A stretch of 64,000 nucleotides of DNA from the IMG/VR virus record IMGVR_UViG_3300031992_004563, positions 1 to 64,000 of that record. One strand, written 5' to 3'. The stretch is from a virus (lineage: Duplodnaviria; Heunggongvirae; Uroviricota; Caudoviricetes). Position 1 is the stretch's first letter. Each line of letters opens with the position of its first letter. The notes beneath the pieces were generated by a model. That model was given only the letters and a program-made list of their open reading frames with translations. It was not told where the DNA came from and did no database searches. A program made the translations under genes and the position numbers. This document shows, piece by piece, positions 1-64,000 of this stretch.

Positions 1-936
1 ATGAAGAATTATAATAAAATATTAGAAGCTGTTAATAGAGGCATTTAGTTAGCACTTGATGATTTCGAAGATAATGAGCTAAATAGTTCATTATCTTAGC
101 ACAATGATATCATAGATAGTGAAGATATTATTAAAAAATATATTGAAGTTAATAAAGAAATTGAATTATTAAATAAAAGAACTGTTGATTTAGGTCTTCC
201 ATCAGGAACGCTTTGGTGCAAATATAATTTAGGCGTAAATCCAAATTAGTTATTAACATCTAATGATTGGAATGGCAAATATTATGCATGGGGAGAATTA
301 AAGCCTAAAAATGAATTTACTGATAAAAATTATAAATTTTTTAAATATAGTTTTTTCTTTAATACACAAGGATTAACTAAATATGTTTATAATAATGAAA
401 AACACTTTGGATATAAAGGCTTTACTGATGATTTACATGAATTGCAACAAGATGATGATGCTGCATCTAAACATTTTTTAAATGATAAGTATCATATTCC
501 ATCTGAAGCCCAATGGAAGGAGTTATAGGAAAATACAATACAACAAATGATTCATGATTATAATGGTATTAAAAATTTAGATGGAATTTTACTTACTAGC
601 GAAATAAATCGTAATACTATATTCATACCATTAGCATGCTGTTATGATTCAAACTATAAAAATGGAAAAGAAATAAATCCAGAATTTCATGATAGCCCTG
701 CTGGAACAAATCTTAAATATGGAATATATTGGACATCTAATTTAGAAGATTCAAAGTATGGTCATCACAATTCAGAGGTTGCAAAATGTATGGAATTTGG
801 TCCAGGCGGACTGACATAGGTTTCGCGTGTATTATTTAATATTACTCCTAAATATGATTGTATGCAAATTTGGTCAAAAAGTAGAATCTGTGGGTGTTCA
901 ATTAGACCAGTATATTCTGAAACTAAAAATAAATGA
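1..936 (+). CDS. Tagged paralog family member: N-terminal ILEAxNRGIxLALDD tag + DLGLPSG/C-type-lectin-fold (DUF1566/Fib_succ_major-like) domain; TAG=Gln
   Basis: Open from ATG 1 to TGA 934-936 if TAG is read through; MKNYNKILEAVNRGIQLALDDFED, VDLGLPSGTLWCKYNLG, YYAWGE, YWTS, C-terminal GCSIRPV. Confidence 0.8.
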
Positions 937-998
937 GCAAATAAACAATTGCTCATTTTTCATTTACAATTATAAATAATAAAATATTTTGAAATAAA

Positions 999-1763
999 AT
1001 GAAAAAATCTAAAACAGGTTTAGATTCTATTATTCTTGGTACTGTAGAATCAATAGATGATCCTACATATTCAGGACGTATTAAAGTTCGTGTACCTGGA
1101 TTGCATGATAATATTACAACTGAAGAACTTCCATGGTGTTCATATGGAGGATCACCAGTTTTTTCTGGTAATGGTGGTGGCTCATTATCTGTTGCACGAG
1201 TTGGCCAACAAGTTCGTGTCCAATTCAAATCAGGAGAAAAAACATCAATGGAATGGATTGCAAATAATCAACTTGATCCAGACTTAATTAATGAGATTAA
1301 AGATGATTATGAAAATGCGCAAGTTCTTTTATATGATTCAGCTGTTGATCTTTCAATTAAATTCCAAACAGGAACTGGATTAACATTATATTATCAAGGA
1401 AGTTTTATTCAAATTATGCCTGATAATACTATTACAATTCATTATGGTTTAGGCGCAACAGGAACACAAATTCAATTATCAAAAGATCGTGTAGATATCC
1501 AAGCAAATAATCAAATAAATTTAACTACACCTGGCACTATAAATCTTGAAGCTGATAATATTATTTTAAATAGTAAATCATCAACTCAATTAAAAGGCGA
1601 TGCACCAGGCGAAGCAGCTATTAATGGTTCTGCATTAATGACATTATTAACATTATTAGCTGGTGTTATAGATTCAAAAATCCCAGCAGGCCCAGGTATG
1701 ACAGCTGCAACAGTTAATTCAATGAAGGAAGCAATATTGAATCAACATATACAATTAATTTAA
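999..1763 (+). CDS. Baseplate hub/spike protein with T4 gp5-like N-terminal OB fold
   Basis: GTVESIDDPTYSGRIKVRVPGLH..LPW motif followed by beta-rich repeats. Confidence 0.75.
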   Translation: MKKSKTGLDSIILGTVESIDDPTYSGRIKVRVPGLHDNITTEELPWCSYGGSPVFSGNGGGSLSVARVGQQVRVQFKSGEKTSMEWIANNQLDPDLINEIKDDYENAQVLLYDSAVDLSIKFQTGTGLTLYYQGSFIQIMPDNTITIHYGLGATGTQIQLSKDRVDIQANNQINLTTPGTINLEADNIILNSKSSTQLKGDAPGEAAINGSALMTLLTLLAGVIDSKIPAGPGMTAATVNSMKEAILNQHIQLI

Positions 1764-1784
1764 GAAAAATGAAAACTAAATAAT

Positions 1785-2018
1785 ATGTTAAAATTAGATG
1801 AACCATTAAAACATAATTGGCTAATTAAATATTCAGTTTTGCAAGAAAATGATTTAATAACATTAGCTGAAGGAAAGGTGTTTGATTTTGTTCCAAATGA
1901 AGGAGACTTTATTAGAATTGATAATATAACATATAAAGTTATAATGAGAACACTTGATTTTGACCATTCAATTATTTGGGTGAGTTTGTATAATAAAGAA
2001 AAAACCAATGAAAATTAA
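1785..2018 (+). CDS. Hypothetical protein
   Basis: 77-aa ORF directly after the gp5-like gene, ending in a terminator. Confidence 0.55.
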   Translation: MLKLDEPLKHNWLIKYSVLQENDLITLAEGKVFDFVPNEGDFIRIDNITYKVIMRTLDFDHSIIWVSLYNKEKTNEN

Positions 2019-2037
2019 TTCATTGGTTTTTATTTTT
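2000..2037. terminator. Bidirectional intrinsic terminator
   Basis: aaaaaccaatgaa-aattaa-ttcattggttttt hairpin between convergent genes. Confidence 0.7.
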
Positions 2038-2051
2038 ATTTTAAATTTTAA

Positions 2052-2657
2052 TTAGCTAAAATAATCTAAAATTTCAGGACATTCATCTAATAAAGTTTGT
2101 AATGAGAATCTAAGAGCAACATTATTATCATCAACTTTTACTAAAGTAATATATGACATATTTTTAATTTTGTTAGATCCTGGATCAATTGTTGATATGA
2201 TATATTTGTATAAATGGCTTTGTTTACTCATTATAATTTTAATATATAATTCATTTATTGCAGATACAAATTTATCTTCATCATCTTTACAATAAATTCT
2301 TTTAAAATTAACAATTCCACTATCTAATAAAGTTTTGATAATTTCAGCAAATTTTCTATTATCATTACCATCATTTTTTACAGTTGATGTTGTTGCAACA
2401 TCTAATTTATCAATTGATTTCCATGATGCAGATTTTTCATCGTGAAATATAAGCTATACACCTATAAGTTGTTTTAAATCACATAATTTACCAAATAAAG
2501 GTGATAAACTATTAATTGCATCATTTACTTTATTATAATCAACTCTTGGAACATTTTGTTCGCTCCATGCAGAAAATCCTTCATTAAGAGATTTATTTTC
2601 TTTAAAAGCCTTTTTTACACCGGCCATTATACTTTCTTGCAATTGTTTTTTATTCAT
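2052..2657 (-). CDS. Hypothetical (putative virion/head) protein, TAG-recoded
   Basis: Reads through TAG at 2454-2456 to TAA; N-terminus MNKKQLQESIM..SLNEG with LxE motifs. Confidence 0.65.
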
Positions 2658-2749
2658 ATTAATTTCAAAAATATTTTACTTTTATTATTTATTATTAAAA
2701 CAATTCAAAAATTTTTCATAAAATAATTAGAAAATTTTATAAACATATT

Positions 2750-3430
2750 ATGAAAAAGAAAGCAGAAACGCCAAAATCAATGTCAGATTATGAAGTAGAT
2801 GCAATGTGGATGTCATATCGTTATGCAATTGGACGTCATACTATAGCGGCTTGTATGCATGCCTGTAATATGATTAAAGAAATATATCATAGAATAGATG
2901 AAAAACGAATTCCATTTACAGTATATGACATTAGACGTGAAATTAATCAGCAACTTGATTGGAATTTTAATTTTGGATTAGATTTATATGTTAGACAAGA
3001 AGATTATGATCCAATTAAAGCTTTAGTAGAATTTGCAAAACGAGATGATGTCAAGAAAGCTGGTGGAATTTTTAAATATCTGAGTAATAATAGAGTTGAG
3101 ATTTCTGTTAATTCTAATCATGAATATGAATATAATTTTAGTGAGCCTGTTCATCCAGGCAGTGAATTATATGCTCATGATTTAGATGATTTGTTAATAT
3201 GGTATAATATGTCATGCGCACTTGATAAAGAAAATCATAAAATTGCAGTGACAGAATATGAAGGCAAGATTGAGGAACATGAAGTTTTTGAATATGTAAA
3301 AATTCAACAATATGTTGATGCTAAAGAAGATTTTGCAATTGATTATGTAGATATTAATGAATATTTAGATAATCCATTTGTGCATAAATGGATTGCAAAA
3401 GATTATATTAAAGAAATTAAAGAAAAATAA
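2750..3430 (+). CDS. Hypothetical protein
   Basis: 226-aa TAG-free ORF downstream of an AAAC-N17-TAAAAT motif. Confidence 0.7.
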   Translation: MKKKAETPKSMSDYEVDAMWMSYRYAIGRHTIAACMHACNMIKEIYHRIDEKRIPFTVYDIRREINQQLDWNFNFGLDLYVRQEDYDPIKALVEFAKRDDVKKAGGIFKYLSNNRVEISVNSNHEYEYNFSEPVHPGSELYAHDLDDLLIWYNMSCALDKENHKIAVTEYEGKIEEHEVFEYVKIQQYVDAKEDFAIDYVDINEYLDNPFVHKWIAKDYIKEIKEK

Positions 3431-3434
3431 TAAT

Positions 3435-4202
3435 ATGAAAAAGAAAATTGGAATTTATGGTGGTAGTTTTAATCCTATTCATCATGGCCATATTGGTGTA
3501 GCAAAATATGTTAAAGAATATGCTAAGCTAGATGAAGTATGGTTAATGGTTAGTCCAAACAATCCTTTAAAAGACTCAAAAATTTTAGCACCAGAAAAAG
3601 AACGTTTAGAAGGTGTAAAGAATGCAATTAAAGATATTCCTGGGTTGGTTGCATGTGATTTTGAATTTTATTTACCAAAACCTTCATACACAGCAGATAC
3701 ATTAAAAGCTTTAGTAAAACATGCAAAAAATATAAAACGTAAAGGTGAAATTACGTATGATTGCGAGTTTTCATTAATAATTGGTGAAGATAGTTTAGCA
3801 ACACTACCACAATGGAAAGATTATGAATATATTGTGAATAATTTTACTATATATGTTTATCCACGCCATGGTGTTAATTCTACACAGGTTAAACAAATTC
3901 CTATTCATGAAAATATTAAAATATTATATGATGCTCCATATATTGATATTTCATCAACAGAGATAAGAAATAAAAAACAAAAACATGATGAAGCGTTAGA
4001 GTTTGCTAATGAAGTTTTTCAAAAAGTATTAAGTGATACAAAACAAAAAGAATGGTTTGAAAGTCTTGATAATTTAGAAAAGGCCAGGGTTGAATTTATG
4101 TCAAAAGCTATTGCATTACGAGTTCGCGCAGATCTTAGTTTAGAATTAGAACCAATTGAAATTGAAAATGGTCCAAAACCTGTACTTGGCTGGTATGACT
4201 AA
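3435..4202 (+). CDS. nadD: Nicotinate/nicotinamide-nucleotide adenylyltransferase with C-terminal extension
   Basis: IGIYGGSFNPIHHGH (HxGH), SYTADTL, LIIGEDSL..W, ISSTEIR motifs; ATG at 3435. Confidence 0.9.
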   Translation: MKKKIGIYGGSFNPIHHGHIGVAKYVKEYAKLDEVWLMVSPNNPLKDSKILAPEKERLEGVKNAIKDIPGLVACDFEFYLPKPSYTADTLKALVKHAKNIKRKGEITYDCEFSLIIGEDSLATLPQWKDYEYIVNNFTIYVYPRHGVNSTQVKQIPIHENIKILYDAPYIDISSTEIRNKKQKHDEALEFANEVFQKVLSDTKQKEWFESLDNLEKARVEFMSKAIALRVRADLSLELEPIEIENGPKPVLGWYD

Positions 4203-4258
4203 ATAAAACATATTCATTTTTTAAACTATAATAATTAAAATACTAAATAAGAAATTAA

Positions 4259-5224
4259 ATGGAAAATACAACAAATCCAAAACAACAACTTTTTACTGAA
4301 TTATTTCGTCCAAAAACATTGGATCAAGCAATAATAGTTCCAAGAATTCGTCAAGAATTAGAAAAAGGTTTAATTGACAATATACTTTTAAATGGTGCAC
4401 CTGGTAGTGGTAAAACAACATTAACCAGAATTCTTGCATCTGAGTGTGAAGATCCATTATATATTAATGCATCATTGGAACGTGGTATTGATACAATTCG
4501 TGAAAAAATTATTACATATGCATCTTCATCATCTCTTTGGGGTGGTGAGGAAAAACTTAAAGTTGTGGTTTTAGAGGAGTGTGATAATTTAACGAATGAT
4601 GCATGGTCTGCACTTCGTGCAACTATTGAGCAATTCCATCGTACTACAAGATTTATTGGCAACTGTAATTATATTGAAAAGATTCCAGAACCAATTCAAT
4701 CTCGTTTTAATTGCATTCCAATTGAGCCAATTAATCAAGAGGAAGAAGCATATCTTTTAAATGGTTTTATAGAAAGAACTAAATTAATTCTTAATGCATG
4801 TCATATTACATATAAGGATGAAGATGTTGCAAAATTTGTTAAGGCCGATTTTCCGGATATGAGATCTATCATTAAGAAAATTCAACAATTATATACTCGC
4901 GGAATTAAAGAATTAACACCGGAAACGCTTGGAACTACTTTTGATTGTGGGCAATTATTTAATATTATCATGACTCCTGGAAATCCAACTGATAACTATA
5001 AAGCATTGGTTGCAGATTGGTCAACTAAAGCTGAAGATGGATTGCTAATGTTAGGTCAACAATTTCCAAATTATATTCAGACAGTTTGTCCAGATAAAAT
5101 AAATAAACTACCAATGGTTATTATAGCCATTTGTGAATATCAATCCCAACTTCATTATGCAATTGATAAATTTATTGTTTTGTTGGCATTGATTTACAAA
5201 TTACAAAATATTATGAATAGTTAA
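4259..5224 (+). CDS. Sliding-clamp loader AAA+ subunit (T4 gp44/RFC-small-like)
   Basis: ELFRPKTL, Walker A GAPGSGKTT, INAS.ERGID.IR, Walker B VLEECD, PIQSRF, FPDMR. Confidence 0.9.
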   Translation: MENTTNPKQQLFTELFRPKTLDQAIIVPRIRQELEKGLIDNILLNGAPGSGKTTLTRILASECEDPLYINASLERGIDTIREKIITYASSSSLWGGEEKLKVVVLEECDNLTNDAWSALRATIEQFHRTTRFIGNCNYIEKIPEPIQSRFNCIPIEPINQEEEAYLLNGFIERTKLILNACHITYKDEDVAKFVKADFPDMRSIIKKIQQLYTRGIKELTPETLGTTFDCGQLFNIIMTPGNPTDNYKALVADWSTKAEDGLLMLGQQFPNYIQTVCPDKINKLPMVIIAICEYQSQLHYAIDKFIVLLALIYKLQNIMNS

Positions 5225-5225
5225 A

Positions 5226-5570
5226 ATGTGGTTTATTAAGATTGATGATGATTTAACACTAGAAAATGTCTGTGAAGCTAATGGAATGGAACCAAAAGCA
5301 TTATATAATCCATTACATGAAGGTGTTTTAAATATTGTTTTGCGAGATGCAAATGATGTTAATAAAACTGGGTCAATGGTTTATACTAATATAACTCTTA
5401 ATTTTGAAAATGTTGGGTTGACTACAATAAATGGTGTTCCACATGGCGAAATAGATAAAGACATTTCAGGAATTAGTTTATATATTGATGAAGATAATTA
5501 TGAATTAGCCGATTATATAATGAATAATTTTGATGAAAATGGCTATAGAGCAATGATGGCAAAATTATAA
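5226..5570 (+). CDS. Hypothetical protein
   Basis: 114-aa ORF abutting the clamp loader. Confidence 0.6.
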   Translation: MWFIKIDDDLTLENVCEANGMEPKALYNPLHEGVLNIVLRDANDVNKTGSMVYTNITLNFENVGLTTINGVPHGEIDKDISGISLYIDEDNYELADYIMNNFDENGYRAMMAKL

Positions 5571-5687
5571 TTGGATAAAATTGATTTTTATTCATTTTTA
5601 TTAGATTAATTTTGTTTGGAAGAATTTAGTTGTGAAACTAGATTCTTCTTCTTTTTAAATAAAAATAGGATTCAAAAATGAATCCTA

Positions 5688-6794
5688 TTATCTTGGGTCT
5701 GTTGGTGAAAAATCAATTTCTGGATAACCAAATTTTTTACCACCATATAATTTTAATTTGTACTTCTACATTATTTCATAAAATTTTGAATATGGAATTA
5801 CATTTCTTCCTAAATATGCCATTATATTATTATAAACACGCTTTGAAAGTAATGGCTATAAAAATTTATCATCTATAAGAATATGTTTATTATTTAAACG
5901 TTTGAGTTCTAATGACTAAATAGTAAGATTTTTGTATTGCTCATAATATTTTAAAATGCTTTCTTCAATATCAAAATTGGATTGTTCATTTTGTGTATTT
6001 TTAACCGGTCTTATTGAAATTCCTTGTGATCTTGGACACTCAAAAAATGAATAATCTTTCGCATTATCACTAGTGATTTTTAAAGCTATTGCACCTTCAC
6101 TATCTTCTTCTGGTTTAGATGTCCATACACATAATATGCTTCCTTCTGCCATTGCATCATTTTTTATTCCTGATTTATATCCTGCAAATGGAATGAATAA
6201 TTCTTTTTGGTTTATAATTGATTTAAATACAAATCCATTTAAACCATTAATATCTTTATAATCCAAAACCTTTGTGTATGAAGTATAATTTAATAATTCT
6301 TCAAACTATTTTTTAGTTGGCATTATCATTTCGCCATCTGTCTAAACATATGCTGCATCATCTTTTGGCTCTAACTATGAATGATTATCTGGTAATTGTC
6401 CATGATATTTTATTCTACTTCTACAAATAATATATTTAGATACTATTGGGTCTCCATTGCTAGCCCATTTTTTAAACCATTTATATTTGTCCCAGTTATA
6501 TGTTAATTTTGGTTGTGTTTCCCCCCATGAAAAATAATCTCCATACCAGCCTTCAGCGGTGTCTAACCAATTCATATCAGCGCCCAAATTGTATTTAGCC
6601 CAAATAGTTCCAGATGGAAGACCTAAATCTACATATTTTTTATTAAATTCAATTTTGTTTTTAATAACATCTTCACTATCTATAACATCATTTTTTGAAG
6701 ATAAAGTATTATTATCTTCTATATCTTCAAAATCATCTAAAGCTAACTAGATACCTCTATTTACTGCTTCTAATATTTGTTTGGCTAGTTTCAT
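5688..6794 (-). CDS. Tagged paralog family member (tag + DLGLPSG/CLec-like domain + extra C-terminal region); TAG=Gln
   Basis: MKLAKQILEAVNRGIQLALDDFED..VDLGLPSGTIWAKYNLG..GISIRPV, continuing about 100 aa to TAA at 5688-5690. Confidence 0.8.
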
Positions 6795-6887
6795 AAATTA
6801 AATATTTTAATTCAATATATTTATATAAAAACTGTGTTTATGAAAATATTTCTTTATAAGATAAATATATAGGATATAGTATTAGAT

Positions 6888-8108
6888 ATGAGATTAGTTT
6901 ATAAATTTAATATTAAATAGAGTGATAGAATATATGAATTATGTAAGATTTCAAGAAACTTATATAATTAGGCTTTATATATTGTTAAGAAAGAACTAAA
7001 AGAAAATAATAAATGGTTAAATTATAATGATTTAAATAAAATTTTATAGAATACTTATGATTTAAATGGACAAATTAATTATAGATTATTAAAGACATAG
7101 ACTTCATAGCAGTGTATAAAAACATTAAATAAAAATATAGTAACGTATATTAAATCTATTAAAGATTATTCAAAAAATAAATCTAAATATAATGGTTGTC
7201 CTAAATTTCCAAAATATAAAAAGAATTTAAATTAGTTAATATACACAAATTAGTGTTGCTCAATTAAAAAGGATGGCTATTTATATTTAGATAGAAAATT
7301 TAAAATTAAAATTCCATAGTTTGAAAAATATTATGATAGAATTAAAAGTTTTTAGCAGGTAAGAATTAATCCAAAAATAAATAATGATTTTGAAATAGAA
7401 ATAATTTATAATATTGAAAATGAAATTAACAAAGAATTAAATTATGAATTATATAGTTCAATAGATTTAGGAATTAATAATTTAGTTACGTTAATTATGC
7501 CAAATAAAAATCCAATATTATTTAATGGAAAACAATTAAAAGCTAAAAATCAATATTTTAATAAACAAATATCAAAATTAAAAAGTAAATTAACAAATAA
7601 CTAGAGAACTAGTAAACAAATATAGAATTTATATAATAAAAGAAATAATTAGTTAACTGATATATTTCATAAATTATCTAAATTAATAGTTAATAAATTA
7701 GTAAATAATAAGATAGGGAATTTAGTTGTAGGTTATAATAAAGGATGGAAAGACTCCATTAATCTTGGTAAAAGAAATAACCAGACCTTTGTTCAAATAT
7801 CTTATGATAAACTATTAAACTATTTAAAATATAAATGTGAAATGATTGGCATTAAATTAATTATTACTGAAGAATCATATACATCAAAATGCGATAGTTT
7901 AGCATTAGAAAAAATAGAAAAACATAAAACTTATTTAGGAAAAAGAATTAAAAGAGGTTTATTTTAGTCTTCTACTGGAAAACTAATTAATGCAGATGTA
8001 AATGGTTCAATAAATATAATAAGAAAAGTAGTTAATGATTCTGAGATTATATCAAAGATAATTAATAGTGGTTGGTTGTTTCAACCAATAAGAGTTAATA
8101 TTTTGTAA
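6888..8108 (+). mobile_element. tnpB: IS200/IS605-family TnpB RNA-guided nuclease (no TnpA nearby), heavily TAG-recoded
   Basis: 406-aa ORF with TAG=Gln; RuvC motifs SIDLGINN, LVVGYNKGWK, EESYTSKCD, INADVNGSINI; absent from the ORF track. Confidence 0.85.
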
Positions 8109-8158
8109 TATTAAAACTTATAAATAATTTTTAATAAAAATTAAAACATAGGTATAGT

Positions 8159-9043
8159 ATGAAATTCCCATATGAGTTATCAGAACAAAGAATAAGTCTT
8201 TTATCAAAAGAAGATTAGAGAATATATAGATTTGAACATTCTGACTTTTTTGATTATGGTGAAAAACAATAGGCTATTCAGGAATATCAAAGAGCTTTAT
8301 TGGAACGCCAAGGTTATTATGTTCAAGAAATTAAAAAAGACCCATAGTTCAATCATCTTAATGAATCAGAAGTTTATGAAACTGCTAATGAATTAACACT
8401 TTATGAGGCTGAACAAATTATTGACCAATTAGCTGAGTTTGTTGAAGAAGGTGTTTTATCTGAATATTACACAGAAAATGAAGCTAAAGAATATCTTAAT
8501 GAATTTGTTGGAAGCTTTAAAGATATGAGTGTTGGAACATTAAATGAAGATTATGGAGATACTATTGGGCCTGATATGACATATTGGGCAAAAGGGATTG
8601 GTGGAATGTTTGGCGGATTATTTGGCTTATTCATGCTTCTTATAATGAAAGGAAAAACCAGAGCAGCTATTAAAATGCTTGAAAACTCCATGAATAAAAT
8701 TGTTGAAACAGTTGACGATGGTATCAATAAGAAAAAAGGCCGTGGATTATGGGCAAGAATAAAAGTTGGTGTAGGCAAATTATTTAAAAAGGATTGGAGT
8801 GGAAAAAATGAAGGAGAACAAAATACAATTTGTCTTAGAACATTATAGGAAAATTTCTCCGCGGGCATTGCTACTACAAGTATGGTATTATGTAAAAAAC
8901 TTGGTGTTTTGCCAGATGATTGGAATTAGGCAGTAAATGCAATGCAACAAAATAATTATTAGTCAGGTGATTTAGCAACGATATTTGACGCAAATATTGC
9001 AAAACCTGTTAATGAATTAAGTAGACTTAAAGAAGAAAAATAA
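8159..9043 (+). CDS. Putative internal head/ejection protein, TAG-recoded
   Basis: Continuous ORF; acidic N-terminus with repeated LNE/LYE/LSE followed by hydrophobic GIGGMFGGLFGLFMLLI. Confidence 0.65.
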
Positions 9044-9057
9044 TTTTTTATTAATAT

Positions 9058-12000
9058 ATGAAAATTAGAATTAAAGAAAAACAATTAAAGTAGTTAAATG
9101 AATCTTATTTAATTGAAGATGATGGCAGTATAGCTACAGAGCAAAAGCCAGCAGCATTTGATGAATTTGAGGCAGATGCTAAATATCAATATATTACATA
9201 GAGAAAAAAGGAAGCTTTGCCTGTTAGTATTGTATTACCAAATATTTTTGATTTACCTGTTAAATTACCAAATCCTCCAGAGGATATTAGTAATATAATG
9301 TCATCTCATTAGGTTAACAAAGCCCGCAAAACTTAGAATATTGGTGGTGTAATGCAAGATCCAATATAGACTTATAATAATGCAGATGCATGTTGTAAAG
9401 ATGCATTTGGAAATTTTGCACAAATTAAATTTGAAACAGATGAAAAACAAAGAAAAGTAAATCAATCATATATTAATAAATCAAATGAGTCTTACAATTA
9501 TAATGAATTTCCAGTTTTAAATGAATCACCAGCTGCGTTTGGTTATGCTGTTGGAAATGCTGTCGGCAATATTGCTGGTGGCGTTATAGCTGCAGGTGCA
9601 GGTGGTATGGCAGGTCTTGCAGCGGGTGTAGGTTTAGAAGCAGCCGCAATATGTGCAGGTTTGTATGGAATAGGATATTTTGGTGAAGAAATTTTTGGTA
9701 ATGTAGAAGGTGGTGGCGGAACAAATGATAAAGCAGTAGCACATTTAAATGATGTGCGCCAAAAAATGTTAACACCTGCTCCAGCGAATCCTCAACAATA
9801 TGGTGATATAGTTGAGGCTATAACAGATTATGTTAAAAATATTATGGAGGCTTGCACAGATGTTGCTAGTTTATTAACATCTGAAGGCGCATAGAAAATG
9901 GATGATCTCACAACATTCGTTAATGGGCTTATGACAACAACATCTAAAAAAGCACAAGAATATATAGAATCACACTCAAAACAAATTGAAGAATAGAAAG
10001 AGCTTGAAAGACAAAAAAGAGAAACTAAATTATAGAGTGACGCTATAAAATCTGATAAGGCTAAAAACTTTATTAAAAATGCACAAAGTGCAATGGCTGC
10101 GGCGTCAACCGATCTTGGAAATGATCTTAAGTTGCTTGAAAAAATCAACGCTGCATATGAGAAAAATGTGAATAACTCAAAAGGTCTTGATTTGGAAACA
10201 GCATTAGAAAATGGCTGGGCTGCATTAAAAACAAAATATCTTGAATTATTCCCTGAAAAAGGACAAAATTCATAGTCAAACACTACATAGGAATCTGTTG
10301 AAGCTAATGGCCCATCATTAAATGAGGCAAACCCACAACAAACTCCAGCAATGTCTGGAATTAAAAATGGTAATAGTGATTCTTCAAAGAAATTAGTAAT
10401 TAAAGCTAATGAAATATATAATTCATTATTATTAGAATTTGAAAAAAGATTTAAAGAAGCTTTTTCTACAATAGATGTAAAAAATCTTCCTAAATACGAA
10501 GAAACAAAACAATAGATGCAGGATTTAATTGATGCAGCGGATAAAAGTATCAACAACAAAATTGAGCAAATAACAAAAGTTCAAAATGGTGAAACATCAG
10601 CGACCGGTGGTCTTGGCCAAGCTGCAAAAGTATTTTTAATGGGTCATCCATTGGAAGCTAACAATTTACGTGAAGTTTGGAGTCGTCATTTAGTTGATTT
10701 AAAATCTAGAATGACTAATAGAATAACACAAATGACAGACTATAAAAACAAGACAAGAACACTTGGATGGACATGGGAAGTATGTAGAACTGTAATGCCA
10801 AAAATTCTTGCACGTATGTTAACATATAGATATATTTATGCTATTCTTTCAAATGAAGGATTCTTTAGTTATGATACTGAAACAATGAAATAGGATGAAT
10901 AGGCATTTAATAATGATAAACAAATTTATGTAGGATTGTCAAAAAGCAAACTTATTTGGTTATTAAATCAAAGTGTTGATTATACTGCTAAGGGTGGAAA
11001 AATTTTAATATAGGATAAAACAAATGGCGGTTGGAGAATATCTGATGATAATTTAGCGTATGCATTCTTCTTAGTATCTAGATTAAGTGGTATAAAAGGC
11101 AATGAAAAATCTGTTAAAAAATTAGCTGAATTCCTATCTAATATTAAAGCATATGTTAAAGAGGAAGATCAAGTTAATAAGCTTTTAATTGTTGTAAAGA
11201 ATTGTATGTCAAGTGAAAATCAAAAATTGTTAAATAACCAAAATCCTGATGAATTTAACTAGTTGGTAGATGTATTTAAAATGCCAGACGATATTAAAAA
11301 TCTTAAAAATGAGATTTTACAAACATACAATGATCTTAAACAAAAATCAAATGATGTTCCAGATGATAGGAATAAACTTGTAAATATTGCTAAAACAAAA
11401 GATATAGTTTATTTACATCCTAAAGATATATATACAGCTTATTTGAAAAATAGAGGCATAATCGATGGGTACATCAAAGAAATTAATGGAACGTAGGAAA
11501 TTGATGAGAAAAAGAAAAAAGAAATTAAAGACAAATTATTAGATATATTTGGTGATATTATTAGTGAAGATGAAATTAAAAATAATAATTATAATGATGT
11601 TACTAAAGAAAGTATCATATCATTATTTCCAGATCCTAATGCAAAAGATGATTATTATTCTGCAATATTGTATATCTATCCAACAGGATTGAAAAATGGT
11701 AGTGTTTGGGATGATAATGGAGGAATTCTTGTAACAATGACTCCTGAAGCAATTACACAAGTATGTAAGGTTACTAAAATCATGGTTCCTTTTATGCTTA
11801 GTGGTATTTTAGGATATGTAATTGATGTTGATAATAAAGATAAAGATGATGCTAAAAATATTGAAGATTTAAAAACTAAATTAGCAGATGTTATTAATAA
11901 TTATTTTGCAAGTCTTTATGGTATTAGACAAACATTAAACAAGCGAAATAATAATAATGTGAATGCAGAAATTAAAAGTGATTATAATAAATTACATGAT

Positions 12001-12924
12001 TTAATTAAGACACAAATATCTAAAGCATATAAAGATATTTCAAGCAAATCATCATATCAAATAAATGGTATTATTAATAATAAAGGATTGACAGAATCTA
12101 TGTTATTAGAAATTGATAATACCTCAGCAAACACACAAAATGTTCAAAATTAGTCTAATTGGCTTGATGACATTATAGATAATGCAAATTTATATAAAAA
12201 CACATCAGATCCAAATAAAATTTTGGAAAATTTTAAAATGGCATTATCTGATATTAAAGTTATTGATAAAGATGGAAAGATAATTTAGTTTAATGAAATA
12301 CCAGAAGATAAAGAAAAAAATTAGGTTTTGGTTGATTTATGCCAATCTATAATTAAAGTTAAAGATGATGGAAATATATTAGATTTAATTAAAAAAATCG
12401 CCAAATAGCTTGAAATAACAGTATTCACCACTGTTAATGACATTAAAAAGATTCAAAAATTCTGCAAAACATTAGTAGATACAGCAGATGTTATATTAGA
12501 TCTTGCAGGTAAACATGAAGATAAAGATGTAGAAGAAGCAGAAAAAGCTATAAAAACTCGTTATGAAAGTGTTGTTGATTAGATTTTATCTCAATACACA
12601 AAAATATCAACAGATGATAAAATAAAGTTTAATGTTGCAATTCTTAAAGATTATGAAAGTAATGATTTTGTTAAATTTAACCAAGCTTTACATACATTTA
12701 ACTTTGATGGTTCAGATAAAAATCCATTAGATGGTATAATTGGTAAATTATCAAATATAGGTATTAAAATGGAAGACAAAGGTGAATTTAAAGCATTATC
12801 AAATGATGAAAAAGAAAGTGCAATACATAATTTAGCTTTAGCCATTCAAGTTTGTGAAAATAATCAAAAATTTAATGAATTATTTAAATTCATTGAATAC
12901 ATTAAAAAATTAGCAAATTCGTAA
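9058..12924 (+). CDS. Large (about 1288 aa) putative internal head/ejection protein, TAG-recoded
   Basis: Five ORF-track fragments share one frame separated by TAGs; LNES motifs and a Gly/Ala-rich hydrophobic stretch near 9530-9690. Confidence 0.7.
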
Positions 12925-12946
12925 ATAAAAATAAATATTTTGAATT

Positions 12947-13219
12947 ATGGAATTATATTTTAATGATAAATCTTTTAGTTTAAATAATACATTATTATAT
13001 GAATCATTTGTTGTAAATGAAGAAGAATAGTTATCTAATGATTCTGATATTAAAAAATCTATTGATATTGTTTCAAATGATAAAAATAAATTAAAAGAAT
13101 TATTAAAATTTATTAATGGCGAATCAAATAATGAAGGCCAAATTGATTTTTCTAAAATTATTGTTAATTTAGAAAAATTGAATAATGTTATATCATAGTT
13201 TAATTTAAATTTAAAATAA
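12947..13219 (+). CDS. Small hypothetical protein (LYES..VNEEE), TAG-recoded
   Basis: ATG 12947 to TAA 13217-13219 with two in-frame TAG. Confidence 0.55.
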
Positions 13220-13225
13220 TTTTAA

Positions 13226-14797
13226 ATGTTTGACTTTAATAAAAATATTAATGAAGAATTATCTGCAAGGCTATATAATAAATTAAAAAAAATGTATATA
13301 GCTGGAAAAGAATATGATAAATTAAGAAATTTAGAAAGAATGTATGCAGAACAACATCAAAATGATGTTGCTGATGATATTGATGTTAGCGAACCTATAA
13401 TTGATGAGCCAACAATTGATAATTCTGAATAGTTAATTTCACAAGATGATTCTACTATAGAACCAACACCAATTATACACTAGAAAAAGAATGTTGTTCC
13501 AACAGATAAAATTGGTAAACTTGCATATTCTGTTGATACTGATAATCTTGCATTTAAATCTGCTTTAATGGAAATTGCAGATGCACATTCTAAAATTCTT
13601 GATTTATATGAAGATACTTTATATGAAGATACTTGGACAGAAACAACTGTAACTAAATTTGAAGAACTTTTAGAAAAGTATAATACCAATTTATCGTAGA
13701 TTCAAAGTATGCTTCCAACAATTGAATGGAAATCAGAAGCAATTAAACGCGAGTTTATGAAAGTGTATAAAGAACTAATAAAAGCTGATGCAGATTCATG
13801 GAATAGAGTATATGCACGTCATAATAACTATTTAAGATATAGAACAAATCGTCGTTCAATTATATCTCAAATTGCAGATATTATCGGTGGAGTTAAAAAC
13901 ACTAAAGATGCAAATTATCAAGATATTTTTAAATACTTCAATGAAAGATGTGCAAATATTAGATTATATGATAATTCTAATAAAACTGATAAAAAAGATT
14001 ATCTTTTAAAATGGTTAAAACCTCATCTTAATGAAGTTATGGATGAGATGAAAGACAGAGGCATATTTACTGGTGCAATTGATTCTGTTGATATTTTTAA
14101 AGTATTTAAAATATATGTTAAATGTCGTAAATTAGCATATGCAATATTTAATTTAATGACATCTAATAGTGAATTTAATGGATACAATAGATGGCATAAT
14201 CAATTTATTAATTATTGTGATGCAAATCTTAATGATAGACAATTAGAACAATTAATGAATGCTGTTAATTCAGAGAATCAATTTGAAGATGTTGATGATT
14301 ATCAAAATATAATGGATGAAGAATCTTGGGAGAAAAAAGGAATTTATGAATCATTTGATTTTAATAATATTAATGAATCATGGTTTGATGATAGTTTAGC
14401 ATATTATCAATCACATAAAGAACGTTATAATAAATCAAAGATTAGCAAAATTAATATGATTCCTACTAATGCAAATCAATGTAGAGTTTAGTGTGATGGT
14501 GAATATGTATATGCAAATGCAACATTTTATCCAGGTGACATAATTGAGATTTGCCCAACTAAAAATATTGATAAATCTGCATTATATTCAAGAGATATGA
14601 GAGATTCAGTATTTGAAGTTATTCCTAATGAAAAATGGGTTCTTCCATTTGGGTATTGTAGATATTATTTACATGATGTTGCTTTAGAAGAAGAAAATTG
14701 CACATATATTTGGGACCCAGTAAAAAGCGTTATTGTAATTAAAGCGATAAATAAAATACCAAAGTATAGTAAATTATTTTTAAAAACTGTTATCTAA
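13226..14797 (+). CDS. Putative head protein with C-terminal SET-like domain, TAG-recoded
   Basis: Three ORF-track fragments in one frame; C-terminus VYANATFYPGDIIEICP..LPFGYCRYYLH..NC..IKAINKI resembles SET domains. Confidence 0.65.
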
Positions 14798-14890
14798 TAA
14801 TGGCGTGAAATAATTTTTTGAAAAAACATAAATAAATAAAAAAAGATATAAAACTTTAGACATCTAAATGTCAATAAAATATATTAAATT

Positions 14891-15367
14891 ATGAAAAATT
14901 TTACTACAGTTTATAATAATAGCAAACAACAAGTGTTGAAAGAAAGAGCTGCTATGTATGAGTCACAAAAAGTGGCTATTGTTAATGTGCTTAAGTAGAA
15001 TTACATGATCACTGGTAATATCTCTGATCTTCCTGCTGATCAACAAAAACAATTTGCTACAAGACTTTTGGAATATTGGTCACCTAAAACAGGTATCAAA
15101 AAAGAAGGTGTCAAATTATTAAATGAAAATGAATTAACATTGTCTCCAGCTTCTAATAAAGAAGATATTAAATTATATATTGAGAAACAAGTTAAAAAAC
15201 ATTTAGTTGCAATGACAGAGGCTTATCGCCAAAATAATGCTAATGCAGTTATTGAAGCTATTAAAGCTGATGTTGAACCTAAAATTCAAAAGACTCTTAA
15301 AGAATCATTTGTAATTAATACTGTTTGGAATTTAATTTCTGATAGAATTAAATTAGGTTTAAATTGA
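14891..15367 (+). CDS. Hypothetical (putative head core) protein, one TAG
   Basis: ATG 14891 in frame with the 15005 fragment; MYES, LLNENE, LKES motifs. Confidence 0.65.
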
Positions 15368-15455
15368 TTTAATATATTTGACATTTATGATTTTAATAAA
15401 ACTAGTCATTTGGCTAGTTTTATTTTTGTTTAAATGTCAGATAAATATATTGAAT

Positions 15456-16268
15456 ATGAAATAGTTTAATAAACAAATATTAGAAGCAATTAATAGAGGT
15501 GTAAAATTAGCACTAGATGATTTTGAAAATATAGATTCTATAACATCTAATGGCGATATTATAGACACTGAAAATCAAATTCAAACACATATTGATTTTC
15601 ATAAACATTTTGTTAATCTTGGATTGCCATCAGGAACTGTATGGTGTAAATTTAATGTTCCAGTAACTAAGTTTACAAAAAAATTTGATGAATTATGTGG
15701 AGGATATTATTCATGGGGTGAAACAAAACTAAAAAATAAAGATGGATATGATTTATATAGATATCATGATGATTTATTTACATGGAAAGATTATGAATTT
15801 GCAATTTATTAGTTGGGTAAATCATTTGCATTAACTAAATATTGTGATGATAAATCATGCGGCAAAAACAATTTTATAGACAATAAATTAAATCTTGAAT
15901 TAGTAGATGATATTGCATATAAATATGATAAAAGAATGAGAATACCATCATTAGAACAATTTCAAGAATTAATTAAATATACTGAGCGAAAATGGGTAAA
16001 AGATTATGAAGCTCCATATTATGCAACAGGCACAATGTTTACGTCAAAAATAAACGGAGAAACTTTATTCTTACCGGCTGCAGGAAGTGTTAATGGAAAA
16101 TTATGGGAATATTGTTATGCATGTAAGTATTGGACAAATAGTTTATCACAAGATCATAATCCATAGAAAGCATATGCATTTGTTCAATATAATGATAACA
16201 GGGGTGGATATATTTTACAATATGATAGATGTATTGGAATGAGTATAAGGCCGGTTTTAAATAGATAA
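15456..16268 (+). CDS. Tagged paralog family member (tag + CLec-like domain); TAG=Gln
   Basis: MKQFNKQILEAINRGVKLALDDFE..NLGLPSGTVWC..YSWGE..LPAAG..YWTNS..GMSIRPV. Confidence 0.8.
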
Positions 16269-16270
16269 TT

Positions 16271-17269
16271 ATGAAACAATATAAACAAATATTAGAAGCA
16301 ATAAACAGAGGCATTAAATTAGCTCTTGATGATTTTGAAGATGATGTTCAATATTCATCTGATAATAAATCTAACATTATTGATACAGAAGATGTAATTA
16401 GAAATCGTATGTATGATAATGTTGTTGATATGGGATTGCCATCAAGAACATTATGGTGTAAATATAATGCAGGAGTTGATTATGATTGTATAAAATAGGA
16501 ACTTGAAAATATATCAAGAAGAAAAGGTACACCATTACAACAATTAGATTATATTTCGCCATGTCCTTTATGGGTTGGTGAATTATGCGGTTGGGGTGAA
16601 ATATTTCCAGAAGTTCATCGCACTTTTAATTATAATAGAGGAGGTTTAAAAAACGAATTCAATTGGTATAAGTATAGATATACAAAATCAGATGATTATG
16701 AAATTGAAAGCGAAAAATTGGCGCATAGATTAACGAAATATTGCACAAATAGATTATATGGTAAAAACTTTTTAAAAGATAATTTAAAAACACTTTAGCC
16801 TATTGATGATGAAGCAACATTTGATGCATTAAACTATAAATACCCATATAAAGTTAAAATGCCAACGTCACAAGATTATATTGAATTATTACAATATACA
16901 GAAAAAACTTTAGTTGAACATTATAATAATGTAAATGGGTTAAATGGCTTATTATTAAAATCATTAAAAAATGGCAAAGAATTATTTTTCCCTTATACAG
17001 GGATGTTTGTTGGGCCATTTAGACAAAATGAATATCAATCTGGTCATTATTGGTGTACTGATTTATTTGAAAAAGAACCTAATTTAGCTTATTCATTTAA
17101 TTTTGGAACATTTGAACGTGTAGAAGATAAAGTATTAAAAAGTTCTGGACTAACTTTAGATCATAAAAAAGATTTTTATGAAGATAATACAGGTGTAATA
17201 ATAGCTTATGAACGATATAGAGGTTTTGCAATTAGAGGTATTATTAAAAAATTTAACATAAATGATTAA
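16271..17269 (+). CDS. Tagged paralog family member (tag + CLec-like domain); TAG=Gln
   Basis: MKQYKQILEAINRGIKLALDDFED..VDMGLPSRTLWC..GWGE..MPT..YW..GFAIRG. Confidence 0.8.
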
Positions 17270-18102
17270 TGAAATTTAACAAACAAATATTAGAAGCAAT
17301 TAACAGAGGAATTTAGTTAGCGTTAGATGATTTTGATTTTAATGATAATGAAGAATCAAATAATACTAATGATGTTATTAATGTTAATAATTAGGCAATT
17401 GCATAGGTGTATGTTAGATAGATTAATAATATATAGGTTAATAACACTATTAATATTGATTCAGATATCAAACGATAGATTAGAAAATTATATAAGTTAT
17501 TAAGAACTAATTTAGCTGGTGAAAAATATATTGTAACAACAAGAGAAGAATTAAAACATTTAATAAAACATATAATTATACTTAATCCAAAAGCTAATTT
17601 AAATTGGATAGATACTTCTCATATAACAAACATGATGTATTTATTTGATGATTTCTTTTTAAAAGAATTTTGTGGAAATATTTCAGAATGGAATATGTCT
17701 AATGTTATTAACGCAAGAAATATGTTTTATGGATGTAGAAAATTTAATTGTGATATTTCAAAATGGGATGTACATAATCTTAGATTAATGGGTAATATGT
17801 TTGGGGAATGTTATAAATTTAATCAAGATTTATCAAATTGGAATGTATCTAATGTTACAGAAATGAGTTGCACATTTGCAGGATGTCATAATTTTAATTG
17901 TGATTTATCTAATTGGAATGTATCTAATGTAACAGATATGGCATATATGTTTAGTAGATGTGAAAAATTTAATTAGGATTTATCTAAATGGGATGTTTCT
18001 AATGTAACAAGAAATAATGGATTTTATTATAAAGCTGAATTTGCACTTACGCCTGAATGGGTACCTAATTTTGATTTAAACAAAACACTGGGTAACCCAT
18101 AA
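17269..18102 (+). CDS. Tagged paralog family member with BspA/DUF285-type repeat payload; TAG=Gln
   Basis: MKFNKQILEAINRGIQLALDDFD then LNWIDTSHITNM and repeats FNxDLSNWNVSNVTxMxxMF. Confidence 0.8.
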
Positions 18103-18154
18103 AAACAATATAATATATGTATATTATAATCTAAAAATAATGTATGTATATATT

Positions 18155-18337
18155 ATGAAAGACAAATATACTTAGATTTGGGAAGAAGCTCAATTACAAC
18201 AATTAATTGGTGAAGTATTATCACGTATTTGCGAGATTAGACAAACTGCAAAGGATTATGATTTATTAAATTCACAAATATATTTAGATTTTGAGGATAA
18301 ACTAAATCAATTTTCAGTAGCTGATCCTAATGACTAA
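18155..18337 (+). CDS. Small hypothetical protein, one TAG
   Basis: 60-aa ORF with TAG read-through just upstream of the portal gene. Confidence 0.45.
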
Positions 18338-18366
18338 TAAATAATAAAAATATGTTAATATAACGT

Positions 18367-20235
18367 ATGGGTACAAAATACGTATTAAGATCATTTAAAC
18401 CTGGAGAGGAAAATCATAATCATATTAATCCTTTGATTAATCTATCATCATTTGGTTTATAGAGTAATCAAAGCATTATGAAAAATGCTCTTGCTCTTAG
18501 TGCATCTCAAACTAAGATGGGCAGCATGGATGATTAGATGTATCCAAGTTTTTATGATGCTGTTGGTACAAATAGATTTACTAAATATAAAGATTTAACT
18601 AAAAACCAATCTTCTAATTATGCATATTATGATATGACATATGCAACAAGATGTCAATATTGTAAGCAATTAGCAAGAGACGTTGAAATTAATTTCTTAT
18701 TGGAAACTATTTGTAATGAAGCAATTGTTAATGATGAAAATGGCCAATTTTGTCATCTTAATCTTGATAAACTTAAATTGTTCTTGAATAAAGGTTATGA
18801 GAATAAAAAGGCTAATTTAAATGCTGAAAAATTAGTGAATGATTCACAAATTGCATTTAACAGAGTTTATTCAGCATTTGGTTGGGAAAATAATAATGGT
18901 GCATGGAATTACTTTAAGAAATTTATGGTTGAAGGATTCCTTGCATTTGAAATGATTTTTGATGAAAAACATAAAAATATTATTGGTATCTTAAATCTTG
19001 ACCCAACAACATTACAACCAGATATTAGAACAACTGAAGATGGACAAGAAATTTTCTTATGGTATCAATTTAAAGGTGCAGCAAATCAAAGAATAATTCC
19101 AAACTCAAATATAATTTATATTTCATGGGGTGATATTGGTGATACAAGAAACACTAATATTTCTTATGTTGAAGGTTTAACACGTTCATTTAATATGTTA
19201 CGCCAACTTGAAAATTCTCATTTAGTTTGGAATGTTCAAAATGCACAAAATAGAATTAAGATTACAGTTCCAGTTGATGAAAATTTAACACCTGCTAAAT
19301 CAAAACAACGTATTAATGAGATTAAAGCAGATTATACAGAAGAAGTATCAATGGATGATATGTCTGGTCAAATGCTTGTTAATGGCGAACCTAAATTTAA
19401 TTTCCAAAAAACTTATTTCTTTGAAAGTAAAGGTGGTAATGCCATTACAATGGAAGGTGTAAAAACTGAAGGCTATAATATGAATACAACAGAAGATCTT
19501 CAATATTTCTGGCGTAAATTCATATTGGAATCTCAAGTACCAGCTAACCGTTTTAATTTAAATATTTCTCAGGCGCCAAATAATGCATTAAATGGCGAAG
19601 CTACAATTACTCGTGAAGAGTATGCATTCTCACGTTTTATTGGACGTATTCAAACAGCGTTTAAAGAAATTATTCTTAAGCCTTTACTTGTTCAAATTTG
19701 TTTAATGCATCCTGAATTTTCATATACTGAAGTACTTAAACAAGGACTCGGTATTGAATATAATGAGGAAAACCTTTTTACATTAGCAAAAAAACGTTCA
19801 GCCGTGGCTGAAGGTGCAAGTACAGTTTCTACATTGCTTGGATTATAGGGTTCTGATGGAAAACCATATTTTGCACTTGATTTCTTGGTTAAAGAATATC
19901 TTGGTTTATCAGATCAAGACCTTGAACTTAATCAAAAATATAAAGAGGCTGAAATTCTTAAAGCTATTGAAATTGCTAAACTTCAAAAGAAACATGCAGA
20001 AGAAGCTCAAGCAAATCAACCTATTCAACAACCAATGGGTGGTGGAATGGATATGGGTGGAGGCATGGACTTTGCCGGAGGTAATGATGTAATGTCTGGT
20101 GGAGAATTTGGTGGTCCAGACATGGGTGGTGGAATGGATATGGGTGGAGCAGAAACAACACCAGCACCAGAAGCAGCACCAGCACCAGCACCTGAAGCAG
20201 CACCAGCACCTGAAGGTGGTGAACCAACAATGTAA
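18367..20235 (+). CDS. Portal vertex protein (T4 gp20-like), TAG-recoded, with GGGMDMGG/APAPEA low-complexity tail
   Basis: ICNEAIV, SYVEGLTRSFNMLRQLE, DLQYFWRKF..SQVPANRF, ITREEYAFSRFI match gp20 family motifs; fragments joined across TAG. Confidence 0.9.
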
Positions 20236-20398
20236 TTAATATATTAAACATTAATATATACACAAGATGCTCTAGATTACATTCTAGAGCACTTTTTTAT
20301 ATTTTATAATTAACTATATATTATGTAAAATAAATGTCATGAGATAAAAATAAACATTTGAAATAATAAATAATAAAATATAATAGAATATTTTAATT

Positions 20399-21076
20399 AT
20401 GGCAACAATAAAAAGTACATCAAATGCATTGGGTGGATTAATTAATAAGATTAATAATGCATCACCTATATCTTCTGGATTTGGAAGTCCAGTTGATATT
20501 GATGATAGCATTCCAACAAATATGTTGAATCCTGAACCAGTATTTAAAATTAATTATAAATCCACACAAAAACAATGTATTAAAAAGGCTAAAGACCAAT
20601 TAATGAAAATGATTAAAGAGGTTGTTCCTACAATTCTTCAAAATTCAAGTATGATATTAGATAAAGTTGAACAAGATGCAGAGCAACTTGGTGGATTATA
20701 TTATGAACAACTAAAAACTGATAAAGTAATTCAAGCAAATATGGATGCGCTTGGAAGGGGTGAGATTTCACCAAGATTATTTGAGGTATATGCTAAATTA
20801 TCTAAGCAACAATCAGATTTAGCTCAACAAATAACAGAAATGCAAAATATAATGCGTAAAAATTATATTGATACATATTTAGATCTTCAACAAAAAGACG
20901 AGGCTGAAGAACAATTTGCAATAAGTGCAAAAAAGGAAAGTCCTAAAGCAATTACAATGCAAGAAGATAATAATGAAAAATCATCTAATACAGTAGTTGG
21001 AACTGAGAATATTATTAAGATGATGGCAGAAAAAAAGAAACAAGCTTTAATTGCAAAATTTGAAGAAGTAAAATAA
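20399..21076 (+). CDS. Probable terminase small subunit (T4 gp16-like)
   Basis: SPRLFEVYAKL followed by a coiled coil and C-terminal NTVVGTENIIKMM, resembling gp16 PRxxEV..VGST motifs; adjacent to portal. Confidence 0.55.
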   Translation: MATIKSTSNALGGLINKINNASPISSGFGSPVDIDDSIPTNMLNPEPVFKINYKSTQKQCIKKAKDQLMKMIKEVVPTILQNSSMILDKVEQDAEQLGGLYYEQLKTDKVIQANMDALGRGEISPRLFEVYAKLSKQQSDLAQQITEMQNIMRKNYIDTYLDLQQKDEAEEQFAISAKKESPKAITMQEDNNEKSSNTVVGTENIIKMMAEKKKQALIAKFEEVK

Positions 21077-21102
21077 AAGAGAGAATCAAAAATTCTCTCT
21101 TT

Positions 21103-21943
21103 TTATTTTCTAAGTACACCTCTAATTGGTAATCCCATTGTTCTATCCATTGATGTAACAAATTTATAATCATCACCATAATTATTTGTACATATATGTA
21201 ATGCTTCTGTACCATATGTATCAGTTCCACCAGAAGATAAAGAACATGACCAATAAAAACAAATGTTATCTTCATTATTATAGATATTTTCATATGTTAT
21301 TGATCTGCCATATCCTTCATCACTATTTCTATCGCTTTTAATACCGGCTTCTGGAAAAAATAATTGTTTGCCATTTATTTTACTGGTAAATAATCTGCCA
21401 TGCAATCCACCAATATTATTATAATGCTAAACATGTTCAATTGTACAATGTTTTAATAATTCTTCATACTATTCCTATGTTGGCATTACAAATACGCCAT
21501 TAGTATTCATATATGTGGCATCATCATATAAATCTAATTTATTTGGGCTTTTAAATACATCATAGTATTTACTTAAATAATCACTATGTTTGTATGCCTT
21601 TTTATTAATTCCAAATTTATATGTGTCAAAATTATATTTTTCTTTTGGCTTTATTTCACCAAATGCAAAATAATCACCATACCATGATTCTGGTGCTTCA
21701 TTCCAATTTTCTTCTGTCTATTTCATTATAGGTTTTGCACCAATATTATATTTTGCCCATAATGTTTTAGAAGGAAGCCCCATATCTACAACACCATATG
21801 CACGTTCTCTAATAACATCTTCTGCATCAATATTCATCTGATTTATTATCAGATGAATATTGAACGTCATCTTCAAAATCATCTAATGCAAGTTTAATAC
21901 CTTTATTAACAGCTTCTAATATTTGTTTATTTAAGTTTTTCAT
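21103..21943 (-). pseudogene. Tagged paralog family member split by a +1 frameshift: tag ORF 21827-21943 and CLec-like payload ORF 21103-21837
   Basis: MKNLNKQILEAVNKGIKLALDDFEDDVQYSSDNKSDEY* then, in another frame, MNIDAEDVI..VDMGLPSKTLWA..GLPIRG; break lies in a perfect 16-bp inverted repeat. Confidence 0.7.
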
Positions 21944-22716
21944 ACAATTTTTAAATCAGGCACCTGAATTGATTCTTCTATTTCTCCATTTTTAATTTTT
22001 TCTTCCCATTCTTTATGTTCCTATTCTCTTCTTTTTTCTAAATTATCTTTAATAGGTTGCATTTGAACATAATATTCATCTAAAGTTTCAATAAAATGAA
22101 AAGTGGTTTTACTTGAGCCTAACACCATTTTTTCTTCTTCTAAATCAATAAAATTATATGATCTCCCAGAATCACAATCACATACACTATTAGCATATAA
22201 TGGTTTTATTGTTTGTACAAAAGTTTTAAAATCTTTAAGTGAATTTTTAATTTTAATTAATTTTTCATTTAAGTATTTTCCTTTTTCATCACTTATTTTA
22301 TAAAACCAATATAATGGGCTATATTCATTATTAATAAAATTATGTAATGCATTTTCATTTCCATTTGAATATCCTTTTTCGCCTTCATAATTTTCAGTTA
22401 ATAATTCATAGCATTTAAGAAAAAAATCTTTTAATGAATAAAAATATTCAACTAAATTTAATGATTCATCATTATAATCAATTTCAACTAAATTATTAGT
22501 GTTAACAAAATAAAAATATTTTTCTAAATCATAATTTAGCGGATTTTTATGATCATCAAACCCAATCTAATATATTTTGATTATATCTTCTTTAGAAGGG
22601 TTTTTAATGATAAAAACATTATCTTGTTCCATATGATCATATAAAATAATTAAGTTGGTTTTACACACCTATTGTTCAGAAGCATCCCATGGAATAAGGC
22701 TTTCATTTATAATCAT
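21940..22716 (-). CDS. Hypothetical protein (MIINES N-terminus), TAG-recoded
   Basis: 258-aa ORF with TAG read-through; its TGA overlaps the next ATG. Confidence 0.65.
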
Positions 22717-22807
22717 AATATTAAAATTATTTTTCAATATATTTATTTGAAATGAAACATTGCTAACTTTTTATTTTATAATAATTGAATAATTAAATGA
22801 AATTTAT

Positions 22808-23470
22808 ATGGCAAAATTAACACAACAACAAATTGATGCTAATAAAATTGAGTTTATTAATCTTCTTCGTTCAACAAAACGAGAGAATATTGAAAATTTA
22901 ATTTTATGGCTTGATACTAAATCAGATTTTTTCACCGCACCAAGTTCATCTAAATATCATGGCTGTGTAGAGGGTGGTTTATGTCAGCATTGTTTAAATG
23001 TATATCGCGCTGCTCAAGCTGAATTGGAAAATATTAAGAAACTTGGTAAAGTTGATATTAATATTTCTTCTATTTCAGAGGATAATTTGATTATTGCTAC
23101 ATTATTACATGATTTATGTAAAGTAAATTATTATAAGAAAGCAATTAAAGTATTTAAAGATGATGCAACAAATACATGGCATCATTATTATTCATATGAA
23201 GTTGAAGATAATTTTCCAATTGGTCATGGAGAAAAATCTGTGATTATGCTTCAAAACTTTATTAAACTTGCATGGAATGAAATTTTAGCAATTCGTTGGC
23301 ATATGAGTGCACATGATTCTGGAATAGCAACATCATCAACAGAACGAATTGCAATGTATGATTCCATGACAAAATGTCCATTGGTAATTATTTTACAGAA
23401 TGCAGATTTATTTGCAACTTATATGATGGAAGAAACAACAGATCCTAAAAAAGAAAATCTAATTGATTAA
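22808..23470 (+). CDS. HD-domain phosphohydrolase
   Basis: APSSSKYHG..GGLCQH, LLHDLCK, GHGEKS, AIRWHM, NAD motifs. Confidence 0.85.
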   Translation: MAKLTQQQIDANKIEFINLLRSTKRENIENLILWLDTKSDFFTAPSSSKYHGCVEGGLCQHCLNVYRAAQAELENIKKLGKVDINISSISEDNLIIATLLHDLCKVNYYKKAIKVFKDDATNTWHHYYSYEVEDNFPIGHGEKSVIMLQNFIKLAWNEILAIRWHMSAHDSGIATSSTERIAMYDSMTKCPLVIILQNADLFATYMMEETTDPKKENLID

Positions 23471-23472
23471 AT

Positions 23473-23733
23473 ATGATAAGTAAAGAACAATTAAAACATA
23501 TTGATGCAGATGCATTATTGCAACATATAGAATTACTTGATCAAGTAGCACAAGTAGAACAAATAATTTTAAAGGCCTATGCAGAAGGACTTGATAAAAT
23601 TACCGTTGTATTTAAACATAAATTTTCTGATGTGATATTGGAAGAATTAGATGAAGGCAAATATTCGTATAAAGATGAACGAATATCAGAACTTGATGAT
23701 GGATTAGATTTTTATGAAGTAACTATTAAATAA
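23473..23733 (+). CDS. Hypothetical protein
   Basis: 86-aa ORF followed by hairpin aaagaagagtcaattgactcttcttt. Confidence 0.6.
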   Translation: MISKEQLKHIDADALLQHIELLDQVAQVEQIILKAYAEGLDKITVVFKHKFSDVILEELDEGKYSYKDERISELDDGLDFYEVTIK

Positions 23734-23776
23734 ATTAAATAAAAAGAAGAGTCAATTGACTCTTCTTTAATTTTAA

Positions 23777-24514
23777 TTAGGGCACTGTCCACATATGTGG
23801 TACTCTATTGAGTGCTTTAAAGTATTCTTTACAAGCTTCAATATCTTTATTTGCTTCTTCAACATACCCAGCCATTTGAATAGTAATACCACCAACTAAA
23901 TTTGTAGAAAATATAGTTAATAATTTATTTGCCTATAATTTACAATGGGCTGATACCCATTTTTGAACCCAAACATTATCATATAATTCTGATTCTGGGA
24001 CTTTAATATATAATCCACAAAAAACATTAACAGCTGGATCATGACCAAGAACTAATAATTCTTTAGAAATTGGATTCCATCTATGTTGAATATCAATTAA
24101 TGTAAATTGTTTAAGCTAATCCCATGCACTCCATTGAATTGTTCTGAATGCAACAGAGTCCATATTCATTAATGAACCCAACCATAAGTCTGACATAAAT
24201 GCTTTATTAAATCCAAAATCTGGATCCATAATTCCAAACATATTATTACGCTATTTCATTTCTTCAAAACGTGTTACAGAAATAACACAATCTGGGAATT
24301 GAATTTTACGATTTTTTCTAAATTCTGGTGTATAAAAAGCTCTTACAGGAATTACGAAAAAATCTTCTTCTGTTGCATCTGGGTCTATTTCATATAACTA
24401 TTTAATTTCCCTATCTATAATACGATCATATGTTGCGTTAGGCAAATTAATAGCAATTGCACCATCTAATGTAACATCAGCTTTTAACCAATTTCTAAAT
24501 TCGTCTTTTGTCAT
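23777..24514 (-). CDS. Neck/head-completion protein (T4 gp13-like), TAG-recoded
   Basis: 245-aa ORF; C-terminal WVQKWVSAHCKLQ..NLVGGITIQMAGYVEEA resembles gp13 family. Confidence 0.6.
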
Positions 24515-24537
24515 TTTAATTGAATTATATTCTTTTA

Positions 24538-25371
24538 TTATTTATTTTTACCAAGCCATTTATCATATGGTGTTCCCCAATCTCTATGAGAAACTTTTCC
24601 ATCTTTAATATCAACTATGACATTAATTGGAAAACAACATCGTATACCAATTGGTGATTTATATTTTTGTCCTTGATAATAAAATGCACAACCAGTTTGT
24701 TGGCCAATATATGTTCCATCGCCTAATGATTCGATAGGTTTACCATATAATTCTTCATCTTTAAGTCTTTGTGCTTCTTTTGCTTCGGCATTTCTTTTCA
24801 TTTGCATTTCACCAATATAAACATCTTTGAAATATTTATATGCTTCTTCAAAATCATCAAATAATATGTCTCCTTCTTCAGGGGTGCAGTCCATCATTTT
24901 ATCATTAATATTAACAATATATCTAGCATTTTGAGTATTACTAACAAATTTCATATCATCATAATTAGTTAAAAATACTTCATGTGGGCCATCTTCCATT
25001 ATGATATAATAGATATTAGCTTTTTCACTAATCTTTTTATTCCATTTTCCAACATACCCATCATCAATATTAGATTCACCACCAAAAAATTTAGACATCT
25101 ATAATTTAGCATAATGTCCTTTATCTCTATATTTCTATACTAATAACGCATCTGTCATATATAATGGATGATCTTGATACTCACCTTCACATGGTAAGAA
25201 ACTACCACCGAAATTATATTCTACATCACCACTTAAATCTTTATCTTCATCTTCTATTGGTAAATTATTCATACCATGGAATAAAAGATTCTAGATTTTT
25301 CTTGCAGCTGATTGTAATGGACCGCCAGGTCCAACTAATTTTCCTTTTACTATTTTATATTCGTATTTCAT
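24538..25371 (-). CDS. Hypothetical protein, TAG-recoded
   Basis: ATG at 25371 in frame with the 24538-25098 fragment across TAGs. Confidence 0.6.
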
Positions 25372-25372
25372 A

Positions 25373-27472
25373 TTAAAATCTCCTTCCACTTAATATATTT
25401 CCAAATCCTTGGTGGAATCCACCATTATTAAATTGATATGGATCAATATTTCCTGACATTATTGCGCCATATCCATTTTGTTTATATGTTAATTTCCCAA
25501 ATCCAGCTGATGCAGCTGAATAGAATGCACTAAATTCTTCATCTGATATTTGTGCTTCACGCTCAATAAAAATATTAAGCATTTCACCAATTTTACAAAT
25601 TTTCTATGTTGGATTTTGTTTTTCAAGCCACATATTTAAATAAACTATAAATTGCTTAGATTCTTGTGCAATAGAAACAAATAAACATGTTACTGCAATA
25701 TCATCATGACAACATGACCCTTCATATTTACCTTTATTGTTTTTGCCAAATTGATTTAATTGATTTATAGAACTAAGATTAACATCATTATCATATTGTC
25801 TAATTAATATTTGGCGTTTATGAATCATTGATGCACCAAGTTCACAATAATAATTTTTACCATGTTGTCCTCCAACAGTTCTAAATCCATATTGTTCTTT
25901 CATTTTAGTAATTGGCTAACCAGGTTTTTGAACACCACGAACAGTTTTAAGAATTAATGCATCATAATATGATGGGTGTTGTTTAAATTTAGTTAACCAG
26001 TTATTTCCATTAAAGTTCATTTCAATAAGAATACGAACATTATCTATTTCACCATACCCACATTTTAATATTTGGAATGCAATAAATTTTGCAGCTTCTG
26101 CACATGCGCCTTCATCTTTAAAATTGTCTGCATATATACCAACCTATTTATATTGAATACAATCTTTTATTGTAATAGGTCCACCATTTCTATTAATATT
26201 GATTTTATTAGGGCTCATGCCTTCTATTTCAAATATATTAATAATATTATAGTCTGAATCTTCTTTTTCAACAGATGCAGCATCTATGCCCTATGCAGTA
26301 TCTATTACAAATAAGAATGATTTTCTATATAATGTTTCATAATCCATTAATGCAGGATTAAAATCTGGAGCCCATGAAATTTTTTCACAAATTTCAGGTG
26401 GTACATTATTAAAATCTCTATGAACAAATGTTTGTTTAATTCTATTCATAAAGAGAACAGATTTACTTGAAACTAAACGTGTACTATCAGATTCAAATGA
26501 AAGATCAAATTCTCGAGCAAATAATTCTTTACCAAGTTTCTTTCTATATTTTTCTGCCCACTTTTCATCATGTCCAGGAACTTGCCACCAGTCAACTCTT
26601 CTAAAATACATTGTATTTTCATGTTTAATTGCACCATCAACCAATTCATAGAATTTTCCAGATTTTCCACGTGGTGTAGATGAAACAATTAATTGAGCAT
26701 TTGGGAAGTTTGACATTGTAGGAATAACTGATGCCCAATATTCATTAATAACTCCTTCAGGAATTAATGCAGCCTCATCAATATACAACAATTGGATAGA
26801 ATCACCAGTTGCAGGTGTTTTAGAAGCAGCTGCACATTTAATACATGAACCATTTTCAAATTTAATTCTGCTCTCTGACATATTAAGAATGCCAGGTTTT
26901 AAGAAATATGGAAGACCTTCTAAAACCTCTTTAACTTTACCAACAATTTCGGACGCAGTTCTACCTTTATTGGCACATATGAATATGTTTCTATCATTAT
27001 GGAATATTGCATACCATGCAATATAAGATGCAACAGTTGTAGTTTTTGAAGTCTGACGGCTTTGCATTAATATAATATCAGGATTAACAGGAACAACTAC
27101 TTCTTCATCTGGATCCCATCTTTCAGCAGACATTATTTCAAGATTTTCTCTTTGAAAATCATATAATTTTACAGTTGTTCTACCCTTCTTATTTAAAAAC
27201 TTTGCATAATTTTCAACAAACCATGGGCAATCATTTGAGCAACGCTCAATTATTTCCATTTCTTCTGTTGTATAATCAAATATAACACCAGCATCACGCC
27301 AATCTGAACTGCCATGAAAAAATGGGGTTGTATCTGGTTTTCCACCATCTCTTAAGTCCTTTAGAATAATATCAATTTTTTCTGTACTGTATATATTTGA
27401 TTTCTTCTAAAGTTCTGCTTGTTTATCTATAACATTACTATGTATGTCAAATTGTTGCCTAACTCTTGGCAT
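25373..27472 (-). CDS. Terminase large subunit (T4 gp17-like), TAG-recoded
   Basis: LYDFQ, SRQTSKTT, LYIDEAA, VSSTPRG, FAREF, IDTA, IEMN, HDD nuclease motifs in one 699-aa frame. Confidence 0.92.
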
Positions 27473-27661
27473 AAAAATACATCTTATGTTTTATTATTTA
27501 TTATTGTGTAATATTTCTGCAGCGAAAAAACTTTTCGTCGCACAGTCATAAAATAATTACTATGTAATTAACGGAAAGATAAATCCTAATTCTAGATTAG
27601 TTAATTATTCACGAATTCTCTTCGATTTCATTCAAATAAATAATAAAATACTATACTTTGA

Positions 27662-30259
27662 ATGAAAACTAATAATTTTTCAAATTTTTCTTGGGAACCT
27701 TGTGAAATCATTCACAACACTGCATATACATATACAAATAAATGTATAATAGGTATTCCTGTATATAAGAGCAAGCTTAAAGAAACTGAGAAAGCCTCTT
27801 TAAATTAGTTATGTAAAATTATTGGCCATTCATATGAAATTTGTTTGATATGCCCAAAAAATATAGAATTAAATGAATATGTAAATATTGCATATAGTAA
27901 TGATATTTACTTATCATTTTTATTCTGTTCAAATAATTATTTTAAATCTACTGAGACATACAGTTATATGTTAGAAACACCAGATTTTTATAAATGTTTC
28001 AGTGCATATAACTATTTAATGATATATCAATTGGATGGCTGGATATTTACAAATTTCTTAGATTATTATATAAATTTAAATGTTGATTATATTGGTAGCC
28101 CATGGAAAGCATATATTTTAAATTTAGATGAAGACACAGTTGGTAATGGTGGTGTTAGTTTACGAAAAGTTTAGAAATTTATAAATGTATGTTAGAGCTT
28201 AACACCTAAAGATTATGAGTGTTAGCATGTTGAAAATGAGGATTTATTTTTCTGTAAAACGTTACGAAATAAAATTCATTTAAAAATTGCAGATATTAAA
28301 AATGCATCGAATTTTTCATTATAGTCAGAATGGAATTATTTTATAAGAAAATATAATAATGGGCATTTCTCAATGTGTATACACGCATGGGACAAATATT
28401 ATAATGTATTAAATAAGTATATTAAAATAGAATATAATGAAAATAAACATATAAGTGATAATGAAATTACATACAAAGATTTGAATAATTTTAAAAACTT
28501 ATTAAAATTAAATATAGTAATTAAAAAAGAACAAAAAGAAAACAAAGAAATTAAACAAACTGAATAGAAAAAAGATAATACACAAACTAAAACAATGACA
28601 ACTGGGAAATATAATTGGAATGCATATATTGAAAAATACTATTGCATAAAAGATACTTAGTAGAAACATATATAGAAAAATAATAAAGTAATACAAACAA
28701 AAAAAGATTCTATAATTGTGTCTTTTACAACATGGAAAAAGCGTGATAAATATGCGGTTAAAATGTTAGAAAAATTTCAAAATCAAACAGTTAAACCTGA
28801 TAAAATAATATTATGGCTATCAAAAGATGAATATAATAATAAAATTCCTAAGCATTTGCAATTATGTTTAGATTCTGGATTATTAACTGACATAAAATTT
28901 GTTGATGGAAATACGAAATGTTATAAGCGCTGGGAGGTTTTTAAAGAATATGATAATGCATATATTATTTTACTTGATGACGATTTTTATTATCCTGAAG
29001 ATTATATTGAAAAACTTTATAATGCAGCAAAATAGTATAAATGCCCATGTTGTTATTTTGAAAAAACAATGGATTATATTAATACTAAACGTGTTGAAAT
29101 AACATATAATTCAAATAGTATTAAAAACTATCTATACCCAGGTTTTTGTTGTATACCTCCAGGTATTATTAAAAAGGATAATGAATTATTTTCAAACAAA
29201 TATATATAGTTAAGAGACAAGTATAATCCAATAAGTGATGATTTATGGTTTAGCTTATGGTTTAAGAAAAACAAAATTAAAATACATGGTATACACCATT
29301 GGTTAAGTAGTGAAGTTTCAAAATATTAGATAGATTAGACATAGGATGATGGATTATGGGCACAAACAAATTCTAAAGAAATAAATGGTGTTGCAACTGT
29401 TGTTAGAAATTTTGCTACATTAGTTGATGCATTAGGCGAAAAAGATTTAATACATAAATTATATCCAAATTTTAATATTGAAAAATGTTCAAATAAATTA
29501 GAAATAGATAAATGTGATAAAGATACAGTTAGCATAATTATGACTGCATATAATGTAAAAAAATATATTAAAGATGCAATAGATTCTATATACAATTAGA
29601 CTTATTTTAAAATTAACAATAATTGGGAATTATTAATTGGTGTTGATGGTTGCAATGATACATTAAATTATCTTAAATCTATAATGAAAAATTATGATAA
29701 TCATTTACGAATTTTTATGATGGATTCTAATAAAGGCACATATATTACATCTAACACTTTATTAACAATTTCAAAATATAATTGGGTAATGAGATTTGAT
29801 TCAGATGATATACTTAAAAGCGATGCAATTGAAAAATTAATTATAAGATCAAAAGGATATGATTGTTGTATATATAAATATGACATATTTAATGATAATG
29901 ATGGTATAGCAAAAAATAAAATTAGTTCATCATTCGCAAATGGAACAATTTTTGTAAAATCAGATGTTATTAAATATTTGGGTGGGTATGAGCCATGGCC
30001 AGTTGCAGCGGATGCTGAACTTATTATATGCAGAATAAAAAAATTTTTTAAAGTTAATGAAATAAATGAGCCATTATTTAATTATAGAGTTCATAATCTA
30101 TCATTGAGTCATAATAAATTTACTAATGCAAATACTGAAATTCGTAAAAAATATAATAATATTTGGCAAAATAAAAATTTAACAAATATTAATGAGACAA
30201 TTATAAAATGTGAAACCAATACATATTATGAAATTAATAGGAATGACGTTAACATATAA
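27662..30259 (+). CDS. Tri-domain glycosyltransferase-like protein (DUF5672-like + GT-A-like + GT2), about 865 aa, TAG-recoded
   Basis: Four fragments in one frame; YQLDGW..DYIGSPW..VGNGGVSLRK, LDDDFYY, SIIMTAYN..RFDSDD..ADAE. Confidence 0.8.
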
Positions 30260-31049
30260 TGAATCTAAAATGATTCCATATGTCATGCCATATTATGAAA
30301 GACTTGGCTTTGATAAATTATATGTATATGATAATGAAAGTACTGATAATACGGTTGAATTATTAAAACAATATCCATTTATAGAAATTAGAACATTTAA
30401 AACAAAAGGAAAAAATAATAGAATCCAATCAGAGTTGAAAACACAATTTATAAAAAAATATCAAAATCAAAAAGATACATGGCTTTATATATCTGATTTT
30501 GATGAAGTAATTTATTATGACGGTAATTTTAGAAAATATCTTCAAGAAAAAAATTCTCAAGGATACACATATTTGAATCAAATAATGATTGAACCAATAA
30601 CTGATAAATTCCCAAATAATTTAGTTCATAAAAATTGTGAAATTGGGCATATTTGGAAAGACATTAGTGGAGGCGCAAAAATGACATTATTCAAACCATA
30701 TGAAATTAAAAATGTTTCATATGGACCAGGCGCACATAAAGTTAATGTTTCATCTAAAAGTATTCTTAAAAGTTTAAACCATTAGGAAATAAAATCATTT
30801 CATCTTAAATATATTGATTATGATTATTGCTTAGAACAAACAAAATTTGCACAATTAAGAAGATCATAGGAAGATATAAAAAGAAATTTTGGCTCCCAAT
30901 ATAATATAGATAATTTTAAAAATGAATGGGATAAAAGAAAATAGGATTCAATTTCAATAAATGATTATATGAATAATAATTATGAAATTGATGAAAAATA
31001 TGAAAGAGATAAAATAATTACTAAATCTATTTGGAATAGTTTATTTTAA
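30228..31049 (+). CDS. Glycosyltransferase family 2-like protein, TAG-recoded
   Basis: TYNE..YVYDNESTDNT..SDFDE..GAH. Confidence 0.8.
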
Positions 31050-31077
31050 AATAAATGAGAGGCAATTGCCTCTCATT

Positions 31078-32190
31078 TTACATATTATAAATGTCCTAAA
31101 TTATATATTCATTTAAAAATGCATCTAATGTGTCATTTAAAACATGATTTGATCTATTAATGTTTGGCAGTGAAAAATAATCTCTACTAATTTTGTCTCT
31201 ATTATTTACATATACTTTTCCTTTTTCAACTTCAATATTTTTATACATGCGTATTATGTATAAATTTGGATGAGAAATAGTAATATATGCTTTTTTTCCA
31301 TTTGTAAGTTCTATTTCTGCAACCATTATTATATCATATGCGTCATCTTTACGATATTGTTTTATTGAATAATTTTTAACTAAATTATTATGATCTAATA
31401 ATTCTGCAAAATGTTTTGCCTTTGTTGGTATAGAACAGGAGTGTTTAAGTGCATCATTTGTATCATCCATTAATTCCTATATATATTCAGGTGTATTATA
31501 TGCTAACGCATATTTATATGCAGCATCATATGTATTGTCTAATGGATTATTTTTATTTACAGTATCACTTTTTAAAAATGTGTACATTTTTGAATGAAGT
31601 GCACTAATTGCAGGTCGCCAATCAATTTTTATTGCAATAACTAATTTTTCTAATAATTCATCTAATGTTTTAATCTTTTTAAATATTATTCTTGGGTTTT
31701 TGCCAAAGTTATATGCTTCTAACATCTATAACCAAGATTTTTCTGTTGGCTCTGGGATTTGTATAGCATTAACCGCATTTTCTTTTGCTTCAACTCTTGC
31801 ATGTTCTCTATTCCAACGATATTCATCTTTTTCAATAAAGTATTGAATAATCATTGAAGCGTTATAATGAGGAATAATAATTTTAACTGCATCTCCAAGA
31901 ATAGATAATTTATTAGTTAAATAATCTATTTGGTCTTGTTTGAATGGTGGATCTGGTTTCCAAGCATAATGAACTGCATATGATATTTTATAAAGATTAT
32001 TAATATCTGGAATTTCTCTATATCTAGAAACAGAAAAATTAAATCTTTCTATATCTTCTTTTGGAAGAGATTGTTTAAATTTATAATCACTTATAATTCC
32101 ATCGAGATACCAATCATTATGTTTATAACTATCCCCATAATGGACAATCGCCCATGATTCATCATATTTAAAGTTTTCAAATAAAAACAT
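31078..32190 (-). CDS. Hypothetical protein (MFLFENF), paralog of neighbour, TAG-recoded
   Basis: Three fragments in one frame; N-terminus similar to 32192-33277. Confidence 0.65.
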
Positions 32191-32191
32191 A

Positions 32192-33277
32192 TTATTTAAT
32201 TTTAATTGTTACTTCATGTAATTTTTTATAATCTTGATAATATATTGCATTTACAACAGAATCCATTATAGATGGAAGCGCTTTAAATTTATATGAATGT
32301 GATTTTTCATCATTCATAAAATGAGTATCTTTTAAATGCAAAGTAATAAAGAAGAAATCTTTACCAAGTTTTTCATCTTCATCAATAAATATTCTTCCAA
32401 GATTGTCATTAGTTGTTTGAATATTAAATGCATTATCATATAATCCAGTAAATTGATATTTTTTAACTAACGCATTTTGATCAAGTTTTTTAGCAATTTC
32501 ATAATATTTAGATGGGATTTTAGTATCTCCAATATGTTTATCAACACTCTAAATATCATTTATAATTTCCTATATATCTGGATCAATTTCATATTTTTCT
32601 TTTGCATAGGCTTCTAAAACTTTTATAAATCTTGGAAATTTATCACTAAATCTTGCATAATTGCTTTTTGTTAATAAAAATGACATGATATCTGTTAAAA
32701 CTATTTCGGCCTCTTCCCAACCAAGTTTTATTGCAATTATAAATTTAGCAGCTGCAGATTTTAAATTTGATTCTTTTGCAAAAATTCTTTTTGGCTATTT
32801 CTTTTCAAATCTTGCATTTATCATATATAGCCATTGTTCAAATGATGGTTTACATTCTAAAACTTCATTGGATTTAAATGCGTCTTCATATTTTGCATGT
32901 TCTTCATTCCAACGATTTTCATCCATTTTAATATCATATCTAATAATAATATCGCTCTAATTATCACCATCTTTTTCTTCTGGCCAACAACCTGGTGCAA
33001 CAGTTATTGCATCACCATAACTTTTTAATTTTTCATATGCATATACAAATGCATCATATGGAAATCTATTATCAAATATATCAGCATTATTTGTATATGA
33101 TATGTGATATCTATCATTATCATGATCTTTACTATAACACATATCAACACCAAAATGTCCATTTTCAGTGTATCCATCATTTAGCAATTTTTCTATATAT
33201 TCAGAAGAATTATAGAAATTGTCATAATATAATGACGCCCATCTATCATCATATGTAAAACTTTCAAATAATAACAT
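32192..33277 (-). CDS. Hypothetical protein (MLLFESF), paralog of neighbour, TAG-recoded
   Basis: Shares Y.ISY, GDA and RWN.EHA motifs with 31078-32190. Confidence 0.65.
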
Positions 33278-33297
33278 TAAATCCTAATTTAAATTTA

Positions 33298-33507
33298 TTA
33301 ATATTGCCCAAACATATTATCCCAACATTCTGGGCAAGTTCTTGTTAATAATAATTCACGTTTTGAAGGTGAAAGATATGGAAATGCTTCTTGAACTAAT
33401 TTATCACCATTTTGCCATGCTTCTAAATCATTTAAATATAATCTTACTGGATGTTCTTTACCACAACATCTACATTTGATTTTAAGTGTAATTTTTTCGT
33501 TATCCAT
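33298..33507 (-). CDS. Small zinc-ribbon protein
   Basis: CRCC..QEAFPYLS..RELL..CPECW. Confidence 0.6.
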   Translation of the reverse strand: MDNEKITLKIKCRCCGKEHPVRLYLNDLEAWQNGDKLVQEAFPYLSPSKRELLLTRTCPECWDNMFGQY

Positions 33508-33598
33508 ATCTATATTAATATTAAATTTTATTCAATATATTTATTAAAAACTTTAATTATGACGATAAATACAATAATAAAAATAATTGTTTACTATA

Positions 33599-34168
33599 AT
33601 GGATGTAATTAAAACTAATATTGATGGTGTAGTTATTATTGAACCAAAAATTTTTAAAGACAACAGAGGATATTTCTTTGAATCATTTAATGAAAAAGAA
33701 TTTAAAGAGAAAGTTGCAGATATTAATTTTGTACAAGATAATGAAAGCAAATCAAGTTATGGTGTTTTAAGAGGCATTCATTTTCAAGCGCCACCATTTG
33801 CACAATCTAAATTAGTTCGTGTAGTTAAAGGTAAGGTTCTTGATGTTGCAGTAGATCTTAGAAAAGATTCACCAACATTTGGTCAATGGACAAGTGTTAT
33901 ATTATCAGCACGAAATCACAAACAATTTTTCTTACCTCAAGGAATGGGGCATGCATTTGTTGTTCTAACAAAGACAGCTGTATTCCAATACAAATGCGAT
34001 AATTTCTATAATAAAGAATCTGAGGGTGCAATTATATGGAATGATAAAACTTTAAATATTGATTGGGGAGTTCAAGAAAAAGATATTGTATTATCAGAAA
34101 AAGATAAGCATCATCCAACATTAGAAGAATTTAATAAAACAAATCCATTTAGTGGAGACCAATTGTAA
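33599..34168 (+). CDS. rmlC: dTDP-4-dehydrorhamnose 3,5-epimerase
   Basis: DNRGYFFE, VQDNES.S..GVLRGIHFQ, DVAVDLR, GHAF, YKCD. Confidence 0.95.
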   Translation: MDVIKTNIDGVVIIEPKIFKDNRGYFFESFNEKEFKEKVADINFVQDNESKSSYGVLRGIHFQAPPFAQSKLVRVVKGKVLDVAVDLRKDSPTFGQWTSVILSARNHKQFFLPQGMGHAFVVLTKTAVFQYKCDNFYNKESEGAIIWNDKTLNIDWGVQEKDIVLSEKDKHHPTLEEFNKTNPFSGDQL

Positions 34169-35668
34169 TTTTTTAATATAAATTTATTAACTTTATATAA
34201 ATTTATTAATCAAAGCTTGCAATTTTTATATATGACTTTGATGTAAAAAATCTAGAAAACTATAAATTAAATTTATCTATAGAAAGTCTATACAACACTT
34301 TAGACTTTTTGAATATATAATATAATTCTTTTAAAGATAGTGACTTATCTTCTATTTGAAATTCTTCCAATGACTTCTTATAGAAGTGTCTAAAATCACT
34401 AATCCTTGGCTGAATTATATTTTTTATTTGTTCTTTAGTTCTTGCTATATATTGATTATAATATTCGTATCCTCTTCTTCCTAATTCTATAGAAGCTAAT
34501 ATCATATCTGGAAGATTTAAACTTCTATATAAAAAGTTTCCTATAAAAGAACTATATTCTGGTTTAACTTTTAATAGTTTAATATTAAATATATTACATC
34601 TCTTAGTTAAATTATTGACAAACTAGTTTCTATTCCAAGAATTGTTAACTAGTTTATTAAATTTAGCTCCTAATTCTTTATCTGAAGACTTTATATTTAA
34701 ATCTTCAATACTAACTATCTAACATTTATAATAAATTGATTTATTAATTATGTTTTTAACTATCTAGATAGTTTCATAGTTTCTCTTATTAGATATATAA
34801 ATTCTTTCTTTAGAACTAGAATTTAATCCTTTTCCTTTAAGTTTAAAGTCTTTATCATTTAGTTCTTTAATAGAATAAATTCCAGATTTAATAACTTTAA
34901 ATTCTGATTCTGATTTCCAATCAACTATAGACCAACCTATATAATTTGGATTCATATCTATTCCTAAAACTCTATTATTAATCTACTAATATTTTATATT
35001 ATCTAATTTATTTTCTTCATAACTAATATAAACATAATTCTAATCTAATTTATAAGATATTGGAAGATCTTTATTTTGTTGTCTAATATATAATTTCTTT
35101 AATATCTATTTATAATTCTATATATGAAGTTTTAGTTCTATATGAGTTTTTCTATCTGGTTTAAATATAACTGTTTCTAAATCTTCTTTAAGTTCAAACT
35201 TCTAATTTCCTTTATATGGTTTTGCTGTTCCTATAGAATATAAAGGATTTAATTTTTTATTTTCTAGAAACTAATCTCTAGATATTAAGCCTTTGCACCT
35301 TTTAATAAAATTTCCTTTTCCTCCAAATATAATTTTAGTTTTTTCAATATTAAATTTAATTAACTAATAAGCTTCTCCAATTGCAGATCTGCAAAACCAG
35401 TCATTCATCAAATCTATATTGTTTAATTGTTTAAACTTCTATTTAAGAATTGAATCAGTTTTTAAATAACTATATTCTGGTTGAAGTTCTTGTTCTTTAG
35501 ACAACTATTGATAGAAAACATGAAGCATAGAAGAATATTGTCTCTAATATTTTTGAATTAGAGATTGATATTCTTGTTCAACATCATATTTTAATTTAAT
35601 AGTTATCATTTAATTAAATTATATTATAATAAAATTTAATTTATATATTATTTATCTAAGTCTTCTAC
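34161..35668 (-). mobile_element. tnpB: TnpB-like element copy A (CDS 34206-35609, 467 aa, TAG-recoded; no TnpA)
   Basis: RuvC-like LGIDMNPNYIG, SIEDL, KPEYSSFIG, PDMILAS; near-identical termini shared with copy B. Confidence 0.8.
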
Positions 35669-35757
35669 AAAATATTAAAAATAATATGTTGTTTTAATTT
35701 AAATTCTGGGAAAATAAAACATTATTTTAAAACATAAGAGAATCAAAATTGATTCTC

Positions 35758-36588
35758 TTATTTATTATATACTGCCCTTATTGAATATCCTGTATATCTA
35801 TATCTATTTTCTATTTCTGCAGGTTCGCCTGGATTCCTAATAGATTCTGCATTTGACATAATTAAAATGGATGCTAAATCAGATCTTACACTATGTGTTT
35901 GTGTTGATGACCATATTCCACATATTTTCTAAATGTTGCATATATTTTCACTACCATAATATCCAGATGCAGGAATAAAAATATATTTTGTTATGTCTTT
36001 AGTATTTATAAATAAGCATCCATCTAAATTTTTTATGCCATTATAATCTGTTACCCATTTTTGTAATGTATATTGTACCAATTCTTCAAGCTAATTATGC
36101 GTTGGCATATGAATGTGTCTATTTTCACCATTTTTTATATATGCAACATCATCTTCATTTTGTAATTGTTTTAAATTATCTAATTTATCAATTGCAAATC
36201 GTTCATTTGAAACATATTTATCAAATAATGCATGCCCGCCTGGTGAAAATTTATATGTTTCCCAAGTATGTTTACATTTTTTAGACTATATTTCTCCCCA
36301 TGAATAATAATCTCCAAAATACGCAAATATGCCCATTTTATCAACCATATAATCTAAATTTTTAGAATCAACTCCTAAATTATATTTAGCCCATAAAGTT
36401 CCTGATGGAAGGCCTAAATCAACCCATTCACTCCAAAAATCTATTTGCTATTGAATAACGTCTTCTGTATCTATGACATCACTAGTTTGAGATACAGAAC
36501 TATTTGGATCTATATCTTGATAATCATCTAGTGCCAACTAGATACCTCTATTGACTGCTTCTAATATTTTATTATTAGTTATTCTCAT
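35758..36588 (-). CDS. Tagged paralog family member (tag + CLec-like domain); TAG=Gln
   Basis: MRITNNKILEAVNRGIQLALDDYQD..VDLGLPSGTLWAKYNLG..YSWGE..GYSIRAV. Confidence 0.8.
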
Positions 36589-37420
36589 TAAATACTGGTC
36601 TTATTTGTAATCCATGATGTTTATACATGCCATACATATATCTAAGTCTTGTACGCCATGATGCTCCTGTGCAAAATGAAAGAGTTTGAGCACATGTATT
36701 AAATGAATCTGCCATTGCTGACCTATGATCACATACAGTTGATGTCCATAAACTTGTTGAAGGTGTATCATCATATATAATACGTCTACCTTCATAATGA
36801 CCGGTATGTGGAATGTAAATATATCTTCCATTTATTTTGCTAACCAATAACCAGCCTTCATTATAATCACCATATGTTTCAAATTGTGGTATTCCATTTG
36901 CATAGTCAAAAGGCTTTGTCTTATTTATACAATATAAATCTGTATTATCAATTAATTCTTGGGCTTGGTCTAATGTTGGCATATGATATCGTGAGTCTTT
37001 ATATGTTTGTGTAACAACATCATCTTCTGGAAGCAACTAATTTATTCCATCTTCTCTATTATATTTAGTTGAACCTGCTTCTATTACATCATTACCAAAC
37101 TTATATCTTTTAATTGTAAATTCTTTTTTAGGCTTAAGCTCGCCCCATGCATAATATCCACCAATAAGAGATTTATTTGGATTTCGGCTTTTTAAACTTA
37201 CACCTAAATTATATTTACACCACCATGTTTTTGATGGCAATCCTAAATCTACATAATGATACAATTCTACATAGCGTCTTAGAACATCATCTTCATCAAT
37301 ATATTCTTTACTTGCAGATATGGATGGTAAACTATTTTCAAAATCATCTATATAATCATCTAAGGCAAGTTTAACACCTTTATTAACTGCTTCTATTATT
37401 TGTTTATTAAAATCTTTCAT
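36575..37420 (-). CDS. Tagged paralog family member (tag + CLec-like domain); TAG=Gln
   Basis: MKDFNKQIIEAVNKGVKLALDD..VDLGLPSKTWWC..YAWGE..LWTST..GLQIRPV. Confidence 0.8.
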
Positions 37421-37439
37421 ATATAGTATTTATTTTTTA

Positions 37440-37479
37440 AACTTCTATTTTTTCATGTATATAAAATATATTATTTTTG
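37440..37479 (+). promoter_or_regulatory. Repeated early-type promoter (copy 1 of 7): AACTTCTATTTTTT...TAnnTTTG
   Basis: Same 40-nt architecture at 37440, 45115, 45582, 48705, 52964, 59560 and 59770; 3' part matches the Bacteroidota -7 element. Confidence 0.75.
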
Positions 37480-37506
37480 TAACGTTAAATTTAAAAATGA
37501 AATAAT

Positions 37507-38085
37507 ATGATGGAAATTAATCAAAATCAAACGAATCAGAATTTTGGTTCAAAAGTAGTTTGGCTTATTATTGGCCTTTTTGTAGTTGTACTTGGCATTG
37601 CATCATTGTCAATGTACTTTAGTTATAATAATGAAGAGGTTGCTCTTCGTAAACAAGCTGAAGCACAACGTGGTAAAGTTGAAGGTGTATTTGATACTAT
37701 GTGGAAAACCATTTCTCAACAAGCTCAAGTATCTAATGAATATAAGGATGCATTTAAGGAGATTTATCCTGATTTGATTGCCGGCCGTTATTCTCAAGGT
37801 GATGGCAGTCTTATGAAATGGATTCAAGAAGCTAATCCAGAGTTTGATACATCTTTGTATAAACAATTGATGCAAACTATTGAAGTACAACGTATTCAAT
37901 TTCAGAAGTCACAGGAACGAATGTTGGATCTGATTCGTGAACATGAAACCCTTTGTGAAACATATCCAAGTAAATGGTTCATTTCTAATAAGACACCTAT
38001 TGAATACACTGTTATTTCGTCAACCAAGTCAAAAATGACTATGGAGACTGGTATTGATGATGATGTCGAACTTTTTAAAAAGTAA
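37507..38085 (+). CDS. Membrane-anchored coiled-coil protein (LemA-like)
   Basis: N-terminal TM helix, then YN..V, WIQEANP, YPS.WF. Confidence 0.6.
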   Translation: MMEINQNQTNQNFGSKVVWLIIGLFVVVLGIASLSMYFSYNNEEVALRKQAEAQRGKVEGVFDTMWKTISQQAQVSNEYKDAFKEIYPDLIAGRYSQGDGSLMKWIQEANPEFDTSLYKQLMQTIEVQRIQFQKSQERMLDLIREHETLCETYPSKWFISNKTPIEYTVISSTKSKMTMETGIDDDVELFKK

Positions 38086-38090
38086 TTATT

Positions 38091-38300
38091 ATGAAAGTAT
38101 ATTTTCCAGATAAACAATATGGCAAATATGTCGTAGCTGAGTTTAGACTTGGTGTACTATGGAAACGTATGGATGAAATTAGTTTACTAAAGTTTTTAAA
38201 GAAATGCTATTTTTCAAAAAAGAAATGCCAACAGTTTTGTGATTGGGAAAATACACCAGATATTGATTTTGGTGGAGTTCTTCAAATCAAAGATCATTAA
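38091..38300 (+). CDS. Hypothetical protein
   Basis: Short ORF in co-directional operon. Confidence 0.5.
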   Translation: MKVYFPDKQYGKYVVAEFRLGVLWKRMDEISLLKFLKKCYFSKKKCQQFCDWENTPDIDFGGVLQIKDH

Positions 38301-38337
38301 ATTATGACAATATCATTTAATATTTAATACTGAAATT

Positions 38338-38523
38338 ATGACAGTTAAAGAGTTAATTGAACAACTTCAAAATCTTCCAGAAGATTACAAAGTTGAACTT
38401 CGTATAAAATATCAAGAGGTTGGTGATGTTGGGGATGGATGGAGAACTTTGTGGACTGATGATATTGAAACACCTGTTGTTCTTGAAGATAAGAAAACAG
38501 TATCTATAAAAGCCTGGGAATAA
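38338..38523 (+). CDS. Hypothetical phage protein (MTVKELIEQLQNLP)
   Basis: Common small-phage-protein N-terminus; stop overlaps next start. Confidence 0.6.
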   Translation: MTVKELIEQLQNLPEDYKVELRIKYQEVGDVGDGWRTLWTDDIETPVVLEDKKTVSIKAWE

Positions 38524-39695
38524 TGTTAATCATCTGTTTTATCATACCATTTGTTGTTTGTCTAATTCTATATTTTGGATTTAGACAAGCAACCGTGTGG
38601 TGGGAATATATTGCTTTAGTATTTCCTAGTATTTTAGTATCAATTATATTATATTTTTCATTAAAATATGTAGGAATAACTGATACAGAATATCTTGGTT
38701 ATTATGTCACAAAGGTTTGCTATTATGAGCCTTGGAATGAGTATATTCATAGAACATGTACTCGTGAGGTTTATGATGGAACTGATAGTGAAGGGCATGC
38801 AAAATACCACACAGAAACATATGATTGTTCATATGTTGATTACCACCCGGCGGAGTGGACAATGATTAATAATGTTAATCATGAAACTTATATTTCAGAA
38901 AGTTTATACAATTATATTTGTAGACGATTTGGAACACCAAAACAATTTGTAGATATGCATCGTCATTATTATACAATTGATGGTGATAAGTATGAATGTT
39001 ATTTTAATGGTGATCGAAACAGAATGTATACACTAACTGAAAGCCATCACTATAAAAATAAAATATTAAAAAGCAAATCATTATTTAATTATTCTGATGT
39101 GCCTGAAGATATTAAAAAGGATTATAGATTATTTGATTATTCCGATTTTTCATATAAAAATGATCAAAATCCTATAATGTCTGAAATTCCCATTCCACAA
39201 TATGTAGTTGATTCATTTAAATATGTAAATGCATTTTATGGATTAAGATATCAATTCAGAACATATGTAATGATTTGGCAAAATGCTCCAATAGAAACAT
39301 CTACATACCAAGAAGATTATTTTGTTGGTGGAAATAAAAATGAATTATGCATATGTATTTCAGTTAATAATTCAAATCAAATTCAATGGGTTAGAACATT
39401 TTCTTGGGAAGATAAACCAGATTTGGAAGTTGAGATAGATCATTTATGGGAATATGGAGCATATTTGGATCTTATGAAACTTAATAGATATTTACTTCAA
39501 AATGTTCCAAAGAAATGGCATAGAAAAGCGTTTGCAGATTTTGAATATATTAATACAATGTTAACAACCGGCCAATGGTGGATAATAATTATTTTAACAT
39601 TTATATTTAACATTGGAATGCTTATATACATAGTTGGAAATGAGTATACAGAAGATAATCCAGATGGCATAAAACGATATAATTATCGATATTAA
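38523..39695 (+). CDS. Multi-pass membrane protein
   Basis: Two N-terminal and one C-terminal TM segments; GGNKNE motif. Confidence 0.7.
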   Translation: MLIICFIIPFVVCLILYFGFRQATVWWEYIALVFPSILVSIILYFSLKYVGITDTEYLGYYVTKVCYYEPWNEYIHRTCTREVYDGTDSEGHAKYHTETYDCSYVDYHPAEWTMINNVNHETYISESLYNYICRRFGTPKQFVDMHRHYYTIDGDKYECYFNGDRNRMYTLTESHHYKNKILKSKSLFNYSDVPEDIKKDYRLFDYSDFSYKNDQNPIMSEIPIPQYVVDSFKYVNAFYGLRYQFRTYVMIWQNAPIETSTYQEDYFVGGNKNELCICISVNNSNQIQWVRTFSWEDKPDLEVEIDHLWEYGAYLDLMKLNRYLLQNVPKKWHRKAFADFEYINTMLTTGQWWIIIILTFIFNIGMLIYIVGNEYTEDNPDGIKRYNYRY

Positions 39696-39748
39696 GAGCT
39701 TCTAAAAAATGAAGCTCTTTTTTAAACTTAAATGCATTATTAAAATAT

Positions 39749-41256
39749 AATTGTAATTTTTTAATATAAATTTATTAACTTTATATAAATTTATTAATCA
39801 AAGCTTGCAATTTTTATATATGACTTTGATGTAAAAAATCTAGAAAACTATAAATTAAATTTATCTATAGAAAGTCTATACAACAATTTAGACTTTTTGA
39901 ATATATAATATAATTCTTTCAAAGACTACTAATTATCTTCTATTTGAAATTCTTCCAATGACTTCTTATAGAAGTGTTTAAAATCACTAATCTTTGGTTG
40001 AATTATATTTTTTGTTTGTTCTTTTATTCTTGCTGTATATTGATTATAATATTCATATCCTCTTCTTCCAAGTTCTATAGAAGCTAGAATCATGTCTGGC
40101 AAGTTTAAACTTCTATATAGAAAGTTTCCAATAAATGAACTATATTCTGGTTTGACTTTCAATAATTTAATATTGAATATATTGCATCTCTTGGCTAAAT
40201 TATTGACAAACTAGTTTCTGTTCCATAAATTATTGACTAGTTTATTGAACTTCTTTCCTTTATTTTTGTCATCACTATTTATTTTTAGGTCTTCTATAGA
40301 AACTATCTAACATTTATAATAAATTGCTTTATTAATTATGTTCTTTGCTATTTGAAGAACTTCATAGTTTCTTTTGTTTGATAGATATGTTCTTTCTAGT
40401 GAACTAGAATTTAATCCTTTTCCTTTAAAACTAAAGTCTTTATCATTAAAGTCTTTAATTGAATAAATTCCAGATTTGATAACATTAAACTAGTTTTCAG
40501 ATTTCCAATCAACTATAGACCAGCCAATATAATTTGGATTCAAGTCTAATGCCAACACTCTATTCTCTATTTGTTCATATTTAACTGATTCTAGTTTATC
40601 TTCTTCATAACTAATATAAACATAATTCTAGTCTAGTTTATATGTTATTGGAAGATCTTTAGACTATTGTCTTAAATAAAGTTCCTTTAGTTTCTATTTA
40701 TAGTTCTATAAATGAAGTTTTAATTCTATATGTGTCTATCTATCTGGTTTAAATATAATAGTTTCTAAGTCTTCTTTGATTTCAAATTTTTGATTTCCTT
40801 TATATGGTTTGCAAGTTCCAATAGAATATATTGGATTCAATTTTTTATTTTCTAAAAATTGACTTCTAGTTATTAGGCCTTTGCATCTTCTAATAAAGTT
40901 TCCTTTGCCACCAAATATAACTTTAGTTTCACTGTTAGATTTAACTAATTGATATGCTTCTCCAATTGCAGATCTGCAAAACCAGTCATTCATCAAATCT
41001 ATATTGTTTAGTTGCTTAAACTTTTGTTTAAGAATTGAATTAGATTTTAAATAACTATACTCTGGTTGAAGTTCAGTCTCTTTAGACAACTATTGATAGA
41101 AAACATGAAGCATAGAAGAATATTGTCTCTAATATTTTTGAATTAGAGATTGATATTCTTGATTGACATCATATTTTAATTTAATAGTTATCATTAAATT
41201 ATTTTATATATAATAAAATTTAATTTATATATTATTTATTTAAATTTTTCTAGAAA
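39749..41256 (-). mobile_element. tnpB: TnpB-like element copy B (CDS 39794-41194, 466 aa, TAG-recoded; no TnpA)
   Basis: Direct-repeat paralog of copy A; LALDLNPNYIG, SIEDL, KPEYSSFIG, PDMILAS. Confidence 0.8.
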
Positions 41257-41337
41257 TTTTTCAATGAAACAAAGAAAACATATTTATATATAATTAATAA
41301 ATATGATTTATTTAAAAATAAAAATTAATTTTTTGTT

Positions 41338-42249
41338 ATGAATATTTTAGTGACAGGTTGCAATGGCCAATTAGGAAATTGTATTAGAGATTATCGTTCA
41401 GAGATGCCAGCTGATTTTATTGTAAATAATAAGTTTATTTTTACTGATATTAATATTGAAAAAGATGTTAATACTGATACAATGCGATTTACAAAACTTG
41501 ATATTACTAATTATGATGATATATTAGCTTTATTAAAAGAAGAGAATATTAACATGATTATTAATTGCGCTGCATATACAAATGTTGATAAAGCTGAAGA
41601 TGAAGCAAATATAGCATATGTAGTTAATGCTGCAGCGGTTGATGATTTAGCTAGAGCCGCCGCAGAAGTTGGTGCTAAAATGATTCATATTTCAACGGAT
41701 TATGTTTTTGATGGCAAAGGACACAAACCATATACCGAAAATAATATTACAAACCCAATTGGAATGTATGGCCAAACAAAATGTGCTGGAGAAAATAGAG
41801 TATTTGAGAGATTAGGCGATAATGGAATTGTAATTAGAACTGCATGGTTATATTCTAATTATGGAAAGAATTTTGTTAAGACAATGATTAAACTTGGCCA
41901 AGAAAAAGACGAATTGAAAGTTGTTTTTGATCAAGTTGGAACTCCCACATTTGCAATGGATTTGGCAGATGCAATATTTAAAATTATTAATTCAGGAAAA
42001 TGGAAAGGTGGAATTTATCATTATACTAATGAGGGTGTATGTTCTTGGTATGATTTTGCAGATGCTATAATGCATATATATAATTTACCATGTGATATTA
42101 TCCCTGTACATTCAGATGAATATGAAACAAAGGCAGAAAGACCACATTATAGTGTATTAGATAAAACAAAGATTAAAGAAACTTATGGAATTATAATTCC
42201 ACATTGGAGATATTCGCTTGAAAGATGTTTAGAAATTCCATTTGTATAA
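41338..42249 (+). CDS. rmlD: dTDP-4-dehydrorhamnose reductase
   Basis: GCNGQLG, NCAAYTNVDKAE, ISTDYVFDG, YGQTK, DQVGTPT. Confidence 0.95.
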   Translation: MNILVTGCNGQLGNCIRDYRSEMPADFIVNNKFIFTDINIEKDVNTDTMRFTKLDITNYDDILALLKEENINMIINCAAYTNVDKAEDEANIAYVVNAAAVDDLARAAAEVGAKMIHISTDYVFDGKGHKPYTENNITNPIGMYGQTKCAGENRVFERLGDNGIVIRTAWLYSNYGKNFVKTMIKLGQEKDELKVVFDQVGTPTFAMDLADAIFKIINSGKWKGGIYHYTNEGVCSWYDFADAIMHIYNLPCDIIPVHSDEYETKAERPHYSVLDKTKIKETYGIIIPHWRYSLERCLEIPFV

Positions 42250-42266
42250 AATTAATTAATTAAATT

Positions 42267-42620
42267 ATGATAGATAGAGTAGTATATATGATAAATGGTT
42301 GGCTTGTAAGAGATGAAGAAGCTAAATAGATGGATAATGAATTGTATGAGATAAATGAAGATTATCCAAATGATATAGATGGATTTTTTATTTATGACAC
42401 AATGGGAGGTGGGAATTATGCATTTTTTGGACCAATTCTTGATAGATGTGATGTCAAATATGAAGATTCTGGATATACGGTTATTGATGAAAAACTTTTA
42501 CATGATGGTGATGAAAAGTGGAATGAGTTTCTAAAGAAATATCCTAAATATGAAGAAGTATTCAAAAAACATATCAATAATGAACCTCCACAAGTAATGG
42601 TTGTATTGCATGTTTGGTAA
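42267..42620 (+). CDS. Hypothetical protein (one TAG near N-terminus)
   Basis: ATG 42267 in frame with the 42330 ORF across a TAG. Confidence 0.55.
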
Positions 42621-42652
42621 AAACTTTCCATTATTTTTTCAATATAATATAT

Positions 42653-44599
42653 ATGGAAAATGAAATAACAAAAGAACATATAGAAAAACAAGTTCATGAA
42701 TGGGCTGATAATAATTTGACATTATTTTCATTCAGAGAACATCAATTTGAATATATAGTTGATACTATATATTCAATTTTATCTGGCAATCATATTAATA
42801 TTATTGAGGCTCCAACAGGTTCAGGAAAATCAATTATGGTTATTATAATGGCTGGAGTTCTTTTTGAATATTATGACAAAAAGTCATATATTCTTTGTTC
42901 GGATTTATATCTATGGGATCAATATAATAAAGCCATTGACAAATATAGATTACAAAAATTTGGTAGAATAAAAGGATTACGTGGAAATTATATATGTGAT
43001 GAAACTGAAGAAGATATAGTTGCAGCACCGTGTAGATTAGCATTAATTCCTTTTACCAGTCTTGGTAATAGAGACTGGGCTCTTAAAAATAATTGGCCAT
43101 GTGCTATTTCATGCAAATATGTTAGAGAAAGATTTAGAGCTATAAATTCAGGTATAACATTAATGACATATCAATTATGGTTTGAATATATGATGATATG
43201 TAATGGAACATATGGCACAGATTCTCCATTTAAAGAACGTCAAATTATATTTTGTGATGAGTGTCATAAAGTTCCATCATTATGTCAAGAAGCTAGAGCA
43301 ATTTGTGTAGATGAACATAATATGTTAAATGAAGTTAGTGAAATATTAACATATTGCAAAGAAAATGATTTTATGCTTGATCATCTTGAATTTATGAGAG
43401 ATGTTGATATTGATAGATTTTTGAGAGAATTTAAAGATGTTATTGAAAAGTTTATTAATATTCCAAAAGAAAATCAAGATGAAATATGTGAAGTTTTGGA
43501 AGAATATCAAAGCTATGTTGCATCATATCCAGTTCAATGCTATAATGCAATGAGAACAATGTATGAACAATTATCTAAAGAAAACCCAGAACAAAAACCA
43601 CATCTTTCTAAAAAAGAATTTAAAATCTATAATTTAGCAAAGAAAATGGATGCACATATGTGTGATATTAACAAATACTTTAAAATGGTTAGTATAATGA
43701 GTGATGAATATGCACAAGACCCAAATCATGTTGAAGACCCAAAACACCCATATGGCACAAGATATATTGTTAAAACAGATAATAAAGTTATAAATGAAAT
43801 AACTGGAAGAAAAGAATGGCCAGACAATCCAGTAATAACTTTAAAATTTGCCAAAGAAGATTATTTAGTTTATGACACTTTATTAACTCCATCGCCATAT
43901 GTTGTTATGCTATCAGCAACAATTGGAGGTCATGCAGCATTTGATGAAAATATTGGAACTAAATACACAGTAGATAAGAATTCAATAATGTTTAGAATTC
44001 CATCAACATTTGATTTCTCTAAGTCACCAATATATTATTTACATGGCAAAAAAATGTCAAGAGAATCTATTAATGAGAATTTTCCAATTAATGCAGCTAT
44101 TATTAATAAGATTTTAAAATCGCCAAAACATGAAAATGAAAAAGGCATAATTCATACAGGTTCATATAAAAATGCATGGGATTTGTTTAAATTATTAGAT
44201 AAAGATGTGCAGGAACGCGTGTTTATTTATAATGATTCTAAAGAGAAACAAGATATATTGAAAAAATATGCAAAATCAAAGAATGGCGTTTTAATTGGGC
44301 CTACTTTAACTGAGGGTATTGATTTACCAAATGATGGATGTAGATTCATAATTATATTTAAGATTCCATATCCATACCTTGGTGATGAATTGGTCAAAGC
44401 AAAAGTTTCATTATTCCCAAAATGGTATAATTCAGAAACATCTAAATCTATTATTCAAGGTGTTGGACGTGGAAATAGAACACCAACGGATTGGTGTACA
44501 ACATATATTTTAGATGGATGTTTTGCAAGATTATATGAGGAAACAAGAGAACAATATGCTCCTGAATTTAGAGAGCGAATCAAATTATTAAATAGTTAA
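42653..44599 (+). CDS. DinG/Rad3-family SF2 helicase
   Basis: EAPTGSGKS, Cys cluster, DECH, LSATI, EGIDL, KIPYP, QGVGRGNR. Confidence 0.9.
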   Translation: MENEITKEHIEKQVHEWADNNLTLFSFREHQFEYIVDTIYSILSGNHINIIEAPTGSGKSIMVIIMAGVLFEYYDKKSYILCSDLYLWDQYNKAIDKYRLQKFGRIKGLRGNYICDETEEDIVAAPCRLALIPFTSLGNRDWALKNNWPCAISCKYVRERFRAINSGITLMTYQLWFEYMMICNGTYGTDSPFKERQIIFCDECHKVPSLCQEARAICVDEHNMLNEVSEILTYCKENDFMLDHLEFMRDVDIDRFLREFKDVIEKFINIPKENQDEICEVLEEYQSYVASYPVQCYNAMRTMYEQLSKENPEQKPHLSKKEFKIYNLAKKMDAHMCDINKYFKMVSIMSDEYAQDPNHVEDPKHPYGTRYIVKTDNKVINEITGRKEWPDNPVITLKFAKEDYLVYDTLLTPSPYVVMLSATIGGHAAFDENIGTKYTVDKNSIMFRIPSTFDFSKSPIYYLHGKKMSRESINENFPINAAIINKILKSPKHENEKGIIHTGSYKNAWDLFKLLDKDVQERVFIYNDSKEKQDILKKYAKSKNGVLIGPTLTEGIDLPNDGCRFIIIFKIPYPYLGDELVKAKVSLFPKWYNSETSKSIIQGVGRGNRTPTDWCTTYILDGCFARLYEETREQYAPEFRERIKLLNS

Positions 44600-44603
44600 A
44601 AGT

Positions 44604-45116
44604 ATGAAAACATTAAAAGAAGTTAAATTAGAAAGATTTGGTCATCAAAATAGATATAAACAAATATATACTTATTATCAAATAACATATATTTGGGAAT
44701 ATAAATTTTTAGGGATGACATTTCATAAAGAAGAGAAAGTTCCAATATTATTTGAAAATGAAGTTGATGCAACTAACTTTATTGAATGCGGGTGTAATGT
44801 TGAAATGGATATTGGGGAAAATCTATATAGAAAACCACTTTATCAATTTTATGCATATAAAATGGATGATCCGGATAAAAAATATAAAATACAGGTGGAT
44901 GGACCGCTAGATGGATATGAATCTTTATTTGTAGTTAAGGGGTATGAACAAGAAGAAACATGGGTTTCTTCAAGTGGTGGAAAAATAAGTGATTTTTTTG
45001 AAAAACTAAAACTGCATGAAGACTTTGTTGCACAGCAAAATGAAAAAGAAAGAAAAAATAAAGAATATGTTGATAGTTTATATGAGGTAAAAACATATAA
45101 AATTGAAAAAATTTAA
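44604..45116 (+). CDS. Hypothetical protein
   Basis: 170-aa TAG-free ORF. Confidence 0.6.
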   Translation: MKTLKEVKLERFGHQNRYKQIYTYYQITYIWEYKFLGMTFHKEEKVPILFENEVDATNFIECGCNVEMDIGENLYRKPLYQFYAYKMDDPDKKYKIQVDGPLDGYESLFVVKGYEQEETWVSSSGGKISDFFEKLKLHEDFVAQQNEKERKNKEYVDSLYEVKTYKIEKI

Positions 45117-45182
45117 CTTCTATTTTTTATTTTGAATAAAAAGATATAATTTTGTTATAGAAAATTAAAAATTAGTAAAATT

Positions 45183-45536
45183 ATGGAAATTATTGATTTA
45201 ACTAAAGAAAATGCACAAGGCCATTTTGGGCATGACCAAATAGATGGGTTAACACAACCAGGTAATTATCGAATTCCTATTCGTACATATACTGATGATA
45301 AAGGTGAACATCACCGTTCAATTGCGGTAGAAGTTGTATCAGTATTTGTTGATAGAGGAACTCAGCTTATTGTAGTTCCAGATGATATGCATGATTATTA
45401 TTACATCTTTTATTATAATGGCAATGAACAATGTTTCAAACCTAATTGGGACCCAGATGAAGATTATCAAAAAGTTCTTAATTGGATCAATATTGAGGTT
45501 GAAACCGATGAAGACGGAAATATTATAGAAGATTAA
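45183..45536 (+). CDS. Hypothetical protein
   Basis: ORF directly after early promoter copy at 45115. Confidence 0.65.
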   Translation: MEIIDLTKENAQGHFGHDQIDGLTQPGNYRIPIRTYTDDKGEHHRSIAVEVVSVFVDRGTQLIVVPDDMHDYYYIFYYNGNEQCFKPNWDPDEDYQKVLNWINIEVETDEDGNIIED

Positions 45537-45870
45537 GTAAACTTTTTTCAAAAACAAAATATAATAAATAATAAAAAATTTATCTTCTATTTTTTAGTTT
45601 GATTAAAAAGATGTAATTTTGTATCGTTAAATTAAAAAATATATTATGGAAGACCTTTTAATATCTATTAATGATAAAATTTTTAGTTCATCTGATATTA
45701 AATATCAATGTGATTTAGATGGAACTATTATTAAAAGAAGTGATGGTAAACAATGGGAAATTAAATATAATTATAAAAAACATCAATTATATTTAAAAAA
45801 ATTGAAACAAAATAAATAAATAAAATATAATAAATAAAAAGAAAAATAATAATTTAATTACTGAATTACA

Positions 45871-45969
45871 ATGATGAAGAGTTTTAAAAATAGTAGATGT
45901 TTTGCAAGCAGTACTTTTAAAAGCACTAGCTGTAAACTTTTTTGGCTCTTTGAGAAGGGTATTCAGTGA
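45871..45969 (+). CDS. Leader peptide of putative tRNA-operon attenuator 1 (MMKSFKNSRCFASSTFKSTSCKLFWLFEKGIQ)
   Basis: 32-aa uORF between an AAAC-N17-TATAAT motif and tRNA array 1; codons match downstream anticodons. Confidence 0.75.
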   Translation: MMKSFKNSRCFASSTFKSTSCKLFWLFEKGIQ

Positions 45970-46026
45970 TTAAAGAAGATTATACATTTTAAGCGATTAT
46001 ATATTTCTTAAGATTAGACATTTACA

Positions 46027-46064
46027 AAGTTCTTTAGTCACTATGATTAAAGAACTTCATTTTT
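46027..46064 (+). terminator. Attenuator terminator 1
   Basis: aagttctttagtca-cta-tgattaaagaactt + cattttt; 5' arm also complementary to 45965-45977. Confidence 0.75.
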
Positions 46065-46068
46065 ATAT

Positions 46069-46141
46069 AGATCGGTAGTTTAATTGGTAGAATGACGCAC
46101 TCCAAATGCGTGGGATATGGGTTCGAATCCTGTCCGGTCTG
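46069..46141 (+). tRNA. tRNA-Trp(CCA)
   Basis: agatcgg/ccggtct acceptor, acgca-ctccaaa-tgcgt, ttcgaat T-loop. Confidence 0.9.
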
Positions 46142-46245
46142 CAAAACAAAATGATTAAAAGGATAAAACAATGAAACGAAAACAAGTCAAACATATTTAA
46201 TGTCTCGTTAAATCAGAGAGATTACGAGGCATTGTAAAAACAAAC

Positions 46246-46321
46246 GCACTCGTAGCTCAGTTGGTTTTAGAGCACGCGCCTTTTAAGCGTGGGGTCCCGG
46301 GTTCGAATCCCGGTGGGTGCA
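46246..46321 (+). tRNA. tRNA-Lys(UUU)
   Basis: Canonical cloverleaf, cgcgc-cttttaa-gcgtg. Confidence 0.92.
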
Positions 46322-46337
46322 CAAATTAAATAAGTTT

Positions 46338-46411
46338 GGTCTTATAGTTTAATTGGTAAAATCTCGCACTTTTAATGCGTAAGAGTCTCGGTTCGAATCC
46401 GGGTGGGACCA
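46338..46411 (+). tRNA. tRNA-Lys(UUU), second divergent copy
   Basis: ggtctta/tgggacc acceptor, tcgca-cttttaa-tgcgt. Confidence 0.85.
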
Positions 46412-46438
46412 CAAAAATGAACATTGAAATTTTATTAT

Positions 46439-46678
46439 GGAGCTTTGGCAGACATGGTGTATGCGCCGGACTGATCATAGATTAGCAACTATAATAAAGA
46501 GCTAATTATCATATGAATGGGAATTGGGATACCATCGCTTGAGATAATATCAAAATAGTGGGAGAGGAAGGTGTTCTCCATAAAGGTTGATAAAATTTTT
46601 AAAAAATTTTATAATTTAGGTTCGAGTCCTAATATGGTAACAAATCCGGTTAACGAGGTTCGAGTCCTCGAGGCTCCG
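46439..46678 (+). tRNA. Interrupted tRNA, most likely Phe(GAA), with about 167-nt insertion (46475-46641) in the anticodon
   Basis: ggagctt..ccgga-ctga | insert | aaa-tccgg..cgagg-ttcgagt-cctcg-aggctcc. Confidence 0.75.
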
Positions 46679-46702
46679 CAAATTTGAACATTGAAATAAT
46701 AT

Positions 46703-46775
46703 GGACCAGTAGCTCAAATAGTAGAGCACATCCCTGAAGAGGATGGTGTAGGCGGGGCAGTACCGTCCTGGTCCA
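46703..46775 (+). tRNA. tRNA-Phe(GAA) with non-canonical T-loop
   Basis: ggaccag/ctggtcc, catcc-ctgaaga-ggatg, T-loop ggcagta. Confidence 0.8.
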
Positions 46776-46780
46776 CAAAT

Positions 46781-46960
46781 GGGTCAGTAGCTTAAAATGG
46801 ACAAAGCACGGTAAAAAGAAGTGGCCGCGGTGTCAATCAGTAATCTGAAATATGGTACTGTAATTTTGCGGAAGCACCGAAAAGAAGTGATATTCGAGTA
46901 AGGAAGCGCATTTTATGTGGCACCTTAAACATAATGCGGGTTCAAATCCCACCTGATCCA
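46781..46960 (+). ncRNA. tRNA-like RNA with anticodon arm replaced by a multi-hairpin domain of about 125 nt
   Basis: gggtcag/ctgatcc acceptor, gctt..aagc D-arm, ggg-ttcaaat-ccc T-arm. Confidence 0.6.
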
Positions 46961-46972
46961 CGAAAATTAAAT

Positions 46973-47049
46973 GACCGAGTGCTCGAGTGGTTTAAGGGGT
47001 GTGGCCGCAACCCACATATTTTTCGTCAGTTCGAATCTGACCTCGGTTT
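46973..47049 (+). tRNA. tRNA-Cys(GCA)
   Basis: tgtgg-ccgcaac-ccaca, U73 discriminator; C at position 33. Confidence 0.85.
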
Positions 47050-47061
47050 CAAAAATAAAAT

Positions 47062-47151
47062 AGAGGAGTACCCAAGTTGGTGAAGGGACCGCATTGCTAA
47101 CGCGGCAGGTCGGAGAAATTCGGCGCAGGAGTTCGAGCCTCCTCTCCTCTA
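47062..47151 (+). tRNA. tRNA-Ser(GCU)
   Basis: agaggag/ctcctct, loop ttgctaa, long variable arm. Confidence 0.88.
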
Positions 47152-47233
47152 CAAAATTATGTATTAATGTGTTTACCAATTTTGTCACTATAGTACTTAA
47201 ATAAATATAATATAAAAAGTATTTTATTTAATT

Positions 47234-48247
47234 ATGGAATATAAATGTATATGTGGAAAAGAATTTGATAATGCATTAGCATTAGGCGGGCATAAAGGTA
47301 ATTGCCAATAGGCTAAAGAAGAAAGATAGAAACAATTAAAAATTTTAAAATTAAAAGAAGATAATTATAATTGTATATGTAATTGTGGAAGAAAATTTAA
47401 AACACTAAAAAGTCTAAATTCACATGCTAGATTTTGTGATCAATATTAGAAAAAAGATAAATAGCTATCTAAATATTTAAATACAGAAACATTAATATAT
47501 AAATGTGAATGTGGGTATGAAACAAAAAATTATTAGTCATTAAATTCACATTTTTCTCATTGTAAATTACATAGGCAAATAAATAATAAAGATTGTTCAG
47601 ATGAATATTGGAATAAAAGAAATCATCCGGGTAAAATGTTAGGGTGGGATAATTTTTCAGAAGAGAAAATAAAATCAATATATAAAAAATGTTAGTTAAC
47701 ATTACATAATAAGTATAAATCTGGTGAATTAATACCGACTTTTATGGGAAAACAACATACTGAAGAAACTAAAAAACATTTATCAGATATTGCGGTAGAA
47801 CATAAATTAAATGGAACATCTCCAGCACATTTAGGTGAGCATATGTCATATTTAGAAAAATGGTTTTATAATGAAATTTTATAGAAATATAATATTTTAA
47901 ATAAATTTGATGTTGTAAGAGAATATTGCGAAAAACCATATTTTATTGATTATTCTTTTCCTAATATTAAAGTTGGGTTTGAAATGGATGGCATGTTTCA
48001 TTTAACAGATGAAAATCATATAAGACATGATAAAAAACGAGATGAATATTTAACTAGTATTGGTTGGACACTATATAGATATAATTATGAACAAATTAAA
48101 TATGATACTGATAAAACAATTGAAGATATATTAAATGTAATTCAAAAATATACAGATAATAAATTAGGAGAAGCTAAATTATATAGTTATCAAGAATATA
48201 AAAAATTAATTACCCCAGTACCCGAATTGGTATAGGGGCCAGATTAA
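47234..48247 (+). CDS. Free-standing homing-type endonuclease: zinc fingers + NUMOD3-like + DUF559/Vsr-like nuclease; TAG-recoded
   Basis: CxCGKEF..H repeats, GKQHTEETKKHLS, YFIDY..FEMDG..H..D..RD..L..GW; 3' end overlaps tRNA-Leu. Confidence 0.8.
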
Positions 48248-48293
48248 GGATCTGGTGTCACAAGACATGAGGGTTCGAGTCCCTCCTGGGGTA
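48212..48293 (+). tRNA. tRNA-Leu(AAG)
   Basis: accccag/ctggggt, ccaga-ttaagga-tctgg, variable arm, A73. Confidence 0.85.
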
Positions 48294-48323
48294 CAATAAA
48301 TATTTAAATGAATAATTTAATCT

Positions 48324-48674
48324 ATGAATATTGAATATTCAGTTAAAGAAGAAACAACAGATTTTGGAAAGGTTTGGTATTTTACCGATGAAGAGAATGT
48401 ATCAAGATTTGCTCTTTATATGTATAATGATGAACCCCAAAATTTTTATTTATCTAATATATATGTAGATATTAAATATAGACAATCTGGGCGAGGAAAT
48501 TATATTTTAGAAAAAGCAACAGAAATTGCTAAAAAATACAATGCAGAAAAGCTAATGTTAAAGGTTCTTGATAAATCTTTTATGCATGAATGGTATGAAC
48601 GGCATGGATTTAAAGATTTAATATATGATGAAGAAGAAAATGAATATATTTGGATGATTAAAGAACTTAAATAA
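48324..48674 (+). CDS. GNAT-family acetyltransferase
   Basis: LSNIYVDIKYRQSGRG..WYERHGF. Confidence 0.85.
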   Translation: MNIEYSVKEETTDFGKVWYFTDEENVSRFALYMYNDEPQNFYLSNIYVDIKYRQSGRGNYILEKATEIAKKYNAEKLMLKVLDKSFMHEWYERHGFKDLIYDEEENEYIWMIKELK

Positions 48675-48770
48675 AATAGAAAATAAAAATAGAGGTTTAA
48701 TTGAAACTTCTATTTTTTCTTTTATATAATTTTTATTATTTTTGTATCGTTAATTAAAATACATAATTAT

Positions 48771-49085
48771 ATGAGCAAAAGTTATTCAAAAATAAAAAAA
48801 TTTGGTATTTGTACTGGTAGCAATACTGAATATTATCGTGAGAAGCGTCGTACTATTCGTGCAAAGGATAAACAGTTAATTCGTAATACCCTTGCTCATC
48901 ATAATGTATCTGAGTTTGATGAAGTATATACACCGCTTAATTTACCATTTAAAAACGATTGGAATGAGCCTACTGATGGTACTTTTGTAATGGATGCAAA
49001 ATCTATAGATAGAGATACAATTAAAAGTCCACATGGTGGATATGCAGGAATATATACCACAAAAGATGGTAAGATTAAAAAATAA
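48771..49085 (+). CDS. Hypothetical early protein
   Basis: First ORF after early promoter copy at 48705. Confidence 0.6.
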   Translation: MSKSYSKIKKFGICTGSNTEYYREKRRTIRAKDKQLIRNTLAHHNVSEFDEVYTPLNLPFKNDWNEPTDGTFVMDAKSIDRDTIKSPHGGYAGIYTTKDGKIKK

Positions 49086-49283
49086 AAATAATATGAAGTG
49101 CGAAAATTACATAAGAGACAAATATTGTAGAGGCTATAACATTTGGCCATGTACAAGAGAGGCAAGATGGAGATTGACATATTGGAATGGAAATTCTCAA
49201 TGCCTATGTGGAATATGTAAAGGCAAAATAATGCACGCAATTCGTGAAGAAGGTGGAGAAAACAGAACAAAAATTGAAAAATT

Positions 49284-49700
49284 ATGATAACAGTAAAAAG
49301 ACTTAAAGAGATAATAACATCAGAAGGTGATAATTGGAAAATTGAGTTTCATAAATGGGAACATATGTCTCCAACACCTGATGGTCCTTACCAAGGCTAC
49401 AAAGGTATGCCCAATATTGTTGGTGTTCGTATCATTGATATTAGCGAAAGAATTAGTGATATTGTTGGTTGTAAAATTCGAACATTCACAGTAGAGGATG
49501 ATATTGATGAGGATTTATTTGGCACACCTCAAGAAATTATTGATAAACTTTGTAAAGGTTTAAATGACAATGATTTCATTGATTTTGTTCTTGAGGTTGA
49601 AGAAACACCTGGCCATTCAGATCATATTCCTTTGCATATTAGGCTTTGCGATAAAGGTTACAGTGATAGAACAATTATAATTAGTGTTGATGAAGAGTAA
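49284..49700 (+). CDS. Hypothetical protein
   Basis: Co-directional TAG-free ORF. Confidence 0.6.
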   Translation: MITVKRLKEIITSEGDNWKIEFHKWEHMSPTPDGPYQGYKGMPNIVGVRIIDISERISDIVGCKIRTFTVEDDIDEDLFGTPQEIIDKLCKGLNDNDFIDFVLEVEETPGHSDHIPLHIRLCDKGYSDRTIIISVDEE

Positions 49701-49714
49701 AAAATTAAAATTAT

Positions 49715-49993
49715 ATGAAAAAAGCAAATAACAAAGAAAATAATATTAATGAATATTTGTTGGCCTTTTTAGGTCCATTGCTTGGAGTTGCTTTAGTAAC
49801 TCTTCCAACGTTGAGAACAATGTCCTTTATTAACTATCTTATTTTAGTTGGAGAAGTATATCTTTGTATTATTGGTTTTGTGGTAGCCTTTCTCATTTTG
49901 CTTGGGCTTGTAATGTTATTTGTAAGAATTCCGCTAATTGATAAGATACTTTTTTCAGAGGCATCAAAACATGATTATAGTGATGATATATGA
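49715..49993 (+). CDS. Small membrane protein
   Basis: Two hydrophobic helices. Confidence 0.6.
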   Translation: MKKANNKENNINEYLLAFLGPLLGVALVTLPTLRTMSFINYLILVGEVYLCIIGFVVAFLILLGLVMLFVRIPLIDKILFSEASKHDYSDDI

Positions 49994-50162
49994 GAACTAA
50001 TTTAGACGAAATAGAAGCAGACTTACATCAATGGGATAATACATGTGAACATTTAGGAGGTTATGAATGTGCAGAATGCTTATTAAGTCAAAACAATATA
50101 ACTTGTTTTTATTTAGAAAATCAAGAATGCTGTCCTAATTTTAAATCAAAATTTGAAGTATT

Positions 50163-50573
50163 ATGAATAAAGACATGGTAAACATTATTTCAAATGCATT
50201 AGTAACAATGGGTTATCGTACATCCGATTTTGAGACATATATGAAGCCTATTGGTTTTGCATTATTAATTGCAAAAATTAAACTTTCAAGTGAAAGCGAT
50301 GGTATAATTGTTGAAATTAAACTTGCATTTAATAATGCTACTACAGGTGAGATAACTTTTTGGGATCATAAAGATTTTGCTTGGGATTCTGCTGATGTGA
50401 ATGTTATTAAAGAAAAAGAAAATAAAACAGAGGAAGATATTTATAATGATGCATGCACTGAAATTGCATATGCAGAAGCATTTATTGGATTGGAACATGT
50501 TAGCATACAGCATAAATATCAGACATTTGCATTTAAAACATCTAACGATATTTTTCAACTTATAAAAATATAA
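50163..50573 (+). CDS. Hypothetical protein
   Basis: Co-directional TAG-free ORF. Confidence 0.6.
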   Translation: MNKDMVNIISNALVTMGYRTSDFETYMKPIGFALLIAKIKLSSESDGIIVEIKLAFNNATTGEITFWDHKDFAWDSADVNVIKEKENKTEEDIYNDACTEIAYAEAFIGLEHVSIQHKYQTFAFKTSNDIFQLIKI

Positions 50574-50579
50574 TAATTT

Positions 50580-50942
50580 ATGGCAAAAATTGGAGATAGA
50601 ATATATTTTCGTTGTTGGGATGGTAAAATCGAAACAAAGATTATTACCACCATTGAAGACAGACATGGTGTAGTTTACGATGATGGAAAAACTCGTATCG
50701 AGGACGACTATCAGATGTATAGCACTGGTCCTAATGAGGCAATTGAGTCTTATAACTGTTTGCCATCTGATGATCCAGATGTTGTAGAATTTATTCAATG
50801 GCATGGTGGCGAACAAGCAATGTCTGTAAAAGAGGAAATTGCGGCTTGGTTATTTTCAAAAGGCTATATTAGCGAACCTGATGATATTTTGGTAAAAAGT
50901 TTTTTTATCAATTTATATAATATTGATGAAGACGATTTATAA
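50580..50942 (+). CDS. Hypothetical protein
   Basis: Co-directional TAG-free ORF. Confidence 0.6.
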   Translation: MAKIGDRIYFRCWDGKIETKIITTIEDRHGVVYDDGKTRIEDDYQMYSTGPNEAIESYNCLPSDDPDVVEFIQWHGGEQAMSVKEEIAAWLFSKGYISEPDDILVKSFFINLYNIDEDDL

Positions 50943-50988
50943 ACTTTATCAAAATAATTTGATATAAAATATAAAACTTATAAAAAGT

Positions 50989-51183
50989 ATGGCAAAAATT
51001 ATTACTATAGAAGAACATTCTAAATTGAAGAGTTGCCACTGTGATAAAGGAAAACATCGATTTAGAGAAAATCCATTTGGAATTACATGGTGTGTTATTT
51101 GTGGACAACTATCAGTAAATAACAAAGGCAAAATTGAGCCATTACAAGAAGATGAAAAATTAATTATTAAATGTTATGAATGA
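50989..51183 (+). CDS. Small Cys/His-containing protein
   Basis: CHC..H..CVICG; follows an AAAC-type promoter motif. Confidence 0.55.
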   Translation: MAKIITIEEHSKLKSCHCDKGKHRFRENPFGITWCVICGQLSVNNKGKIEPLQEDEKLIIKCYE

Positions 51184-51493
51184 ACAAAAACCAAAAATAA
51201 CTTGGAAAAATTTTAAGATTTGGCTTAAAGACCAATTTAGTAGAAAGAGATTTTTCTATAATATGTTTATTAGTAGAAATGCATGGGGTGCATTCTCTAT
51301 TAATTCTCATATTAACCAGCATACTGGACAACCAAAGGTAACATATAATCATTTTAAAACTGCACAAAAATCTGCAGAGAAAATGAGTCAAAAACATAAT
51401 ACTCATTTTAGTGTATATAAATGTTTGTTCTGTGATGGTTATCATATTGGAAAGAATAGAGATAATAAAACAGATTATGATAAACAAAGTTAA
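51176..51493 (+). CDS. Hypothetical protein with C-terminal YKCxxCxGYH motif
   Basis: ORF overlapping previous stop. Confidence 0.6.
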   Translation: MNEQKPKITWKNFKIWLKDQFSRKRFFYNMFISRNAWGAFSINSHINQHTGQPKVTYNHFKTAQKSAEKMSQKHNTHFSVYKCLFCDGYHIGKNRDNKTDYDKQS

Positions 51494-51495
51494 TT

Positions 51496-51729
51496 ATGCC
51501 AAGAAAAGTAAATTTTGATGTAACATGTCGTTATGGCATAACATACAATGTAGAACTTCATGGAAGTGAAGGTGCAAAATGGCGTACAGTTGATATGCTT
51601 GGAAGGTGTTGTTGTTTTGTATGCCATAATCATGATTGTAAAGAACCACGCGATGAAAGAATACCATGTTCAATGTGGTGTAAAGTATATGGTGCAAAAA
51701 CACCTTGGTGCGAAGAAACTAAAAAATAA
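51496..51729 (+). CDS. Small Cys-rich protein
   Basis: Co-directional ORF with many Cys. Confidence 0.5.
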   Translation: MPRKVNFDVTCRYGITYNVELHGSEGAKWRTVDMLGRCCCFVCHNHDCKEPRDERIPCSMWCKVYGAKTPWCEETKK

Positions 51730-51734
51730 AAATT

Positions 51735-52181
51735 ATGGATATTGGAAGTGGAAATAGTTATCCTAATGCAGCATTATCAAATTTTGCTCCACACCCATTT
51801 GTAATAGATGGAGTTGAATGCAATTCAATGGAAGGATTTTTGCAATCATTGAAATTTGAATCAGTTGATATGCAAAAGTATGTATGCACATTGGTTGGGA
51901 AAGCCGCTAAGTTTAAAGGCAAAAAGAAAAAGTGGTGGAAAACACAAACTCTTTATTGGCAAGGAAAACCAATTACTCGTCAATCTGATGAATATCAAAA
52001 GTTATTAGATAGAGCATATAATGCATTAAATGAAAACTCCAGTTTTCGAAAAGCATTGGAAGCAACCAAAGGATGCACATTAACTCACTCAATAGGAAAA
52101 AGTGATAAAACAAAAACAGTATTAACCCAATCTGAGTTTTGTTCAAGATTAACAAAACTTAGAGATAATGGAAAACTATAA
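51735..52181 (+). CDS. NADAR-family protein (T4 gp30.3-like)
   Basis: ALSNFAPHPFVIDGVECNSMEGFLQSLKF, QTLYWQG, LTHSIG, TVLT..EF. Confidence 0.8.
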   Translation: MDIGSGNSYPNAALSNFAPHPFVIDGVECNSMEGFLQSLKFESVDMQKYVCTLVGKAAKFKGKKKKWWKTQTLYWQGKPITRQSDEYQKLLDRAYNALNENSSFRKALEATKGCTLTHSIGKSDKTKTVLTQSEFCSRLTKLRDNGKL

Positions 52182-52834
52182 TGAAAGCAAAATCCCCGGA
52201 TGAATATATTATTACGATCAAATCATGGTCATTAAAAGAGCACAAGCCTCTTAGAAATAAAAAAACTAATGCAAAAGAATTAGTTGATTTTTTAACAAAA
52301 CCTAATTTATGTGGAGATATACCTGTTGTTAAAAGATACATTTCTGGTTCTTCTATTCCATGTGCATATTTGTTTATGATTGATTTGAATTATAATAATT
52401 ATGTTCGTGATTACATTTATTCTATTACACTTATTGGCCATAGCATAAATGTTTACCATAGGTATGACAAAATACATACCAGTTATATATTTAGTTCGGA
52501 AGAATGTGCAAATAAATTTTGGGAAGCTTACATAGAAAATAATAGTCATTTGCTTAAAACTTTATATGTATTGCGTTTTAAAAAAGAATATTTTAAAAAC
52601 GTAGATAAAGTTAAAAATATAAATGGCATGACATTTAAATCAAGATGGGAGATGTATAAGCATCTTGGTGACAAATATGGAGTAGATAGTAAAGATGGCT
52701 GGGTATTTGGGCATGGCTATACTCCATTAATTAGAAAGCAATTATATTTTCCATTTGATGATCCTAAAAATGAATATGAAACTTGTGAAGTTTATTTCAC
52801 ACATGAAGATTCAACACCAATAATTACAACTTAA
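52181..52834 (+). CDS. Hypothetical protein
   Basis: 217-aa ORF coupled to previous stop. Confidence 0.6.
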   Translation: MKAKSPDEYIITIKSWSLKEHKPLRNKKTNAKELVDFLTKPNLCGDIPVVKRYISGSSIPCAYLFMIDLNYNNYVRDYIYSITLIGHSINVYHRYDKIHTSYIFSSEECANKFWEAYIENNSHLLKTLYVLRFKKEYFKNVDKVKNINGMTFKSRWEMYKHLGDKYGVDSKDGWVFGHGYTPLIRKQLYFPFDDPKNEYETCEVYFTHEDSTPIITT

Positions 52835-53030
52835 AACATGAAAAGACCAAAATGGTGTGGTGGAAAATACATCCCACAATGTTATAATTTATCATTTAAT
52901 TTGGAAATTACTAAAGGATATTGTAAAAATTGTCAATATTATAAAGAAAAATAAGTATAGAAAAACATCTATTTTTTAATATAAACAAAAAGTATTATTT
53001 TTGTATCGTAAATTTAAAAAGGAATAAATT

Positions 53031-53861
53031 ATGAAACAAACAAAAGGAGATAGCCTTGGAGATCGTATGAAACGATATGAGGCAGTAAGTAAAACAAGTT
53101 TGGTATCTCGTATGCCAGTAATTCTTCGTATTGATGGTTGTCATTTTCACACATTTACAAAAGGATTTGTAAAGCCTTTTGACGAAGTAATGATGAAGTC
53201 AATGCAAGACACTATGAAATATCTTTGTGAGAATATTCAGGGATGCGTTCTTGGATATACACAATCAGATGAGATTACATTGGTTCTTGTTGATTACCAG
53301 AATTTAAATTCATCTGCATGGTTTGATAATGAAGTTCAGAAGATTTGTTCTGTAGCATCTTCAATGGCTAGTATGGTATTTAATAAAGCATTTAAAGAAA
53401 ATTATCAATTAGCTTATTCAATAGATGAGATTAATGATAACACCGTAGATTTTGAAACATATAATAGCCATCAGGCATTGCGTTCAATATATGAACGTGC
53501 AATTACTCGTGGTGCATATTTTGATTGTCGAGCATTTAATGTTCCTAAAGAGGATGTAACAAATTGCGTATTATGGCGTCAACAAGATGCAACCCGTAAT
53601 TCAATTCAATCTGTAGCACAAGCTAATTTTTCACAAAAAGAAATGTTTGGATTAAGTTGTAATAAGCTTCAAGATAAATTGTTTGTAGAAAAGGGAATTA
53701 ATTGGAATGATCTTCCAGTTGAAGAGAAACGAGGTGTATGTTGTGTTAAATCATATTTTACTCAAGATGGAAAAGAACGTTCTAAATGGGTAATTGATTA
53801 TGATATTCCTATTTTCTCGCAAAATCGAGATTATATTGAAAGATTAATTAATTTTGATTAA
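53031..53861 (+). CDS. Thg1-like protein (tRNA-His guanylyltransferase / 3'-5' polymerase)
   Basis: RMKRYE, RIDGCHFHTFT, YTQSDEI, FDCR, WRQQDATRNS. Confidence 0.9.
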   Translation: MKQTKGDSLGDRMKRYEAVSKTSLVSRMPVILRIDGCHFHTFTKGFVKPFDEVMMKSMQDTMKYLCENIQGCVLGYTQSDEITLVLVDYQNLNSSAWFDNEVQKICSVASSMASMVFNKAFKENYQLAYSIDEINDNTVDFETYNSHQALRSIYERAITRGAYFDCRAFNVPKEDVTNCVLWRQQDATRNSIQSVAQANFSQKEMFGLSCNKLQDKLFVEKGINWNDLPVEEKRGVCCVKSYFTQDGKERSKWVIDYDIPIFSQNRDYIERLINFD

Positions 53862-53862
53862 T

Positions 53863-54147
53863 ATGAAAATAAAATTACATAGAGTAAAACATATTCCAAC
53901 TGGATTATATTACCAGCCAGGTGAAAATAATCTTTCTGAAAAAGGAAAAATATATCAGAATAATCAAGATTGTTTAATGGGTGGACATGGAAATCGTTTA
54001 GGTTTATCGATGTTAAAATCTGCTAAACTTTTGAAAAAACACCTAGAATGGTTCAAAGACTGGGAAGAATCTAGTTGGGATCATAAAAGAATTTTTAAAA
54101 ATGTAAGTTTTAGCGAATTTGAACGAGAAGAAATTAAGACTGAATAA
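53863..54147 (+). CDS. Hypothetical protein
   Basis: Co-directional ORF. Confidence 0.55.
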   Translation: MKIKLHRVKHIPTGLYYQPGENNLSEKGKIYQNNQDCLMGGHGNRLGLSMLKSAKLLKKHLEWFKDWEESSWDHKRIFKNVSFSEFEREEIKTE

Positions 54148-54379
54148 TTATGATTTGTGGAAGTAAATGTGAAAATTGTATATATCATCATTCTGGAGAA
54201 GATACTTGTAATTTTACATATTGCATTAAAGAAGAGTATGATGAATATGATGGTGTAGGAAATTATAAAAATAATTATTAATCATGCCAAAGAACTTTGT
54301 AAATATTATGTGTTAGCACAAAGAAATGAGTGACATATAAATATAAAGTTATTTTGGTAGATTTTTAAAAACAAAAATA

Positions 54380-54883
54380 ATGGTTCAGAAAATAATTAAT
54401 ATGCTTGAGCATTTCAAGGAAGTTGCACATTATATTCTTTTAGATGATGCAAATGAAGACCTTGAAAACAAAGAAGAACGATTAAGCCATGCAATAGAAC
54501 AAGCAATTGATAGCAAAATTGCTTGTCTTAAATCTGATTTATATTTAGATAATATGATTAGAACAGATACATGGGATATCATATGTGGGTATTGTGATAA
54601 TTATGATGGAATGGTCGGATGGTTTTGTGATGATGATTCACTTCGTATATATGCATTAGGAAATGAAGGTGGTATTGCACTTATTTTTTATAGAAGTAAA
54701 CAACCTTTAGCAGGAGTTGATAATAGATATGCGAGGCTTCAAATTCATACATTAGGAAAAGATGATGGTGCATATTTTATTGATAGCCAATCTTGTTATA
54801 CTGCATGTCATGGTTCAATAAAAGAATTTTCTATTCTTATGAAAGCTGTGCTCGATAAATTTAATAAATTGGAGAATTTATAA
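54380..54883 (+). CDS. Hypothetical protein
   Basis: Co-directional ORF. Confidence 0.6.
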   Translation: MVQKIINMLEHFKEVAHYILLDDANEDLENKEERLSHAIEQAIDSKIACLKSDLYLDNMIRTDTWDIICGYCDNYDGMVGWFCDDDSLRIYALGNEGGIALIFYRSKQPLAGVDNRYARLQIHTLGKDDGAYFIDSQSCYTACHGSIKEFSILMKAVLDKFNKLENL

Positions 54884-55205
54884 AAATAATTATTAATTAT
54901 GGCAGAAAATCCTTGTTGTAATTGTAGTGAGGTCTATAGAAAAAGACCAAGGTGCAAAAGTCTTAAATGTCCAATGTATTTTGAACATTTAAAAGAAGAT
55001 GAAATTTTTGAAAAGGCTGTAAAAGAAGGATATTTCAAAAAGAAAGTAGATGAATTAAAAGAAAAAGGAGAATTATAATGAAAGCGCATCAAACATTATT
55101 TCAAACAATTGAAAGACCATGTGAGCATTGTATTTATAATGCAGAATGCCCAGATTGGGTTCATGATAAAGATCATTTAAAATGTAAATATTCACAGTGT
55201 TAATT

Positions 55206-56051
55206 ATGAAAGATGGTTGTAAAGAATGTATCGAATCTATTCGAAAACATCCAAGATGCGAAAAATTAAATTGCCCAGTTTTATTTGAAAGTGAAGAACA
55301 AAATAAAAAGGAAGAAAACTATATGAGTGAAGTAAGTAAATATTTTGATAAACAAATTTTGAAATTAGATTCATCTAAGGTAAAAATCTGGTTTACATCT
55401 GATACCCATTTTTCGCATGCAAATATTATCAAATATTGTAATCGTCCATTTTCAAATGAAAAGGAAATGAATGAATATCTTATTGCACGCTGGAATAAAA
55501 TGATTGGGCCAAATGATATTGTTTTTCATCTTGGTGATTTTGCATGGGGTGGTTCGGAAGTTTGGAATAATGTTCTTGACAGATTGAATGGACATATCTA
55601 TTTGATTATTGGTAACCATGATATGAAAAATCTTCGTCAAGGATATATTTCTAAATTTGAATCTGTTGCATTCCAAATGTATGTTTATATTGATGGACGA
55701 GCCGTTTATATGAATCATTATCCATTCCTTTGTTATGGAGGATCATATAGAGGAAAAGATGCTGTATGGCAAGTATTTGGGCATGTTCATTCTAAAAAAG
55801 AACATTATAATATTGAACATATTAATGATGCAGAAGTGAAAGAAATTCTTGGTAAAGATGTTATTCGTCTTCAATATTTAATGCCTACACAATATGATGT
55901 TGGCGTAGATAACAATAACTATACTCCTGTTAGTTGGGAAGAAGTAAAAGAAAAAATCGAGAAACAAATTGAAGATTTTGAATATAATCAAAACAAGAAA
56001 GAATCTTGGTTTAAGAAATTTATTAATAATATTTTAAATCTTTTTAAATAA
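55206..56051 (+). CDS. Calcineurin-like metallophosphoesterase (start uncertain)
   Basis: FTSDTHF, HLGDF, GNHD, NHYP, FGHVH. Confidence 0.85.
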   Translation: MKDGCKECIESIRKHPRCEKLNCPVLFESEEQNKKEENYMSEVSKYFDKQILKLDSSKVKIWFTSDTHFSHANIIKYCNRPFSNEKEMNEYLIARWNKMIGPNDIVFHLGDFAWGGSEVWNNVLDRLNGHIYLIIGNHDMKNLRQGYISKFESVAFQMYVYIDGRAVYMNHYPFLCYGGSYRGKDAVWQVFGHVHSKKEHYNIEHINDAEVKEILGKDVIRLQYLMPTQYDVGVDNNNYTPVSWEEVKEKIEKQIEDFEYNQNKKESWFKKFINNILNLFK

Positions 56052-56064
56052 AAAATTTTTGATT

Positions 56065-56574
56065 ATGTATTTTTATAGTAAATGGGATAAATTTAAGTAT
56101 TGGTTTAAATTTTGGTGGGTTATTATACTTACTGTGTATTCAATTGGAATATCATATTTATATTTTAGTAAGTTAAATAGTGAACACCCATTAATTTATG
56201 TTACTCGTTATGAACAACATAATGATACTATTAGTGGAAAACTTAGGTTTCATTATAAATATAACCCAGTAATTTATAATGTTATAGAGAATACTGATTT
56301 TATTATTCCAGATGGTATATATGAGGTTCAAAACACTTATTCTCCTAAGTTTAATAAATCAATGCCAATAATTGTAAATGTTCCTGGAAGGGCTGGAATT
56401 AGAATTCATTACGGTTCATGTCCAGAACATTCTAAAGGATGTGTATTGGTAGATGAATATACACTCAATAAAATTATTGAATTTGTGGATAAGAATAAAG
56501 CTAATGAACGAAAAACATTTATATACATAAATACAATTAATTTAATAGATCACAGAAATGAAAAAGGAAAATAA
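56065..56574 (+). CDS. Membrane-anchored DUF5675-like protein
   Basis: IPDGIY..YSPKF..VPGRAGIRIH.G..HSKGCVLV. Confidence 0.7.
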   Translation: MYFYSKWDKFKYWFKFWWVIILTVYSIGISYLYFSKLNSEHPLIYVTRYEQHNDTISGKLRFHYKYNPVIYNVIENTDFIIPDGIYEVQNTYSPKFNKSMPIIVNVPGRAGIRIHYGSCPEHSKGCVLVDEYTLNKIIEFVDKNKANERKTFIYINTINLIDHRNEKGK

Positions 56575-56705
56575 TCTAAATTGGCCAAATATAAATTTTG
56601 ATTACATATCACTTTATGATAAATGCAGAAATCACCATCCATCTGATTTTGATAAAATAGTAAGATATGTAACAGAACTTCGTAAGAAATATAAAAACCA
56701 ACAAA

Positions 56706-56942
56706 ATGGATAAATTAATTCAATATACTAAAAATTATTTTAAACCATCTAAACAATATACTTCTGTTATTAATATTGATAAAATGGTGGATGAAGCCCA
56801 AGAATGGGTATTAAATATAATTTCTGTTAATAATTGGCCAAGTGGTGGGTTTGATTTAAATTTATTTAGAAAAGAAATGGCTAATTGGTTTTCAGATAAT
56901 TTAGAATATTTTTATAAAGGAGGAGCTTCATATTATTATTAA
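56706..56942 (+). CDS. Hypothetical protein
   Basis: Co-directional ORF. Confidence 0.5.
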   Translation: MDKLIQYTKNYFKPSKQYTSVINIDKMVDEAQEWVLNIISVNNWPSGGFDLNLFRKEMANWFSDNLEYFYKGGASYYY

Positions 56943-57044
56943 TTATGAGTGAAAAGAAAAATTATCCAATATGTATTGGACCGGTAGGAACTAAACTTGC
57001 TAAACTTTTTTCTAAATTAATAGAAAAAGAAATAAAAAAGAAAA

Positions 57045-57947
57045 ATGAGTGAATTTGAAGATATAAATATTGATGATATGCTAAAAGGCATAACACCAAA
57101 TTTTGAAGATAATCCTATTGAATATAAAGGATCAACTGTTTTAGAAAAACCAAAGGTTTTAAAGCGGTTGATTCTTGGTGATATTCATGGCCATTGGGAT
57201 AATCTAAAAAAGATATATGATTTGGAAGACCCAGATGAAGTAATTGTTCTTGGCGATTACTTTGATAACTTTAATGGTTCTGACCAAAGCATATATGATT
57301 GTTATCGTGATATTCTACAACTTCGTGGAGATCATTTAGCAAATAAAACTGGTGATTTTATAATGTTAATTGGCAATCATGATTTTCATTACAATCACTG
57401 GTATGAGAAATGTTCTGGGTATCGTTCAAGCATGGCTGTTAAAAATGCAATTATCTTGAATAGCTATTCTCAACATCTTAAGTTTGTATATTTAGATGAA
57501 GTCAATAATACTTTATATTCACATGCAGGTGTAACAAAACATTGGCTAAAAGAAAATCTTCAAGATAAGTATGATAAAGATTCATATAAGTATATAAATG
57601 AAATGAATCATAATGCATTTAAATTTACTTATAAAGGTGACACTGGACGTTCTGGAAATTCAATATATGCTAGTCCTATTTGGTGTCGTCCACAATCATT
57701 AAATCTTGATGCAATTGATAATGAAAATGGAGAACCAATAGTTCAGATAGTTGGACATACACATTGTGATTTTCCATTATGTTATAATTTTCAAGGATAT
57801 GAAATGCCTGATGATTTAGATATAATTAATGAACATTTTAATGATGTAAAAATTTATATAATGGATACAATGCCAAAGTATTATATGGTTGAAGAGCTTG
57901 ATGAAAATAGAAAGATTATTAAACGTGTTATAAAACAATTGGCATAA
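57045..57947 (+). CDS. Calcineurin-like metallophosphoesterase
   Basis: GDIHG, GDYFD, GNHD, SHAG, VGHT. Confidence 0.85.
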   Translation: MSEFEDINIDDMLKGITPNFEDNPIEYKGSTVLEKPKVLKRLILGDIHGHWDNLKKIYDLEDPDEVIVLGDYFDNFNGSDQSIYDCYRDILQLRGDHLANKTGDFIMLIGNHDFHYNHWYEKCSGYRSSMAVKNAIILNSYSQHLKFVYLDEVNNTLYSHAGVTKHWLKENLQDKYDKDSYKYINEMNHNAFKFTYKGDTGRSGNSIYASPIWCRPQSLNLDAIDNENGEPIVQIVGHTHCDFPLCYNFQGYEMPDDLDIINEHFNDVKIYIMDTMPKYYMVEELDENRKIIKRVIKQLA

Positions 57948-57981
57948 TTTATATATAATTTAAAAATAAAGTGTAAAAACT

Positions 57982-58563
57982 ATGGCATACGAAGTATATT
58001 TTAGAAACATACCAGAAGATGTTATGGAAAAGTACAATCATAAAAATAAAGGTACTTTTAATCGATTTGGTGGTGCTCAAGAATATAAATTAGCATTATT
58101 AATTTATACAATGCAAAAATCTAAAGATAATGATAATGATATATTAAGGGTTGTTAAGGATTGTGCATTTAATATTAAATTATATTTAGGTGGGCTTCAA
58201 TTAGAAGTTGATAAAAGAGAAGAACAATTTGCATATGATAGATGGAAAGAAGAAAATGGAGAGCTTTGGTATTGCGGAAATAATTATGAAGATGCATATG
58301 ATCTTAATGAATACAGAACAAATTTAATAAATGATACAGTTGAGAACTTAGCAATTCTTAAATATTGTGCAGAATCTGGAAATTATTTTGATGAACACAA
58401 TCATCATTATGAAAAAGTTAGAGAAATTCGAGAAATTCTTGATAATTTTGAAACAGAAATGCAAGAAATTAAAGTTGCTGAAATTGAAAAAGAATTAAAG
58501 GATTATCGAGTTCCAGATTCTGATTATAATGATATAAAAGAAGAATTAGAAAATAAAGATTAA
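57982..58563 (+). CDS. Hypothetical protein
   Basis: 193-aa TAG-free ORF. Confidence 0.6.
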   Translation: MAYEVYFRNIPEDVMEKYNHKNKGTFNRFGGAQEYKLALLIYTMQKSKDNDNDILRVVKDCAFNIKLYLGGLQLEVDKREEQFAYDRWKEENGELWYCGNNYEDAYDLNEYRTNLINDTVENLAILKYCAESGNYFDEHNHHYEKVREIREILDNFETEMQEIKVAEIEKELKDYRVPDSDYNDIKEELENKD

Positions 58564-58582
58564 CTAATTAAAATTAAAAATT

Positions 58583-59278
58583 ATGAAACTATTTGAAAAC
58601 ATTAAACAACTTTATTCTAAGTATGATTTGTATATTGAACGTACATTTTGGCTTATAATTTTAGGTGTAATATTTGTATGTGCAATTATTGATATTAGTT
58701 ATAAAGTACAATATTCAAATAAAGAATCTAATAAATATAACCCATTATATGTGCAAACATGTATGTATACATTAAAATATGATGCAGCTAAATTAGAATT
58801 AGCTAATGAGGTTGATAAGTATATTAAAAATATTGCATCACAATCAGCATTAGATGGATATGTTATTGTTGAGGAATGTTTAAATAGCGGAATTGATATT
58901 TGTTTTGTATTAGCACAAGGAGAGCAAGAATCACATTTTGGAACTACAGGTTTAGCAAGACGAACAAATTCTGTATTTAATGTATATGCATTTGACGGCC
59001 AATCACATGATGAAATTTCAAACAAAGGCAAATACAAACACCCTAATTATTCTGTGGCACCATATATAGAATTATTAAAGAAAGATTATTTGGTGAATGG
59101 AAAGACTGAATATGACCTAATGGATGGACAATATGTTAATAAAGATGGAAAACGATATGCAAGTTCTGAAACATATGAAAAAGCATTATTGAGTAAATAT
59201 ACTAAAATTAGACAGGACACAAAAATTGATTCATTATGTCAAGAAACAAACAAATACAAACTTTTTCTTGGGATTTAA
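58583..59278 (+). CDS. Membrane-anchored glucosaminidase (GH73-like) peptidoglycan hydrolase
   Basis: N-terminal TM; LAQGEQESHFGT..NSVFNV..RYAS..Y. Confidence 0.7.
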   Translation: MKLFENIKQLYSKYDLYIERTFWLIILGVIFVCAIIDISYKVQYSNKESNKYNPLYVQTCMYTLKYDAAKLELANEVDKYIKNIASQSALDGYVIVEECLNSGIDICFVLAQGEQESHFGTTGLARRTNSVFNVYAFDGQSHDEISNKGKYKHPNYSVAPYIELLKKDYLVNGKTEYDLMDGQYVNKDGKRYASSETYEKALLSKYTKIRQDTKIDSLCQETNKYKLFLGI

Positions 59279-59374
59279 ATAAATAATAAAATTTCTTTAA
59301 TAAATAAAAAGAGCAAATAAACTTTTTTATACATTTGACTAAAATAAATAAATAGAAAAATAAATAAATTACAA

Positions 59375-59491
59375 ATGCTACAAAATTATAAGGAACATAT
59401 GAATACCATTATTCTTGGTGGAAATGAACAACGACCATCAACAGTGTCTTCATCTGCTGCCTATAATAATGATGCACGATATGTGAGGTAA
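59375..59491 (+). CDS. Leader peptide of putative attenuator 2 (MLQNYKEHMNTIILGGNEQRPSTVSSSAAYNNDARYVR)
   Basis: 38-aa uORF after AAAC-N17-TAAAAT, followed by antiterminator/terminator pair. Confidence 0.65.
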   Translation: MLQNYKEHMNTIILGGNEQRPSTVSSSAAYNNDARYVR

Positions 59492-59514
59492 AACCCAATG
59501 AAATAGAGATACAC

Positions 59515-59557
59515 TAAAGTTCCTTGGGTTGAAAAACTTAAGGAACTTTAAATTTTT
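59515..59557 (+). terminator. Attenuator terminator 2
   Basis: taaagttccttgggtt-gaaa-aacttaaggaacttta + aattttt. Confidence 0.75.
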
Positions 59558-59641
59558 ATAACTTCTATTTTTTAGATTAAATAAAAAGATATAATTTTGT
59601 ATCGTCAATTTCAAAAAGGCGTTCTTTAACAAATTGAAACA

Positions 59642-59745
59642 TGGTTGGTAGTTTATCCCGTAGATAAAACAATAAGCCTTTACCCAATAGCGCTATTAAG
59701 TAATGTAAGTCTTATAGAAGTCAGGTGCGAATCTGGCCCGACTGC
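59642..59745 (+). ncRNA. tRNA-like RNA with 34-nt expanded anticodon loop
   Basis: tggttgg/ccgactg acceptor, D-like arm, ataag/cttat stem, gtcag..ctggc T-like arm. Confidence 0.5.
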
Positions 59746-59970
59746 AAATAAAAAATATGAACAAAATTTAACTTCTATTTTTTAGATTAAAATAAAAGTA
59801 ATAATTTTGCATCACATTTGGAAAATAATGGTAATTTTTAAAAAAGATTATTTCATTATAAACTTTTTTGAAAAACCTTATATAAATTATAAATGCAACA
59901 GAGAAATCTGAAAACATTTTAAAAAGAGATCTTTGACGTATTGAGATTAGAAATTAAAAGAAAGAAATTT

Positions 59971-60850
59971 AATTGCCTAACTGAAATCCTGAAATATGGT
60001 TGCTAACCGTCAATTGTGGATCACACCACATAGTAATGGGAACCAGAGGGAAGGCAATACAATTATATAGCCAACATTCTTCCTGTGAAGGTTTTTTAGT
60101 TGGCAATTCGCCAACGCTTTGACGCAACAAGCGTTACCCTTAAGGGATTAGGAGTTGAGTCAATATTGTGAGGGAAAACACATAGAATTGACCCTATATG
60201 GGTTGATAAAACCTTTCTCGTTAAATTAGTCATTTGTACTATGATGCTTCGAGGACAATAAGAGAGATAGGTTGAGCAACCCTATCAAACCTTAGTTGAA
60301 ATAAACAACTATAAAAATATAAATCTTGGTAAAGTGGGTGAGCGTCTTGTAACTCAAGAAGAGAGCTCCTCTTAAACGGGTGGCGAGTGTCCAGAATAAC
60401 CAATCTCTGATATAGGCTTTACCAAATCTAATAGTTGAAAGAAACAACTTTAAAAACTGTATAATAGAAATATTATATTTTATCTACTTTTGTAGATGCG
60501 TAATGATATAATACATATTGTTACAAAGTTTATAAGTGTTAGGATTGGAAGTGTCCATACTTAATGAGTGGTTGCCCACCGGATCTATTAAGGCCCATCG
60601 GTAACAGATGGAAACTCAACTTAGTCGGATAAATGGAAAAAGAAACTTTAAGTTCAATTTTGTACGAGTATGACTGAAAAGGGATTGTGCAAAATATATT
60701 TACCTTTGGTGTAATAACACGCTTATAAATCATTTTTATTTTACCATAGTGTATGAAACTATCTCGGTATAGAATGCACGCCTCAAGTAGGAAGGCTGGT
60801 TAGAACAGCAGGTAAAATAACAAGTTTAAGGTTCCTGCTTATAAACCTTT
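59971..60850 (+). ncRNA. Large multi-domain structured RNA region (identity unknown)
   Basis: No credible ORF, raised GC, nested closing helices 59971/60108, 60326/60425, 60529/60729, 60736/60820. Confidence 0.55.
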
Positions 60851-60874
60851 GACAATCTGGAAAGACAGATGACT

Positions 60875-60946
60875 GGGAGATTAGTATATCGGTTATTACG
60901 CTGGCCTGTTAAGCCATGAAGCCTGGTTCGACTCCAGGATCTCCCG
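60875..60946 (+). tRNA. tRNA-Asn(GUU)
   Basis: gggagat/atctccc, tggc-ctgttaa-gcca, G73. Confidence 0.88.
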
Positions 60947-61131
60947 CAGGTCCTGGTTTCTTTAGTGGAGATAAAATTACATGGCGATTAAAAAGACGAA
61001 ACTCCACAAATTTTTAAGCTAATCAGCCTAGTCTGAAAAGTAAGGTCAGTGTTTAGTCATTGGTAAAACGTCAATTCGTACGCCTGAAATAAAGATACTT
61101 AGCTTAAGTTTTCCGGATAACACCGGAGGTA

Positions 61132-61204
61132 CATCTTCAAGCTTAGAAGAGACGAAGCACTGGATTTTACCAGTAGTAGCGAGGGGCGGTTCCTCGGAAG
61201 ATGG
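61132..61204 (+). ncRNA. tRNA-like RNA with 6-nt anticodon loop and non-canonical T-loop
   Basis: catcttc/gaagatg, gctt..aagc, actgg-atttta-ccagt, cgagg-ggcggtt-cctcg. Confidence 0.6.
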
Positions 61205-61586
61205 CAAAAATTCCAAAACTCTTGCTACAACAAGATGAGGTGGCGTTTATATAAACTATTTGTAATTGGTTGTAGACTTTTACAAACAAGTATATGTTCG
61301 AAAAATTGGAACATGGTGTAAGAGTGGTGAGCACGCTGGTTGTGAAGACCGGAGACTGGTGTGGTTCGATTCCCCCGCCCAAACTAAAATCCATAAGTTT
61401 AGTAGTATCTTATACGCGTTAAAAAACTACTCGGGTTTATAGCCCCAACCTGAATTTTAATATATTACTGATGGGGCATTTCAAACTGAGCGAGTAAACA
61501 CTGCAATGTTGAAACACTCTGGCGTTCATAATATATTAGTAAATCATTGCTTGCAGGTTTTGATCGAAAGTTGAATGTTCGTAAAA

Positions 61587-61704
61587 TGATAATGGTGTAA
61601 ATTGGACAGCACGCCCCATGGTGGGGAGGTAGAAGACCAAGGTTGGGCAGCCGTAAAACCGAAAGGGGAACCTGGTGGCAGTTGGTTCGAGTCCGCTTTA
61701 TCAA
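61587..61704 (+). ncRNA. tRNA-like RNA with collapsed anticodon loop and giant variable region
   Basis: tgataa/ttatca, gtgt..gcac D-arm, cccca-tgg-tgggg, gg-ttcgagt-cc. Confidence 0.55.
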
Positions 61705-61809
61705 CAACGTAGTTATATAGGACGCTATATAACGAACAGACTACATGGATGAAGGAAAGCCGCCTCCACAAGGAAGGAGAAACCAGGATCGAAACTGGGG
61801 GTAGTCCTA

Positions 61810-62320
61810 AATTTTCTCTAAGTCCAATTTTTTAGAGTGATAGCTTTGTATACCAAGCGAAGAAGGTGGGGTATTACGGATGTGAAGATTCCTTTGAGAA
61901 TAAATTCTTGCGCAAGGGTTTATTTGAAATGCATTCAAAAATTGTAGTGATAATGGACATCCAAAAACAATTAAAGAATCTTATTTTTGGCGGAGGCCAC
62001 TAATCCTCTTAGCCAGTGTATAAGTCCTATTACGTGAACGGAGACCCACATTAAACGACCTTTAATAGGCGGCATGTACAGTGAACGGTGAATCACTATA
62101 AAAACGCGTTGATGGTACACATTTAGAAAGAACCATACAAGGAACGATATTAGTGGTCAGGTCCCAAGAGAGATAAACACACTAGGCTCTCAATTTTATT
62201 AAAGGTTAAACACTGAGTGACGCTGGATGGCGTTCCTAAGGGTGTCGGGTAAGTGCATCAAAGGCTAAGCGAAGCATAACAGCCACATTTAAAGGGTGAT
62301 TAGCTAGTTCCCTCATTTTA
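61810..62320 (+). ncRNA. Large ornate RNA, ROOL-like candidate
   Basis: About 500 nt without ORF; long-range pairings 61995-62004/62149-62158 and 61841-61848/62259-62267. Confidence 0.45.
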
Positions 62321-62531
62321 TAATGATTTTATATTAATAATAAGTTTTTTGAGTAAAAACAAAAAGAAACTCAATTCTTTAATTACAATGTTAATTGAAG
62401 TCTTATCTTTACCACCGGAGGTTGTTATACCACGGGCTTATTTTAGAAATTAGAAAGTAAGAGTTTTAATTATGTTTTTTAAGGTTTCTTTTCCTAATTT
62501 TCTTTAACTGACTAAAGTAAAATTTGAAACC

Positions 62532-62612
62532 GCCTCAATGGGACAGTTGGTCGACTCCGCCACCCTTGTAATGTGGAATTATACATCGTCGGTTCGAATC
62601 CGGCTTGAGGCT
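62532..62612 (+). tRNA. tRNA-Thr(UGU) with long variable loop
   Basis: gcctcaa/ttgaggc, loop cttgtaa, gtcgg-ttcgaat-ccggc. Confidence 0.75.
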
Positions 62613-62677
62613 CAAAAGATTACAATTTTTTGTAATTGATTTGAAATAAATATAATATAAAAGAAATATTATTATTT

Positions 62678-63709
62678 ATGAGAATGAGAAATGGTTTAAG
62701 TGAAAGTGAAGCTGGAAAATTAGGAGCTATTGCTGCAAAAAAGATTTATGAAGAACGTAAATTAAAAGCAATTCAAATATATAATGAAAATCCTAATTTA
62801 TGTGCTTATTGCAATAACCCAATTCCATATATAAAACGTGGAAATAAATGTTGTTGTCAAAGTCATTCAGTTTCATATTCAAATTTACAAAGAACACCTG
62901 AACAAAATAAAAAGAAAGCATAGAGTATTAAAAAATATTATGAAAATAAATTAGTAATTAAAGATAATATACATGATCGTAAAGTATTTACAAAACCAGA
63001 AGATATCGAAAAACATAGAAAGATAAAATATTGTAAATATTGTGGTTGTGAAAAAGGTAAATGTATTGATGAATATGTATGTAAAAAACATCAAATATTT
63101 AAAACTTTAGAAAAATTTGGATTTGATAATTCAAAAATTGGAACAGTTGATATAGTAGATGAATATTATAAAATAAGAAATATAATTTTAGATTTTTATT
63201 TAAAAAATGGTTCAGATGAAACATTATTAAAAGATTAGTTTAATTATATTTCGGGTGGAGCAAATTTTCATAAAATATTAAAATCTTTAGATATTAATAG
63301 TAGAAATCAATCTGATGCTCAATAGTTTTCTATTGAGCATAATAGAAGAGATTTAATTCCAGTAGGAATACATTATAAATTTAAAGATGAATATCATATA
63401 ACATGGGATAATAGAGAAGTTTATTTACGATCAAGTTATGAAACTGATTTTGCAAATGAACTTGATAATAAACAAATTTATTATGAAGTAGAAACATTAA
63501 GAATAAAATATTTTGATACACAAAGGAATCAATTTAGATTAGCAGTTCCTGATTTTTATCTACCTGAAACAAATATGATAATTGAAATAAAATCTATATT
63601 TACTTTAGACATTCAAAATATGAAAGATAAAGTTAAAGCATATAAAGATTTAGGATATAATTTTAAATTAATTCTTGAACATCAAGAAGTTGATTTAAAT
63701 TCATTATAA
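62678..63709 (+). CDS. Free-standing homing-type PD-(D/E)xK endonuclease (TnsA-N-like) with Cys clusters; TAG-recoded
   Basis: CAYC, CKYCGC, LRSSYE..PDFYL..IEIKS; frame open to TAA 63707-63709. Confidence 0.75.
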
Positions 63710-63711
63710 AT

Positions 63712-63828
63712 AAGTGTAAAAGATATCGGTTCGAATCCGGCTCGCACGGAAGCAGAGAGTCAGACTTCCAAGTGATAGTTGGCCTGAAATTGGTCTTAGA
63801 ATATAATTGGCCTAAAACATTTACACTT
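63712..63828 (+). ncRNA. Circularly permuted tRNA-like RNA (YrlA/Y-RNA-like topology)
   Basis: aagtgtaaa/tttacactt closing stem; T-arm first, closed acceptor-like stem, D-like arm last. Confidence 0.5.
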
Positions 63829-63854
63829 TAAACTATAAAATCCAAATATGACTA

Positions 63855-63997
63855 GTTTGGTTGACACCATGAAAGAATGGTCCGCTATAGGGTGATGTAG
63901 TCGTTTGCAGACCCGTTAGTTTACCGTTAAAGATCCACGGGATGCATGGTTAATTGGTTTTACCGCAGGATGGAGATTAGTCACTTCAAAACCAAAC
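63855..63997 (+). ncRNA. raiA-motif-like RNA (minimal version)
   Basis: gtttggtt/aaccaaac closing stem and ordered motifs UGGUUGA, AGUCG, GAUCCACG, GCAUGGU, GCAGG, UCAAAACCA. Confidence 0.5.
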
Positions 63998-64000
63998 CTT

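Follow-up and report, generated by a model that had tools for sequence, protein, structure and literature searches.

Introduction

Leader-peptide attenuators are known from amino-acid operons and include trpL, hisL, leuL and the multivalent leaders of thrL and ilvGMEDA. Genes of aminoacyl-tRNA synthetases can also be attenuated, as in pheM-pheST of E. coli, and T-box riboswitches recognize uncharged tRNA by direct binding, without an ORF. The classical attenuator is defined in PMC1262725, in which trpS and leuS of Streptomyces are given as attenuator candidates and look-alike Streptomyces leaders are reported to have failed mutation tests. According to PMC10264068, the purpose of the tRNA genes carried by phages has been unclear for over 50 years, and the title of that paper proposes that they serve to evade tRNA-targeting defences. 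A literature search that covered mostly open-access main texts gave no report of tRNA genes controlled by leader-peptide attenuation. The strings 'attenuat', 'leader' and 'terminator' are absent from the main texts of three papers on Lak phages (PMC6784885, PMC8346664 and PMC11165621), as are 'attenuat' and 'leader' from the main texts of PMC7824862 and 10.1101/572362.

Here we analyze cassette 2, a real, conserved and codon-matched leader-terminator cassette located upstream of a phage tRNA array. With trpL, hisL, leuL, thrL and ilvGMEDA it shares a short ORF, a candidate alternative antiterminator, an intrinsic terminator, a predicted read-through upon stalling and leader codons that are related to the product. 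It differs from them in three ways. First, its target is a block of phage tRNA genes and not a set of enzymes. Second, its leader samples 17 amino acids with few repeats, whereas theirs contain runs of one to three. Third, its candidate antiterminator strand is located just past the stop codon and no protector hairpin is predicted. The attenuators of synthetase genes (pheM-pheST, trpS, leuS) resemble the proposed function of cassette 2 in that the supply of charged tRNA feeds back on a gene of the translation machinery, but each of them responds to one amino acid, their output is a synthetase and not a tRNA, and they are chromosomal. T-boxes have in common with the proposed function of cassette 2 a terminator/antiterminator switch that reads tRNA status; no T-box was matched by Rfam in the window, i.e. 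the whole 64-kb stretch of DNA analyzed here (gathering score), or between 59 and 79 kb (E 0.5). We consider it probable that cassette 2 is a trp-type, ribosome-mediated transcription attenuator that reports the decoding of the codons served by the array behind it (array 2). Judging from its sequence, it would work like a multivalent leader-peptide attenuator and not like a classical one, as it has no codon runs and no protector hairpin and is not the sole gate of the array.

The cassette is carried by a giant phage related to Lak

The virus record (G000) that begins with the 64-kb window comprises 380,519 bases at 28% G+C, and its completeness is estimated at 76%. ORFs cover 0.86 of the window when TAG is read as Gln (table 15) and 0.62 with table 11. 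In a comparison of the terminase with 50,697 phage records, the 15 top matches are Lak phages, with identities of 43.5-44%. By both recoding and terminase, G000 is a giant phage that reads TAG as Gln and is related to Lak. With the Lak megaphages (order Grandevirales) it shares the use of TAG as Gln, a terminase with 44% identity and clustered tRNAs with inserts. Most of the stretch is present in runs labelled sheep gut metagenome, and relatives are present in two more runs, one of them with a bovine gut label. The host is probably a member of the Bacteroidota, given the kinship with Lak and a promoter motif of G000 that we take to resemble the Bacteroidota type. Neither sigma-70 region 2 nor RtcB was matched in G000, at its estimated completeness of 76%.

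Relatives were found in several ways. A terminase search yielded records with about 75% identity, of which G001, G002 and G003 carry tRNA arrays. Pattern scans added five further metagenome loci (five of five matches true) and one additional array 1 (L057; four of nine matches true); the other five matches of the L057 scan, and the only match of another scan, were due to chance. A blastn search of cassette 2 against cultured phages gave no match, and none of 21 candidates was confirmed among the viral contigs searched with the neighbouring protein. No tRNA was found in PTm1 and MaF61 at E 1e-9 or in G007 at 1e-7, and the array starts examined in PAU and Aeh1 showed no leader ORF with a terminator.

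Layout of cassette 2

All elements of cassette 2 lie on the plus strand. It begins with a class B promoter-like motif (AAAC-N17-TAAAAT; 59317-59350, motif at 59319), one of 12 such sites found by weight matrix and a putative promoter. In an iterated weight-matrix scan, class B sites were also found upstream of array 1, of a lone tRNA-Leu(UAA) and of the tmRNA. The motif is followed by an A-rich translation start context (59350-59374), the score of which is at the 46th percentile of 270 gene starts and is matched by only 0.8% of internal Met codons. Leader ORF 2 (59375-59491) has 38 codons for 17 types of amino acids, each present in 1 to 5 copies without long runs. It contains no Phe, Trp or Cys, a single Lys (AAG), four Ser that are all TCN, five Asn, and Thr as ACC and ACA. 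Tandem codons are limited to pairs and triplets (Ile, Ser, Ala, Asn); no run of regulatory codons is present and the leader is a broad sampler. The peptide had no match in Pfam. Directly 3' of the stop codon, a candidate antiterminator strand (59492-59502) can pair with 59520-59530, within a hairpin resembling an intrinsic terminator with an interrupted U tail (59515-59559, hairpin at 59515-59550), which was detected by folding and by a terminator scan. As expected for an attenuator, a short leader ORF with a usable start is sited between a promoter motif and the array.

An initial annotation, made from the sequence, had described this anatomy; the motif at 59319, the limits of the ORF, the absence of Phe, Trp and Cys and the restriction of Ser to TCN all check, and the complementarity at 10 of 11 positions between 59492-59502 and 59520-59530 was recomputed and is correct. 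It had also noted a start context common to the two leaders of the genome, which holds for leader 1 and leader 2 in G000 but is not kept in relatives. The partner cassette, also on the plus strand (45871-46057), consists of leader ORF 1 (45871-45969), an antiterminator strand (45966-45977) and a terminator (46027-46057). It precedes array 1 (46069-48294, plus strand), which carries tRNAs for Trp, Lys(UUU) (two copies), Phe, Cys, Ser(GCU) and Leu(AAG) together with interrupted tRNA-like genes.

The codons of each leader match the tRNA array that follows

ARAGORN identified 31 tRNAs in G000. Rfam agrees and adds two, at 46703 and 71851, to which the anticodons Phe(GAA) and Gly(GCC), respectively, were assigned by eye. 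Array 2, on the plus strand, starts at 60875 and continues beyond the end of the window to 73,965. Its first members, tRNA-Asn(GUU) at 60875-60947 and tRNA-Thr(UGU) at 62532-62613, are those that had been reported in the initial annotation. Beyond 64,000 the array carries tRNAs for Gln, Ile, Pro, Glu, Met (three copies), Asp, Ala, Ser(UGA), Tyr, His, Leu, Val, Arg, Gly and Lys(CUU). In total, array 2 (60.9-74.0 kb) comprises 18 anticodon classes, none of them for Phe, Trp, Cys or Ser(GCU). It had been predicted from the leader codons that tRNAs such as Tyr, His, Met and Ile would be present past 64000 and that Phe, Trp, Cys and Ser-GCU would be rare or missing, which is what the extended record contains. 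Outside both arrays, a single tRNA is found at 279 kb and three more at 76.6-78.3 kb, separated from array 2 by protein genes and hairpins.

Codons were assigned to arrays by standard wobble, assuming that U34 reads all four codons in four-codon boxes. Leader 1 has 17 codons served by array 1 only and 9 served by array 2 only among its 31 codons, compared to 0 and 32 among the 37 codons of leader 2 (Fisher p = 1.6e-8 for leader by array, or 1.4e-7 when the three distal tRNAs are assigned to array 2). In leader 1, array-1-only codons account for 17 of the 26 informative codons against a background of 0.196 (19.6%), an enrichment with p 4.5e-7. The depletion in leader 2 taken alone has p 0.001; assigning the distal Lys(UUU) at 76.8 kb to array 2 weakens this to 0.023. 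The codons of leader 2 cover 17 of the 18 anticodon classes of array 2, Leu(CAA) being the one missing. Among 2,514 real windows of 37 codons, 8 cover as many classes and 15 are as depleted, and none is both; none of 100,000 simulated windows matches leader 2 in coverage and depletion. The codon split between leaders and arrays exceeds chance.

The cassette is conserved in relatives while the peptide drifts

Cassette 2 is intact in the seven relatives in which it was found (G002, G003 and L048-L052). The ORF has 37-38 codons without an internal stop, and C bases immediately follow its stop codon. tRNA arrays follow the cassette in G002, G003 and L048; the sequences of L049-L051 end early, and L052 has a promoter motif and a protein gene at this position instead. 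Including G000, the frame of leader 2 is open in eight of eight alleles. Its variable codons comprise 11 amino-acid-changing and 4 silent changes, a total of 15 that gives little power. The peptide drifts and the frame is kept. In the terminator, an 11-base core of the 5' arm is invariant across the eight alleles, and two pairs are changed on both sides, which represents one event between two groups of relatives. The antiterminator of the relatives still pairs, by a different geometry (-10.4 to -10.5). No covariation of the antiterminator was seen across alleles and compensatory changes were absent, because the 5' arm is invariant.

These patterns bear on the product through which the cassette would act. 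The 38-residue peptide, or the short terminated RNA, could act in trans, the position in front of an array being secondary. Short peptide motifs are common to both groups of relatives, and the leader peptide peTrpL has been reported to act in trans. Yet no purifying selection on the peptide is seen within groups, Pfam offers no family for it, and the leaders of Lak and of the distant phage G006 (see below) have the layout in common but not the sequence, so that we hold a trans-acting product to be very improbable. An attenuator acting in cis, as we prefer, is the reading pursued here.

The codon content of the leaders also follows the location of one tRNA gene. In G001, G002, G003 and L057, tRNA-Val is part of array 1 and leader 1 contains 2, 3, 4 and 3 Val codons, respectively. 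In G000, tRNA-Val is part of array 2; leader 1 lacks Val codons and leader 2 contains two. In the G002 group, leader 2 carries one Val in five alleles. This swap is a single evolutionary event between two groups. Otherwise, codon matching in relatives is loose: one allele has a Phe codon, Ser AGY is present in four of five alleles of the G002 group, and leader 1 of G001 contains seven Asn, yet no tRNA-Asn was called in its array.

Lak phages and a distant phage share the layout

The leader-terminator layout is common to G000, Lak-B1, Lak-C1, G004, L107 and L109. In Lak-B1 and Lak-C1, both arrays come directly after an ORF and a terminator. The ORF has 42 codons at the small array (His, Pro, Arg, Gly, Cys, Met) and 37 codons at the large array, in which Trp is first. 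G000 differs from Lak in the division of tRNAs between arrays and in the extra promoter motifs behind cassette 2. The leaders of the small arrays contain two His, two or three Pro, four or five Gly, four Cys and six Met, and those of the large arrays no His, Pro or Gly and one Trp. The association of leader with array is significant by Fisher test (p 5.4e-4 for Lak-B1 and 0.023 for Lak-C1, whose interrupted tRNAs escape detection and leave the array list incomplete). Small-array leaders are enriched in the codons of their own array (p 4e-5 and 1e-4); the depletion in large-array leaders is not significant (p 0.14 and 0.64). Antiterminator duplexes of the Lak leaders lie within the 3' part of the ORFs, at -14.9, -13.7, -11.5 and -8.2, and were equalled by 0, 3, 72 and 346 of 1,000 shuffles, respectively. 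The Lak leaders recur in G004, L107 and L109. That each array has its own matched sensor, as proposed in the initial annotation, is supported at the level of codons in G000 and in Lak phages with a different tRNA split, and from this match we infer regulation.

The same layout is found in G006, whose terminase segment is 36% identical, before an array of more than 30 tRNAs. Its leader (L098:4838) has 55 codons for 19 amino acids, with Cys alone absent. No Cys tRNA was called in that array and a tRNA-Cys is located elsewhere; the absence of Cys from 55 codons is not significant alone.

Predicted folding of terminator and antiterminator

The hairpin at 59515-59550 has 16 pairs and a stability of -19.9 kcal/mol (z -6.1), equalled by none of 200 shuffles. 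A stable hairpin, an interrupted U tract and detection by a terminator scan together qualify it as a candidate intrinsic terminator. The antiterminator strand (59492-59502) pairs with the loop-side part of the 5' arm in a duplex of -10.8 kcal/mol, in which three Gs of the arm form G-C pairs, compared to one G-C and two G-U pairs inside the terminator. To mimic a stalled ribosome, codons 1-10, codons 1-20 or the whole ORF except its final six codons were masked; the growing transcript was then predicted to pair 11 of the 16 arm bases. When the region of the stop codon was masked, this pairing was lost, the prefix folded at -0.8 kcal/mol and the terminator gained 19 kcal/mol. In leader 2 devoid of a ribosome, the antiterminator still holds 11 of the 16 arm bases. 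The protector (1:2) hairpin of classical attenuators is not predicted in leader 2, so that an untranslated leader would read through; leader 1 of G000 is trp-like in this respect (3 of 14 arm bases). In all free states the finished terminator is 9.6-12.4 kcal/mol more stable than the alternative fold. As the terminator is more stable even with the antiterminator free, the switch would have to be kinetic and depend on the order of folding.

Taken alone, the antiterminator pairing is only modestly above chance (p about 0.01-0.2 in shuffles): it was equalled by 219 of 5,000 shuffles of the 27 bases around the stop, by 55 of 5,000 random genomic 27-mers and, when the entire leader was shuffled, in 233 of 1,000 cases. 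Genome-wide, no stop-proximal antiterminator duplex is stronger than those of the two leaders (-10.9 and -10.8), the best of 47 terminators behind long genes reaching -8.6. Eight combinations of a short ORF and a terminator were found in the genome; leader 1 and leader 2 rank at the top of these, together with a second reading frame within leader 2. There is no third leader cassette in G000, since the duplexes of the remaining five are -6.1 or weaker.

These folds are relevant to what the leader would measure. A true attenuator could read general translation activity (ribosome load, shut-off or stage of infection), with the codon split a matter of the ancestral history of array and leader. Such a sensor would be consistent with a leader spread over 17 amino acids in 1 to 5 copies without long runs, with the folding of the untranslated leader into the antiterminator and with the mismatched codons tolerated in relatives. 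It does not account for the enrichment of leader 1 and of the Lak small-array leaders in codons of their own arrays (p 4.5e-7, 4e-5 and 1e-4), nor for Val codons that track the tRNA-Val gene, and we regard it as unlikely. For the preferred reading, an attenuator resolving the codons of array 2, the folding predicts two states. A ribosome that has arrived at the stop codon would occlude 59492-59502, so that the 5' arm is available and the terminator would form. With a ribosome stalled upstream, or absent, the free strand would pair with the loop-side half of the 5' arm ahead of the synthesis of the 3' arm, resulting in read-through. The signal would be a shortage of functional charged tRNA, whether caused by host tRNA cleavage, by decay or by starvation.

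Cassette 2 probably adds to the expression of array 2

Weight-matrix scans of G000 yielded 32 class A and 12 class B promoter-like sites. Downstream of the terminator of cassette 2, all on the plus strand, lie a class A motif (59559-59610), which is one of the 32 intergenic sites, a second class A motif (59769-59820), conserved in G002, G003, L048 and L049, and a second class B motif within 59858-59943. The latter is combined with a hairpin (59899-59910) and a presumed boxA-like motif (59928-59943), an arrangement kept in the same four relatives. Another presumed boxA-like motif is seen in the sequence at 59621-59636 and is conserved in relatives. Between the two class A motifs, a tRNA-like element (59643-59746) has acceptor-like ends and, by eye, a T-loop-like 3' part; it was not called by ARAGORN or Rfam, and relatives have a similar element at the matching position. 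The warning in the initial annotation that further promoters could bypass the terminator was well founded: the motifs at 59559, 59769 and 59858 are real members of their classes and are kept in relatives. The class B motif at 59858 is likely to be an unregulated entry to array 2.

All 32 class A sites are intergenic, and the next genes are TAG-free in 25 of 27 cases, compared to 248 of 428 ORFs overall. As these genes are mostly free of TAG, class A motifs may be used early, before TAG is read as Gln.

Contigs of two RNA libraries (X2 and X4, from one sample of one study) both cover leader ORF 2. One X2 contig bridges 58900-60253. In X4, a contig over 59373-59487 is followed by near-zero cover to 59902 and then by a contig from 59903, with adapter, beside the downstream class B motif. 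As contigs give no starts, ends or levels and the region has repeats, we give none of these contigs weight as evidence.

Three conserved promoter motifs separate the terminator from array 2, and cassette 2 is therefore likely a booster and not an on/off gate. It would probably add to the expression of array 2, read-through from 59317 topping up a basal supply instead of switching the array on. In array 1 and in Lak the terminator abuts the first tRNA, as in a main gate, which makes these cleaner cases than array 2.

The same motifs raise the question of whether the hairpin is regulated. It could be a constitutive terminator of the upstream gene run (57.0-59.3 kb) that insulates the promoters of the array, the ORF being leftover or incidental. 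No other hairpin is evident between the end of the upstream gene (59278) and the hairpin at 59515, the terminator is the equilibrium structure in all folds, promoter motifs of array 2 itself lie downstream, and in leader 2 amino-acid changes outnumber silent ones, as under neutrality. Constitutive termination leaves unexplained, however, the codon split, the good start context and the Val swap, as well as a dedicated promoter motif 25 bases upstream of the ORF and the Lak and G006 layouts in which the terminator abuts the first tRNA. We give it a small chance, comparable to that of a sensor of general translation, and retain attenuation by codon-specific stalling as the favoured interpretation.

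Implications for the tRNA genes of phages

A wider reading, to which we grant slightly less than an even chance, is that Lak-related and other giant phages have codon-resolved feedback on their own tRNA supply. The translated test sequence of each block would detect the loss of exactly the tRNAs of that block, for instance upon attack by a host anticodon nuclease, and would be rewritten when a tRNA gene moves from one block to another. If feedback is indeed exerted, the codon content of a leader would be a readable record of the tRNAs that a phage monitors. Attenuation would also be extended to a new class of targets, the tRNA genes themselves. A sensor that raises the expression of phage tRNA genes upon decoding shortage would make the question of why phages carry tRNAs testable, since constitutive codon compensation needs no switch and replacement on demand does. 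The layout exists in Lak genomes that are publicly available, apparently without having been noted before, and a cassette of about 240 bases can be assayed in a laboratory strain of Bacteroidota without phage culture.

Neighbouring RNA and coding features

Several other features were noted around the arrays. In the G002/G003 group, a TAG codon is located 1 to 4 codons before the stop in both leaders (L034:6468, L036:7498, L033:10374 and L035:6374), and the switch of this group could also read the supply of a suppressor tRNA; TAG is absent from the leaders of G000, whose genome yielded no suppressor tRNA at the default score. A tmRNA (Rfam E 6.6e-30) is encoded on the minus strand of G000 (C1, 269448-269849), and a class B promoter motif lies immediately upstream of it. 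Near the end of array 2, a short RNA on the plus strand (C1, about 75890-76030; L001, about 16890-17030) received no Rfam call at E 0.5; two of its motifs resemble what we take to be the conserved ends of RNase P RNA. Between the tRNAs of array 2, dense non-coding RNA units that belong to no Rfam family occupy 59900-64000 of the window and 5000-6000 of L001, and between many of them lies a small recurrent hairpin motif with an A-rich run behind it.

tRNA-like genes with long inserts are present in the window at 46439-46680, 46781-46961 and 61586-61705, one of them with a nested tRNA-like piece, and the interrupted element at 46781 is conserved in G001. tRNA introns have been described in Lak (PMC6784885). 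Finally, both arrays contain a Cys-rich ORF of about 340 aa with TAG codons (47234-48247 and 62678-63709 of the window), and these ORFs possibly encode homing endonucleases, although this assignment is a guess.
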